Positions 1 to 25,734 of a stretch of DNA of 25,734 nt are shown one piece after another. The stretch lies in the NCBI GenBank assembly GCA_036525695.1, contig DATCZX010000288.1, positions 1-25,734 of the forward strand, given 5' to 3'. The DNA comes from Gammaproteobacteria bacterium. Its GTDB lineage: Bacteria > Pseudomonadota > Gammaproteobacteria > QNFN01. The number at the start of each line of letters is the position of its first letter. Positions within the stretch are counted from its first letter, which is position 1. A model generated the notes under the pieces. The model had not been told where the DNA came from, did no database searches, and saw only the letters and a list, made by a program, of their open reading frames with translations. Position numbers and translations under genes: made by a program.

Positions 1-1
1 G

Positions 2-328
2 GTAGTGGCCCTTGAGCTTGAGGATCGGCCGAGCGATCAGCGTCGCCAGGACCCAGGTGACGACCAGCGCCAGCCCCATCGCCAGCCACGCGCTCCAGCC
101 GAAGCGCGTGGTCAGGATCGCCGATGCGTAGGCGCCGATACCGAAGAACGCAGCATGGCCGAGCGAGATCTGCCCGGCGAAGCCCATGAACATGTTCAGG
201 CTCACCGCCAGCATCACGTGCAGGCCGACGGTGACCCCGACGACGGTGACGAAGTAGTTGTCGCGGAACACGAACGGCAGCAGCGCCACCGCCAGCGCGA
301 ACGCGAAGAAGCCGCCCAGCCGCTTCAT
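2..328 (-). CDS. livM: Branched-chain amino acid-type ABC transporter permease (LivM-like), 5' part only; runs off the window start
   Basis: Not in the ORF track. The ATG (CAT at 326-328) overlaps the livH stop (ATGA). Manual translation MKRLGGFFAFALAVALLPFVFRDNYFV...SLNMFMGFAGQISLGHAAFFGIGAY... contains the LivM-family GQISLGHAAFFGIGAY motif. Confidence 0.9.
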   Translation of the reverse strand, partial: MKRLGGFFAFALAVALLPFVFRDNYFVTVVGVTVGLHVMLAVSLNMFMGFAGQISLGHAAFFGIGAYASAILTTRFGWSAWLAMGLALVVTWVLATLIARPILKLKGHY

Positions 329-1200
329 ACGCGGTCCACCGCGCGCTTGCCGAACAGCCCGCTGGGCCGGAAGAACAGCACCAGCAGGATCACCAGGAAG
401 GCCAGCGCGTCCTTGTAGCCGGACGAGATCAGCCCGGCGCCGAGCGACTCGAGCACGCCGAGCAGCAGGCCGCCGGCGACCGCGCCCATCGAGCTGCCCA
501 TGCCGCCGAGGATCGCCGCCGAGAAGCCCTTGAGCCCGAGCATGATGCCGGCGTCGTAGGAGGTGAAGGCGATCGGCGCGATCAGGATCCCGGCGACCGC
601 GCCGAGGAACGCCGACAGCCCGTAGCTGAACAGCATCATCAGGCGCACGTTGATCCCCATCAGCTGGGCGGCGACGCGGTTGCTCGCGCACGCCAGCACC
701 GCCTTGCCCATCAGCGTGCGGTCGAAGAACCAGCGCACCGCCAGCACCAGCGCCGCGGTCAGGCCCATCACCCAGAGGTTCTGCGGCAGCACCGTGGCGG
801 TGCCGAGGTGCAGCGGCGTCTCGCCGGAGAAGTGCGGCAGCGAGTGGAAATCCTTGCCCCACAGCAGCAGCGCGGCGCCGCGCAGGAAGATCGCCGCGCC
901 GATGGTGATGATGATGGTCGCGACCACCGAAGCCCCGCGCGCCGGCTCGATCGCGAACTTCTGCAGCACCAGCCCGACGCAGGTCACCGCCAGCACCGCG
1001 CCGACGATCGCCAGCGGGTAGGGCAGGCCGCTGGCGAGCAGCGCCACGGTGCTCATCGCGCCGAGCATCACGAACTCGCCCTGGGCGAAGTTCACCACGT
1101 CGGACGCGTTGTAGATGATCGCGAAGCCGAGGCCGACCAGCGCGTAGGTGGCGCCGACGGTGATGCCGGTGATCAGGAACTGCAGGATCAGGTCGAACAT
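325..1200 (-). CDS. livH: Branched-chain amino acid-type ABC transporter permease (LivH-like)
   Basis: 291-aa hydrophobic protein with YALVGLGFAIIY, NFAQGEF and AAILGGMGS motifs typical of LivH. It lies between the binding protein and livM. Confidence 0.92.
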   Translation of the reverse strand: MFDLILQFLITGITVGATYALVGLGFAIIYNASDVVNFAQGEFVMLGAMSTVALLASGLPYPLAIVGAVLAVTCVGLVLQKFAIEPARGASVVATIIITIGAAIFLRGAALLLWGKDFHSLPHFSGETPLHLGTATVLPQNLWVMGLTAALVLAVRWFFDRTLMGKAVLACASNRVAAQLMGINVRLMMLFSYGLSAFLGAVAGILIAPIAFTSYDAGIMLGLKGFSAAILGGMGSSMGAVAGGLLLGVLESLGAGLISSGYKDALAFLVILLVLFFRPSGLFGKRAVDRV

Positions 1201-1282
1201 GGGGTTTCCCGGTCAAGCCGGGTCCCGCCGCCGCCGTGGGACGGCGACGGGACGTAGCCAGCGTGGGAAGGGAGCGGGCCGG

Positions 1283-2431
1283 TTACTCGACCAGCTTCCA
1301 GTCGCCGTTACGGATCTCGAGCAGCTTGAACGCGTCGAGGCCAAGACCCATGTGGTCGGTCGCGCTCATGTTGAACACGCCGCCGGTGCCGCTGAAGCCG
1401 CGGGTCTTCTCGATCTCGGCGCGCACCTTCTCCTTGTCGGTGCTGCCGGCGCGCTTGATCGCCTCGACCGCCAGGAACAGGCCGTCGTAGGCGTGGCCGC
1501 CGAAGGTCGAGACGGGACCGTGCTTGGCCTCGTACTTCTTCTTGTAGTCGAGCTCGACCGCCTTCTGCGGGTCGTTGTCGGGCAGCTGCTCGGCGACCAG
1601 CAGGGCCGCGGCCGGCAGGCGCACGCCCTCGGCGGCGTCGCCGGAGAGCTCGATGTACTTCTTCGAGGCGACGCCGTGCGACTGGTACAGCGGCGCGCTG
1701 ATGCCGAGCTGGCGCACGTTCTTGGTGACGATCGCCGGGCCCGAGCCGAAGCCGCAGTTGAGCAGCGCCTGCGGGTTGGCCGCGCGGATCTTGGACAGCT
1801 GCGTGGTCATGTCGGTGTCCTTGGCGCCGTAGGTCTCGTCGGCCACGATGGTGATCCCGCTCTCGGCCGCCAGGCCGACCGCCTGGCCACGGCACGACTT
1901 GTCGAAACCGCCGTCGCCACTGATCAGGCCGATCTTGGTCAGGCCGCGCTTCTGCATGTCGCCGTAGACCTTCTGCACCGCCATGCGGTCGGTGTGCGGG
2001 GTCTTGAACACCCACTTCTTGACCGGGTCGATGATCTGGATCGCGCCGGCCAGCGAGATGAACGGCACCCCGGCCGACTCGACCTCGGGGATCACCGCCA
2101 TGGTGCTGCCGGAGGTGGAGCCGCCGACGATGACGTCGACCTTGTCGCTCTGGATCAGCCGCTTGACGAAGTTGACCGACTCCTTGGCGTTGCCGCCGTC
2201 GTCGTAGTGGACCAGCTCGACCTGGCGCCCGAGCAGGCCGCCGGCGGCGTTGATCTCCTCGACGTACATCTGCAGCGTCTTCAGCTCGGGATCGCCGAGG
2301 AACGACGCCGGTCCGGTCACGGCCAAAAAGGTACCGATCTTGATCGGCTCGGCGGCCAGCGCCTGGCCGACGCCGAGCGCGACGCCCATCACCCCGGCTG
2401 CGAGGCCGGAAATCCAGCGGTGCTTGTGCAT
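1283..2431 (-). CDS. ABC transporter periplasmic binding protein (LivK/type I PBP family), probably for an aromatic acid
   Basis: 382 aa with a signal peptide (MHKHRW...QALA-AEPIKIG) and LivK-family motifs (TGPASFLG, YDDG, VDVIVGG). AGGAGG RBS upstream. The substrate is inferred only from context. Confidence 0.88.
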   Translation of the reverse strand: MHKHRWISGLAAGVMGVALGVGQALAAEPIKIGTFLAVTGPASFLGDPELKTLQMYVEEINAAGGLLGRQVELVHYDDGGNAKESVNFVKRLIQSDKVDVIVGGSTSGSTMAVIPEVESAGVPFISLAGAIQIIDPVKKWVFKTPHTDRMAVQKVYGDMQKRGLTKIGLISGDGGFDKSCRGQAVGLAAESGITIVADETYGAKDTDMTTQLSKIRAANPQALLNCGFGSGPAIVTKNVRQLGISAPLYQSHGVASKKYIELSGDAAEGVRLPAAALLVAEQLPDNDPQKAVELDYKKKYEAKHGPVSTFGGHAYDGLFLAVEAIKRAGSTDKEKVRAEIEKTRGFSGTGGVFNMSATDHMGLGLDAFKLLEIRNGDWKLVE

Positions 2432-2489
2432 GACTATCCTCCTGAGGAACTGTTATTGACTTCCCAGGAGCGGGACGGCGACCCGGGAA

Positions 2490-2507
2490 GCTTACGTTTA
2501 CGTAAAG
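2490..2507. promoter_or_regulatory. Palindromic operator, copy 1 (LiuR-like box)
   Basis: GCTTACGTTTACGTAAAG. Positions 2492-2511 match the 20-bp palindrome at 2607-2626 at 18/20 positions. It is an AT-rich island in very GC-rich DNA, just downstream of the predicted leftward promoter. Confidence 0.75.
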
Positions 2508-2526
2508 GTCACATGGACCTGCGCCT

Positions 2527-2555
2527 ACTGTAATCAGCGTGCCGGCCCAACGCAA
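2527..2555 (-). promoter_or_regulatory. Candidate sigma70 promoter of the ABC transporter operon
   Basis: Minus strand TTGCGT (2555-2550), 17-nt spacer, TACAGT (2532-2527). Confidence 0.55.
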
Positions 2556-2599
2556 TACCCCGTCACCGGCCGGCGCATTATGGCACCCTCCGCTGGGGC

Positions 2600-2629
2600 T
2601 TGTGCATTACGTTTACGTAAACGTAAAAT
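2600..2629 (+). promoter_or_regulatory. Candidate sigma70 promoter of the thioesterase-padBCD operon
   Basis: TTGTGC (2600-2605), 18-nt spacer, TAAAAT (2624-2629). The spacer is filled by operator copy 2. Confidence 0.6.
2605..2628. promoter_or_regulatory. Palindromic operator, copy 2 (two overlapping LiuR-like boxes)
   Basis: Perfect 20-bp palindrome TTACGTTTACGTAAACGTAA at 2607-2626. It contains GTTTACGTAAACGTAAAA (2611-2628) and CATTACGTTTACGTAAAC (2605-2622). Confidence 0.8.
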
Positions 2630-2701
2630 GGTCCGTCAAAACGGTCCCCGGCGATCACCCGAACGCCTCCGCAGGGACCCGCGAACCATCTGGAGGAGCA
2701 C

Positions 2702-3106
2702 ATGCAACAGAGTCTGCAGCCGGGCCTGACCAAGACCGCCCGGATCACCATCGACACCGCCCGCACGATCGACTTCATGGGCGACGAGGGCCGCGTCTAC
2801 GCCACCCCCGAGCTGGTCCGCGACATCGAGATGACCTGCCGCGACCTGCTGCTCGAGCACCTCGACGCCGGCGAGGACTCGGTCGGCACGCGCGTCGAGG
2901 TGGACCACATCGGCGCCACGCTGCTCGGCATGTGGGTCGAGATCACGGTGACCGTCAGCGCGGTCAACGGCCGCGCGGTCAGCTTCGAGATCAGCGCCCG
3001 CGACAACCTCGAGGACGTCGCCCGCGGCAAGCACAACCGCTTCGTCGTCGACGTGGCCAAGACCGCCGAGCGGCTCAAGGGCAAGGCGGCCAAGGCCGGC
3101 CTATGA
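2702..3106 (+). CDS. Hotdog-fold thioesterase, fluoroacetyl-CoA thioesterase (FlK)-like
   Basis: 134 aa. YATP...E (Thr35, Glu43) and VGTRVEVDH (His69) reproduce the spacing of the FlK Thr42/Glu50/His76 triad. GGAGGAG RBS; ATGA overlap with padB. Confidence 0.85.
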   Translation: MQQSLQPGLTKTARITIDTARTIDFMGDEGRVYATPELVRDIEMTCRDLLLEHLDAGEDSVGTRVEVDHIGATLLGMWVEITVTVSAVNGRAVSFEISARDNLEDVARGKHNRFVVDVAKTAERLKGKAAKAGL

Positions 3107-5838
3107 GCGCCCCGGAAGGCGGGACCGTGAAGAAGGTCCCGACCTACTGCTACCAGTGCGTCGCCGGCCCCGACCTGCTGACGGTCAAGGTGGTCGACGG
3201 CGTCGCCACCGAGGTCGAGCCGAACTTCGCCGCGGCCGAGGTCACCCCGTCGGCGGGCAAGGTCTGCGTCAAGGCGTACGGGTTGCTACAGAAGATGTAC
3301 AACCCGAACCGCATCCTGACGCCGATGAAGCGCACCAACCCGAAGAAGGGGGTCGACCAGGACCCGGGCTTCGTGCCGATCTCGTGGGACGAGGCGCTGG
3401 ACACCATCGCCGCGCGGCTGCACGAGGTGCAGGCCAAGGGGCCGAACGACAGCTCCGGCTACCCGCGCATCGCCGCCAGCTTCGGCGGCGGCGGCACGCC
3501 GACCTATTACATGGGCACGCTGCCGGCGTTCCTCGCCTCGATCGGGCCGATCGACTTCGGCTTCGGCAGCGGCCAGGGCGTCAAGTGCTACCACTCCGAG
3601 CACCTCTACGGGGAGCTCTGGCACCGCGCCTTCACCGTCGCCCCGGACACCCCGAACACCGAGTTCATCCTCTCGTTCGGCTACAACATCGAGGCCTCGG
3701 GCGGAGTCTGCGGGGTCAAGCGCCACGCCGACGCCCGCGCCCGCGGGGTCAAGCGGGTGCAGATCGAGCCGCACCTGTCGGTCACCGGGGCGTGCTCGGC
3801 CGAGTGGGTGCCGATCCGGCCCAAGACCGACGCCGCGTTCATGTTCGGGCTGATCCACGTGATGCTGCACGAGCAGCGCCAGCGCCTCGACATCCCGTTC
3901 CTCAAGCACCGCACCACCTCGCCCTACCTGGTGGCGCCCAACGGCTTCTTCCTGCGCGATCCGGCGACCCGCAAGCCGCTGCTCTACTGCCTCCAGCGCA
4001 AGCGCGCGGTGCCGTTCGACACCCCCGACACCGACCCGGCGCTCGAGGGCACGTTCAAGGTCTCCGGGATCGAGATCGGCGCCGACGACGACGCCTGGGA
4101 GCACCGCCTGGAGAAGGTCCAGCCGGCGTTCCAGAAGCTGCTCGAGCACACCGCCGAGTACACCCCGCTGTGGGCCGGGCGCATCTGCGACGTGCCGCAC
4201 AAGGTGATCCGCCGCCTGGCGCTCGAGTTCCTCGACCACGCGCGGGTCGGCGAGACGGTCGAGATCGAGGGCCGCACGCTGCCCTACCGCCCGGTCGCCA
4301 TCGCCCTGGGCAAGACGGTCAACAACGGCTGGGGCGGCTTCGACTGCTGCTGGGCGCGCACGCTGATGGCGTGCCTGGTCGGCGCGCTCGAGGTGCCCGG
4401 CGGCACGCTCGGCACCACGGTGCGCCTGAACCGCCCGGCGACCGACCGCGCGCTCAGCGTCAAGGGCCATCCCGACGGGTTCATGGACTACCCGATGAAC
4501 CCGACCGACAAGGCCGGCTGGCTGGCCAAGCCCGACGTGCGCAACGCCAACCGCACGCTGATCCCGCTGGTCGCGAACTCGCCGTGGAGCCAGGCGCTGG
4601 GCCCGACCCACCTGGCCTGGATGCAGCAGCAGAAGGCGCCCGAGCACTGGCCGCAGGCGACCCCGCCGGACATCTGGTTCGTCTACCGCACCAACCCGGC
4701 GATCTCGTTCTGGGACACGCGGCAGATCGAGCAGGTGCTGGCCCGGTTCCCGTTCACCGTCTGCTTCGCGCTGACCCTGGACGAGACCAACCACTTCGCC
4801 GACATCCTGCTGCCGGACCGCACCGACCTCGAGGGGCTGCAGCTGATCCGCGTCGGCGGCACCAAGTTCATCGAGCAGTTCTGGGACTACCAGGGCTTCG
4901 CGCTGCGCCAGCCGGTCGCCGAGGGCCAGGGCGACGCGCGCGACTTCACCTGGATCGCGACCGAGCTGGCGCACCGCAGCGGCGTCCTCGGCAAGTACGT
5001 CAAGGCGGTCAACCGCGGTGCCGCCGGGGTGCCGCTGCAGGGCAAGAACTACGACTTCTCGCTGCCCGAGGAGGAGGCGCCGACGGTCGAGGCGGTGTGG
5101 GACGCGACCTGCCGCGCCGCCAGCGCCGAGATCACCGACGGCGCCGAGACCCAGGGCCTCGACTGGTACCGCGAGCACGGCTTCCGGCTGGCGCCGTTCC
5201 CGCGCGTCAAGTGGTACCTGTACCCGGCGATCGAGGACGCCGGCCTGCGCTTCGAGCTGCCCTACCAGGAGCGGCTGATGCGCATCGGCAAGCAGCTCGG
5301 CCGGCGCCTGCACGAGCACGGCATCAGCTGGTGGGACGAGCAGCTCGAGGAGTACGACCCGCTGCCCGAGTACAAGAACTACCCGGAGCTGTGGGAGAAG
5401 GCGCTGGAGCGCAACTTCAAGGTCGACATCCGCGACTACCCGTTCTGGGCGGTGACCACGCGCAGCATGCAGTACGCCTGGGGCGGCAACGTCGGCATCC
5501 AGCTGATGCGCGAGGTGGCCGAGAACGTGGGCGGTCACGGCGGCGTGGTGCTGAACAGCGGCCGCGCCGCCGAGCTCGGCCTCGCCGACGGCGACCTGGT
5601 CGAGATCCGCTCGCCGCTCAACGTCACCCGCGGCCGCGTGGTCGCCCGCCAGGGCATCCGCCCCGACACCGTGTTGATGGTCGGCCAGTTCGAGCACTGG
5701 GCGACGCCGTTCGCCAAGGACCTGGAGCTGCCCAGCCTGAACAAGCTGGTGCCGATGCTGCTCGACCTGACCGACTCGACCGGCTCCGGCGCCGACCTGA
5801 CCCGGGTCAGCATCAAGCGCGTGGGAGCGAAGCGATGA
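3103..5838 (+). CDS. padB: Molybdopterin (bis-PGD) oxidoreductase catalytic subunit, phenylacetyl-CoA:acceptor oxidoreductase PadB-like
   Basis: 911 aa from the ATG at 3103 (the track's 2539 start is a spurious extension). DMSO-reductase-family features: PTYCYQC...CVK N-terminus, RILTPMKRTNPKKG, ISWDEAL, ADILLPD, C-terminal molydopterin-binding domain. No Tat signal. Clustered with Fe-S and anchor subunits and a phenylacetate-CoA ligase. Confidence 0.82.
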   Translation: MSAPEGGTVKKVPTYCYQCVAGPDLLTVKVVDGVATEVEPNFAAAEVTPSAGKVCVKAYGLLQKMYNPNRILTPMKRTNPKKGVDQDPGFVPISWDEALDTIAARLHEVQAKGPNDSSGYPRIAASFGGGGTPTYYMGTLPAFLASIGPIDFGFGSGQGVKCYHSEHLYGELWHRAFTVAPDTPNTEFILSFGYNIEASGGVCGVKRHADARARGVKRVQIEPHLSVTGACSAEWVPIRPKTDAAFMFGLIHVMLHEQRQRLDIPFLKHRTTSPYLVAPNGFFLRDPATRKPLLYCLQRKRAVPFDTPDTDPALEGTFKVSGIEIGADDDAWEHRLEKVQPAFQKLLEHTAEYTPLWAGRICDVPHKVIRRLALEFLDHARVGETVEIEGRTLPYRPVAIALGKTVNNGWGGFDCCWARTLMACLVGALEVPGGTLGTTVRLNRPATDRALSVKGHPDGFMDYPMNPTDKAGWLAKPDVRNANRTLIPLVANSPWSQALGPTHLAWMQQQKAPEHWPQATPPDIWFVYRTNPAISFWDTRQIEQVLARFPFTVCFALTLDETNHFADILLPDRTDLEGLQLIRVGGTKFIEQFWDYQGFALRQPVAEGQGDARDFTWIATELAHRSGVLGKYVKAVNRGAAGVPLQGKNYDFSLPEEEAPTVEAVWDATCRAASAEITDGAETQGLDWYREHGFRLAPFPRVKWYLYPAIEDAGLRFELPYQERLMRIGKQLGRRLHEHGISWWDEQLEEYDPLPEYKNYPELWEKALERNFKVDIRDYPFWAVTTRSMQYAWGGNVGIQLMREVAENVGGHGGVVLNSGRAAELGLADGDLVEIRSPLNVTRGRVVARQGIRPDTVLMVGQFEHWATPFAKDLELPSLNKLVPMLLDLTDSTGSGADLTRVSIKRVGAKR

Positions 5839-6478
5839 CCCGCTACGTCATGGTCGCCGACCTCGAGCGCTGCGTCGGCTGCCAGACCTGCACCGCGGCG
5901 TGCAAGCACGCCAACGCCACCGCCCCCGGGGTGCAGTGGCGCAAGGTGCTGGACATGGAGGTGGGCAGCTACCCCGACGTGCGCCGCGCCTTCGTCCCGG
6001 TCGGCTGCATGCACTGCGCCGACCCGCCGTGCATGCACGTCTGCCCGTCGACCGCCACCGGCCAGCGCGCCGACGGCATCGTCACCATCGACTACGACCT
6101 GTGCATCGGCTGCACCTACTGCGCGGTCGCCTGCCCGTACCAGGCGCGCTACATGGTCGAGGAACCGAACCAGGCCTACCGCAAGGGGCGCATGCGCCAC
6201 GAGGAGCGGCGCGACGAGCCCGGCCGGCTCGGCGTGGCGCAGAAGTGCAGCTTCTGCGTCGACCGCATCGACTACGGCAAGGCCCACGGCCTGACCCCCG
6301 GGGTCGATCCCGAGGCCACGCCCGCCTGCGTCAACGCCTGCATCGCCAGCGCGCTGCACTTCGGCGACATCGAGGATGCGCAGAGCAACGTCAGCCAGCT
6401 GCTGGCGACGCACAAGCACTTCCGCATGCACGAGGAGCTCGGCACCGAGCCGGGCTTCTTCTACCTCTGGGAGGACGC

Positions 6479-6482
<4 letters not shown>
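5835..6482 (+). CDS. padC: 4Fe-4S electron-transfer subunit (DmsB/NrfC type), PadC-like
   Basis: 215 aa from the ATG at 5835 (ATGA overlap). Four Cys groups: CVGCQTCTAAC, CMHCADPPCMHVCP, CIGCTYCAVACP, CSFC...CVNAC. Confidence 0.85.
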
Positions 6483-7351
<869 letters not shown>

Positions 7352-7480
7352 GCCGCGCCGGGGAGCGGGACCGGTTTCCCGGTCGTTCGAGGAAAACAGC
7401 GGTGGCCGCCTGGACGGAAGGAGCGCAACGACCTGCCGGCACCCGGCCGGCGCCGTTGCCTAGTTCCCGGTTCGACAGGC

Positions 7481-7489
7481 TGCTAGGGT
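7481..7489 (+). promoter_or_regulatory. Candidate extended -10 promoter for the CoA ligase gene
   Basis: TG-C-TAGGGT in the 210-bp padD-ligase gap. AGGAGG RBS just before the ATG at 7562. Confidence 0.35.
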
Positions 7490-7561
7490 TGAACAACCAC
7501 GCGCCGGGCGCCGAGGGGGCGCGACCGGACGCAGAAAAATGAGACCAGCAGGAGGTTCCCG

Positions 7562-8890
7562 ATGAGCCAGTCCGTGAAGTCCGGCAAGGCGCCGTTCCAT
7601 TTCCATCCCGAGGTCGAGGCGCTGCCACGCAAGAAACTCGCGAAGCTGCAGCTCGAGCGGCTGCAGAAGACCCTCGCCCACGCCTACGCCAACGTGGACC
7701 ATTTCCGCGCCCGGTTCGATGCCGCCGGGGTCAAGCCCAAGCACCTGAAGTCGCTCGAGGACCTCGCCAGGTTCCCGTTCACGGTCAAGAACGACCTGCG
7801 CGACCACTACCCGTTCGGCATGTTCGCCGTGCCGATGGACAAGGTGGTGCGCGTGCACGCCTCGTCGGGCACCACCGGCAAGCCGACCGTGGTCGGCTAC
7901 ACGCGCGGTGACATCCGCCGCTGGGGCGACCTGATGGCGCGCTCGATCGCCAGCGCCGGCGGGCGCCCCGGCGACATCCTGCACAACGCCTACGGCTACG
8001 GCCTGTTCACCGGCGGGCTCGGCGCCCACTACGGCGGCGAGCGCCTCGGCTGCAGCGTGACCCCGATGTCGGGCGGCAACACCGAGAAGCAGATCGTGCT
8101 GCTCAAGGACTTCGGCGCCAACGTGCTCTGCGCGACCCCCTCCTACGCGCTGAACATCGCCGAGGTGGCCGAGGCCGAGGGCGTCGACCTGGCCGGCGGC
8201 CCGTTGCGCGTCGGCGTGTTCGGCGCCGAGCCGTGGTCGGAGGCGATGCGCGCCGAGCTCGACCAGCGCCTCGGCCTGCGCGCCGTCGACATCTACGGGC
8301 TTTCCGAGATCATGGGCCCGGGCGTCGCCGCCGAGTGCTGCGAGGAGCGCGCCGGCCTGCACGGCTGGGAGGACCACTTCCTGTTCGAGATCATCGACCC
8401 GGAGAGCGGCGCGCCGAAGGCGCTCGGCGAGTCCGGCGAGCTGGTCATCACCACGCTGACCAAGCGGGCGCTGCCGATGATCCGCTACCGCACCCGCGAC
8501 ATCACCCGCCTGAGCCGCGAACCGTGCAGCTGCGGCCGCACCCACGTGCGCATCCTGCGCGTGACCGGGCGCAACGACGACATGCTGATCATCCGCGGGG
8601 TCAACGTCTACCCGTCGCAGATCGAGGCGGTGATGGTCGGCATCGCCGGAATCACCCCGCACTACCAGCTGGTGGTGCGCCGCAAGGGCTCGATGGATAC
8701 GCTCGGGGCCGAGATCGAGGCTGCGCCCGAGACCGCGGCCGGCGACTACCCGCGGCTCGCCGGCGAGATCCGCCACCACATCAAGTCGATGGTCGGCGTC
8801 ACCTGCGACGTGCAGATCAAGGCCCCGGGCGAGGTGCCGCGCTCGCAGGGCAAGGCGGTGCGCGTCCGCGACGAGCGGCCGAAGGGCTGA
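7562..8890 (+). CDS. paaK: Phenylacetate-CoA ligase (PaaK/PadJ)
   Basis: 442 aa with the PaaK motifs RVHASSGTTGKPTVVGYT, NAYGYGLFTGGLGAHYG, DIYGLSE, PMIRYRTRD, GRNDDMLIIRGVNVYPSQIE and PRSQGKAVRV. Confidence 0.95.
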   Translation: MSQSVKSGKAPFHFHPEVEALPRKKLAKLQLERLQKTLAHAYANVDHFRARFDAAGVKPKHLKSLEDLARFPFTVKNDLRDHYPFGMFAVPMDKVVRVHASSGTTGKPTVVGYTRGDIRRWGDLMARSIASAGGRPGDILHNAYGYGLFTGGLGAHYGGERLGCSVTPMSGGNTEKQIVLLKDFGANVLCATPSYALNIAEVAEAEGVDLAGGPLRVGVFGAEPWSEAMRAELDQRLGLRAVDIYGLSEIMGPGVAAECCEERAGLHGWEDHFLFEIIDPESGAPKALGESGELVITTLTKRALPMIRYRTRDITRLSREPCSCGRTHVRILRVTGRNDDMLIIRGVNVYPSQIEAVMVGIAGITPHYQLVVRRKGSMDTLGAEIEAAPETAAGDYPRLAGEIRHHIKSMVGVTCDVQIKAPGEVPRSQGKAVRVRDERPKG

Positions 8891-8899
8891 CGATTCCTC

Positions 8900-8927
8900 G
8901 CGCCGGCCCGCCAGCGCGGGCCGGCGC
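8900..8927. other. GC-rich hairpin just after the ligase stop codon
   Basis: GCGCCGGCCCGC-cagc-GCGGGCCGGCGC: 12-bp perfect stem with no U-tract. May be a pause or 3'-end stabiliser. Confidence 0.4.
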
Positions 8928-9076
8928 ACTGCTGCCACCCGCGGCTGCCGGCCGCGCGCCATCGGGCACGACCGGTGCGTTAGAACCGGTGCACGGCACC
9001 CTCCAATCCCGCTACCGCCGCACCGCCCTCGCGCGGCCGGCGCGTCCCCCGGCGACCCGCATCCCTCTGCTGGCAC

Positions 9077-9107
9077 AAAAAAACGGGGCGGCCCGTGGGC
9101 CGCCCCG
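9077..9107 (-). terminator. Rho-independent terminator of the ompA-like gene
   Basis: Minus strand CGGGGCGGCCC-AC-GGGCCGCCCCG followed by T7, 25 nt downstream of the stop at 9133. Confidence 0.88.
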
Positions 9108-9132
9108 CTAGTCAGCTCCGGACCGGCCGGGC

Positions 9133-10314
9133 TTACTTGGTCTCGATGATCACCGCGATCACGCGACGGTTGCGCTGGCGCCCGTCCTTGCTCGCGTTGT
9201 CGGCGATCGGCCGGGTCTCGCCGTAGCCGACCGTCTTCAGGCGGTTGGCATCGATCTTCTTCTTGTTGACCAGGTAGTCGCGCACCGAGTCGGCGCGGCG
9301 CTCGGAGAGCTTCTGGTTGTAGCTGTCCGGGCCGGTGCTGTCGGTGTGGCCCTCGATGGTCGCAACCGAGCCCGGGTGCTGCTCCATGAACGCCGCGGCG
9401 TCACCGAGCAGGGCGTGGTACTGCGGGCGGATGTCGGACTTGTCGAAGTCGAACTCGATCTTCAGCTCCATCCGCGTCGGCGCCATCATCACCGGGCAGC
9501 CCTGCGCGTCGACCTTGGTGCCGAGCGGGGTGTTCGGGCACTTGTCGAGGTAGTCGGGCACCCCGTCACCGTCGCTGTCGAGCGGGCAACCGCGGCTGTC
9601 CACCGGCGCACCCTTCGGGGTGTTCGGGCAGTGGTCGAAGCTGTCCGGCACGCCGTCGCCGTCGCTGTCGAGCGGGCAACCGTCGGCACCGACCGCGACC
9701 CCCTTCGGGGTGTTCGGGCAGCGGTCCTTGTCGTCGGTGACGCCGTCGCCGTCGCTGTCGAGCGGGGCGGCGGCCATCGCCTTCGGCACGCCGAACAGCA
9801 GCTGCAGGCCGGCCTGCAGCTGGTAGTCGTCGTCGTTATCGTCCCCCATGTCCAGCAGGTAACGGCCATCGAGGCGCAGGGCAACCTGTGGCGTGAGGAA
9901 GTACTTCAGGCCTGCGGCGAGGTTGATCAGCGAATCGCCGTCATCGTCGCCGCCCTGGGGGTCCATGTTGCGGTAGCCGATACCGCCGCCGAGGTAGGGG
10001 ACCAGTGCGTCGCCCTTGTCGAAGTGGTAGAGCCCGCTGATGGTGGCGATGTTCGTGTCGACCTCACCAGCGCCGCCGCGCAGGTCGACCTTCGAGTAAC
10101 TGAGCAGCGCCTCTACGCTCCAGTTGCGGCTGAAGTTGTGCCCGATGCCGAGGCTGTAGACGGTGTCGTCGTCTTCCACCGCCACGTTGTCGTACCAGTG
10201 CAGGCCGATCATCGGGCTCACCGTCCAGGCGCCCTCCCGCTCGACCGCCGAGGCGGCCCCGGCCGTCAATGCAAGCGCTAATGCAGCAGCAGCGCCAATC
10301 GCCTTTTTCATCAT
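9133..10314 (-). CDS. OmpA/OprF-family outer membrane protein with thrombospondin-type-3-like repeats
   Basis: 393 aa: signal peptide, N-terminal beta-barrel-like region (VPYLGGGIG, GLKYFL), three DSDGDGV..CP repeats, and a C-terminal peptidoglycan-binding domain (IEGHTDS, YNQKLSERRA, GYGETRPIA, NRRV). Confidence 0.93.
   Translation of the reverse strand: MMKKAIGAAAALALALTAGAASAVEREGAWTVSPMIGLHWYDNVAVEDDDTVYSLGIGHNFSRNWSVEALLSYSKVDLRGGAGEVDTNIATISGLYHFDKGDALVPYLGGGIGYRNMDPQGGDDDGDSLINLAAGLKYFLTPQVALRLDGRYLLDMGDDNDDDYQLQAGLQLLFGVPKAMAAAPLDSDGDGVTDDKDRCPNTPKGVAVGADGCPLDSDGDGVPDSFDHCPNTPKGAPVDSRGCPLDSDGDGVPDYLDKCPNTPLGTKVDAQGCPVMMAPTRMELKIEFDFDKSDIRPQYHALLGDAAAFMEQHPGSVATIEGHTDSTGPDSYNQKLSERRADSVRDYLVNKKKIDANRLKTVGYGETRPIADNASKDGRQRNRRVIAVIIETK
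9493..9762 (-). repeat. Three tandem 90-bp (30-aa) coding repeats, LDSDGDGVxDxxDxCPNTPxGxxVxxxGCP
   Basis: gtcgctgtcgagcggg recurs at 9571, 9661 and 9751, an exact 90-bp period. Confidence 0.93.
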
Positions 10315-10438
10315 GCGAACTCCCTATCAGTTGACCGCAAGAAGAGCGTTCCTGTCGCCGGAAACGACCTTCCCCCTCTATATAGTGGCGTAGATTAGCC
10401 CATTAACCGGGGCCTGTCACCGTGAAACCGCTGCGCCG

Positions 10439-11374
10439 TCAGGCGAAACGGTAGCCGAACGCGGCGTGGAACCGCTCGTCGATCTCGGCCGCGTCGAACG
10501 CGTGGTTCTGGGTGCCGTGGCAGCCGACCTTCAGCGCCCCGAGCAGCGCGGCGATGCGCCCGCTGGTCGGCCAGTCGAGCCCGCGCTCGAGGCCGAACAG
10601 CAGGCCGGCCCGGTAGGCGTCGCCGCAGCCGGTCGGATCGACCGCCTCCGCGACCGTCACCGCGGGTATCTCGTGGACCTGGCCCGCGTGGTGGATCAGC
10701 GAACCGGCGGCGCCGCGGGTGACGATCACCGCTTCGACGCGCCGCGCCAGCTGCTCCAGCCCGAGCCCGGTGCGCTCCTGCACCAGCCGCGACTCGTAAT
10801 CGTTGACCGCGAGCCAGCGCGCCTGGTCGATGAAGCGCAGCAGTTCCGCGCCGTCGAACAGCGGCAGCCCCTGGCCGGGGTCGAAGATGAACGGGATCCC
10901 GGCCGCGGCGAACTGCGCGGCGTGGTCGAGCATCCCCTGGCGGCCGTCCGGGGCGACGATGCCGAGCGTGACCCCCTGCGCCTCGGCCACCCGGTTGCGC
11001 TCGGAGGCGTTCATCGCCCCGGGGTGGAACGCGGTGATCTGGTTGTCGTCGAGGTCGGTGGTGATGTAGGCCTGCGCGGTGTACGTTCCCGGCACCTCGG
11101 TCACGTGGGTGCGCTCGATACCGCAGCGGTCGAGCCAGGCCGCGTAGTCGCCGAAATCGGTGCCGACGGTCGCCATCGGCAGCGCGGTGCCGCCGAGCAG
11201 CTTGAGGTTGTAGGCGATGTTGCCCGCGCAGCCGCCGAAGTTGCGCCGCAGTTCCGGCACCTGGAACGACACGTTCAGCAGGTGCACCTGCTCCGGCAGG
11301 ATGTGGTTCCGGAAGCGGTCGTGGAACACCATGATGGTGTCGTAGGCGAGCGAGCCGCAGATCAGCGTCGACAT
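10439..11374 (-). CDS. PfkB-family carbohydrate kinase, bacterial adenosine kinase-like
   Basis: 311 aa with GSLAYDTIM, FGGCAGNIAY, QITAFHPGAM and the PfkB signature VDPTGCGDAYRAG. Confidence 0.85.
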   Translation of the reverse strand: MSTLICGSLAYDTIMVFHDRFRNHILPEQVHLLNVSFQVPELRRNFGGCAGNIAYNLKLLGGTALPMATVGTDFGDYAAWLDRCGIERTHVTEVPGTYTAQAYITTDLDDNQITAFHPGAMNASERNRVAEAQGVTLGIVAPDGRQGMLDHAAQFAAAGIPFIFDPGQGLPLFDGAELLRFIDQARWLAVNDYESRLVQERTGLGLEQLARRVEAVIVTRGAAGSLIHHAGQVHEIPAVTVAEAVDPTGCGDAYRAGLLFGLERGLDWPTSGRIAALLGALKVGCHGTQNHAFDAAEIDERFHAAFGYRFA

Positions 11375-11405
11375 CGGGCGGTCCCCTGTTTCCGCGGGAC
11401 CGTGG

Positions 11406-11435
11406 ATGGTAGCGGCACGCCCCCGCCGCCGGCAA
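11406..11435 (-). promoter_or_regulatory. Candidate sigma70 promoter of the PfkB kinase gene
   Basis: Minus strand TTGCCG (11435-11430), 18-nt spacer, TACCAT (11411-11406). Confidence 0.45.
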
Positions 11436-11447
11436 CCGGTGGCGGGC

Positions 11448-12215
11448 TTACGGGTTCAGCGCGCTGTAGACCGTCTGCGCGACCGGCAGCAGCTGGTCGC
11501 GGGTCAGCGGAGCGGAGAGCGCGTAGCCGAACGGGCCGTCGACCCAGTAGAACACGCCCAGGCCGTCCTGCTCGGCGAAGCGGAACGCGGTGTCACGGTT
11601 GTCGCTGACCCCGGAGCGGACGTAGAGCGTGAGCCGGCGGCCGGCGCTGTCCTGGTACATCAGCTGGGCCGCCGGGCCGTCGCTGGCCGGGAGCAGGCGC
11701 CCGCCGACCAGCTGGTAGCCGAGGCCGTCGAGCGCGGGCGCGTGCAGCGGCGCGCCGAGGCGCTTGGAGAGCCAGCCGACCAGGTGCGCCTGCTGCGCCG
11801 CGACCACCTCGACCGGGTGCAATACCTCCGGGGCGTAGACCGCGTGCGCGACCCCGGCCGGGCGCGCCAGCGCCAGCTCGAGCGCCGCACCGGCGTCACC
11901 GGCGGAGCGCGCGTGCAGCTGCCAGCCCGCCACTCCGCCGATCACGCCGCCGAGCGCCAGCCAGGCGCTGACGGCGGCGACGGCCAGGCGGCGCGGTGCG
12001 CGCGGCCGCTGCACCAGGCGCTGCGGCAACGGCGCGTCGACGACCGGGTCGAAGCTGGAGTGCAGCACGGCGTTGAGCCGCCGGTAGTCGTCGACCTGCG
12101 CGGCGACCGTCGGATGCGCGGCGAGGTACTCCTCGAGTTCGCGCCGGCGCACCGGGTCGAGCGCACCGTCGACGTACCCGTGCAGGTCGGCCTCGCTGAT
12201 CGGTCCCCGGTTCAC
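11448..12215 (-). CDS. Transmembrane anti-sigma factor (PrtR-like)
   Basis: 255 aa with a GTG start overlapping the sigma stop (GTGA). N-terminal anti-sigma domain (LHGYVDG.LD...R...LEEYL) without HxxxCxxC, one TM helix, and a periplasmic domain (AHAVYAPE..HPVEV, WLSKRLG, GGRLLP, LMYQ). Confidence 0.85.
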   Translation of the reverse strand: MNRGPISEADLHGYVDGALDPVRRRELEEYLAAHPTVAAQVDDYRRLNAVLHSSFDPVVDAPLPQRLVQRPRAPRRLAVAAVSAWLALGGVIGGVAGWQLHARSAGDAGAALELALARPAGVAHAVYAPEVLHPVEVVAAQQAHLVGWLSKRLGAPLHAPALDGLGYQLVGGRLLPASDGPAAQLMYQDSAGRRLTLYVRSGVSDNRDTAFRFAEQDGLGVFYWVDGPFGYALSAPLTRDQLLPVAQTVYSALNP

Positions 12216-12721
12216 TTGACCCTCCGCAGCCGCGGTGCACTCCCGCCGCCGAGTTCCGCGCGCAGCCGCTCGCGCGCGCGGTGCAGGCGCGACATCACCG
12301 TGCCGAGCGGCAAGTCCAGCGTCGCGGCGACCGCCTCGTAGCTGAACCCCTCGAGCGCCACCAGCAGCAACACCTGCCGCTGCGGCTCGGGCAGGCGCTG
12401 CAGCGCGCGGTCGAGATCGCGGATCTCGAGCGCCATCTCCGGCGCCTGCGGACTCGCCGCGCCCGCCCCCTCCTCGTCGAGCGGGTCCTCGGCGGGGCGG
12501 CCGCGCAGCCGGCGCACGCGGTTGGCGTTGACCCGGTGCATGATGGTGAACAGCCAGGCGCGCATGTCGCTGCCGGCGCGCCAGCGGTGCAGGCGGCTCC
12601 AGGCCCGCTCGAGGCAGTCCTGGACCAGGTCGTCGGCGCTGCCAGCCTGCCCGGTCAGCGCGCGCGCGTAGCGGCGCAGGCGCGGGATCTGTTCCAGCAG
12701 CAGGGTTTCGGCGGCGTCCAC
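12212..12721 (-). CDS. ECF RNA polymerase sigma factor (PrtI-like)
   Basis: Region 2 (IPRLRRYARAL, ADDLVQDCLERAW, RAWLFTIMH) and region 4 (LLLVALEGFSYEAVA..L..PLGTVMSRLHRAR). The start is placed at GTG 12721 (169 aa) and is less certain; the track's 12937 start overlaps the upstream gene. Confidence 0.88.
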   Translation of the reverse strand: MDAAETLLLEQIPRLRRYARALTGQAGSADDLVQDCLERAWSRLHRWRAGSDMRAWLFTIMHRVNANRVRRLRGRPAEDPLDEEGAGAASPQAPEMALEIRDLDRALQRLPEPQRQVLLLVALEGFSYEAVAATLDLPLGTVMSRLHRARERLRAELGGGSAPRLRRVK

Positions 12722-12755
12722 GGTCCCGTCATGCGCGGCTCTACCTACCCGGACA

Positions 12756-12780
12756 AACACCGGGCGGGGCGGATTATTCC
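12756..12780 (-). promoter_or_regulatory. Candidate ECF-type (possibly autoregulated) promoter
   Basis: Minus strand GGAAT (12780-12776), 17-nt spacer, GTT (12758-12756), in the short gap upstream of the sigma gene. Confidence 0.4.
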
Positions 12781-12789
12781 CGGGCCCGC

Positions 12790-13257
12790 TCAGAGCGACT
12801 CGTCGACCAGCCGGCGCAGCAGTTGCTCGATCGCCTCCAGCGGTGGCGTGGCGCCGGAGGCGGTCGGCTTGGCAAAGGCCAGGTAGACGCTGCCGGCGTC
12901 GCCGGGCAGCGTGTAGACCGCGATCCGGTACGGGCACTGCACCAGGTCGGCCGGGTTGGCCTCGACCATGCGCCGGGTCAGCAGCGCGCTGCAGAACTCG
13001 ACCACCTCGGCCTGCCCGACCGGCGAGCCGCTGAAGCCGAGATCGGGCGCGGTGCGCTCGAGCATCTCGCCGACGTGGCCGACCGTGCTGACGGTCAAGC
13101 CGGCGCCGATGATCGCCTGCTCGAGGTTGCCGCGGATGTCGGCGAATTCGCCGCCGGTGCGCGCCACCACCCGGTGGCCGTCGTCACGCCATTCCGCGGC
13201 CTGCGCGGCTGCCGTGAGCAGCCACGCCAACACGGTGCACGAAGCCCATCTGCGCAT
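12790..13257 (-). CDS. Exported DUF302-domain protein
   Basis: 155 aa from the ATG at 13257. Signal peptide ending AAAQA-A, followed by the DUF302-type motifs EFCSA...A...CPYRIAVY. Confidence 0.75.
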   Translation of the reverse strand: MRRWASCTVLAWLLTAAAQAAEWRDDGHRVVARTGGEFADIRGNLEQAIIGAGLTVSTVGHVGEMLERTAPDLGFSGSPVGQAEVVEFCSALLTRRMVEANPADLVQCPYRIAVYTLPGDAGSVYLAFAKPTASGATPPLEAIEQLLRRLVDESL

Positions 13258-13302
13258 CGTCTCGCTCCCCGGGCTGCCGGGGCGGCAGCACTGTCGATCG
13301 AG

Positions 13303-13308
13303 TATAAT
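13303..13308 (+). promoter_or_regulatory. Consensus -10 box upstream of the radical SAM-ubiUV genes
   Basis: Perfect TATAAT in GC-rich DNA, 51 nt before the ATG at 13360. No recognisable -35. Confidence 0.5.
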
Positions 13309-13359
13309 CGGCCCCCCGCAGCCCCTGCCACGCAGCCAACTCGCCCAGGCCAACGCCAG

Positions 13360-13989
13360 ATGACCGACGCCGCCCGCCAGCAGTCGCCCGCCGCGCAGAC
13401 CATCGCCTACGTGATCGAGGACCGGCTCTACCTGAACATCACCGACCGCTGCACGCTGGCCTGCCGGTTCTGCCCGAAGACCCAGGGCTCGCGGCGCGTG
13501 CACGACTACGACCTGACCCTCGACCACCGCCCCGAGTTCGACGAGGTGGTGGCGGCGATCGGCGATCCCACCGCCCATGCCGAGGTGGTGTTCTGCGGCT
13601 ACGGCGAACCGACCCTGCGGCTCGGCCTGCTGCTCGAGGTGGCGCGCTGGGTCAAGCAGCGCGGCGGCCGCGTGCGGGTCAACACCGACGGGCTGGCCAG
13701 CCTGGTGCACAAGCGCGACGTGCTGCCCGAGATGGCCGGGCTGGTCGATGCGCTGTCGGTGTCGCTGAACGCCCAGTCGCCCGAGGTCTACAACCGCCAC
13801 TGCGAACCGGCGCTGCCCGGCGCCTACCAGGCGCTGCTGGCGTTCCTGCAGGAGGCCCCGCGCTACGTGCCCGAGGTCACCGCGACGGCGATCGACGGTC
13901 TCGAGGACGTCGACATCGAGGCCTGTGCGCGCATCGCGCGGATGTGCGGCGCGCGCTTCCGTCGCCGCGAGCTCGACGTGGTCGGCTGA
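13360..13989 (+). CDS. Radical SAM protein, TatD-associated family
   Basis: 209 aa from the ATG at 13360. LYLNIT.RC motif, CxxxCxxC (CTLACRFC), EVVFCGYGEPT, RVNTDG, LSVSLNA. Confidence 0.82.
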   Translation: MTDAARQQSPAAQTIAYVIEDRLYLNITDRCTLACRFCPKTQGSRRVHDYDLTLDHRPEFDEVVAAIGDPTAHAEVVFCGYGEPTLRLGLLLEVARWVKQRGGRVRVNTDGLASLVHKRDVLPEMAGLVDALSVSLNAQSPEVYNRHCEPALPGAYQALLAFLQEAPRYVPEVTATAIDGLEDVDIEACARIARMCGARFRRRELDVVG

Positions 13990-14001
13990 GCGGAGGCCGC
14001 G

Positions 14002-14997
14002 ATGCACCTGGTCTGTCCCGCCGGCAACCTGCCCGCGCTGAAGGGCGCGGTCGACCACGGCGCCGACGCCGTCTACATGGGCTTCCGCGACGACACCAAC
14101 GCGCGCTCGTTCCCCGGCCTGAACTTCAGCGAGGGGAATGCCCGCGACGCCATCCGCTACGCCCACGCCAGGGGCGCGCAGGTGTTCGTCGCGATCAACA
14201 CCTACCCGCAGCCGGACGGCTGGTCGCGCTGGGAGGCGGCCGTCGACCACGCCGCCGAGCTCGGCGTCGACGCGCTGATCATCGCCGACATGGCGGTGCT
14301 CGACTACGCGCTGCGCACGCACCCCGGGCTGCCGCGCCACCTCTCGGTGCAGGGCTCGGCGACCAACTACGAGGCGATCCGCTTCTACCACGAGCAGTTC
14401 GGCATCCGCCGCGTGGTGCTGCCGCGCGTGCTGTCGCTGCAGCAGGTCGAGCAGGTGATCGCGCAGGTGCCGGTCGAGGTCGAGGTGTTCGGCTTCGGCG
14501 GGTTGTGCGTGATGGTCGAGGGGCGCTGCACGCTCTCCTCGTACGCCACCGGGCAGTCGCCCAACGGCTGCGGCGTCTGCTCGCCGGCCAGCGCGGTGCG
14601 CTGGCAGGAGACCGCGGCGGGGCTCGAGTCGCGCCTCGGCGGGCTGCTGATCGACCGCTACGGGCCGGGCGAGCACGCCGGCTACCCGACCGTCTGCAAG
14701 GGCCGTTACCGGGTCGGCGAGTCGACCTACTACGCGATCGAGGAGCCGAGCAGCCTGAACACGCTGGAGCTGCTGCCCGAGCTGCAGGCGATCGGGGTCA
14801 AGGCGGTGAAGATCGAGGGGCGCCAGCGCAGCCCGGCCTACGTCAAGCAGGTCACCCGGGTGTGGCGCGAGGCGCTCGACGCCGTCGCCCGCGACCCCGC
14901 GGCGTTCGTGCCGCGGCCCGAGTGGCTGGCCGCGCTCGGCAAGGTCAGCGAAGGGGCGCAGACCACCCTCGGCGCCTACCACCGGCCGTGGCAGTGA
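14002..14997 (+). CDS. ubiU: O2-independent ubiquinone biosynthesis protein UbiU (U32 family)
   Basis: 331 aa with LVCPAGNLPAL, NAR.FPGLNF, four conserved Cys (GLCVMVEGRC, GVCSP, PTVCKGR), KIEGRQRSPAYV and the C-terminal QTTLGAYHRPWQ. Confidence 0.95.
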   Translation: MHLVCPAGNLPALKGAVDHGADAVYMGFRDDTNARSFPGLNFSEGNARDAIRYAHARGAQVFVAINTYPQPDGWSRWEAAVDHAAELGVDALIIADMAVLDYALRTHPGLPRHLSVQGSATNYEAIRFYHEQFGIRRVVLPRVLSLQQVEQVIAQVPVEVEVFGFGGLCVMVEGRCTLSSYATGQSPNGCGVCSPASAVRWQETAAGLESRLGGLLIDRYGPGEHAGYPTVCKGRYRVGESTYYAIEEPSSLNTLELLPELQAIGVKAVKIEGRQRSPAYVKQVTRVWREALDAVARDPAAFVPRPEWLAALGKVSEGAQTTLGAYHRPWQ

Positions 14998-15899
14998 GCG
15001 GCCCGCGCCTGAGCCTCGGCCCGGTCCAGTACCACTGGCCGCGGGCGCGCCTCGAGGCGTTCTACGCCGAGGTCGCCGACGGCCCCGCCGCGGTGGTCTA
15101 CCTCGGCGAGACGGTCTGCTCGAAGCGCCGCGAGCTGCGCCTCGACGACTGGCTGGCGCTGGCCACGCAGCTGCAGCAGGCCGGCAAGGAGGTGGTGCTG
15201 AGCAGCCTGGCGCTGCTCGAGGCCGAGTCCGAGCTCAAGCGGCTGCGCCGGCTGTGCAGCAACGGCCGCTTCCGCGTCGAGGCCAACGACATCGGCGCGG
15301 TGCGCCTGCTGGCCGCCGAGGGGGTGCCGTTCGTCACCGGGCCGGCGGTCAACATCTACAACCAGCACACCCTCGCGCTGCTGGCGCGGCAGGGACTCTG
15401 CCGCTGGGTGATGCCGCTGGAGCTGTCGCGCGCGACGCTGGCCGGGATCCTCGCCGAGGCGCCGCCCGCGATCGAGACCGAGGTCACCGTCTACGGCCGC
15501 ATCCCGCTGGCGTGGTCGGCGCGCTGCTTCACCGCCCGGCACCACAACCTGCCCAAGGACGACTGCCGCGAGGTGTGCCGCGACTACCCCGACGGCCTGC
15601 TGGTCGAGACCCGCGAGGCGCAGCCGTTCCTGGCCTTCAACGGCATCCAGACGCAGTCCGCGCAGACCTACTCGCTGGTCGAGGAGGTCGAGGACCTGGC
15701 CGCGCTCGGCGTCGACCTGCTGCGGGTCTCGCCGCAGGCCGCGGACACCGCCACGGTGCTGGCCTGCTTCGCCGCGGTGCTGGACGGCGGGCGTGCCGCG
15801 GACGACGCCGCAGCGGAGCTGGCGGGGCTGATGCCGGTCGGCGCGTGCCGCGGTTACTGGTACGGCGAGGCCGGGATCGCCACGCCGGCCCGGGCCTGA
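14994..15899 (+). CDS. ubiV: O2-independent ubiquinone biosynthesis protein UbiV (U32 family)
   Basis: 301 aa from the GTG overlapping the ubiU stop (GTGA). LSLGPVQYHW, YLGETVCSKRR, SARCFTARH..LPKDDC...C, NGIQTQS, CRGYW motifs. Confidence 0.93.
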   Translation: MSGPRLSLGPVQYHWPRARLEAFYAEVADGPAAVVYLGETVCSKRRELRLDDWLALATQLQQAGKEVVLSSLALLEAESELKRLRRLCSNGRFRVEANDIGAVRLLAAEGVPFVTGPAVNIYNQHTLALLARQGLCRWVMPLELSRATLAGILAEAPPAIETEVTVYGRIPLAWSARCFTARHHNLPKDDCREVCRDYPDGLLVETREAQPFLAFNGIQTQSAQTYSLVEEVEDLAALGVDLLRVSPQAADTATVLACFAAVLDGGRAADDAAAELAGLMPVGACRGYWYGEAGIATPARA

Positions 15900-15932
15900 G
15901 CCGTCGACTCGAGCGGCGCGCCGCGGAGCGTG

Positions 15933-16451
15933 CTACTCCGACCCCGCGCTGGCGGCGCCGCAGACCCGGCGGTAGGCCGCCAGTGCGCCGTCGAGCCAGC
16001 GCGCCGCCGCCGGCGGCAGCTCCTCGACACCGAACTCCAGGCTGTCGAGCAGGTTCTTCAGCTGCAGCCCCAGCGCGGTGTCGCCCTCGATGCGCAGGCG
16101 GCGCTGGAAGAACAGCGTGTCGGGGTCCTCGCGCCGGGTCGCCAGCAGCAGGAAGTCGTACAGGTCGCCGCTCATGCTGACGTCCGCCGGGCGCTCGCTC
16201 TGGCCGGCGTAGAAGCCGCCGACGCCGAGGAACAGCCGGTACTCGACCCCGGTGTCGTCGACGCGGATGGCCACGGTGCGGCCGAACAGGAAATCGAGTT
16301 CCCCGTCGCGCCGCGGCGCGGCGAGGACCCGGTCCAGCACGCCGGCGAGCACGGTCGAGTGCAGCACCGCGGGGACCAGGCGGAACGGCAGCCGCAGCGG
16401 CGCCGGCAGGCGCACGGCAGGTTCGTGGGCTGGCGAGGCAGGCTGGCTCAT
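15933..16451 (-). CDS. ubiT: SCP2-domain ubiquinone accessory factor UbiT
   Basis: 172 aa from the ATG at 16451. Contains the UbiT motif EDPDTLFFQRRL.IEGDT.LGL..KN and GELDFL. Adjacent to ubiUV. Confidence 0.9.
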   Translation of the reverse strand: MSQPASPAHEPAVRLPAPLRLPFRLVPAVLHSTVLAGVLDRVLAAPRRDGELDFLFGRTVAIRVDDTGVEYRLFLGVGGFYAGQSERPADVSMSGDLYDFLLLATRREDPDTLFFQRRLRIEGDTALGLQLKNLLDSLEFGVEELPPAAARWLDGALAAYRRVCGAASAGSE

Positions 16452-16460
16452 CGGGCGGCG

Positions 16461-16469
16461 ACTATAGCA
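16461..16469 (-). promoter_or_regulatory. Candidate extended -10 promoter for ubiT
   Basis: Minus strand TG-C-TATAGT, ending 9 nt before the ATG. Confidence 0.45.
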
Positions 16470-16487
16470 CGGCCCGCCGCCGCGCTC

Positions 16488-16496
16488 TGCTAAGCT
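16488..16496 (+). promoter_or_regulatory. Candidate extended -10 promoter for glgP
   Basis: TG-C-TAAGCT, 36 nt upstream of the ATG at 16533. Confidence 0.4.
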
Positions 16497-16532
16497 TGGC
16501 CCGGTTTCCAACCGCGTCCACGGAACCGGACG

Positions 16533-19007
16533 ATGCCCAGCGACCGCACCGCTTTTCGCTACGACCGCCCCGGCCGCGACGCGGCCGCGCTGCGCCGCTC
16601 GATCGCCAACCACCTGACCTACACGGTGGGCAAGGACCCGATCACCGCGACCGACCGCGACTGGTTCTTCGCCCTCGCCCACGCCACCCGCGACCGCCTG
16701 GCCGAGCGCTGGATGGAGACCATGCGCCGCCTCTACCGGACCGGCACCAAGCGCGTCTACTACCTGTCGCTCGAGTACCTGATCGGCCGGCTGCTGAGCA
16801 CCGGCCTGCACAACATCGGCCTGTTCGACGAGGCGCGCGCGGCGCTCGCCGACCTCGGCCTCGATTTCGACCGCCTGCGCGCCATGGAGCCGGACGCCGC
16901 GCTCGGCAACGGCGGCCTCGGCCGCCTGGCCGCCTGCCTGCTCGACTCGATGGCGACGCTGCGCCTGCCCGGCTACGCCTACGGGATCCGCTACGAGTAC
17001 GGCATGTTCTACCAGCGCATCGTCGACGGGCAGCAGGTCGAACACCCGGAGAACTGGCTGCGCTACGGCAACCCGTGGGAGTTCGCCCGTCCCGAGGTGC
17101 TCTACCCGGTCAAGTTCGGCGGCCGCGTGCTCGACTACCGCGACGAGCAGGGGCGCGCGCGCCATCACTGGGTCGACGCCGAGGAGGTCATGGCGATGGC
17201 CTACGACACGCCGATCCCGGGCTTCGGCACCGAGACCGTGCTCAACCTGCGGCTGTGGTCGGCCAAGGCGACGCGCGACTTCGACCTCGGCTACTTCAAC
17301 GAGGGCAACTACATCCGCGCGGTGGAGGAGAAGACGCGCTCGGAGAACCTGGCGCGCGTGCTCTACCCGGTCGACACCACGCAGATGGGCCGCGAGCTGC
17401 GCCTGAAGCAGCAGTACTTCTTCGCCAGCGCGTCGCTGCAGGACATCCTGTTCCGCTTCCAGCGCCAGTTCGGCGACTTCGCCCTGCTGCCGCAGAAGGT
17501 CGCGATCCAGCTCAACGACACCCACCCGGCGATCGGCATCGCCGAGCTGATGCGGCTGCTGGTCGACGTGCACGGGCTGGACTGGGACGCGGCCTGGGCG
17601 GTGACCGTGCCGACCTTCGGCTACACCAACCACACGCTGCTGCCCGAGGCCCTGGAGGCGTGGCCGGTGACCCTGCTGGAGCGGCTGCTGCCGCGCCACC
17701 TGCAGATCATCTACCTGGTCAACCAGCAGTTCCTCGAGTCGGTGCGGCACCACTTCCCGGGCGACCCAGGGCGCCTGCGGCGGATGTCGCTGATCGACGA
17801 GGACGGCGAGCGCCGCGTGCGCATGGCGCACCTGGCCTGCGTCGGCAGCCACCGCGTGAACGGCGTCTCCGCGCTGCACACCGACCTGTTGCGCGGCTCC
17901 ACGCTGCGCGACTTCGCCGAGCTCACGCCGCAGCGCATCGTCAACGTGACCAACGGCATCACCCCGCGGCGCTGGCTCGACCTGGCCAACCCCCAGCTCT
18001 CCGCCCTGGTCACCGCGGCGATCGGCCCGGGCTGGCTGACCGATCTCGAGCGCCTCGCCACGCTCGCCCCGCTGGCCGAGGATGCCGGCTTCCGCGAGCA
18101 GTTCCGCGCGGTCAAGGCGGCGAAGAAGCGGCGCCTGTGCGCGATGATCGAGACACACCTGGGGATGAGCATCGATCCGGCGATGCTGTTCGACGTCCAG
18201 GTCAAGCGCATCCACGAGTACAAGCGGCAGCTGCTGAACCTGCTGCACGTGATCACCCTGTACCAGCGGCTGCGCGACACGCCGGGCAGCGGCAGCGTGC
18301 CGCGGCTGTGCCTGTTCGCCGGCAAGGCGGCGCCGAGCTACAGCGTCGCGAAGCAGGTGATCCGCCTGATCAATGACGTCGCCGAGGCGGTCAACAACGA
18401 CCCCGCGGTCAACGGCTCGCTGCGCGTGGTGTTCGTGCCGAACTACGACGTCTCCACCGCCACCGACGTGATCCCGGCGGCCGAGCTGTCGGAACAGATC
18501 TCGCTGGCGGGGACCGAGGCCTCGGGCACCGGCAACATGAAGCTGGCGCTGAACGGCGCGCTGACCATCGGCACCCTCGACGGCGCCAACATCGAGATCC
18601 GCAACGCCGTCGGCGCGGAGAACTTCTTCGCCTTCGGCCTCGACACCGCGGGCGTCGAGCAGCAGCGCCTCGACCCGCGCCCGGGACGCGAGATCTGCGC
18701 CGCGAACGGGGAGCTGCGCGCGGTGCTGCAGATGATCGGGGACGGCTTCTTCTCGCCGCAGGAGCCGGGGCGCCACCGCGCCCTGGTGACGCAGCTGCTC
18801 GACGGCCACGACCGCTTCCTGGTGCTCGCCGACTACGCCGACTACGTCGCCTGCCATGAGCGGGTCGTCGCGCTGTACCGGGACCCGGAGGAGTGGACGC
18901 GCCGGGCGATCCGCAACGTCGCCGCGATGGGCCGCTTCTCCAGCGACCGCACCGTGCTCGATTACGCGCGGCTGGTCTGGGGGGTCGAGGCGCTGCCGGA
19001 AGGGTGA
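16533..19007 (+). CDS. glgP: Glycogen/starch/alpha-glucan phosphorylase
   Basis: 824 aa with LGNGGLGRLAAC, GIRYEYGMF, IQLNDTHP, KRIHEYKRQLLN and the PLP-lysine motif EASGTGNMK. Confidence 0.97.
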   Translation: MPSDRTAFRYDRPGRDAAALRRSIANHLTYTVGKDPITATDRDWFFALAHATRDRLAERWMETMRRLYRTGTKRVYYLSLEYLIGRLLSTGLHNIGLFDEARAALADLGLDFDRLRAMEPDAALGNGGLGRLAACLLDSMATLRLPGYAYGIRYEYGMFYQRIVDGQQVEHPENWLRYGNPWEFARPEVLYPVKFGGRVLDYRDEQGRARHHWVDAEEVMAMAYDTPIPGFGTETVLNLRLWSAKATRDFDLGYFNEGNYIRAVEEKTRSENLARVLYPVDTTQMGRELRLKQQYFFASASLQDILFRFQRQFGDFALLPQKVAIQLNDTHPAIGIAELMRLLVDVHGLDWDAAWAVTVPTFGYTNHTLLPEALEAWPVTLLERLLPRHLQIIYLVNQQFLESVRHHFPGDPGRLRRMSLIDEDGERRVRMAHLACVGSHRVNGVSALHTDLLRGSTLRDFAELTPQRIVNVTNGITPRRWLDLANPQLSALVTAAIGPGWLTDLERLATLAPLAEDAGFREQFRAVKAAKKRRLCAMIETHLGMSIDPAMLFDVQVKRIHEYKRQLLNLLHVITLYQRLRDTPGSGSVPRLCLFAGKAAPSYSVAKQVIRLINDVAEAVNNDPAVNGSLRVVFVPNYDVSTATDVIPAAELSEQISLAGTEASGTGNMKLALNGALTIGTLDGANIEIRNAVGAENFFAFGLDTAGVEQQRLDPRPGREICAANGELRAVLQMIGDGFFSPQEPGRHRALVTQLLDGHDRFLVLADYADYVACHERVVALYRDPEEWTRRAIRNVAAMGRFSSDRTVLDYARLVWGVEALPEG

Positions 19008-19017
19008 CGCGACGCGC

Positions 19018-20274
<1,257 letters not shown>

Positions 20275-20419
20275 GATTTGGCGTTCACGGGATTCCAGGA
20301 ATGGATCTCCAGGCGCGAATGGCCTGGTGGGGCATGCGGTGAGAGAGAGTGTCGGGCTTGGGGGCAGGAGGCCTGCCTGCCGGGGCGCTACTCTGGGCGC
20401 CCTTACAAGAAGCTGGTGA

Positions 20420-20448
20420 AAACTAGCATGTAACCAGGGCCAGGTCCA
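20420..20448 (-). promoter_or_regulatory. Candidate internal rho promoter in the trxA-rho spacer
   Basis: Minus strand TGGACC, 17-nt spacer ending TGC, TAGTTT. This resembles my recollection of the E. coli rho promoter (TGGACG-N17-TAACTT), which should be confirmed by alignment. Confidence 0.55.
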
Positions 20449-20475
20449 GCCTGCCAACCGGGCCCGGAACGGGTT

Positions 20476-20802
20476 CTAGATGCTGCTGTCGATGAACGCG
20501 GTCAGCTGGGACTTGGAGACGGCGCCGACCTTGGTCGCCTCGACGTTGCCGTCCTTGAACAGCATCAGCGTCGGGATGCCGCGGATGCCGTAGCGCGGCG
20601 GCGTGCTCGGGTTCTCGTCGATGTTCAGCTTGGCCACCCGCAGGCGGTCGCCGTACTCGACGGCGATCTCGTCGAGGATCGGCGCGATCATCTTGCACGG
20701 CCCGCACCACTCCGCCCAGAAATCGACCAGCACCGGGGTCTTCTGCTGCAGGACCTCGGCCTCGAAATTGTCGTCGCTGACGTGTACCAGGGATTCGCTC
20801 AC
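20476..20802 (-). CDS. trxA: Thioredoxin 1
   Basis: 108 aa, GTG start, WCGPC active site, canonical position upstream of rho. Confidence 0.98.
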
Positions 20803-20914
20803 GCCTCGTGCCTCCGGAGCAGGGTCCGCGCTTGTGCAGACAGAAGGACCCCTGGCGCGACTCGCGTAGACCCGCGCCAGAGGCCCGATATGAGGGACAT
20901 TTCAGCCCAAACTG

Positions 20915-20923
20915 TGGCATATT
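20915..20923 (+). promoter_or_regulatory. Candidate extended -10 promoter for rhlB
   Basis: TG-G-CATATT, 45 nt upstream of the ATG at 20969. Confidence 0.35.
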
Positions 20924-20968
20924 TCAACCCCACTTGCCGCCACCGCCAGCCGAGACCCGATTCCACGC

Positions 20969-22216
20969 ATGGCCGACACCGTACTCACCGACGTCCCGTT
21001 CGACTCCTTCGCGCTGCACGAGGCGCTGCTGCGCGGACTGCAGGACGCGGGGTTCACCCGCTGCACGCCGATCCAGGCGCTGACCCTGCCGCACGCACTG
21101 GAGGGGCGCGACGTCGCCGGCCAGGCGCAGACCGGCACCGGCAAGACCGCGGCCTTCCTGCTGGCGACGATGAACCGGCTGCTGCTGCGCCCGGGCAACC
21201 CGAAGCTGGCCGGCCAGCCGCGCGCACGGATCCGGGCCCCGACCCGCGAGCTCGCGATCCAGATCCACAAGGACGCGCGGCAGCTCGGCGTGCACGCCGG
21301 GCTGCGCCTGGCACTGGCCTACGGCGGCACCGGCTACGTCGAGCAGCGCGAGCAGATCGCCGCGGGCTGCGAGATCCTGATCGGCACCCCGGGGCGGATC
21401 ATCGACTACTACAAGCAGCGCGTGTTCGACCTCGACGCGATCGAGGTGATGGTGCTCGACGAGGCCGACCGCATGTTCGACCTCGGCTTCATCAAGGACA
21501 TCCGCTACGTGCTGCGGCGCCTGCCAGCGCCAAGCAAGCGGCTCGGCATGCTGTTCTCGGCGACCATGTCGCAGCGCGTCAGCGAGCTCGCCTACGAGCA
21601 CATGAACTCACCGGAGCCGCTCGAGGTCGCGGCCGACAAGGTGACCGCCGACCGCGTGCGCCAGGCGCTCTACCACACCGCGATGGAGGACAAGGTGCCG
21701 CTGCTGCTGGGGCTGCTGCGCCGCCAGGACCCGCGTCGCAGCATCATCTTCGTCAACACCAAGCGCACCGCCGAGCACCTGCACGCGGCGCTCGCCGGCA
21801 ACGGCATCGATGCCGCGGTGCTCTCCGGCGACGTGCCGCAGACCAAGCGCCAGAGCCTGCTGCTGCGCTTCCAGCGCGGCGAGCTGCCGGTGCTGGTGGC
21901 GACCGACGTCGCCGCGCGCGGGTTGCACATCCCCGACGTCAGCCACGTGTTCAACTTCGACCTGCCGCAGGACGCCGAGGACTACGTGCACCGCATCGGC
22001 CGCACCGCCCGCCTCGGCAACGAGGGCGACGCCATCAGCTTCGCCTGCGAGGAGTACGTCTACTCGCTGCCGGAGATCGAGCAGTACATCGGCCACAAGA
22101 TCAACGTCGAGCCGATCGCCAGCGACCTGCTGGTGCAGCCCAAGCCCTCGCTGCGGGTGCCGCGGCGCAAGCGCCCGGACGCCCCGCCCGGCAGGCGTCC
22201 CCGCCGCCGTTCCTGA
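20969..22216 (+). CDS. rhlB: DEAD-box RNA helicase RhlB
   Basis: 415 aa with the Q motif (GFTRCTPIQ), [21 protein letters not shown] and HRIGRTAR motifs and a basic C-terminal tail. Divergent from trxA, as in Gammaproteobacteria. Confidence 0.92.
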
Positions 22217-22349
22217 GAGACCGCGGCGGGCCGATGAGGTGCCCAGCAGGCGTCCGCAGCAGACGGCCGGGTCGGCCGACCGGCGTGCCGCGGCACCGCC
22301 TTCGCCCTGCCCTCGCTCACCCTGACCGCGCGGTTGCGGGACCCTGAGC

Positions 22350-23921
22350 GTGCGCCCGGAACTCCAGGCACCGCAGGTCAACGACTACGAGAACCCGACC
22401 TTCGAACGACGGGAGGCCCAGGTTCGCCGCTGGGTCGACGACCTCCCGGTGCTCAACCTGACCCGCACCGTCCCCGAGCTGGCCAGGCAGATCCCGCTGC
22501 TGGTGCGCGAGCCGCTGACCGCGGCCGAGCGGATGCGCCTGCTCGAGCTGTTCCGCGTCCCGGTCAACGGCGTCATCGCCGCCGCGGACAACCGCCGCCT
22601 GCGGCAGACCCCGATCTCCTCCGGCGCGCGCCAGCGGATCAAGGAGGAGCTGCTCGAGCTGGGCTACGAGATGGCCAACGGCTACAAGGTGGTGATCAAC
22701 GAGCTGCTCGACCGCGGCCGCACCCCGGACAGCGACGGCACCCTGCTGCTGGCGCTCCACCGCGCGCTCGAACAGCTGCGCAACGCGCTGCTGCAGACCT
22801 ACCGCATCTACCGCGCGGTGCCGCCGCGGCACTTCCTCGAGCTGCACCACCTGCACCTGTTTGCCGACCGCCACGGCGTCGCGCAGAAGGCGATCCCGAC
22901 GGACAACACCGTGCCCGAGGACGCCAACGCCGGCCTGGTCTACCTGCGCGCGATGCTGCTGGCGATCGCCGACCCGTTCCGCCTGGTCGACGGCGCGATC
23001 GAGGACCTGTACCAGTTCCTCGGCCGCCAGGTGCAGCAGTGCCAACTGCAGGCCGGGATCATCGGCGACAAGCGCAGCGACGGCGTGTTCCTGATCCGCG
23101 CCGACTCCGACCTGCCGCCGGTGATCTTCGGCCGCGCCCCGCTCGACCGCCCCGGGGAAGCGCCCTACAGCCTGAACACCGGCGCCCTGATCGAGCTGCT
23201 GGACGCCAAGCCCGGCCAGCCCGGGGCCGATTCCCTGGAGACCTTCAGCAAGTGGTTGCTGCCGCGCCTGCGCGTGGCCTGGGAGCGGGCGCACCCGCGC
23301 CGCCAGGTCGACAAGCATGCACGCGTCGCTATCGGCCTGGCCACGGCGTGCTTCCTGCTGTCACCGTCCGGGCGCAGCAACCTGACCCGCCCGGCCAGCG
23401 CCTCCTACGGTATCGAGGTGCAGGAACTGGAGAGCGAGGAGGACGAGGCGGTCAGCCTGGAGTCCTGGAAGATCGTCAACGAGAGCCTCACCGGGTACAT
23501 GCTCAGCCACCCCGAGTCGGACCAGCTGGGGGTGCGCGTCGGCGACCTGCTGCTGGTGCTGCCCGAGGTGGCGGGCGCTGCCCAGGCGCAGCCGGTGATC
23601 ACCCTCGCGCGCTGGATGGGGGACAAGGACGGCGAGTTGCAGGTAGGCGTGGAGATCCTGCCCGGCCAGGCCAGCCCGGTGACGCTGCAGCTGGCGCAGC
23701 AGCCCTCCGCGCCGCAGGGCACCGGTGCGCTCTACCTGCCGACGATCAAGCAGCTGCAGGTGCCGCCGTCGCTGGTCGCGCCCAAGGGTCTGCACCAGCC
23801 CGCGCGGAAGCTGCGCATCCACACCGGCAGCCGTGAGGTCGACATCAGCTGCGGCGAGCTGCTGACCTCGACCGAGTTCCTCGACCGCTTCCGCTTCGGC
23901 CGCGCCGCGGCCGGCAGCTAG
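22350..23921 (+). CDS. Conserved hypothetical protein: helical N-terminal region, PilZ-like C-terminal region
   Basis: 523-aa ORF with a GTG start and host-like codon usage. RxxxR (R313-R317) and NxSxxG (N377-G382) motifs, followed by a beta-strand pattern (RVGDLLLV, ARWM, LQVGVEIL). The CDS is solid; the function is tentative. Confidence 0.7.
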   Translation: MRPELQAPQVNDYENPTFERREAQVRRWVDDLPVLNLTRTVPELARQIPLLVREPLTAAERMRLLELFRVPVNGVIAAADNRRLRQTPISSGARQRIKEELLELGYEMANGYKVVINELLDRGRTPDSDGTLLLALHRALEQLRNALLQTYRIYRAVPPRHFLELHHLHLFADRHGVAQKAIPTDNTVPEDANAGLVYLRAMLLAIADPFRLVDGAIEDLYQFLGRQVQQCQLQAGIIGDKRSDGVFLIRADSDLPPVIFGRAPLDRPGEAPYSLNTGALIELLDAKPGQPGADSLETFSKWLLPRLRVAWERAHPRRQVDKHARVAIGLATACFLLSPSGRSNLTRPASASYGIEVQELESEEDEAVSLESWKIVNESLTGYMLSHPESDQLGVRVGDLLLVLPEVAGAAQAQPVITLARWMGDKDGELQVGVEILPGQASPVTLQLAQQPSAPQGTGALYLPTIKQLQVPPSLVAPKGLHQPARKLRIHTGSREVDISCGELLTSTEFLDRFRFGRAAAGS

Positions 23922-24592
23922 TCAACCGCCGCCAGGGCCGGCACCGGCAACAGGTCGGCGAAGCTCTCCAGCGCGGCGAACTCGGCGGTCTCGCGCGGCG
24001 GGTGGCCGCTGTCCGGGCGGCGCACCGCGAGCAGCTGACCGATGCCGTAGCGCGCGGCGCTGCGCAACACCGGCAGGCTGTCGTCGATCAGCAACGTGGC
24101 TGGCGGGGTGAACGGCTCGCGCTGCTGCAGCTGGGACCAGAAGCCGGCCTGCTCCTTCGGCAGGCCGAAGTCGTGGGCGCAGACCACGCCGTCGAGGTGG
24201 CCGCCGAGACGGGTGCGCTGCAGCTTCAGCTCCAGGCTGCGGCCGTGGGCGTTGGTCACCAGCACCGCGCGGCGCCCGGAGGCACGCAACGCGTCGAGCC
24301 AGGTGACCACGTGCGGGTGCACCGCGATCAGGTGGTCGACCTCGAGCTTGAGCTGGCCGATGTCGAGCCCGAGCTGCTCGCTCCAGTAGTCGATGCAGTA
24401 CCAGGCCATGGTGCCCTCGACCGCGCGGTAGCGCTCCAGCAGCTGGCTGCGCGCCTGCTCCAGCGGCAGCGCGTGGCGTTCGGCGAAGCGGTGCGGCACG
24501 TGCTCGAGCCAGAAGTGGTTGTCGAAGCGCAGGTCGAGCAGCGTGCCGTCCATGTCGAGCAGCACGGTGGTGATGCGGGACCAGTCGAGCAT
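23918..24592 (-). CDS. yrfG: HAD-family GMP/IMP nucleotidase YrfG
   Basis: 224 aa from MLDWSRITTVLLDMDGTLLDLRFDNHFW (ATG at 24592, AGGAG RBS). Also LVTNAH, PKE and LIDDS motifs. Confidence 0.92.
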   Translation of the reverse strand: MLDWSRITTVLLDMDGTLLDLRFDNHFWLEHVPHRFAERHALPLEQARSQLLERYRAVEGTMAWYCIDYWSEQLGLDIGQLKLEVDHLIAVHPHVVTWLDALRASGRRAVLVTNAHGRSLELKLQRTRLGGHLDGVVCAHDFGLPKEQAGFWSQLQQREPFTPPATLLIDDSLPVLRSAARYGIGQLLAVRRPDSGHPPRETAEFAALESFADLLPVPALAAVD

Positions 24593-24620
24593 GGGTCGCG
24601 GGCTCCTGGGGACTGCCCCT

Positions 24621-24656
24621 AGCCTATCAGCGCTGCGCCGGCAGCTGTGGCAAAAT
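24621..24656. promoter_or_regulatory. Back-to-back extended -10 candidates for yrfG (-) and cysQ (+)
   Basis: Minus strand TG-A-TAGGCT (24629-24621); plus strand TG-G-CAAAAT (24648-24656). Confidence 0.4.
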
Positions 24657-24672
24657 CGCACGCCTCGCATCC

Positions 24673-25503
24673 GTGATGCCCAGCTGCACCCCCGACATGG
24701 ACCACCCCGCCGCGCTGCTGCCCGCCGTGCGTGCCCTCGGCGAGGCCGCCGGGCGCGAGATCATGGCCATCTACGCCACCGAGTTCAAGGTGCGCCAGAA
24801 GGACGACGACTCGCCGCTGACCGCCGCCGACATGGCCGCCCACCACGCCATCGTCGACGGTCTGCGCGCGCTGACGCCCGAGCTGCCGGTGCTCTCCGAG
24901 GAGTCGGCCGACATCCCGTTCGAGGTGCGCCGGACCTGGCCGCGCTACTGGCTGATCGATCCGCTCGACGGCACCCGCGAATTCGTCAAGCGCAACGGCG
25001 AGTTCACCGTCAACATCGCGCTGATCGACGGCCACGAACCGGTCCTCGGCGTGGTCCACGTGCCGGTCAGCGGGATCGGTTACGAGGCGGCACGCGGGCA
25101 CGGTGCGTTCCGCGTCGACCCGGGCGCGGCACCGCGGGCGATCCATGCCAGCGCGCTCGGCGACGGACCGGTGCGCATCGCCGGCTCCCGCTCGCACGGC
25201 AGCGCGGCGCTCGAGGCGTTCCTCGCGCGGCTCGGTGCGCACGAGGTCGTGCGCATCGGCAGCTCGCTGAAATCGTGCCTGGTCGCCGAGGGCCGCGCCG
25301 ACCTCTACCCGCGTCTCGGCCCGACCTCGGAGTGGGACACCGCGGCGGCCCAGTGCATCGTCGAGACGGCCGGCGGCAGGGTCACCGACACGGCCATGCG
25401 GCCGCTGCGCTACAACACCAAGGCGTCGCTGCTGAACCCGCACTTCTTCGTCTCCGGGGATCCGCGCGTAGACTGGTCGGGCTACCTGCCGCCCCGCGGC
25501 TGA
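24673..25503 (+). CDS. cysQ: 3'(2'),5'-bisphosphate nucleotidase CysQ
   Basis: Motifs KDDDSPLTAAD, VLSEE, YWLIDPLDGTREF, GSSLK.CLVAEG.AD.YPR.GPT.EWDTAA. The start is uncertain (GTG 24673, ATG 24676 or ATG 24697). Confidence 0.95.
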   Translation: MMPSCTPDMDHPAALLPAVRALGEAAGREIMAIYATEFKVRQKDDDSPLTAADMAAHHAIVDGLRALTPELPVLSEESADIPFEVRRTWPRYWLIDPLDGTREFVKRNGEFTVNIALIDGHEPVLGVVHVPVSGIGYEAARGHGAFRVDPGAAPRAIHASALGDGPVRIAGSRSHGSAALEAFLARLGAHEVVRIGSSLKSCLVAEGRADLYPRLGPTSEWDTAAAQCIVETAGGRVTDTAMRPLRYNTKASLLNPHFFVSGDPRVDWSGYLPPRG

Positions 25504-25554
25504 AGCGGCAGGGCAGTCGTGAACCCACCCCAGGAGCCGTGACAGGACACCAGC

Positions 25555-25734
25555 ATGGAGCTCATCGACACCGTCGCGCTGAGCCTCGGCGCCGCCTGGG
25601 CCAGCGGCATCAACCTGTACGCCGCGCTGTTCATGCTCGGCTTCATGCACAGCGGCGGCTACCTCGAGCTGCCGCCCGACCTGCTGGTCCTGGCCGACCC
25701 GCTGGTGATGATCGCCGCGGCGTTCATGTACTGC
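25555..25734 (+). CDS. DUF4126-family membrane protein, 5' part; runs off the window end
   Basis: Not in the ORF track. Manual translation MELIDTVALSLGAAWASGINLYAALFMLG...LPPDLLVLADPLV... contains the WASGINLY motif; AGGA RBS upstream. Confidence 0.75.
   Translation, partial: MELIDTVALSLGAAWASGINLYAALFMLGFMHSGGYLELPPDLLVLADPLVMIAAAFMYC

What the first reader, a model, noticed from the sequence alone, without database searches (positions are those of the whole stretch)
2490..2629. LiuR-like operators on both divergent promoters of a phenylacetate (pad) cluster
Seen: a perfect 20-bp palindrome TTACGTTTACGTAAACGTAA (2607-2626) fills the 18-nt spacer of TTGTGC-N18-TAAAAT. An 18/20 copy (2492-2511) lies just downstream of the opposite promoter TTGCGT-N17-TACAGT. 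I saw the motif nowhere else in the window, and no regulator gene is present. Known: the comparative-genomics consensus for LiuR, the MerR-family regulator of branched-chain amino acid and acyl-CoA catabolism, is about sTTTACGTwwACGTAAAs as I recall it. MerR proteins bind within long promoter spacers. Described pad clusters are associated with a local TetR-type PadR. Inference: aryl-acetate uptake and oxidation may here be wired into a global LiuR-type regulon, which I do not know to have been described. Copy 2 also holds two boxes offset by 6 bp.
Basis: partly seen in the sequence, partly recalled or inferred. Interest (0 to 1): 0.72.

Follow-up and report, generated by a model that had tools for sequence, protein, structure and literature searches.

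The report
LiuR operators on phenylacetate (pad) promoters
Two conserved binding sites of the kind used by LiuR, the regulator of leucine and acyl-CoA breakdown, sit on the back-to-back promoters of an oxygen-free phenylacetate-oxidation operon and its uptake system. This is a real but fairly ordinary extension of a known regulon to aromatic acids in an uncultured sediment bacterium.

Summary
A perfect 20-bp palindrome lies at 2607-2626 and an 18/20 copy at 2492-2511. There is no other copy in the window, and none is expected by chance.

The LiuR reading also holds. I trained a matrix only on sites upstream of LiuR homologues from other families. It gives the right-hand site the maximum score (33.9 bits) and the left-hand site 28.5. 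Genome-wide, 12 positions in 9 intergenic loci score at least 27.8, and the next scores 21.

One locus is the promoter of a MerR-family gene that heads liuR-liuC-liuE. The others precede an isovaleryl-CoA-dehydrogenase-like gene, etfB, a 3-hydroxyacyl-CoA dehydrogenase, an indolepyruvate-type 2-oxoacid:ferredoxin oxidoreductase and a benzoate-CoA-ligase-family gene.

Both pad sites are islands of 90-93% identity in an otherwise diverged spacer (38-51%) across the family's genomes. Among 80 padB loci from other species, such sites occur only in this gammaproteobacterial lineage and in Thauera aminoaromatica S2.

Metatranscriptome contigs leave 2565-2648 uncovered. That fits the proposed rightward promoter.

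The most likely mechanism is repression by LiuR, relieved by an acyl-CoA. LiuR control of padBCD is not in the 2016 RegPrecise compendium. This is a new target set for a known switch, of moderate interest.

The parts
2606..2627 (.). Operator B. It consists of two overlapping 16-bp LiuR boxes, 2606-2621 (ATTACGTTTACGTAAA) and 2612-2627 (TTTACGTAAACGTAAA), and contains the perfect 20-bp palindrome 2607-2626.
   Evidence: Searches give the sequence and palindrome. PWM scores are 29.8 and 33.9 bits, the latter being the maximum. Column identity is 0.90 across 6 family genomes, against 0.38-0.51 for the surrounding spacer. It lies in the RNA-free gap 2565-2648.
2491..2511 (.). Operator A. It has a 16-bp box at 2491-2506 (CTTACGTTTACGTAAA) and a weaker overlapping box at 2497-2512. 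It is an 18/20 copy of the palindrome.
   Evidence: Shown (28.5 and 18.6 bits). Column identity is 0.93 across family genomes. It is missing in G006, where the transporter operon is not the neighbour. It is covered by RNA contigs of the transporter side in 3 of 4 runs.
2600..2629 (+). Proposed rightward promoter of the thioesterase-padBCD-paaK operon: -35 TTGTGC (2600-2605), an 18-nt spacer filled by operator B, and -10 TAAAAT (2624-2629). The predicted start is near 2636.
   Evidence: The sequence is. TTGTRY and TAnnnT are conserved in all 7 genomes (-35 identity 0.81). RNA contigs of the pad side begin at 2649, 2669, 2672 and 2709, never upstream. The promoter tool does not call it, because the -35 matches only 3 of 6.
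2577..2606 (-). Candidate leftward promoter of the ABC-transporter operon: -35 TGCACA (2606-2601), an 18-nt spacer, and TG-extended -10 CATAAT (2582-2577). The predicted start is near 2570. Its -35 overlaps the rightward -35 and abuts operator B.
   Evidence: This is the only promoter-like site the tool finds in 2380-2760, with 0.0 expected. RNA contigs from the transporter side reach 2556 and 2564. Against it, the -10 is not conserved in relatives (identity 0.30).
2527..2555 (-). It may be a second, proximal promoter or another conserved element.
   Evidence: The blocks are conserved in relatives (identity 0.81 and 0.77; alignment). RNA contigs of 3 of 4 runs extend beyond its predicted start near 2520.
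1283..2431 (-). Periplasmic substrate-binding protein of a Liv-type ABC transporter, first gene of the leftward operon. The permease gene at 325-1200 follows.
   Evidence: Pfam Peripla_BP_6 at 1.4e-61 and BPD_transp_2 at 9e-36. The same divergent arrangement occurs in relatives and in L034.
2702..3106 (+). FlK-type hotdog thioesterase, first gene of the rightward operon. Its stop overlaps the padB start.
   Evidence: Pfam PF22636 FlK at 7.6e-31. The ATGA overlap is at 3103-3106.
3103..5838 (+). PadB-like molybdopterin subunit (911 aa).
   Evidence: Pfam Molybdopterin and Molydop_binding. It is 68-69% identical to the padB loci of Thauera aromatica and T. aminoaromatica.
5835..6482 (+). PadC-like four-cluster ferredoxin subunit.
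   Evidence: Fer4_11 and DMSO-reductase B-subunit-type NCBIfam matches.
6479..7351 (+). PadD-like membrane anchor.
   Evidence: Pfam DmsC at 1.1e-08. It is 48% identical to the anchor of the paralogous set on contig C439.
7562..8890 (+). Phenylacetate-CoA ligase (PaaK/PadJ type).
   Evidence: TIGR02155 at 612.7 bits, just under the 646.3 cutoff.

Best explanation
The two sites are operators of the genome's LiuR, a MerR-family regulator encoded on another contig at the head of a liuR-liuC-liuE operon.

Operator B fills the spacer of the pad promoter, overlaps its -10, and abuts the -35 of the divergent transporter promoter. Operator A lies in the transcribed leader of the transporter operon.

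I infer that LiuR bound to these sites represses both operons. I also infer that an acyl-CoA intermediate of amino-acid breakdown releases it, so that phenylacetate uptake, activation (PaaK) and alpha-oxidation (PadBCD plus thioesterase) switch on together with the rest of the regulon. In this family the regulon also contains the leucine genes, ETF, an indolepyruvate-type 2-oxoacid:ferredoxin oxidoreductase and a benzoate-CoA-ligase-family gene.

Shown here: the sites, their conservation, their match to the LiuR-associated motif, the regulon content and the transcript boundaries. Inferred: which protein binds, the sign of regulation and the effector.
For: 1. Regulator and motif travel together. 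Homologues of the C241 MerR protein from 9 other families of the class carry TTKACGTwwACGTMAA within about 100 bp upstream in 9 of 11 loci. Counted without any consensus, the four most shared 8-mers of those upstream regions are pieces of the motif.

2. A PWM from those foreign sites gives a bimodal genome-wide scan. Twelve positions at 27.8 bits or more fall in 9 intergenic loci and the next scores 21. Operator B reaches the maximum of 33.9 and operator A 28.5. Shuffled genomes give 0.

3. The C241 gene is MerR family. It is followed by a methylglutaconyl-type hydratase and HMG-CoA lyase (258 bits against a cutoff of 246), and has a perfect box on its own promoter. Contig C94 has the box before an acyl-CoA dehydrogenase plus carboxyltransferase.

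4. Phylogenetic footprint. The operators show 0.90-0.93 identity against 0.38-0.51 for the rest of the spacer across the family.

5. All 7 family genomes carry high-scoring boxes before the IOR-alpha and benzoate-CoA-ligase-family orthologues. In L034 the IOR genes directly follow paaK in the pad cluster.

6. There is an independent occurrence in T. aminoaromatica S2. It has a box about 135 bp upstream of padB and boxes before an ADH/2-oxoacid oxidoreductase pair, with 10 genome-wide hits against 1 for the control pattern.

7. RNA contigs of 4 metatranscriptomes leave 2565-2648 uncovered. Operator B is therefore in the non-transcribed promoter core.

8. LiuR is described as a repressor (PMC3223726). 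IorAB makes phenylacetyl-CoA from phenylpyruvate in Aromatoleum (PMC9765128), which gives the regulon a metabolic logic.
Against: No binding experiment exists for this protein or these sites.

The genome has a second LiuR-like paralogue on C310 (42-43% identical) that could share or take over some sites.

Orthology to an experimentally studied LiuR (P. aeruginosa, Shewanella) rests on gene context and motif only, because I had no reference sequence to compare.

The assembly is fragmented (466 contigs), so the regulon list is incomplete.

An operator inside a spacer longer than 17 nt is also the classical MerR activation geometry, so the sign of regulation is not settled.

The RNA evidence comes from unstranded assembled contigs, not raw 5' ends. 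The leftward promoter it favours is not conserved in relatives.

73 of 80 padB loci in other species have no such site, so the link is specific to this lineage.
Confidence: 0.75

Rival explanations
1. The same sites are bound by LiuR, but at the pad promoter it acts as a MerR-type activator. Effector-bound protein would untwist the over-long 18-nt spacer and realign -35 and -10. Operator A would still repress or play no role.
For: The conserved 16-bp box sits exactly within the 18-nt spacer between conserved TTGTRY and TAnnnT elements in all 7 genomes. The regulator is MerR family and its nearest solved relatives are CueR and MerR. The -35 is weak, matching 3 of 6.
Against: LiuR is described as a repressor (PMC3223726). 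Classical MerR promoters have 19-20-nt spacers, not 18 (textbook knowledge). Operator A and many other sites of the regulon are not in spacers. In G000 the best box overlaps the -10 by 4 nt.
Confidence: 0.12
2. The pad, IOR and ligase sites are bound by the second LiuR-like paralogue (C310), acting as a dedicated regulator of the aromatic branch. The C241 LiuR would keep the leucine genes.
For: A 42-43% identical MerR paralogue exists, with two boxes on its own promoter. Similar paralogues occur in the genomes holding L034 and L036.
Against: Its own boxes, and those of its homologues, have an ATA centre (TTGACGTATACGT...). The pad sites share the TT/AA centre and TTTACGT arms of the liuR, ivd and etfB sites. 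In the genome of L034 the paralogue's homologue is followed by a thiolase, not by aromatic genes. The PWM cannot separate 'aromatic' from 'aliphatic' sites.
Confidence: 0.1
3. An unrelated regulator, such as a TetR-type PaaR or PadR-like protein encoded on an unassembled part of the genome, binds the palindromes. On this view the resemblance to LiuR boxes is coincidental.
For: Pad clusters elsewhere have their own regulators, such as padR in A. aromaticum (PMC9765128). T. aromatica LG356 has a different palindrome, GAATGACTGAACGGTCATTC, before padB. The assembly is estimated 92.5% complete and is fragmented.
Against: The box is identical to that on the liuR, ivd-like and etfB promoters of the same genome, and to boxes upstream of LiuR homologues in nine other families. 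No other conserved palindrome of comparable strength lies in the spacer.
Confidence: 0.03

Closest known systems
LiuR regulon of Proteobacteria. LiuR is the MerR-family regulator of branched-chain amino-acid and acyl-CoA catabolism (Kazakov et al. 2009, as cited in PMC5343134 and PMC3223726; RegPrecise).
   Same: The regulator is a small MerR-family protein at the head of liu genes and is autoregulated. The palindromic box has two ACGT cores 6 bp apart. Core targets are ivd/liu and etf genes. Occasional targets already listed include livKHMGF (4-6 genomes), paaK (2), paaI (10), badI (1) and an MBL-fold gene next to liuR.
   Different: Here the regulon takes in the molybdenum enzyme PadBCD with its thioesterase, an indolepyruvate-type 2-oxoacid:ferredoxin oxidoreductase and a benzoate-CoA-ligase-family gene. 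Together these form the anaerobic phenylalanine/phenylacetate branch. None of them appears under LiuR in the 2016 compendium. Many sites carry a third ACGT or AGGT repeat.
The pad cluster of Thauera and Aromatoleum (padBCD, padEFGHI, padJ) with its local regulator padR.
   Same: PadB is 68-69% identical, the PadC and PadD subunits are the same, and there is a PaaK/PadJ-type ligase.
   Different: There is no padEFGHI and no local regulator in the window, and a thioesterase leads the operon. Control is by a distant, global regulator. T. aromatica LG356 has another palindrome and no LiuR box, while T. aminoaromatica S2 does have LiuR-like boxes.
Classical MerR-type promoters (merT, copA/CueR, zntA).
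   Same: The operator dyad is placed in the spacer between -35 and -10, and the regulator belongs to the same fold family.
   Different: The spacer is 18 nt rather than 19-20. LiuR lacks an assigned metal site and is described as a repressor. The second operator is in a transcribed leader.

Membership tests
LiuR (MerR-family regulator) and its operator | The regulator has a MerR N-terminal winged helix and a coiled-coil dimerisation domain. | tested here: met
   C241 1383-1790(-) matches MerR_1 at 1e-16, MerR-DNA-bind at 1.5e-13 and MerR at 2.8e-12. C310 gives similar matches.
LiuR (MerR-family regulator) and its operator | The regulator gene is linked to leucine/isovalerate (liu/ivd) genes. 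| tested here: met
   The C241 gene is followed by a methylglutaconyl/carboxygeranoyl-CoA-hydratase-type gene and HMG-CoA lyase (NF004283, 258 bits against a cutoff of 246). Divergent from it is an MBL-fold gene, as in the Ralstonia and Cupriavidus entries of the compendium.
LiuR (MerR-family regulator) and its operator | A palindromic box with two ACGT cores 6 bp apart lies on the regulator's own promoter and on ivd/liu/etf promoters. | tested here: met
   Perfect boxes lie at C241:1816 and C94:2971, with further boxes at C411:1300 and C427:2442. Boxes lie upstream of homologues in 9 of 11 loci of other families and appear in the de novo 8-mers.
LiuR (MerR-family regulator) and its operator | The pad sites score as members of that motif. 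| tested here: met
   They score 33.9 bits (the maximum) and 28.5 bits with a PWM trained only on foreign sites, and rank within the top 12 of 2.58 Mb. The original RegPrecise matrix itself was not available.
LiuR (MerR-family regulator) and its operator | Sequence orthology to an experimentally studied LiuR (P. aeruginosa PA2016, Shewanella LiuR). | not tested
   No reference sequence was obtainable through the tools. Kazakov 2009 is not held. No LiuR structure is in the PDB; the nearest are CueR and MerR at about 1e-9.
LiuR (MerR-family regulator) and its operator | The protein binds the site and responds to an effector. | not testable with these tools
   This needs EMSA, footprinting or reporter assays.
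MerR-type activation by spacer distortion | The operator is centred in an over-long 19-20-nt spacer of the regulated promoter. | tested here: inconclusive
   The box lies in the spacer, but the spacer is 18 nt. The box is offset by 1-2 nt from the spacer's centre, and in G000 the best box overlaps the -10.
PadBCD phenylacetyl-CoA:acceptor oxidoreductase cluster | A Mo-bis-PGD catalytic subunit, a four-cluster ferredoxin and a DmsC-like anchor, next to a phenylacetate-CoA ligase and closely related to the Thauera genes. | tested here: met
   Searches give the domains. Identity to the T. aromatica and T. aminoaromatica loci is 68-69%. Substrate specificity was not tested. A second paralogous set exists on C439.

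The most novel reading that the evidence does not exclude
In this uncultured gammaproteobacterial family LiuR may have become the master switch of a unified, oxygen-independent amino-acid catabolic regulon. In that regulon ferredoxin-dependent 2-oxoacid oxidoreductases feed both branched-chain and aromatic acyl-CoAs into their pathways (Liu for isovaleryl-CoA; PadBCD and then a benzoyl-CoA-forming step for phenylacetyl-CoA). LiuR would then have to sense aryl-acyl-CoAs as well as branched-chain ones. The three-repeat operators (ACGT-N2-ACGT-N2-ACGT/AGGT, kept in direct orientation at both pad promoters) may reflect a binding mode beyond a single dimer on a 16-bp box.
Probability: 0.3. Interest if true: 0.5.

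Novelty: new member of a known kind. Interest (0 to 1): 0.36.

Why it matters
Regulation of the anaerobic phenylacetate (pad) route is poorly known outside Aromatoleum and Thauera, where a local regulator is assumed.

Here a whole peripheral aromatic branch (uptake, CoA ligation, alpha-oxidation, an IOR-type oxidoreductase and a benzoate-CoA-ligase-type enzyme) carries the operator of the global acyl-CoA regulator LiuR. The lineage is transcriptionally active in sediments.

This gives co-regulation evidence for which distant genes complete the truncated pad pathway. It adds a concrete, testable example of LiuR regulon expansion. It also points to a cultivable organism, Thauera aminoaromatica, in which a LiuR-pad link could be tested genetically. 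It is not a new kind of switch.

Tried and rejected
- Kazakov et al. 2009 (tried as PMC2612455, an id recalled from memory), the source of the published LiuR consensus, is not held. I derived the motif afresh from LiuR-homologue promoters instead of scoring the RegPrecise matrix.
I kept the rightward one on conservation and RNA grounds. I downgraded the leftward one.
- I considered a DNA loop between the two operators. The spacing is 115 bp in G000 but 119, 120, 121, 142 and 178 or more in relatives. It is therefore not in constant helical phase, and I rejected looping as a conserved feature.
- I looked for LiuR boxes at the paralogous PadBCD set on C439 and at the 57%-identical PadB of G016. 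There are none.
- I looked for the box before padB in 80 loci of other species. It is absent from 73, so this is not a general property of pad clusters.
- I looked for a TetR-type palindrome like that of T. aromatica LG356 in the window's spacer. None was found.
- The PDB holds no LiuR structure.
- A literature search for LiuR together with phenylacetate gave no relevant paper.
- Earlier notes of this scan mention many LiuR operators, but none on pad genes.

Full report
**Observation.** The spacer between the divergent start codons (2431 on the minus strand, 2702 on the plus strand) holds TTACGTTTACGTAAACGTAA at 2607-2626. This is a perfect palindrome. An 18/20 copy, TTACGTTTACGTAAAGGTCA, lies at 2492-2511. 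With up to three mismatches there is no other copy in the window, and none appeared in 100 shuffles. The genome is a 2.58-Mb, 466-contig assembly of 72% G+C, and the window is one whole contig.

**Genes.**
- On the minus strand lie a Liv-type substrate-binding protein (1283-2431) and a permease (325-1200).
- On the plus strand the operon runs in this order:
  - an FlK-type thioesterase (2702-3106);
  - PadB (3103-5838);
  - PadC (5835-6482);
  - PadD (6479-7351);
  - a PaaK-type ligase (7562-8890).
- PadB is 68-69% identical to the padB loci of Thauera aromatica and T. aminoaromatica.
- The rest of the window is unrelated housekeeping. It holds no MerR or TetR gene, only an ECF sigma factor at 12212-12937.
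- A second PadBCD set (61% identical) lies on contig C439. It sits beside a hybrid sensor kinase and another 2-oxoacid oxidoreductase and has no such sites.

**Which regulator.** A genome-wide scan found the motif at eight further loci.
- One lies on the promoter of a MerR-family gene on C241. That gene is followed by a methylglutaconyl-type hydratase and HMG-CoA lyase, and is divergent from an MBL-fold gene. This is the classical liuR context. MBL-fold genes of Ralstonia and Cupriavidus are listed as LiuR targets in the RegPrecise-based compendium.
- Other sites precede:
  - an acyl-CoA dehydrogenase plus carboxyltransferase (C94);
  - etfB (C411);
  - a 3-hydroxyacyl-CoA dehydrogenase (C427);
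  - a PorC-type gene and, divergently, an indolepyruvate-type oxidoreductase alpha subunit (C15, two sites);
  - a benzoate-CoA-ligase-family gene (C131);
  - a second MerR paralogue (C310).

**Testing the link without circularity.** I took homologues of the C241 protein from other families of the class. Nine of eleven loci carry TTKACGTwwACGTMAA within about 100 bp upstream. A consensus-free count of shared 8-mers in those upstream regions is headed by ACGTTTAC, ACGTAAAC, CGTAAACG and TTACGTAA.

A matrix trained only on these foreign sites gives a bimodal scan of the genome. Twelve positions in nine spacers score at least 27.8 bits and the next scores 21. The pad sites score 33.9 bits (the maximum possible) and 28.5. 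Shuffled genomes give none.

**Conservation.**
- All six other genomes of the family have the pad cluster at 86-95% PadB identity.
- Their spacers have diverged to 38-51% column identity. The two operators stand out at 90-93%.
- In G006 the transporter is not the neighbour. There the left-hand operator is missing and the right-hand one remains, which ties each operator to its own promoter.
- All seven genomes also carry strong boxes before the IOR-alpha and ligase orthologues.
- In a more distant relative (L034, 83% PadB identity) the IOR genes follow paaK directly.
- Among 80 padB loci from other species, boxes occur only in this gammaproteobacterial lineage (76-93% identity) and in Thauera aminoaromatica S2.
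- T. aminoaromatica S2 has boxes about 135 bp before padB and before an ADH/2-oxoacid-oxidoreductase pair.
- T. aromatica LG356 has a different palindrome there.
- In both Thauera genomes the pattern is enriched over its control (10 against 1 and 7 against 1). A box precedes the LiuR homologue.

**Transcripts.** Four sediment metatranscriptomes from two studies hold this DNA at 95% identity or more.
- Contigs from the transporter side end at 2502, 2532, 2556 and 2564.
- Contigs from the pad side begin at 2649, 2669, 2672 and 2709.
- Positions 2565-2648 are uncovered in all four runs. No contig runs on into unlike sequence there.

The gap argues that these contigs derive from RNA rather than contaminating DNA. 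It brackets a non-transcribed core that contains operator B.
- A rightward start near 2636 fits. It follows from TTGTGC-N18-TAAAAT, whose TTGTRY and TAnnnT elements are conserved.
- The leftward start must lie at or beyond 2564. That fits the TG-extended TGCACA-N18-CATAAT promoter found by the tool.
Both promoters may be used, and this remains open.
- On either reading, operator A is downstream of the leftward start, at roughly +10 to +30 or +55 to +80. Operator B overlaps the rightward spacer and -10 and abuts the leftward -35.

**Mechanism.** These positions fit repression, and LiuR is described as a repressor (PMC3223726). MerR-type activation at the 18-nt spacer cannot be excluded.

The effector is unknown. 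An acyl-CoA is an inference from the regulon content. The metabolic logic is sound: IorAB converts phenylpyruvate to phenylacetyl-CoA in Aromatoleum (PMC9765128). IOR, PaaK, PadBCD and an aryl-CoA ligase therefore belong to one route.

The paralogue on C310 is a weaker candidate. Its own boxes, and those of its homologues, have an ATA centre, and one homologue is followed by a thiolase.

**Novelty.** The compendium of Leyn et al. 2016 lists livKHMGF, paaK, paaI, paaG and badI as sporadic LiuR targets. It lists no padBCD, no ferredoxin oxidoreductase and no benzoate ligase. No paper was found that links LiuR to phenylacetate.

This scan has noted LiuR-type operators in more than 200 genomes, but none on pad genes. 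This is therefore a lineage-specific expansion of a known regulon by a known mechanism.

Noticed in passing
G000 contig C439 (L030) 2756-6991(-), 112-2730(-), 7316-9205(+): A second PadBCD-like set (PadB 61% identical, anchor 48%) lies next to a PAS/hybrid sensor kinase. It is divergent from a POR_N/TPP/Fer4 2-oxoacid oxidoreductase and has no LiuR box, so it is presumably under different control and perhaps has another substrate.
   Followed up: partly
G000 contig C15 (L001) 5113-5205, between 4321-4881(-) and 5315-7474(+): Two strong LiuR boxes (31.7 and 33.9 bits) lie between a PorC/KorC-type gamma subunit gene (weak PadE similarity, 99 bits) and an indolepyruvate-oxidoreductase-alpha-like gene. 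The boxes before the IOR-alpha gene are conserved in all 7 family genomes. Both enzymes are co-regulated candidates for the steps before or after PadBCD in a cluster that lacks padEFGHI.
   Followed up: partly
G000 contig C131 (L003) 4646-4667, upstream of 2869-4455(-): A LiuR box (32.8 bits) precedes a benzoate-CoA-ligase-family gene (TIGR02262, 656 bits). It is conserved in all 7 family genomes.
   Followed up: partly
G000 contig C310 (L005) 680-715 and 736-1185(+): A second LiuR-like MerR paralogue (42-43% identical) has two boxes of a variant type with an ATA centre (TTGACGTATACGTAAT). Homologues in two other genomes have the same variant. Its targets are unknown.
   Followed up: partly
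L048 (Thauera aminoaromatica S2) 5820-5885 and 1355-1500: LiuR-like boxes lie about 135 bp upstream of padB (after a CBS-domain gene) and between a zinc ADH gene and a 2-oxoacid:ferredoxin oxidoreductase gene. This organism can be cultured, so the LiuR-pad link could be tested in it.
   Followed up: partly
L045 (Thauera aromatica LG356) about 5895-5915: A different near-perfect palindrome, GAATGACTGAACGGTCATTC, sits just after a TTGACT -35-like hexamer upstream of padB. It is probably the operator of that organism's own pad regulator.
   Followed up: no
window 2506-2520 and 2492-2519 / 2607-2634: Operator A runs into a small inverted repeat, AGGTC-N5-GACCT (AGGTCAATAGACCT in relatives), which is conserved across the family. 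The similarity of the two operators extends to 28 nt in direct orientation (…ATGGNCC). The third repeat is AGGT rather than ACGT in most relatives. This is unexplained.
   Followed up: no
window 2000-3200: Both the transporter and the pad operon are represented in marine-sediment, sediment and estuary metatranscriptomes at 95% identity or more. The lineage therefore expresses these genes in situ.
   Followed up: partly
L012 (G002) 1198-1430: In one family member padB follows the spacer without the thioesterase gene, and the spacer carries three box-bearing sites instead of two.
   Followed up: no

What the first reader, a model, noticed from the sequence alone, without database searches (positions are those of the whole stretch)
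2702..8890. pad cluster lacking the phenylglyoxylate oxidoreductase genes (padEFGHI)
Seen: padD ends at 7351 and the ligase starts at 7562. The 210-bp gap has no credible ORF but has its own extended -10 candidate and RBS. Known: in Aromatoleum-type clusters padEFGHI lie between padD and padJ and convert phenylglyoxylate to benzoyl-CoA. Inference: the module may have moved elsewhere in the genome. Alternatively the organism may dispose of phenylglyoxylate by another route (for example MdlC-type decarboxylation), excrete it, or use this enzyme on a different aryl-acetyl-CoA. Any of the latter would be a variant pathway.
Basis: partly seen in the sequence, partly recalled or inferred. Interest (0 to 1): 0.62.

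Follow-up and report, generated by a model that had tools for sequence, protein, structure and literature searches.

The report
Phenylacetate oxidation genes lacking last enzyme
This bacterium has the genes that turn phenylacetate into phenylglyoxylate without oxygen but lacks the usual enzyme for the next step; this shortened layout is common in uncultured bacteria, and a different NAD(P)-linked 2-oxoacid enzyme encoded elsewhere in the genome is the best candidate to fill the gap.

Summary
The window (a whole 25.7-kb contig of a 72% GC gammaproteobacterial MAG) carries thioesterase-padB-padC-padD, a 210-nt spacer, then a phenylacetate-CoA ligase. No padEFGHI is present.

Relocation is not supported. 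No PadG/H/I orthologue was found in this MAG (92.5% complete) or in six genomes of the same family.

The layout is not a local oddity. Of 80 PadB-bearing species genomes, 57 lack PadG. Where PadG is present and the locus is long enough (19 loci), padEFGHI directly follows padD. On the PadB tree, PadG-positive and PadG-negative loci are interleaved.

An MdlC-type route is not supported either: the only ThDP enzymes of that fold found are acetolactate synthase and a phosphonopyruvate decarboxylase. The MAG does have boxB, boxC and boxD, so benzoyl-CoA is still the likely product.

The best candidate for the missing step is a four-gene NAD(P)-linked 2-oxoacid oxidoreductase on contig C15. It is the closest PadG/PadI paralogue in the MAG. 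Its orthologues sit next to padBCD in three other gene orders. They occur in 12 of 57 PadG-negative genomes, 0 of 23 PadG-positive genomes and none of about 290 PadB-negative class-sample genomes.

This assignment is inferred, not shown. Verdict: a new variant of a known pathway, of moderate interest.

The parts
2..1212 (-). Two branched-chain-type ABC permease genes. One is about 325-1200. A second runs off the left contig end at about 2-232.
   Evidence: BPD_transp_2 hits. The same transporter genes lie upstream of padB in 26 of 57 PadG-negative loci but only 1 of 23 PadG-positive loci.
1283..2431 (-). Periplasmic solute-binding protein (Peripla_BP_6) of the ABC importer. It is transcribed divergently from the pad genes and is the likely aromatic-acid uptake component.
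   Evidence: Pfam Peripla_BP_6, 209 bits. Its cluster (c8) is found in 20 PadG-negative and 0 PadG-positive loci. A promoter-like site lies on the minus strand at 2606-2577.
2702..3106 (+). FlK-type hotdog thioesterase, the candidate phenylglyoxylyl-CoA hydrolase.
   Evidence: PF22636, 106.7 bits. A homologue precedes padB in most of the 80 loci. Its stop overlaps the padB start.
3103..5838 (+). PadB, the molybdopterin catalytic subunit of phenylacetyl-CoA:acceptor oxidoreductase.
   Evidence: Molybdopterin and Molydop_binding domains. It is 72-74% identical to Sedimenticola PadB. JGI names its relatives phenylacetyl-CoA:acceptor oxidoreductase. It has no RR signal and has conserved Cys16, Cys19 and Cys55.
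5835..6482 (+). PadC, a four-cluster iron-sulfur subunit.
   Evidence: Fer4_11 and DmsB/DsrO-type hits. It has 16 Cys including three full CxxCxxCxxxC motifs. It is 66-90% identical to PadC in the other loci.
6479..7351 (+). PadD, the DmsC-like membrane anchor and presumed quinone site.
   Evidence: PF04976 DmsC. It has 6-8 hydrophobic segments. It is 41-71% identical to PadD across loci.
7352..7561 (+). Non-coding spacer with a hairpin after padD and the ligase ribosome-binding site. It holds no remnant of padEFGHI.
7562..8890 (+). Phenylacetate-CoA ligase (PaaK/PadJ type).
   Evidence: TIGR02155, 612.7 bits (cut-off 646.3). It is 70% identical to the Sedimenticola ligase that follows padI. 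It is by far the strongest of three matches to this model in the MAG; the others score 246 and 152 bits.
9082..9109 (-). A 12-bp GC-rich hairpin with a T-run, lying between the ligase and the convergent OmpA-family gene. It marks the end of the pad unit.

Best explanation
The window encodes a complete, self-contained module for oxygen-independent alpha-oxidation of phenylacetate.

Proposed steps, in order:
- An ABC importer brings the acid in.
- The PaaK-type ligase makes phenylacetyl-CoA.
- The cytoplasm-facing, membrane-anchored Mo/Fe-S enzyme PadBCD oxidises the alpha-carbon and passes electrons to quinone.
- The hotdog thioesterase releases phenylglyoxylate.

The canonical next enzyme, PadEFGHI, is genuinely absent from this lineage. 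This is not an assembly displacement. The shortened layout is the commoner one among PadB-bearing Proteobacteria.

The inferred part is the fate of phenylglyoxylate. I propose it is still converted to benzoyl-CoA by a different 2-oxoacid oxidoreductase. The best candidate is the four-gene enzyme on contig C15: a gamma subunit, a GltD-like FAD/NAD(P) protein fused to the delta ferredoxin, an alpha subunit and a beta subunit. It lies next to indolepyruvate-type oxidoreductase genes that would supply phenylacetyl-CoA from phenylpyruvate. Benzoyl-CoA would then enter the oxygen-dependent box pathway (boxB, boxC and boxD on contig C449).

Shown: gene identities, genome-wide absence of padEFGHI, distribution and synteny. 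Inferred: the substrate of the C15 enzyme and the flux into the box pathway.
For: Module identity.

Absence of padEFGHI:
- PadI model best hit 227 bits and PadG model best hit 307 bits, both against a cut-off of 700.
- tblastn with Sedimenticola PadE-I finds only 26-42% paralogues.
- Six same-family genomes (70-100% complete) all have PadB at 86-95% identity but no PadG.

Generality:
- True PadG is present in 21 of 80 PadB genomes, plus 2 partial copies at contig ends.
- The remaining 57 peak at about 300 bits, so the scores are clearly bimodal.
- 23 loci have the ligase directly after padD, as here.
- PadG-positive loci fall in at least 5 clades interleaved with PadG-negative ones.

Benzoyl-CoA is still the likely goal:
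- Class I benzoyl-CoA reductase genes lie within 10 kb of 12 PadG-negative pad modules.
- The MAG has BoxB (905 bits), BoxC (965 bits) and BoxD (735 bits).
- BoxB is present in 4 of 6 family relatives.
- No PaaA was found.

C15 enzyme as candidate:
- It gives the best PadG and PadI model hits in the genome.
- Like PadEFGHI, it carries an NAD(P)/FAD subunit (NF009410, 521 bits).
- Orthologues at 55-64% identity abut padBCD in three gene orders: after the ligase (L026, L087), convergent on padD (L035, L046), and directly upstream on the same strand (L110-L112).
- The divergent pairing with the IOR-family gene is conserved in relatives.
- Orthologues occur in 12 of 57 PadG-negative genomes, 0 of 23 PadG-positive genomes, and in none of about 290 PadB-negative genomes of an even class sample. 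The no-overlap hypergeometric P is 0.012, which is overstated because related genomes are not independent.
Against: - 45 of 57 PadG-negative genomes have neither PadG nor the C15-type enzyme, so it cannot be the general substitute.
- The C15-type family is large. It also occurs in ordinary contexts, including one genome with no PadB.
- Pad-linked members are scattered among generic ones on the alpha-subunit tree, so there is no dedicated subclade.
- Its beta subunit scores best to Vor/Por-type models. It could be a general or branched-chain 2-oxoacid enzyme, or it could feed the pathway from phenylpyruvate rather than drain it.
- The MAG has several other 2-oxoacid oxidoreductases.
- A benzoate-CoA ligase family gene is present (656 bits), so the box pathway does not depend on phenylglyoxylate.
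- The MAG is fragmented (466 contigs, N50 7 kb).
- In the class sample only 3-4 candidates per genome were scored.
Confidence: 0.5

Rival explanations
1. Phenylglyoxylate is converted to benzoyl-CoA, but by a different 2-oxoacid oxidoreductase of the MAG. Candidates are the indolepyruvate-family pair on C15 (about 718 and 496 aa in relatives), a classical IorA-type enzyme (downstream of the C15 beta gene in relatives; another on C439), the second four-subunit enzyme on C11, or the Kor-like enzyme on C146.
For: IOR-type enzymes take aromatic 2-oxoacids. In 8 PadG-negative loci an IorA-family gene sits directly after padD, the slot padEFGHI occupies elsewhere. In 5 of these the ligase follows it. 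The MAG has at least five such enzymes. 45 of 57 PadG-negative genomes lack the C15-type enzyme, so something else must serve there.
Against: The same IorA-family gene also follows padI in 5 PadG-positive loci. This fits a feeder role (phenylpyruvate to phenylacetyl-CoA) rather than a replacement role. Kor-like genes are commoner in PadG-positive loci (16 of 23) than in PadG-negative ones (11 of 57). None of these enzymes shows the mutual exclusion with PadG that the C15 type shows.
Confidence: 0.2
2. Phenylglyoxylate is not converted to benzoyl-CoA by a CoA-acylating oxidoreductase. Instead it is decarboxylated to benzaldehyde and oxidised to benzoate, transaminated or reduced, or excreted.
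For: An AorABC-like tungsten aldehyde oxidoreductase cluster (C173) and a benzoate-CoA ligase family gene (C131) exist. These could process benzaldehyde and benzoate. Many PadG-negative genomes have no identified substitute.
Against: No benzoylformate-decarboxylase-type enzyme was found. The only two TPP_enzyme_N proteins are acetolactate synthase and phosphonopyruvate decarboxylase. Pad modules without padEFGHI sit beside benzoyl-CoA reductase genes in 12 loci. Excretion would waste the ATP spent on CoA activation.
Confidence: 0.1
3. The enzyme acts on another aryl- or alkyl-acetyl-CoA, so phenylglyoxylate is never formed and no PadEFGHI is needed.
For: Substrate was not tested. The ligase scores just below the PaaK cut-off (612.7 against 646.3). 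The MAG has a second, deeper-branching PadBCD paralogue, so the family has diversified.
Against: PadB is 72-74% identical and the ligase 70% identical to the Sedimenticola proteins in a canonical padBCD-padEFGHI-ligase cluster. The window PadB nests within the clade that contains those proteins. The divergent paralogue is the C439 copy, not this one.
Confidence: 0.08
4. padEFGHI exists in the organism but lies in the unassembled or unbinned part of the genome, so this is a simple rearrangement.
For: The MAG is 92.5% complete with N50 about 7 kb. An earlier scan note on another genome (e1-4273144) reported the missing enzyme on another contig.
Against: None of seven genomes of the family reaches the PadG cut-off. 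In 19 of 19 informative loci padEFGHI is contiguous with padD, and here that position is occupied by the ligase, as in two close relatives.
Confidence: 0.04

Closest known systems
The pad cluster for anaerobic phenylacetate/phenylalanine catabolism (padBCD, padEFGHI, padJ) of Thauera aromatica, Aromatoleum/Azoarcus evansii and Sedimenticola selenatireducens (PMC4453571; PMC5109826, citing Rhee & Fuchs 1999 and Hirsch et al. 1998)
   Same: The PadB, PadC, PadD and ligase genes are orthologous (72-74%, about 73%, 45-48% and 70% identity to Sedimenticola). The order thioesterase-padB-padC-padD is the same. The predicted chemistry up to phenylglyoxylate is the same.
   Different: The five padEFGHI genes are absent from the cluster and from the genome. 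An ABC importer is attached instead. The downstream route in this MAG is the box pathway rather than a benzoyl-CoA reductase.
PadEFGHI, phenylglyoxylate:NAD+ oxidoreductase (CoA-benzoylating)
   Same: The C15 enzyme is also a four-subunit-type 2-oxoacid oxidoreductase with an added FAD/NAD(P) protein. Its alpha subunit is 42% identical to PadG and its beta subunit 36% identical to PadI. These are the closest paralogues in the MAG.
   Different: It scores far below the PadG and PadI cut-offs. Its nucleotide-binding subunit is GltD-like and fused to the delta ferredoxin, not a PadH-type protein. Its beta subunit lacks the N-terminal ferredoxin domain of PadI. The family also occurs without any pad genes.
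Membrane-bound three-subunit Mo-bisPGD enzymes of the DmsABC/PhsABC type
   Same: They share a catalytic molybdopterin subunit, a four-cluster ferredoxin and a DmsC/NrfD-type anchor.
   Different: PadB has no Tat signal, so it faces the cytoplasm. It oxidises a CoA thioester rather than reducing a respiratory acceptor. All NCBIfam matches to named reductases are far below their cut-offs.

Membership tests
PadBCD phenylacetyl-CoA:acceptor oxidoreductase | The catalytic Mo-bisPGD subunit is orthologous to PadB of canonical pad clusters. | tested here: met
   It is 72-74% identical over the full length to Sedimenticola PadB, which is followed by padEFGHI. It nests within the clade containing those proteins.
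PadBCD phenylacetyl-CoA:acceptor oxidoreductase | A four-cluster Fe-S subunit and an integral membrane anchor are encoded directly downstream. | tested here: met
   PadC has 16 Cys. PadD is DmsC-like with 6-8 hydrophobic segments. The start and stop codons overlap.
PadBCD phenylacetyl-CoA:acceptor oxidoreductase | Cytoplasmic orientation, shown by the lack of a twin-arginine export signal. | tested here: met
   There is no RR motif in the first 40 residues.
PadBCD phenylacetyl-CoA:acceptor oxidoreductase | It oxidises phenylacetyl-CoA to phenylglyoxylate with a quinone as acceptor. | not testable with these tools
   This needs an enzyme assay.
Canonical complete pad pathway cluster (padBCD + padEFGHI + padJ) | Presence of the phenylglyoxylate:NAD+ oxidoreductase genes padE-I. 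| tested here: not met
   The best PadG score is 307 bits and the best PadI score 227 bits, both against a cut-off of 700. PadH has only a 32%-identical AorC-like hit.
Canonical complete pad pathway cluster (padBCD + padEFGHI + padJ) | A phenylacetate-CoA ligase is linked to padBCD. | tested here: met
   The ligase is at 7562-8890 and scores 612.7 bits to TIGR02155.
PadEFGHI (asked of the C15 oxidoreductase) | Alpha and beta subunits score above the equivalog cut-offs NF045764 and NF045766. | tested here: not met
   They score 307 and 228 bits against 700. They form a separate clade from PadG.
PadEFGHI (asked of the C15 oxidoreductase) | A PadH-type epsilon subunit, and a PadI with an N-terminal ferredoxin domain. 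| tested here: not met
   The nucleotide-binding subunit is GltD-like (NF009410) and fused to the delta ferredoxin. The beta subunit matches only positions 147-436 of the PadI model.
Box (benzoyl-CoA epoxidase) pathway | BoxB and BoxC score above their cut-offs. | tested here: met
   BoxB scores 905 bits (cut-off 499) and BoxC 965 bits (cut-off 712). A 3,4-dehydroadipyl-CoA semialdehyde dehydrogenase scores 735 bits. All three are on C449.
Box (benzoyl-CoA epoxidase) pathway | The BoxA reductase component. | not tested
   Contig C449 ends 85 bases after boxB. BoxA was not searched for.

The most novel reading that the evidence does not exclude
Most PadBCD-bearing bacteria run an undescribed version of the anaerobic phenylacetate pathway without PadEFGHI. 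In about a fifth of them, including this lineage, a GltD-fused NAD(P)-linked 2-oxoacid oxidoreductase has been recruited repeatedly as a new phenylglyoxylate:NAD(P)+ oxidoreductase. Here this couples an oxygen-independent side-chain oxidation to the oxygen-dependent box ring cleavage.
Probability: 0.4. Interest if true: 0.65.

Novelty: new variant of a known kind. Interest (0 to 1): 0.52.

Why it matters
The textbook anaerobic phenylalanine/phenylacetate route rests on a few denitrifiers in which padBCD and padEFGHI travel together. In this sample of 80 species-level genomes, the two modules are uncoupled in about 70% of carriers, and those carriers still sit beside benzoyl-CoA pathway genes. 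Pathway callers that require padEFGHI will therefore under-count this capacity in metagenomes. It also means the enzyme that makes benzoyl-CoA from phenylglyoxylate is unassigned in most carriers. A similar gap was noted for sulfate reducers, which also lack padB (PMC5109826). The C15-type enzyme is a concrete, testable candidate. If confirmed it would be a second, independently recruited arylglyoxylate oxidoreductase.

Tried and rejected
- A tblastx of the window flanks against all loci was swamped by spurious frames in the high-GC DNA. It only showed that the upstream minus-strand transporter genes are conserved.
- A first GC3-based gene caller was too strict for low-GC loci and was relaxed. 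The relaxed caller is still crude because it uses stop-to-stop frames and makes some fusions. Cluster counts are therefore approximate.
- The metagenome scan with the C15 fusion protein returned only six close loci. The other 74 were 31-38% paralogues.
- Contexts of three distant C15-type homologues were generic. This lowered the claim from 'dedicated enzyme' to 'candidate'.
- A conserved pair after padD in PadG-negative Burkholderiales loci was considered as a substitute and rejected. It is a hemerythrin-domain protein plus a polytopic membrane protein with no Pfam match, not an oxidoreductase.
- Kor-like genes next to pad loci were rejected as the substitute because they are commoner in PadG-positive loci.
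- Two papers that mention phenylglyoxylate (Rhodoferax, Bradyrhizobium) gave no experimental lead.
- The accession of the benzoylformate decarboxylase model was not known, so MdlC was tested only through the TPP_enzyme_N domain.
Full report
**What is in the window**

The window is the whole of contig C288 of a fragmented MAG: 2.59 Mb, 466 contigs, N50 about 7 kb, 72% GC, 92.5% complete and 1.7% contaminated. The nearest PadB loci are all labelled uncultured Gammaproteobacteria.

Domain and family searches, plus reading of start codons, give these genes:
- FlK-type thioesterase, 2702-3106.
- PadB, 3103-5838.
- PadC, 5835-6482.
- PadD, 6479-7351.
- Phenylacetate-CoA ligase, 7562-8890.

The first four are joined by ATGA overlaps. 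A 210-nt spacer separates padD from the ligase.

PadB has no twin-arginine signal. PadC has 16 cysteines. PadD has 6-8 hydrophobic segments. This fits a cytoplasm-facing, membrane-anchored enzyme that reduces quinone.

Upstream on the other strand lie a Peripla_BP_6 binding protein (1283-2431) and branched-chain-type ABC permeases.

The spacer holds a hairpin and the ligase ribosome-binding site. It has no consensus promoter, no credible ORF and no conservation in close relatives apart from the ribosome-binding site region.

**Is it really PadBCD?**

PadB has thousands of full-length relatives at about 70% identity. Many of them are named phenylacetyl-CoA:acceptor oxidoreductase by JGI.

Eighty loci from species-representative genomes were fetched. 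In Sedimenticola selenatireducens (L018) the genes between padD and the ligase score above the NCBIfam equivalog cut-offs for PadF, PadG, PadH and PadI. PadE was placed by reading the frame. This matches the published cluster (PMC4453571).

The window's PadB, PadC, PadD and ligase are 74%, 73%, 45% and 70% identical to those Sedimenticola proteins. On a PadB tree the window protein nests inside the clade that contains them. I therefore file the enzyme as a PadBCD orthologue. Its substrate remains untested.

**Has padEFGHI moved?**

The evidence says no:
- The best matches in the whole MAG to the PadI and PadG models are 227 and 307 bits, against cut-offs of 700.
- tblastn with the Sedimenticola PadE-I proteins finds only paralogues at 26-42% identity.
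- All six other genomes of the same family carry PadB at 86-95% identity. None has a PadG match above about 300 bits.
- The two close relatives whose contigs extend past padD (L010, L011) show the same padD-ligase junction.

**How general is this?**

Among the 80 PadB genomes, PadG scores above its cut-off in 21. Two more have partial copies at contig ends. In the other 57 the best score is about 300 bits or less.

In all 19 PadG-positive loci long enough to tell, padEFGHI directly follows padD. No genome showed an unlinked padEFGHI.

Other layouts seen after padD:
- 23 loci have the ligase directly after padD, as here.
- 8 have an indolepyruvate-family oxidoreductase gene in that position.

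PadG-positive loci fall into at least five clades interleaved with PadG-negative ones. This means repeated gain or loss on a single orthologous PadB backbone.

PadG-negative loci form a recognisable module type. The ABC importer genes accompany 26 of 57 of them but only 1 of 23 PadG-positive loci. Twelve PadG-negative loci have class I benzoyl-CoA reductase genes (HGD-D and BcrAD families) within 10 kb. The shortened modules therefore still appear to serve the benzoyl-CoA pathway.

**What follows phenylglyoxylate in this MAG?**

Genes found or not found in the MAG:

| Function | Result |
|---|---|
| BoxB, BoxC, BoxD (contig C449) | 905, 965 and 735 bits, all above cut-off |
| BoxB in family relatives | 4 of 6 |
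| HGD-D family (class I benzoyl-CoA reductase) | none |
| PaaA (aerobic phenylacetyl-CoA epoxidase) | none |
| TPP_enzyme_N proteins | two only: acetolactate synthase and phosphonopyruvate decarboxylase |
| Benzoate-CoA ligase family gene | present, 656 bits |
| AorABC-like tungsten aldehyde oxidoreductase cluster | present on C173 |

The TPP_enzyme_N result means an MdlC-type decarboxylation has no gene to rest on.

**The candidate substitute**

Contig C15 encodes a gamma subunit, a GltD-like FAD/NAD(P) protein fused to a delta-type ferredoxin (NF009410, 521 bits), an alpha subunit and a beta subunit. An indolepyruvate-family oxidoreductase gene is transcribed divergently from them. A near relative shows the fuller locus: iorB-iorA, then divergently gamma, fusion, alpha, beta and a second IorA-type gene.

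The arguments for this enzyme are:
1. It is the closest PadG/PadI paralogue in the genome.
2. Like PadEFGHI, it couples a four-subunit oxidoreductase to a nucleotide-binding flavoprotein.
3. Orthologues at 55-64% identity are physically linked to padBCD in three different gene orders. They follow the ligase in two Rhodospirillales MAGs. They are convergent on padD in two gammaproteobacterial MAGs. They lie directly upstream on the same strand in three lake-metagenome contigs.
4. Orthologues occur in 12 of 57 PadG-negative genomes and 0 of 23 PadG-positive genomes. They occur in none of about 290 PadB-negative genomes of an even sample of the class.

The arguments against are:
- 45 PadG-negative genomes have neither enzyme.
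- The family is large and also sits in ordinary contexts. One such genome has no PadB.
- Pad-linked members are scattered over the family tree.
- The linkage could equally reflect a feeder role, converting phenylpyruvate to phenylacetyl-CoA.

The mutual exclusion with PadG favours substitution. By contrast, the IorA-family gene co-occurs with PadG in five loci, which points to a feeder role for that gene. I put about 0.5 on the C15 enzyme and about 0.2 on another oxidoreductase of the MAG.

**Comparison with what is known**

The held literature describes only the coupled padBCD-padEFGHI-padJ pathway (PMC4453571, PMC5109826). It notes that the phenylglyoxylate-to-benzoyl-CoA step is unclear in sulfate reducers, which also lack padB. 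I found no paper that discusses PadBCD carriers without PadEFGHI.

The same check here was negative.

**Verdict**

This is a real and correctly read cluster. The absence is genuine, lineage-wide and common elsewhere. It is a new variant of a known pathway, with a testable but unproven candidate for the missing step.

Noticed in passing
G000 contig C439 (locus L109), about 2804-9202: The MAG has a second, deeper-branching PadBCD-like set. Its PadB is 54-61% identical to all 78 sampled PadB proteins, and its PadC is 79% identical to the window's. It has no thioesterase or ligase. A PAS hybrid histidine kinase follows it. A classical IorA-type oxidoreductase gene faces it divergently. It was not seen in the six family relatives. 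It may oxidise another arylacetyl-CoA.
   Followed up: partly
G000 contig C173 (locus L091), 4811-8912: An AorABC-like cluster: a ferredoxin-like protein, a tungsten-type aldehyde ferredoxin oxidoreductase, and a PadH-like FAD/NAD oxidoreductase. It fits phenylacetaldehyde (or benzaldehyde) oxidation in anaerobic phenylalanine catabolism.
   Followed up: partly
window about 14000-16450: A U32-peptidase-family gene on the plus strand (domain hit at about 15276-15804), with a possible second ORF upstream of it (untested), and a convergent SCP2-domain gene on the minus strand (about 15933-16400). The combination resembles UbiU/UbiV/UbiT of oxygen-independent ubiquinone synthesis. That would suit a quinone-reducing PadBCD. 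Only the Pfam domains were seen.
   Followed up: no
L047, L049, L053, L058, L059, L068, L082 directly after padD; G000 contigs C377 and C85: In PadG-negative Burkholderiales-type loci a hemerythrin-domain protein and a roughly 450-aa polytopic membrane protein with no Pfam match follow padD. Other compact loci have a hemerythrin and a GNAT protein after the ligase. The MAG has homologues that are split over two contig ends. Their role is unknown; oxygen or NO sensing, or cluster repair, are possibilities.
   Followed up: partly
G000 contig C398 (locus L093): A second aldehyde-oxidoreductase-family gene lies next to moaA and Rnf complex genes (rnfD, rnfB). Rnf would link the ferredoxin from the many 2-oxoacid oxidoreductases to NAD.
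   Followed up: no
L110-L112, between the C15-type beta gene and padB (about 1.2 kb): In three lake-metagenome contigs the C15-type oxidoreductase genes and padBCD-ligase lie on one strand, separated by about 1.2 kb that holds small unannotated ORFs. The thioesterase lies further upstream on the opposite strand.
   Followed up: no
window 9133-10314 (minus strand): An OmpA-family outer membrane protein with a beta-barrel, thrombospondin type 3 repeats and an OmpA domain. It converges on the ligase and the two are separated by a strong hairpin terminator at 9082-9109.
   Followed up: no

What the first reader, a model, noticed from the sequence alone, without database searches (positions are those of the whole stretch)
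13273..15899. TatD-associated-type radical SAM gene without tatD, heading the ubiU-ubiV operon
Seen: the radical SAM gene (intact CTLACRFC) ends 12 nt before ubiU, and ubiU overlaps ubiV. A perfect TATAAT precedes all three, with a 7-bp inverted repeat (13273-13289) where a -35 would be. No tatD is in the window. Known: this family is defined by adjacency or fusion to TatD and has no established function. UbiU and UbiV are 4Fe-4S proteins performing O2-independent hydroxylation. Inference: the radical SAM may be an unrecognised accessory factor or co-regulated partner of anaerobic ubiquinone synthesis or of U32-type hydroxylation. This is the best candidate for an undescribed functional link here.
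Basis: partly seen in the sequence, partly recalled or inferred. Interest (0 to 1): 0.62.

Follow-up and report, generated by a model that had tools for sequence, protein, structure and literature searches.

The report
Orphan radical SAM gene heading ubiUV operon
A small radical SAM gene of unknown function is the first gene of the operon for oxygen-independent ubiquinone synthesis here and in about 19 other gammaproteobacterial families, which marks it as an anaerobically expressed gene but does not show that it helps to make ubiquinone.

Summary
A 209-aa TIGR04038 radical SAM gene (RS, 13360-13989) ends 12 nt before ubiU. ubiU overlaps ubiV by 4 nt. A TATAAT lies upstream, and no TatD gene is in the window.

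The adjacency is not confined to close relatives. In an even sample of 400 genomes of the class, 58 carry RS and 42 of those also carry ubiU. In 25 of them, from about 19 families, RS lies within 6 kb of ubiU, in several different arrangements. An FNR-type box precedes RS in 15 of 24 linked loci. Sediment metatranscriptome contigs begin just after the TATAAT, and one bridges RS and ubiU.

The evidence favours co-regulation over a shared pathway:
- 57 of 99 ubiU genomes lack RS.
- 16 of 58 RS genomes lack ubiU.
- RS domains 51-60% identical are fused to a TatD hydrolase in Magnetococcia; close relatives of that fusion protein occur in lineages that do not make ubiquinone.
- A second radical SAM gene (YhcC/MnmL), reported to be an anaerobic tRNA-modification enzyme, sits in the same operon in many genomes.

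RS is most likely another oxygen-independent enzyme riding an anaerobic operon. Its substrate is unknown. This scan had already noted the same layout in another genome.

The parts
12790..13257 (-). Divergent upstream gene: a 155-aa protein with a signal-peptide-like N-terminus. Its relatives match DUF302 weakly.
   Evidence: Translated. No family hit for the window copy. A relative in the same ORF cluster hits DUF302. It is conserved next to RS in the window's family and in G082 and G142.
13273..13289 (.). Perfect 7-bp inverted repeat, GCTGCCG-3 nt-CGGCAGC
   Evidence: Found. It is not conserved in the three family relatives examined, so it is probably chance.
13303..13308 (+). TATAAT, a likely -10 element, part of a conserved GAGTATAAT
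   Evidence: Read. Conserved in L093, L094 and L095. RNA-library contigs begin at 13323 and 13329, and depth is zero at 13148-13284 in all four runs. No -35 hexamer and no FNR box.
13360..13989 (+). RS: a 209-aa radical SAM protein of family TIGR04038. It has CX3CX2C at C31/C35/C38 and further conserved C79, H147, C148 and C189.
   Evidence: The AlphaFold model has mean pLDDT 93. The PDB fold search returns only generic radical SAM cores.
13992..13996 (+). GGAGG ribosome-binding site for ubiU, inside the 12-nt gap between RS and ubiU
   Evidence: Sequence.
14002..14997 (+). ubiU, a U32-family O2-independent hydroxylase subunit
   Evidence: NF047963 at 564 bits, cut-off 440. Cys 169/176/193/232 are present.
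14994..15899 (+). ubiV, the partner subunit, with a GTG start overlapping the ubiU stop (GTGA)
   Evidence: NF047965 at 402 bits, cut-off 275. The CXnCX12CX3C motif is present.
15933..16451 (-). ubiT, the SCP2-domain accessory factor, convergent with ubiV
   Evidence: NF047962 at 132 bits (cut-off 46.9) and Pfam SCP2. The convergent position is conserved in 20 loci of the class sample.

Best explanation
RS is an oxygen-sensitive radical SAM enzyme that belongs to the anaerobic gene set of these sulfur-oxidising, nitrate-respiring Gammaproteobacteria. Here it is transcribed from one promoter together with ubiU and ubiV.

Shown: the three genes form a tight operon-like block; the block recurs in many families; in most other families it sits behind an FNR/ANR-type box; and it is present in sediment RNA libraries.

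Inferred: RS carries out a reaction of its own that is not part of ubiquinone synthesis. It is kept in this operon because both functions are needed only without oxygen. YhcC/MnmL occupies the same operon in many genomes for the same reason. YhcC/MnmL is the radical SAM enzyme reported to replace the oxygen-dependent MnmC in tRNA modification.

Inferred from the fusions with a YcfH-type TatD hydrolase in other lineages: the reaction probably acts on a nucleic acid or nucleotide substrate, together with that hydrolase, which this genome encodes elsewhere. The substrate is not known.
For: 1. The block is tight: a 12-nt gap with GGAGG, then a 4-nt overlap.
2. In the class sample, RS was found in 58 of 400 genomes and ubiU in 99 of 400. 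RS lies within 6 kb of ubiU in 25 genomes of about 19 families. Arrangements seen are RS-ubiU-ubiV, RS-R2-ubiU-ubiV, divergent RS/ubiT-ubiU, and ubiU-ubiV-RS. R2 is the second radical SAM gene, YhcC/MnmL (TIGR01212).
3. An FNR-type box (TTGA-N6-TCAA) lies 31-133 nt before RS in 15 of 24 linked loci and 8 of 31 unlinked loci. Background is 0.015 per 220 nt.
4. RNA-library contigs start 15-21 nt after the TATAAT, and one bridges RS and ubiU.
5. RS and ubiU are separable: 57 of 99 ubiU genomes lack RS, and 16 of 58 RS genomes lack ubiU.
6. RS domains 51-60% identical are fused to TatD in Magnetococcia (28 of 28 loci). Four of five such genomes carry ubiU far from RS. Fusions also occur in Nitrospirota, Thermodesulfovibrionales and Deltaproteobacteria.
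7. On the RS tree, linked and unlinked gamma rows are intermixed, needing 18 changes for 25 linked rows.
8. R2 lies directly upstream of ubiU in at least 50 of 68 genomes that carry it. YhcC is reported to be the FNR-activated anaerobic replacement of MnmC (bioRxiv 10.64898/2026.05.18.725915).
9. Where RS is not next to ubiU, it sits by moaA, napFAGH or Crp/Fnr regulator genes.
10. In one conserved frame (HDOD gene-RS), the downstream slot holds either R2-ubiUV or other genes. The ubiUV module therefore moves independently of RS.
Against: - Adjacency in 25 of the 42 genomes that have both genes, kept through rearrangements and with coupling-scale gaps, is also what a true pathway partner would show.
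- In genomes without R2 (the window's family, G085, G118, G201, G359), RS sits directly before ubiU.
- No substrate, partner or aerobic counterpart of RS has been identified.
- The window's own family has no FNR box, so anaerobic control is not shown for this genome.
- Contigs from RNA libraries cannot prove a single transcript.
- Related genomes are not independent, so the raw counts overstate the support.
Confidence: 0.55

Rival explanations
1. RS is a lineage-specific accessory enzyme of O2-independent ubiquinone synthesis. It might start or support the UbiU-UbiV hydroxylations, supply or recycle their oxygen donor, or mature a cofactor used by the pathway without oxygen.
For: - RS is the first gene of the ubiUV operon in about 19 families, and it sits directly before ubiU where R2 is absent.
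- 42 of 58 RS genomes have ubiU, against 57 of 342 RS-negative genomes.
- The FNR box in front of RS serves the whole block.
- RNA contigs cover RS and ubiU together.
Against: - UbiUVT works without RS in E. coli, where the three genes were defined (PMC6747719). The control search finds no TIGR04038 member in E. coli.
- 57 of 99 ubiU genomes lack RS, and 16 of 58 RS genomes lack ubiU.
- The family is fused to TatD in lineages that, by established knowledge, make menaquinone rather than ubiquinone.
- No long branch separates the gamma RS proteins from the fused ones.
- Linked and unlinked RS proteins intermix on the tree.
Confidence: 0.25
2. RS is a maturase or helper for the molybdenum or Fe-S enzymes of nitrate respiration, and is only secondarily near ubiUV.
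For: - RS lies beside moaA in six loci of the class sample, and in further named loci.
- RS lies upstream of napF-napA-napG-napH in Thiolapillus and Sedimenticola MAGs.
- Weak HMM similarity to MoaA and to a tungsten-cofactor maturase.
- MoaA is among the fold matches.
- Earlier scan note e1-957696 describes a similar gene between napF and moaA.
Against: - This context is rarer than the ubiUV context.
- The family's most widespread association is with a TatD hydrolase downstream of metG, not with molybdenum enzymes.
- The HMM and fold similarities are generic radical SAM core matches.
Confidence: 0.1
3. The adjacency is inherited gene order with no selective meaning. RS and ubiUV are neighbours by descent in a group of related sulfur oxidisers.
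For: - In the named set only 24 of 80 loci keep ubiU or R2 within 6 kb.
- The HDOD-RS frame stays while the downstream genes change.
- G142 has RS-DUF302-glgP-rho, the window's surroundings but with the DUF302-like gene on the other side of RS, without ubiUV.
Against: - The neighbourhood survives in about 19 families, in four different arrangements and in both gene orders.
- Short gaps and a shared FNR box point to maintained co-expression.
Confidence: 0.1

Closest known systems
TIGR04038, TatD family nuclease-associated radical SAM protein (NCBIfam)
   Same: Full-length HMM match at 270 bits. CX3CX2C motif near the N-terminus. About 200 aa. The RS domain is 51-60% identical to the TatD-fused proteins of Magnetococcia.
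   Different: It is stand-alone here. No TatD gene lies within 8 kb in any of the 58 genomes of the class that carry RS. It sits in an anaerobic-respiration context (ubiUV, nap, moaA), often behind an FNR box.
ubiT-ubiU-ubiV loci of E. coli and other proteobacteria (Pelosi et al. 2019, PMC6747719)
   Same: ubiU and ubiV are adjacent and ubiT is beside them. The cluster cysteines are conserved. Equivalog HMM scores are above their cut-offs.
   Different: That study looked only at the relative positions of ubiT, ubiU and ubiV. Here the operon is headed by an extra radical SAM gene, and in many relatives by two.
YhcC/MnmL (TIGR01212), reported as the FNR-activated anaerobic replacement of MnmC in E. 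coli (bioRxiv 10.64898/2026.05.18.725915)
   Same: It is a radical SAM enzyme under FNR control that supplies an oxygen-free route for an otherwise oxygen-dependent step. In this class it shares the ubiUV operon with RS.
   Different: It is a different family, about 310 aa with a Radical_SAM_C domain. It was not found in the window's genome or in the three genomes of its family that were searched. The preprint reports arcB, not ubiUV, as its neighbour.
Small radical SAM enzymes with solved structures (PFL activase, NifB core, TYW1, QueE, MoaA, viperin)
   Same: A minimal partial-barrel radical SAM core of similar size. Foldseek probability is 1.0.
   Different: TM-scores are only 0.55-0.68 and identity 15-21%. 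No match is specific enough to transfer a substrate.

Membership tests
TIGR04038 (tatD_link_rSAM) | HMM score above the curated cut-off of 129.7 bits | tested here: met
   270 bits over residues 14-206, covering profile positions 1-192 of 192.
TIGR04038 (tatD_link_rSAM) | Radical SAM CX3CX2C cluster motif | tested here: met
   C31, C35 and C38 are invariant in a 45-sequence alignment. Pfam Radical_SAM at 49.5 bits.
TIGR04038 (tatD_link_rSAM) | Adjacency to or fusion with a TatD-family hydrolase (the feature behind the family's name) | tested here: not met
   No TatD gene in the window. The genome's three TatD genes are on other contigs. None lies within 8 kb of RS in the 58 genomes of the class. 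The feature is met in 28 of 28 loci of the other class, Magnetococcia going by G408.
TIGR04100 (rSAM_pair_X) | HMM score above the cut-off of 262 bits | tested here: not met
   170.5 bits. It is a related family, but RS is not a member.
UbiU (NF047963) | Equivalog HMM above 440 bits, and the four cluster cysteines | tested here: met
   564 bits. C169, C176, C193 and C232 are at the E. coli positions.
UbiV (NF047965) | Equivalog HMM above 275 bits, and the CXnCX12CX3C motif | tested here: met
   402 bits. C42, C178, C191 and C195.
UbiT (NF047962) | SCP2-domain equivalog HMM above 46.9 bits, encoded beside ubiUV | tested here: met
   132 bits, Pfam SCP2 at 64.6 bits, 33 nt after ubiV on the opposite strand.
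O2-independent ubiquinone pathway (as a functional member, for RS) | Loss of anoxic UQ synthesis when the gene is removed | not testable with these tools
   Only comparative data are available. RS is absent from 57 of 99 ubiU genomes, and 16 of 58 RS genomes lack ubiU.

The most novel reading that the evidence does not exclude
In non-enteric Gammaproteobacteria the O2-independent ubiquinone pathway has extra, unrecognised radical SAM components. RS (and possibly the YhcC-type enzyme) would take part directly in, or be required for, UbiU-UbiV hydroxylation in these organisms. That would bring radical chemistry into a reaction whose mechanism is still open.
Probability: 0.2. Interest if true: 0.8.

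Novelty: new variant of a known kind. Interest (0 to 1): 0.55.

Why it matters
TIGR04038 and its TatD fusions form a large family: the fused query alone returned 7,983 proteins at E <= 1e-30. No function is known for it. Finding it as the lead gene of an FNR-type anaerobic operon gives the first physiological handle: express or delete it under anoxia, and look for an oxygen-dependent counterpart.

For ubiquinone research, the result shows that ubiUV operons outside the enterics usually carry one or two radical SAM genes. Neither the 2019 survey of ubiTUV loci nor any paper found in the searches run here mentions this. If RS or the YhcC-type gene proved necessary for anoxic UQ synthesis, the pathway's parts list would change. 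If not, the operon is a clear case of unrelated oxygen-free bypass enzymes gathered under one anaerobic promoter.

Tried and rejected
- The PDB fold search of a confident RS model gave only generic radical SAM cores, so no substrate can be inferred.
- The ESM Atlas search returned only the protein's own family and TIGR04100.
- The literature searches found nothing linking RS to ubiquinone. 'TIGR04038' gave 0 papers. 'TatD + radical SAM + fused' gave 0. 'yhcC + ubiquinone' gave 3 irrelevant papers. 'UbiU + UbiV + radical SAM' gave one review.
- The 7-bp inverted repeat was rejected as an operator because it is not conserved in the three family relatives examined.
- An FNR box was sought in the window's own promoter. 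The best match has 4 mismatches, so none is present.
- TatD was sought next to RS in the class with three TatD queries from the window's own genome. There were no hits within 8 kb. Very divergent TatD relatives could have been missed.
- The idea that the gene between RS and ubiU in relatives is a TatD was rejected. It is a TIGR01212 radical SAM gene.
Full report
**What is in the window**

The window is contig C288 of a 2.6-Mb, 466-contig metagenome-assembled genome with about 71% G+C. Because of the high G+C, genes were called from the third-position G+C pattern.

Around the finding the order is as follows:

| Coordinates | Strand | Gene |
|---|---|---|
| 11448-12215 | - | anti-sigma-like gene |
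| 12212-12937 | - | ECF sigma factor |
| 12790-13257 | - | small secreted protein, no family hit for this copy |
| 13258-13359 | | 102-nt intergenic region |
| 13360-13989 | + | RS |
| 14002-14997 | + | ubiU |
| 14994-15899 | + | ubiV |
| 15933-16451 | - | ubiT |
| 16533-19007 | + | glycogen phosphorylase |
| 19018-20457 | - | rho |

- RS scores 270 bits on TIGR04038 (cut-off 129.7).
- ubiU, ubiV and ubiT all pass their NCBIfam equivalog cut-offs.
- UbiU and UbiV keep the cysteines shown to bind their 4Fe-4S clusters in E. coli (PMC6747719).

**Is the adjacency wider than this genome?**

Yes. RS-ubiU-ubiV, with the same divergent small gene where the contig reaches that far, is present in all six genomes of the window's family that were searched.

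In an even sample of 400 genomes of the class:
- TIGR04038 members above the cut-off occur in 58 genomes.
- UbiU occurs in 99 genomes.
- I compared coordinates by hand. Of the 58 RS genomes, 42 have UbiU, against 57 of the 342 RS-negative genomes.
- In 25 genomes, from about 19 family codes, RS lies within 6 kb of ubiU on the same contig.

I fetched 8 kb on each side of RS and clustered the ORFs. Four arrangements appear:
- RS-ubiU-ubiV.
- RS-R2-ubiU-ubiV, the commonest.
- RS divergent from ubiT-ubiU.
- ubiU-ubiV-RS.

ubiT is usually convergent after ubiV. Of the 17 genomes with both genes unlinked, three have them far apart on one contig. Most of the rest have enough flank to exclude adjacency, and about three contigs are too short to judge.

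A second set of 80 named loci gave ubiU or R2 within 6 kb in 24 loci. That set covers Sedimenticola, Candidatus Thiodiazotropha, Thiolapillus, Chromatiaceae, Arenicellales and a Lamellibrachia endosymbiont.

**The second radical SAM gene**

R2 is a TIGR01212 protein of the MnmL/YtqA/YhcC family, at 381 bits.
- In the same 400-genome sample it occurs in 68 genomes, and 67 of these have UbiU.
- In at least 50 of them it lies immediately upstream of ubiU, including many genomes without RS.
- It was not found in the window's genome or in the three genomes of its family that were searched.
- A 2026 preprint reports that E. coli YhcC is FNR-activated and replaces the oxygen-dependent MnmC in mnm5s2U tRNA modification during anaerobic growth.
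- That preprint does not mention ubiUV.

So ubiUV operons in this class carry an enzyme that, on present evidence, has nothing to do with ubiquinone and shares only the need for anoxic expression.

**Regulation and expression**

- A TTGA-N6-TCAA box of the FNR/ANR type lies 31-133 nt before the RS start in 15 of 24 linked loci.
- The same box occurs in 8 of 31 unlinked gamma loci.
- Background is 0.015 per 220 nt in the fetched DNA.
- The window's family has no such box; the best match has 4 mismatches.
- That family does share a GAGTATAAT element.

Four sediment metatranscriptome runs hold the locus. Their contigs behave as follows:
- None of the four runs covers 13148-13284.
- Contigs begin at 13323 and 13329, which is 15-21 nt after the TATAAT.
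- One contig (13725-14099) bridges RS and ubiU, and another bridges ubiU and ubiV.

This fits one transcript from the TATAAT promoter. Assembled contigs from RNA libraries cannot prove a single molecule.

**What RS is likely to do**

- The AlphaFold model is confident, with mean pLDDT 93. It matches only generic radical SAM cores: TYW1, NifB, PFL activase, RlmN, MoaA, QueE and viperin. TM-scores reach at most 0.68.
- Besides the SAM cluster cysteines, C79, H147 and C189 are invariant and C148 is nearly so. A second metal site is possible but untested.
- At phylum level, all 28 loci of another class that were checked carry RS directly after a YcfH-type TatD hydrolase. All but one have an open frame of 450 aa or more, which implies a fusion. 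The RS part is 51-60% identical to the window's protein.
- That class is taken to be Magnetococcia, because G408, the one genome named, is Magnetococcus marinus MC-1. Close relatives of its fusion protein are also found in Nitrospirota, Thermodesulfovibrionales and Deltaproteobacteria.
- Four of five fusion genomes of that class that were tested have ubiU, but far from RS.
- On the RS tree the fused proteins form one well-supported group. Linked and unlinked gamma proteins are intermixed, and no long branch marks a change of function.
- Within a conserved frame (ruv genes, HDOD gene, RS), the slot after RS holds one of several gene sets. These include R2-ubiU-ubiV(-ubiT), a TauD-like gene with a GBBH_N/ThiS gene, and a nap operon.
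- G142 has RS, the DUF302-like gene, glgP and rho, the window's surroundings with the DUF302-like gene on the other side of RS, and no ubiUV between RS and glgP.

The ubiUV module therefore moves relative to RS.

**Verdict**

What the data support is shared anaerobic expression. RS is neither necessary for nor restricted to UbiUV organisms, and its family is older and wider than ubiquinone synthesis.

| Reading | Probability |
|---|---|
| RS is an independent oxygen-free enzyme riding the anaerobic ubiUV operon | 0.55 |
| RS is a true accessory role in anoxic UQ synthesis | 0.25 |
| RS has a role in nitrate-reductase or molybdenum-cofactor maturation | 0.1 |
| The adjacency is neutral inherited synteny | 0.1 |

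No paper found in the searches run here describes the RS-ubiUV or R2-ubiUV linkage. This scan had already noted the same layout in another genome (e1-3346781).

Noticed in passing
Not in the window; e.g. L022:2177-3133 (+). Coordinates for the class sample are.: A TIGR01212 (YhcC/MnmL) radical SAM gene lies directly upstream of ubiU in at least 50 of the 68 genomes that carry it. 67 of those 68 genomes have UbiU. This link is tighter than the RS-ubiU link, and neither the YhcC preprint nor the 2019 ubiTUV survey reports it.
   Followed up: partly
L043:3807-5459 (+); also in L050, L062, L074, L078 and L128: A 550-aa protein with a lipoate-protein-ligase-like catalytic domain and DUF116 sits between ubiV and ubiT in several families. 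It is another unexplained passenger or partner of the ubiUVT cluster.
   Followed up: partly
L177:6600-7469 (+) and L175:7495-8139 (+); also after ubiT in L155 and L204: A TauD-family dioxygenase gene and a GBBH-like_N + ThiS gene follow RS directly in 16 named loci, mostly Sedimenticola and Thiolapillus-type MAGs. In other loci they follow the ubiUVT block. An oxygen-dependent dioxygenase beside an oxygen-sensitive radical SAM gene could be an aerobic/anaerobic pair. This was not tested.
   Followed up: no
window 11448-13257 (-): An ECF sigma factor, an anti-sigma-like gene and a small DUF302-like secreted protein lie divergently upstream of RS. The small gene is conserved next to RS in the family and in two other families. 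The ECF sigma ORF as listed (12212-12937) overlaps the end of the small gene (12790), so its true start is probably further downstream.
   Followed up: partly
window 15276-16242: One RNA-library contig (run X15) spans the 3' end of ubiV and most of the convergent ubiT. The simple scan finds no terminator between them. The convergent transcripts may overlap.
   Followed up: no
window 13366, 13643, 15260: Several RNA-library contigs match up to these points and then continue with unrelated sequence. This suggests related strains with different flanks, or chimeric contigs, in the same sediments.
   Followed up: no
L067 (G142:C43): A genome of another family has RS, the DUF302-like gene, glycogen phosphorylase and rho, the window's neighbours with the DUF302-like gene on the other side of RS, but without ubiU-ubiV-ubiT. 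Its R2 and ubiU lie at the ends of other contigs.
   Followed up: partly
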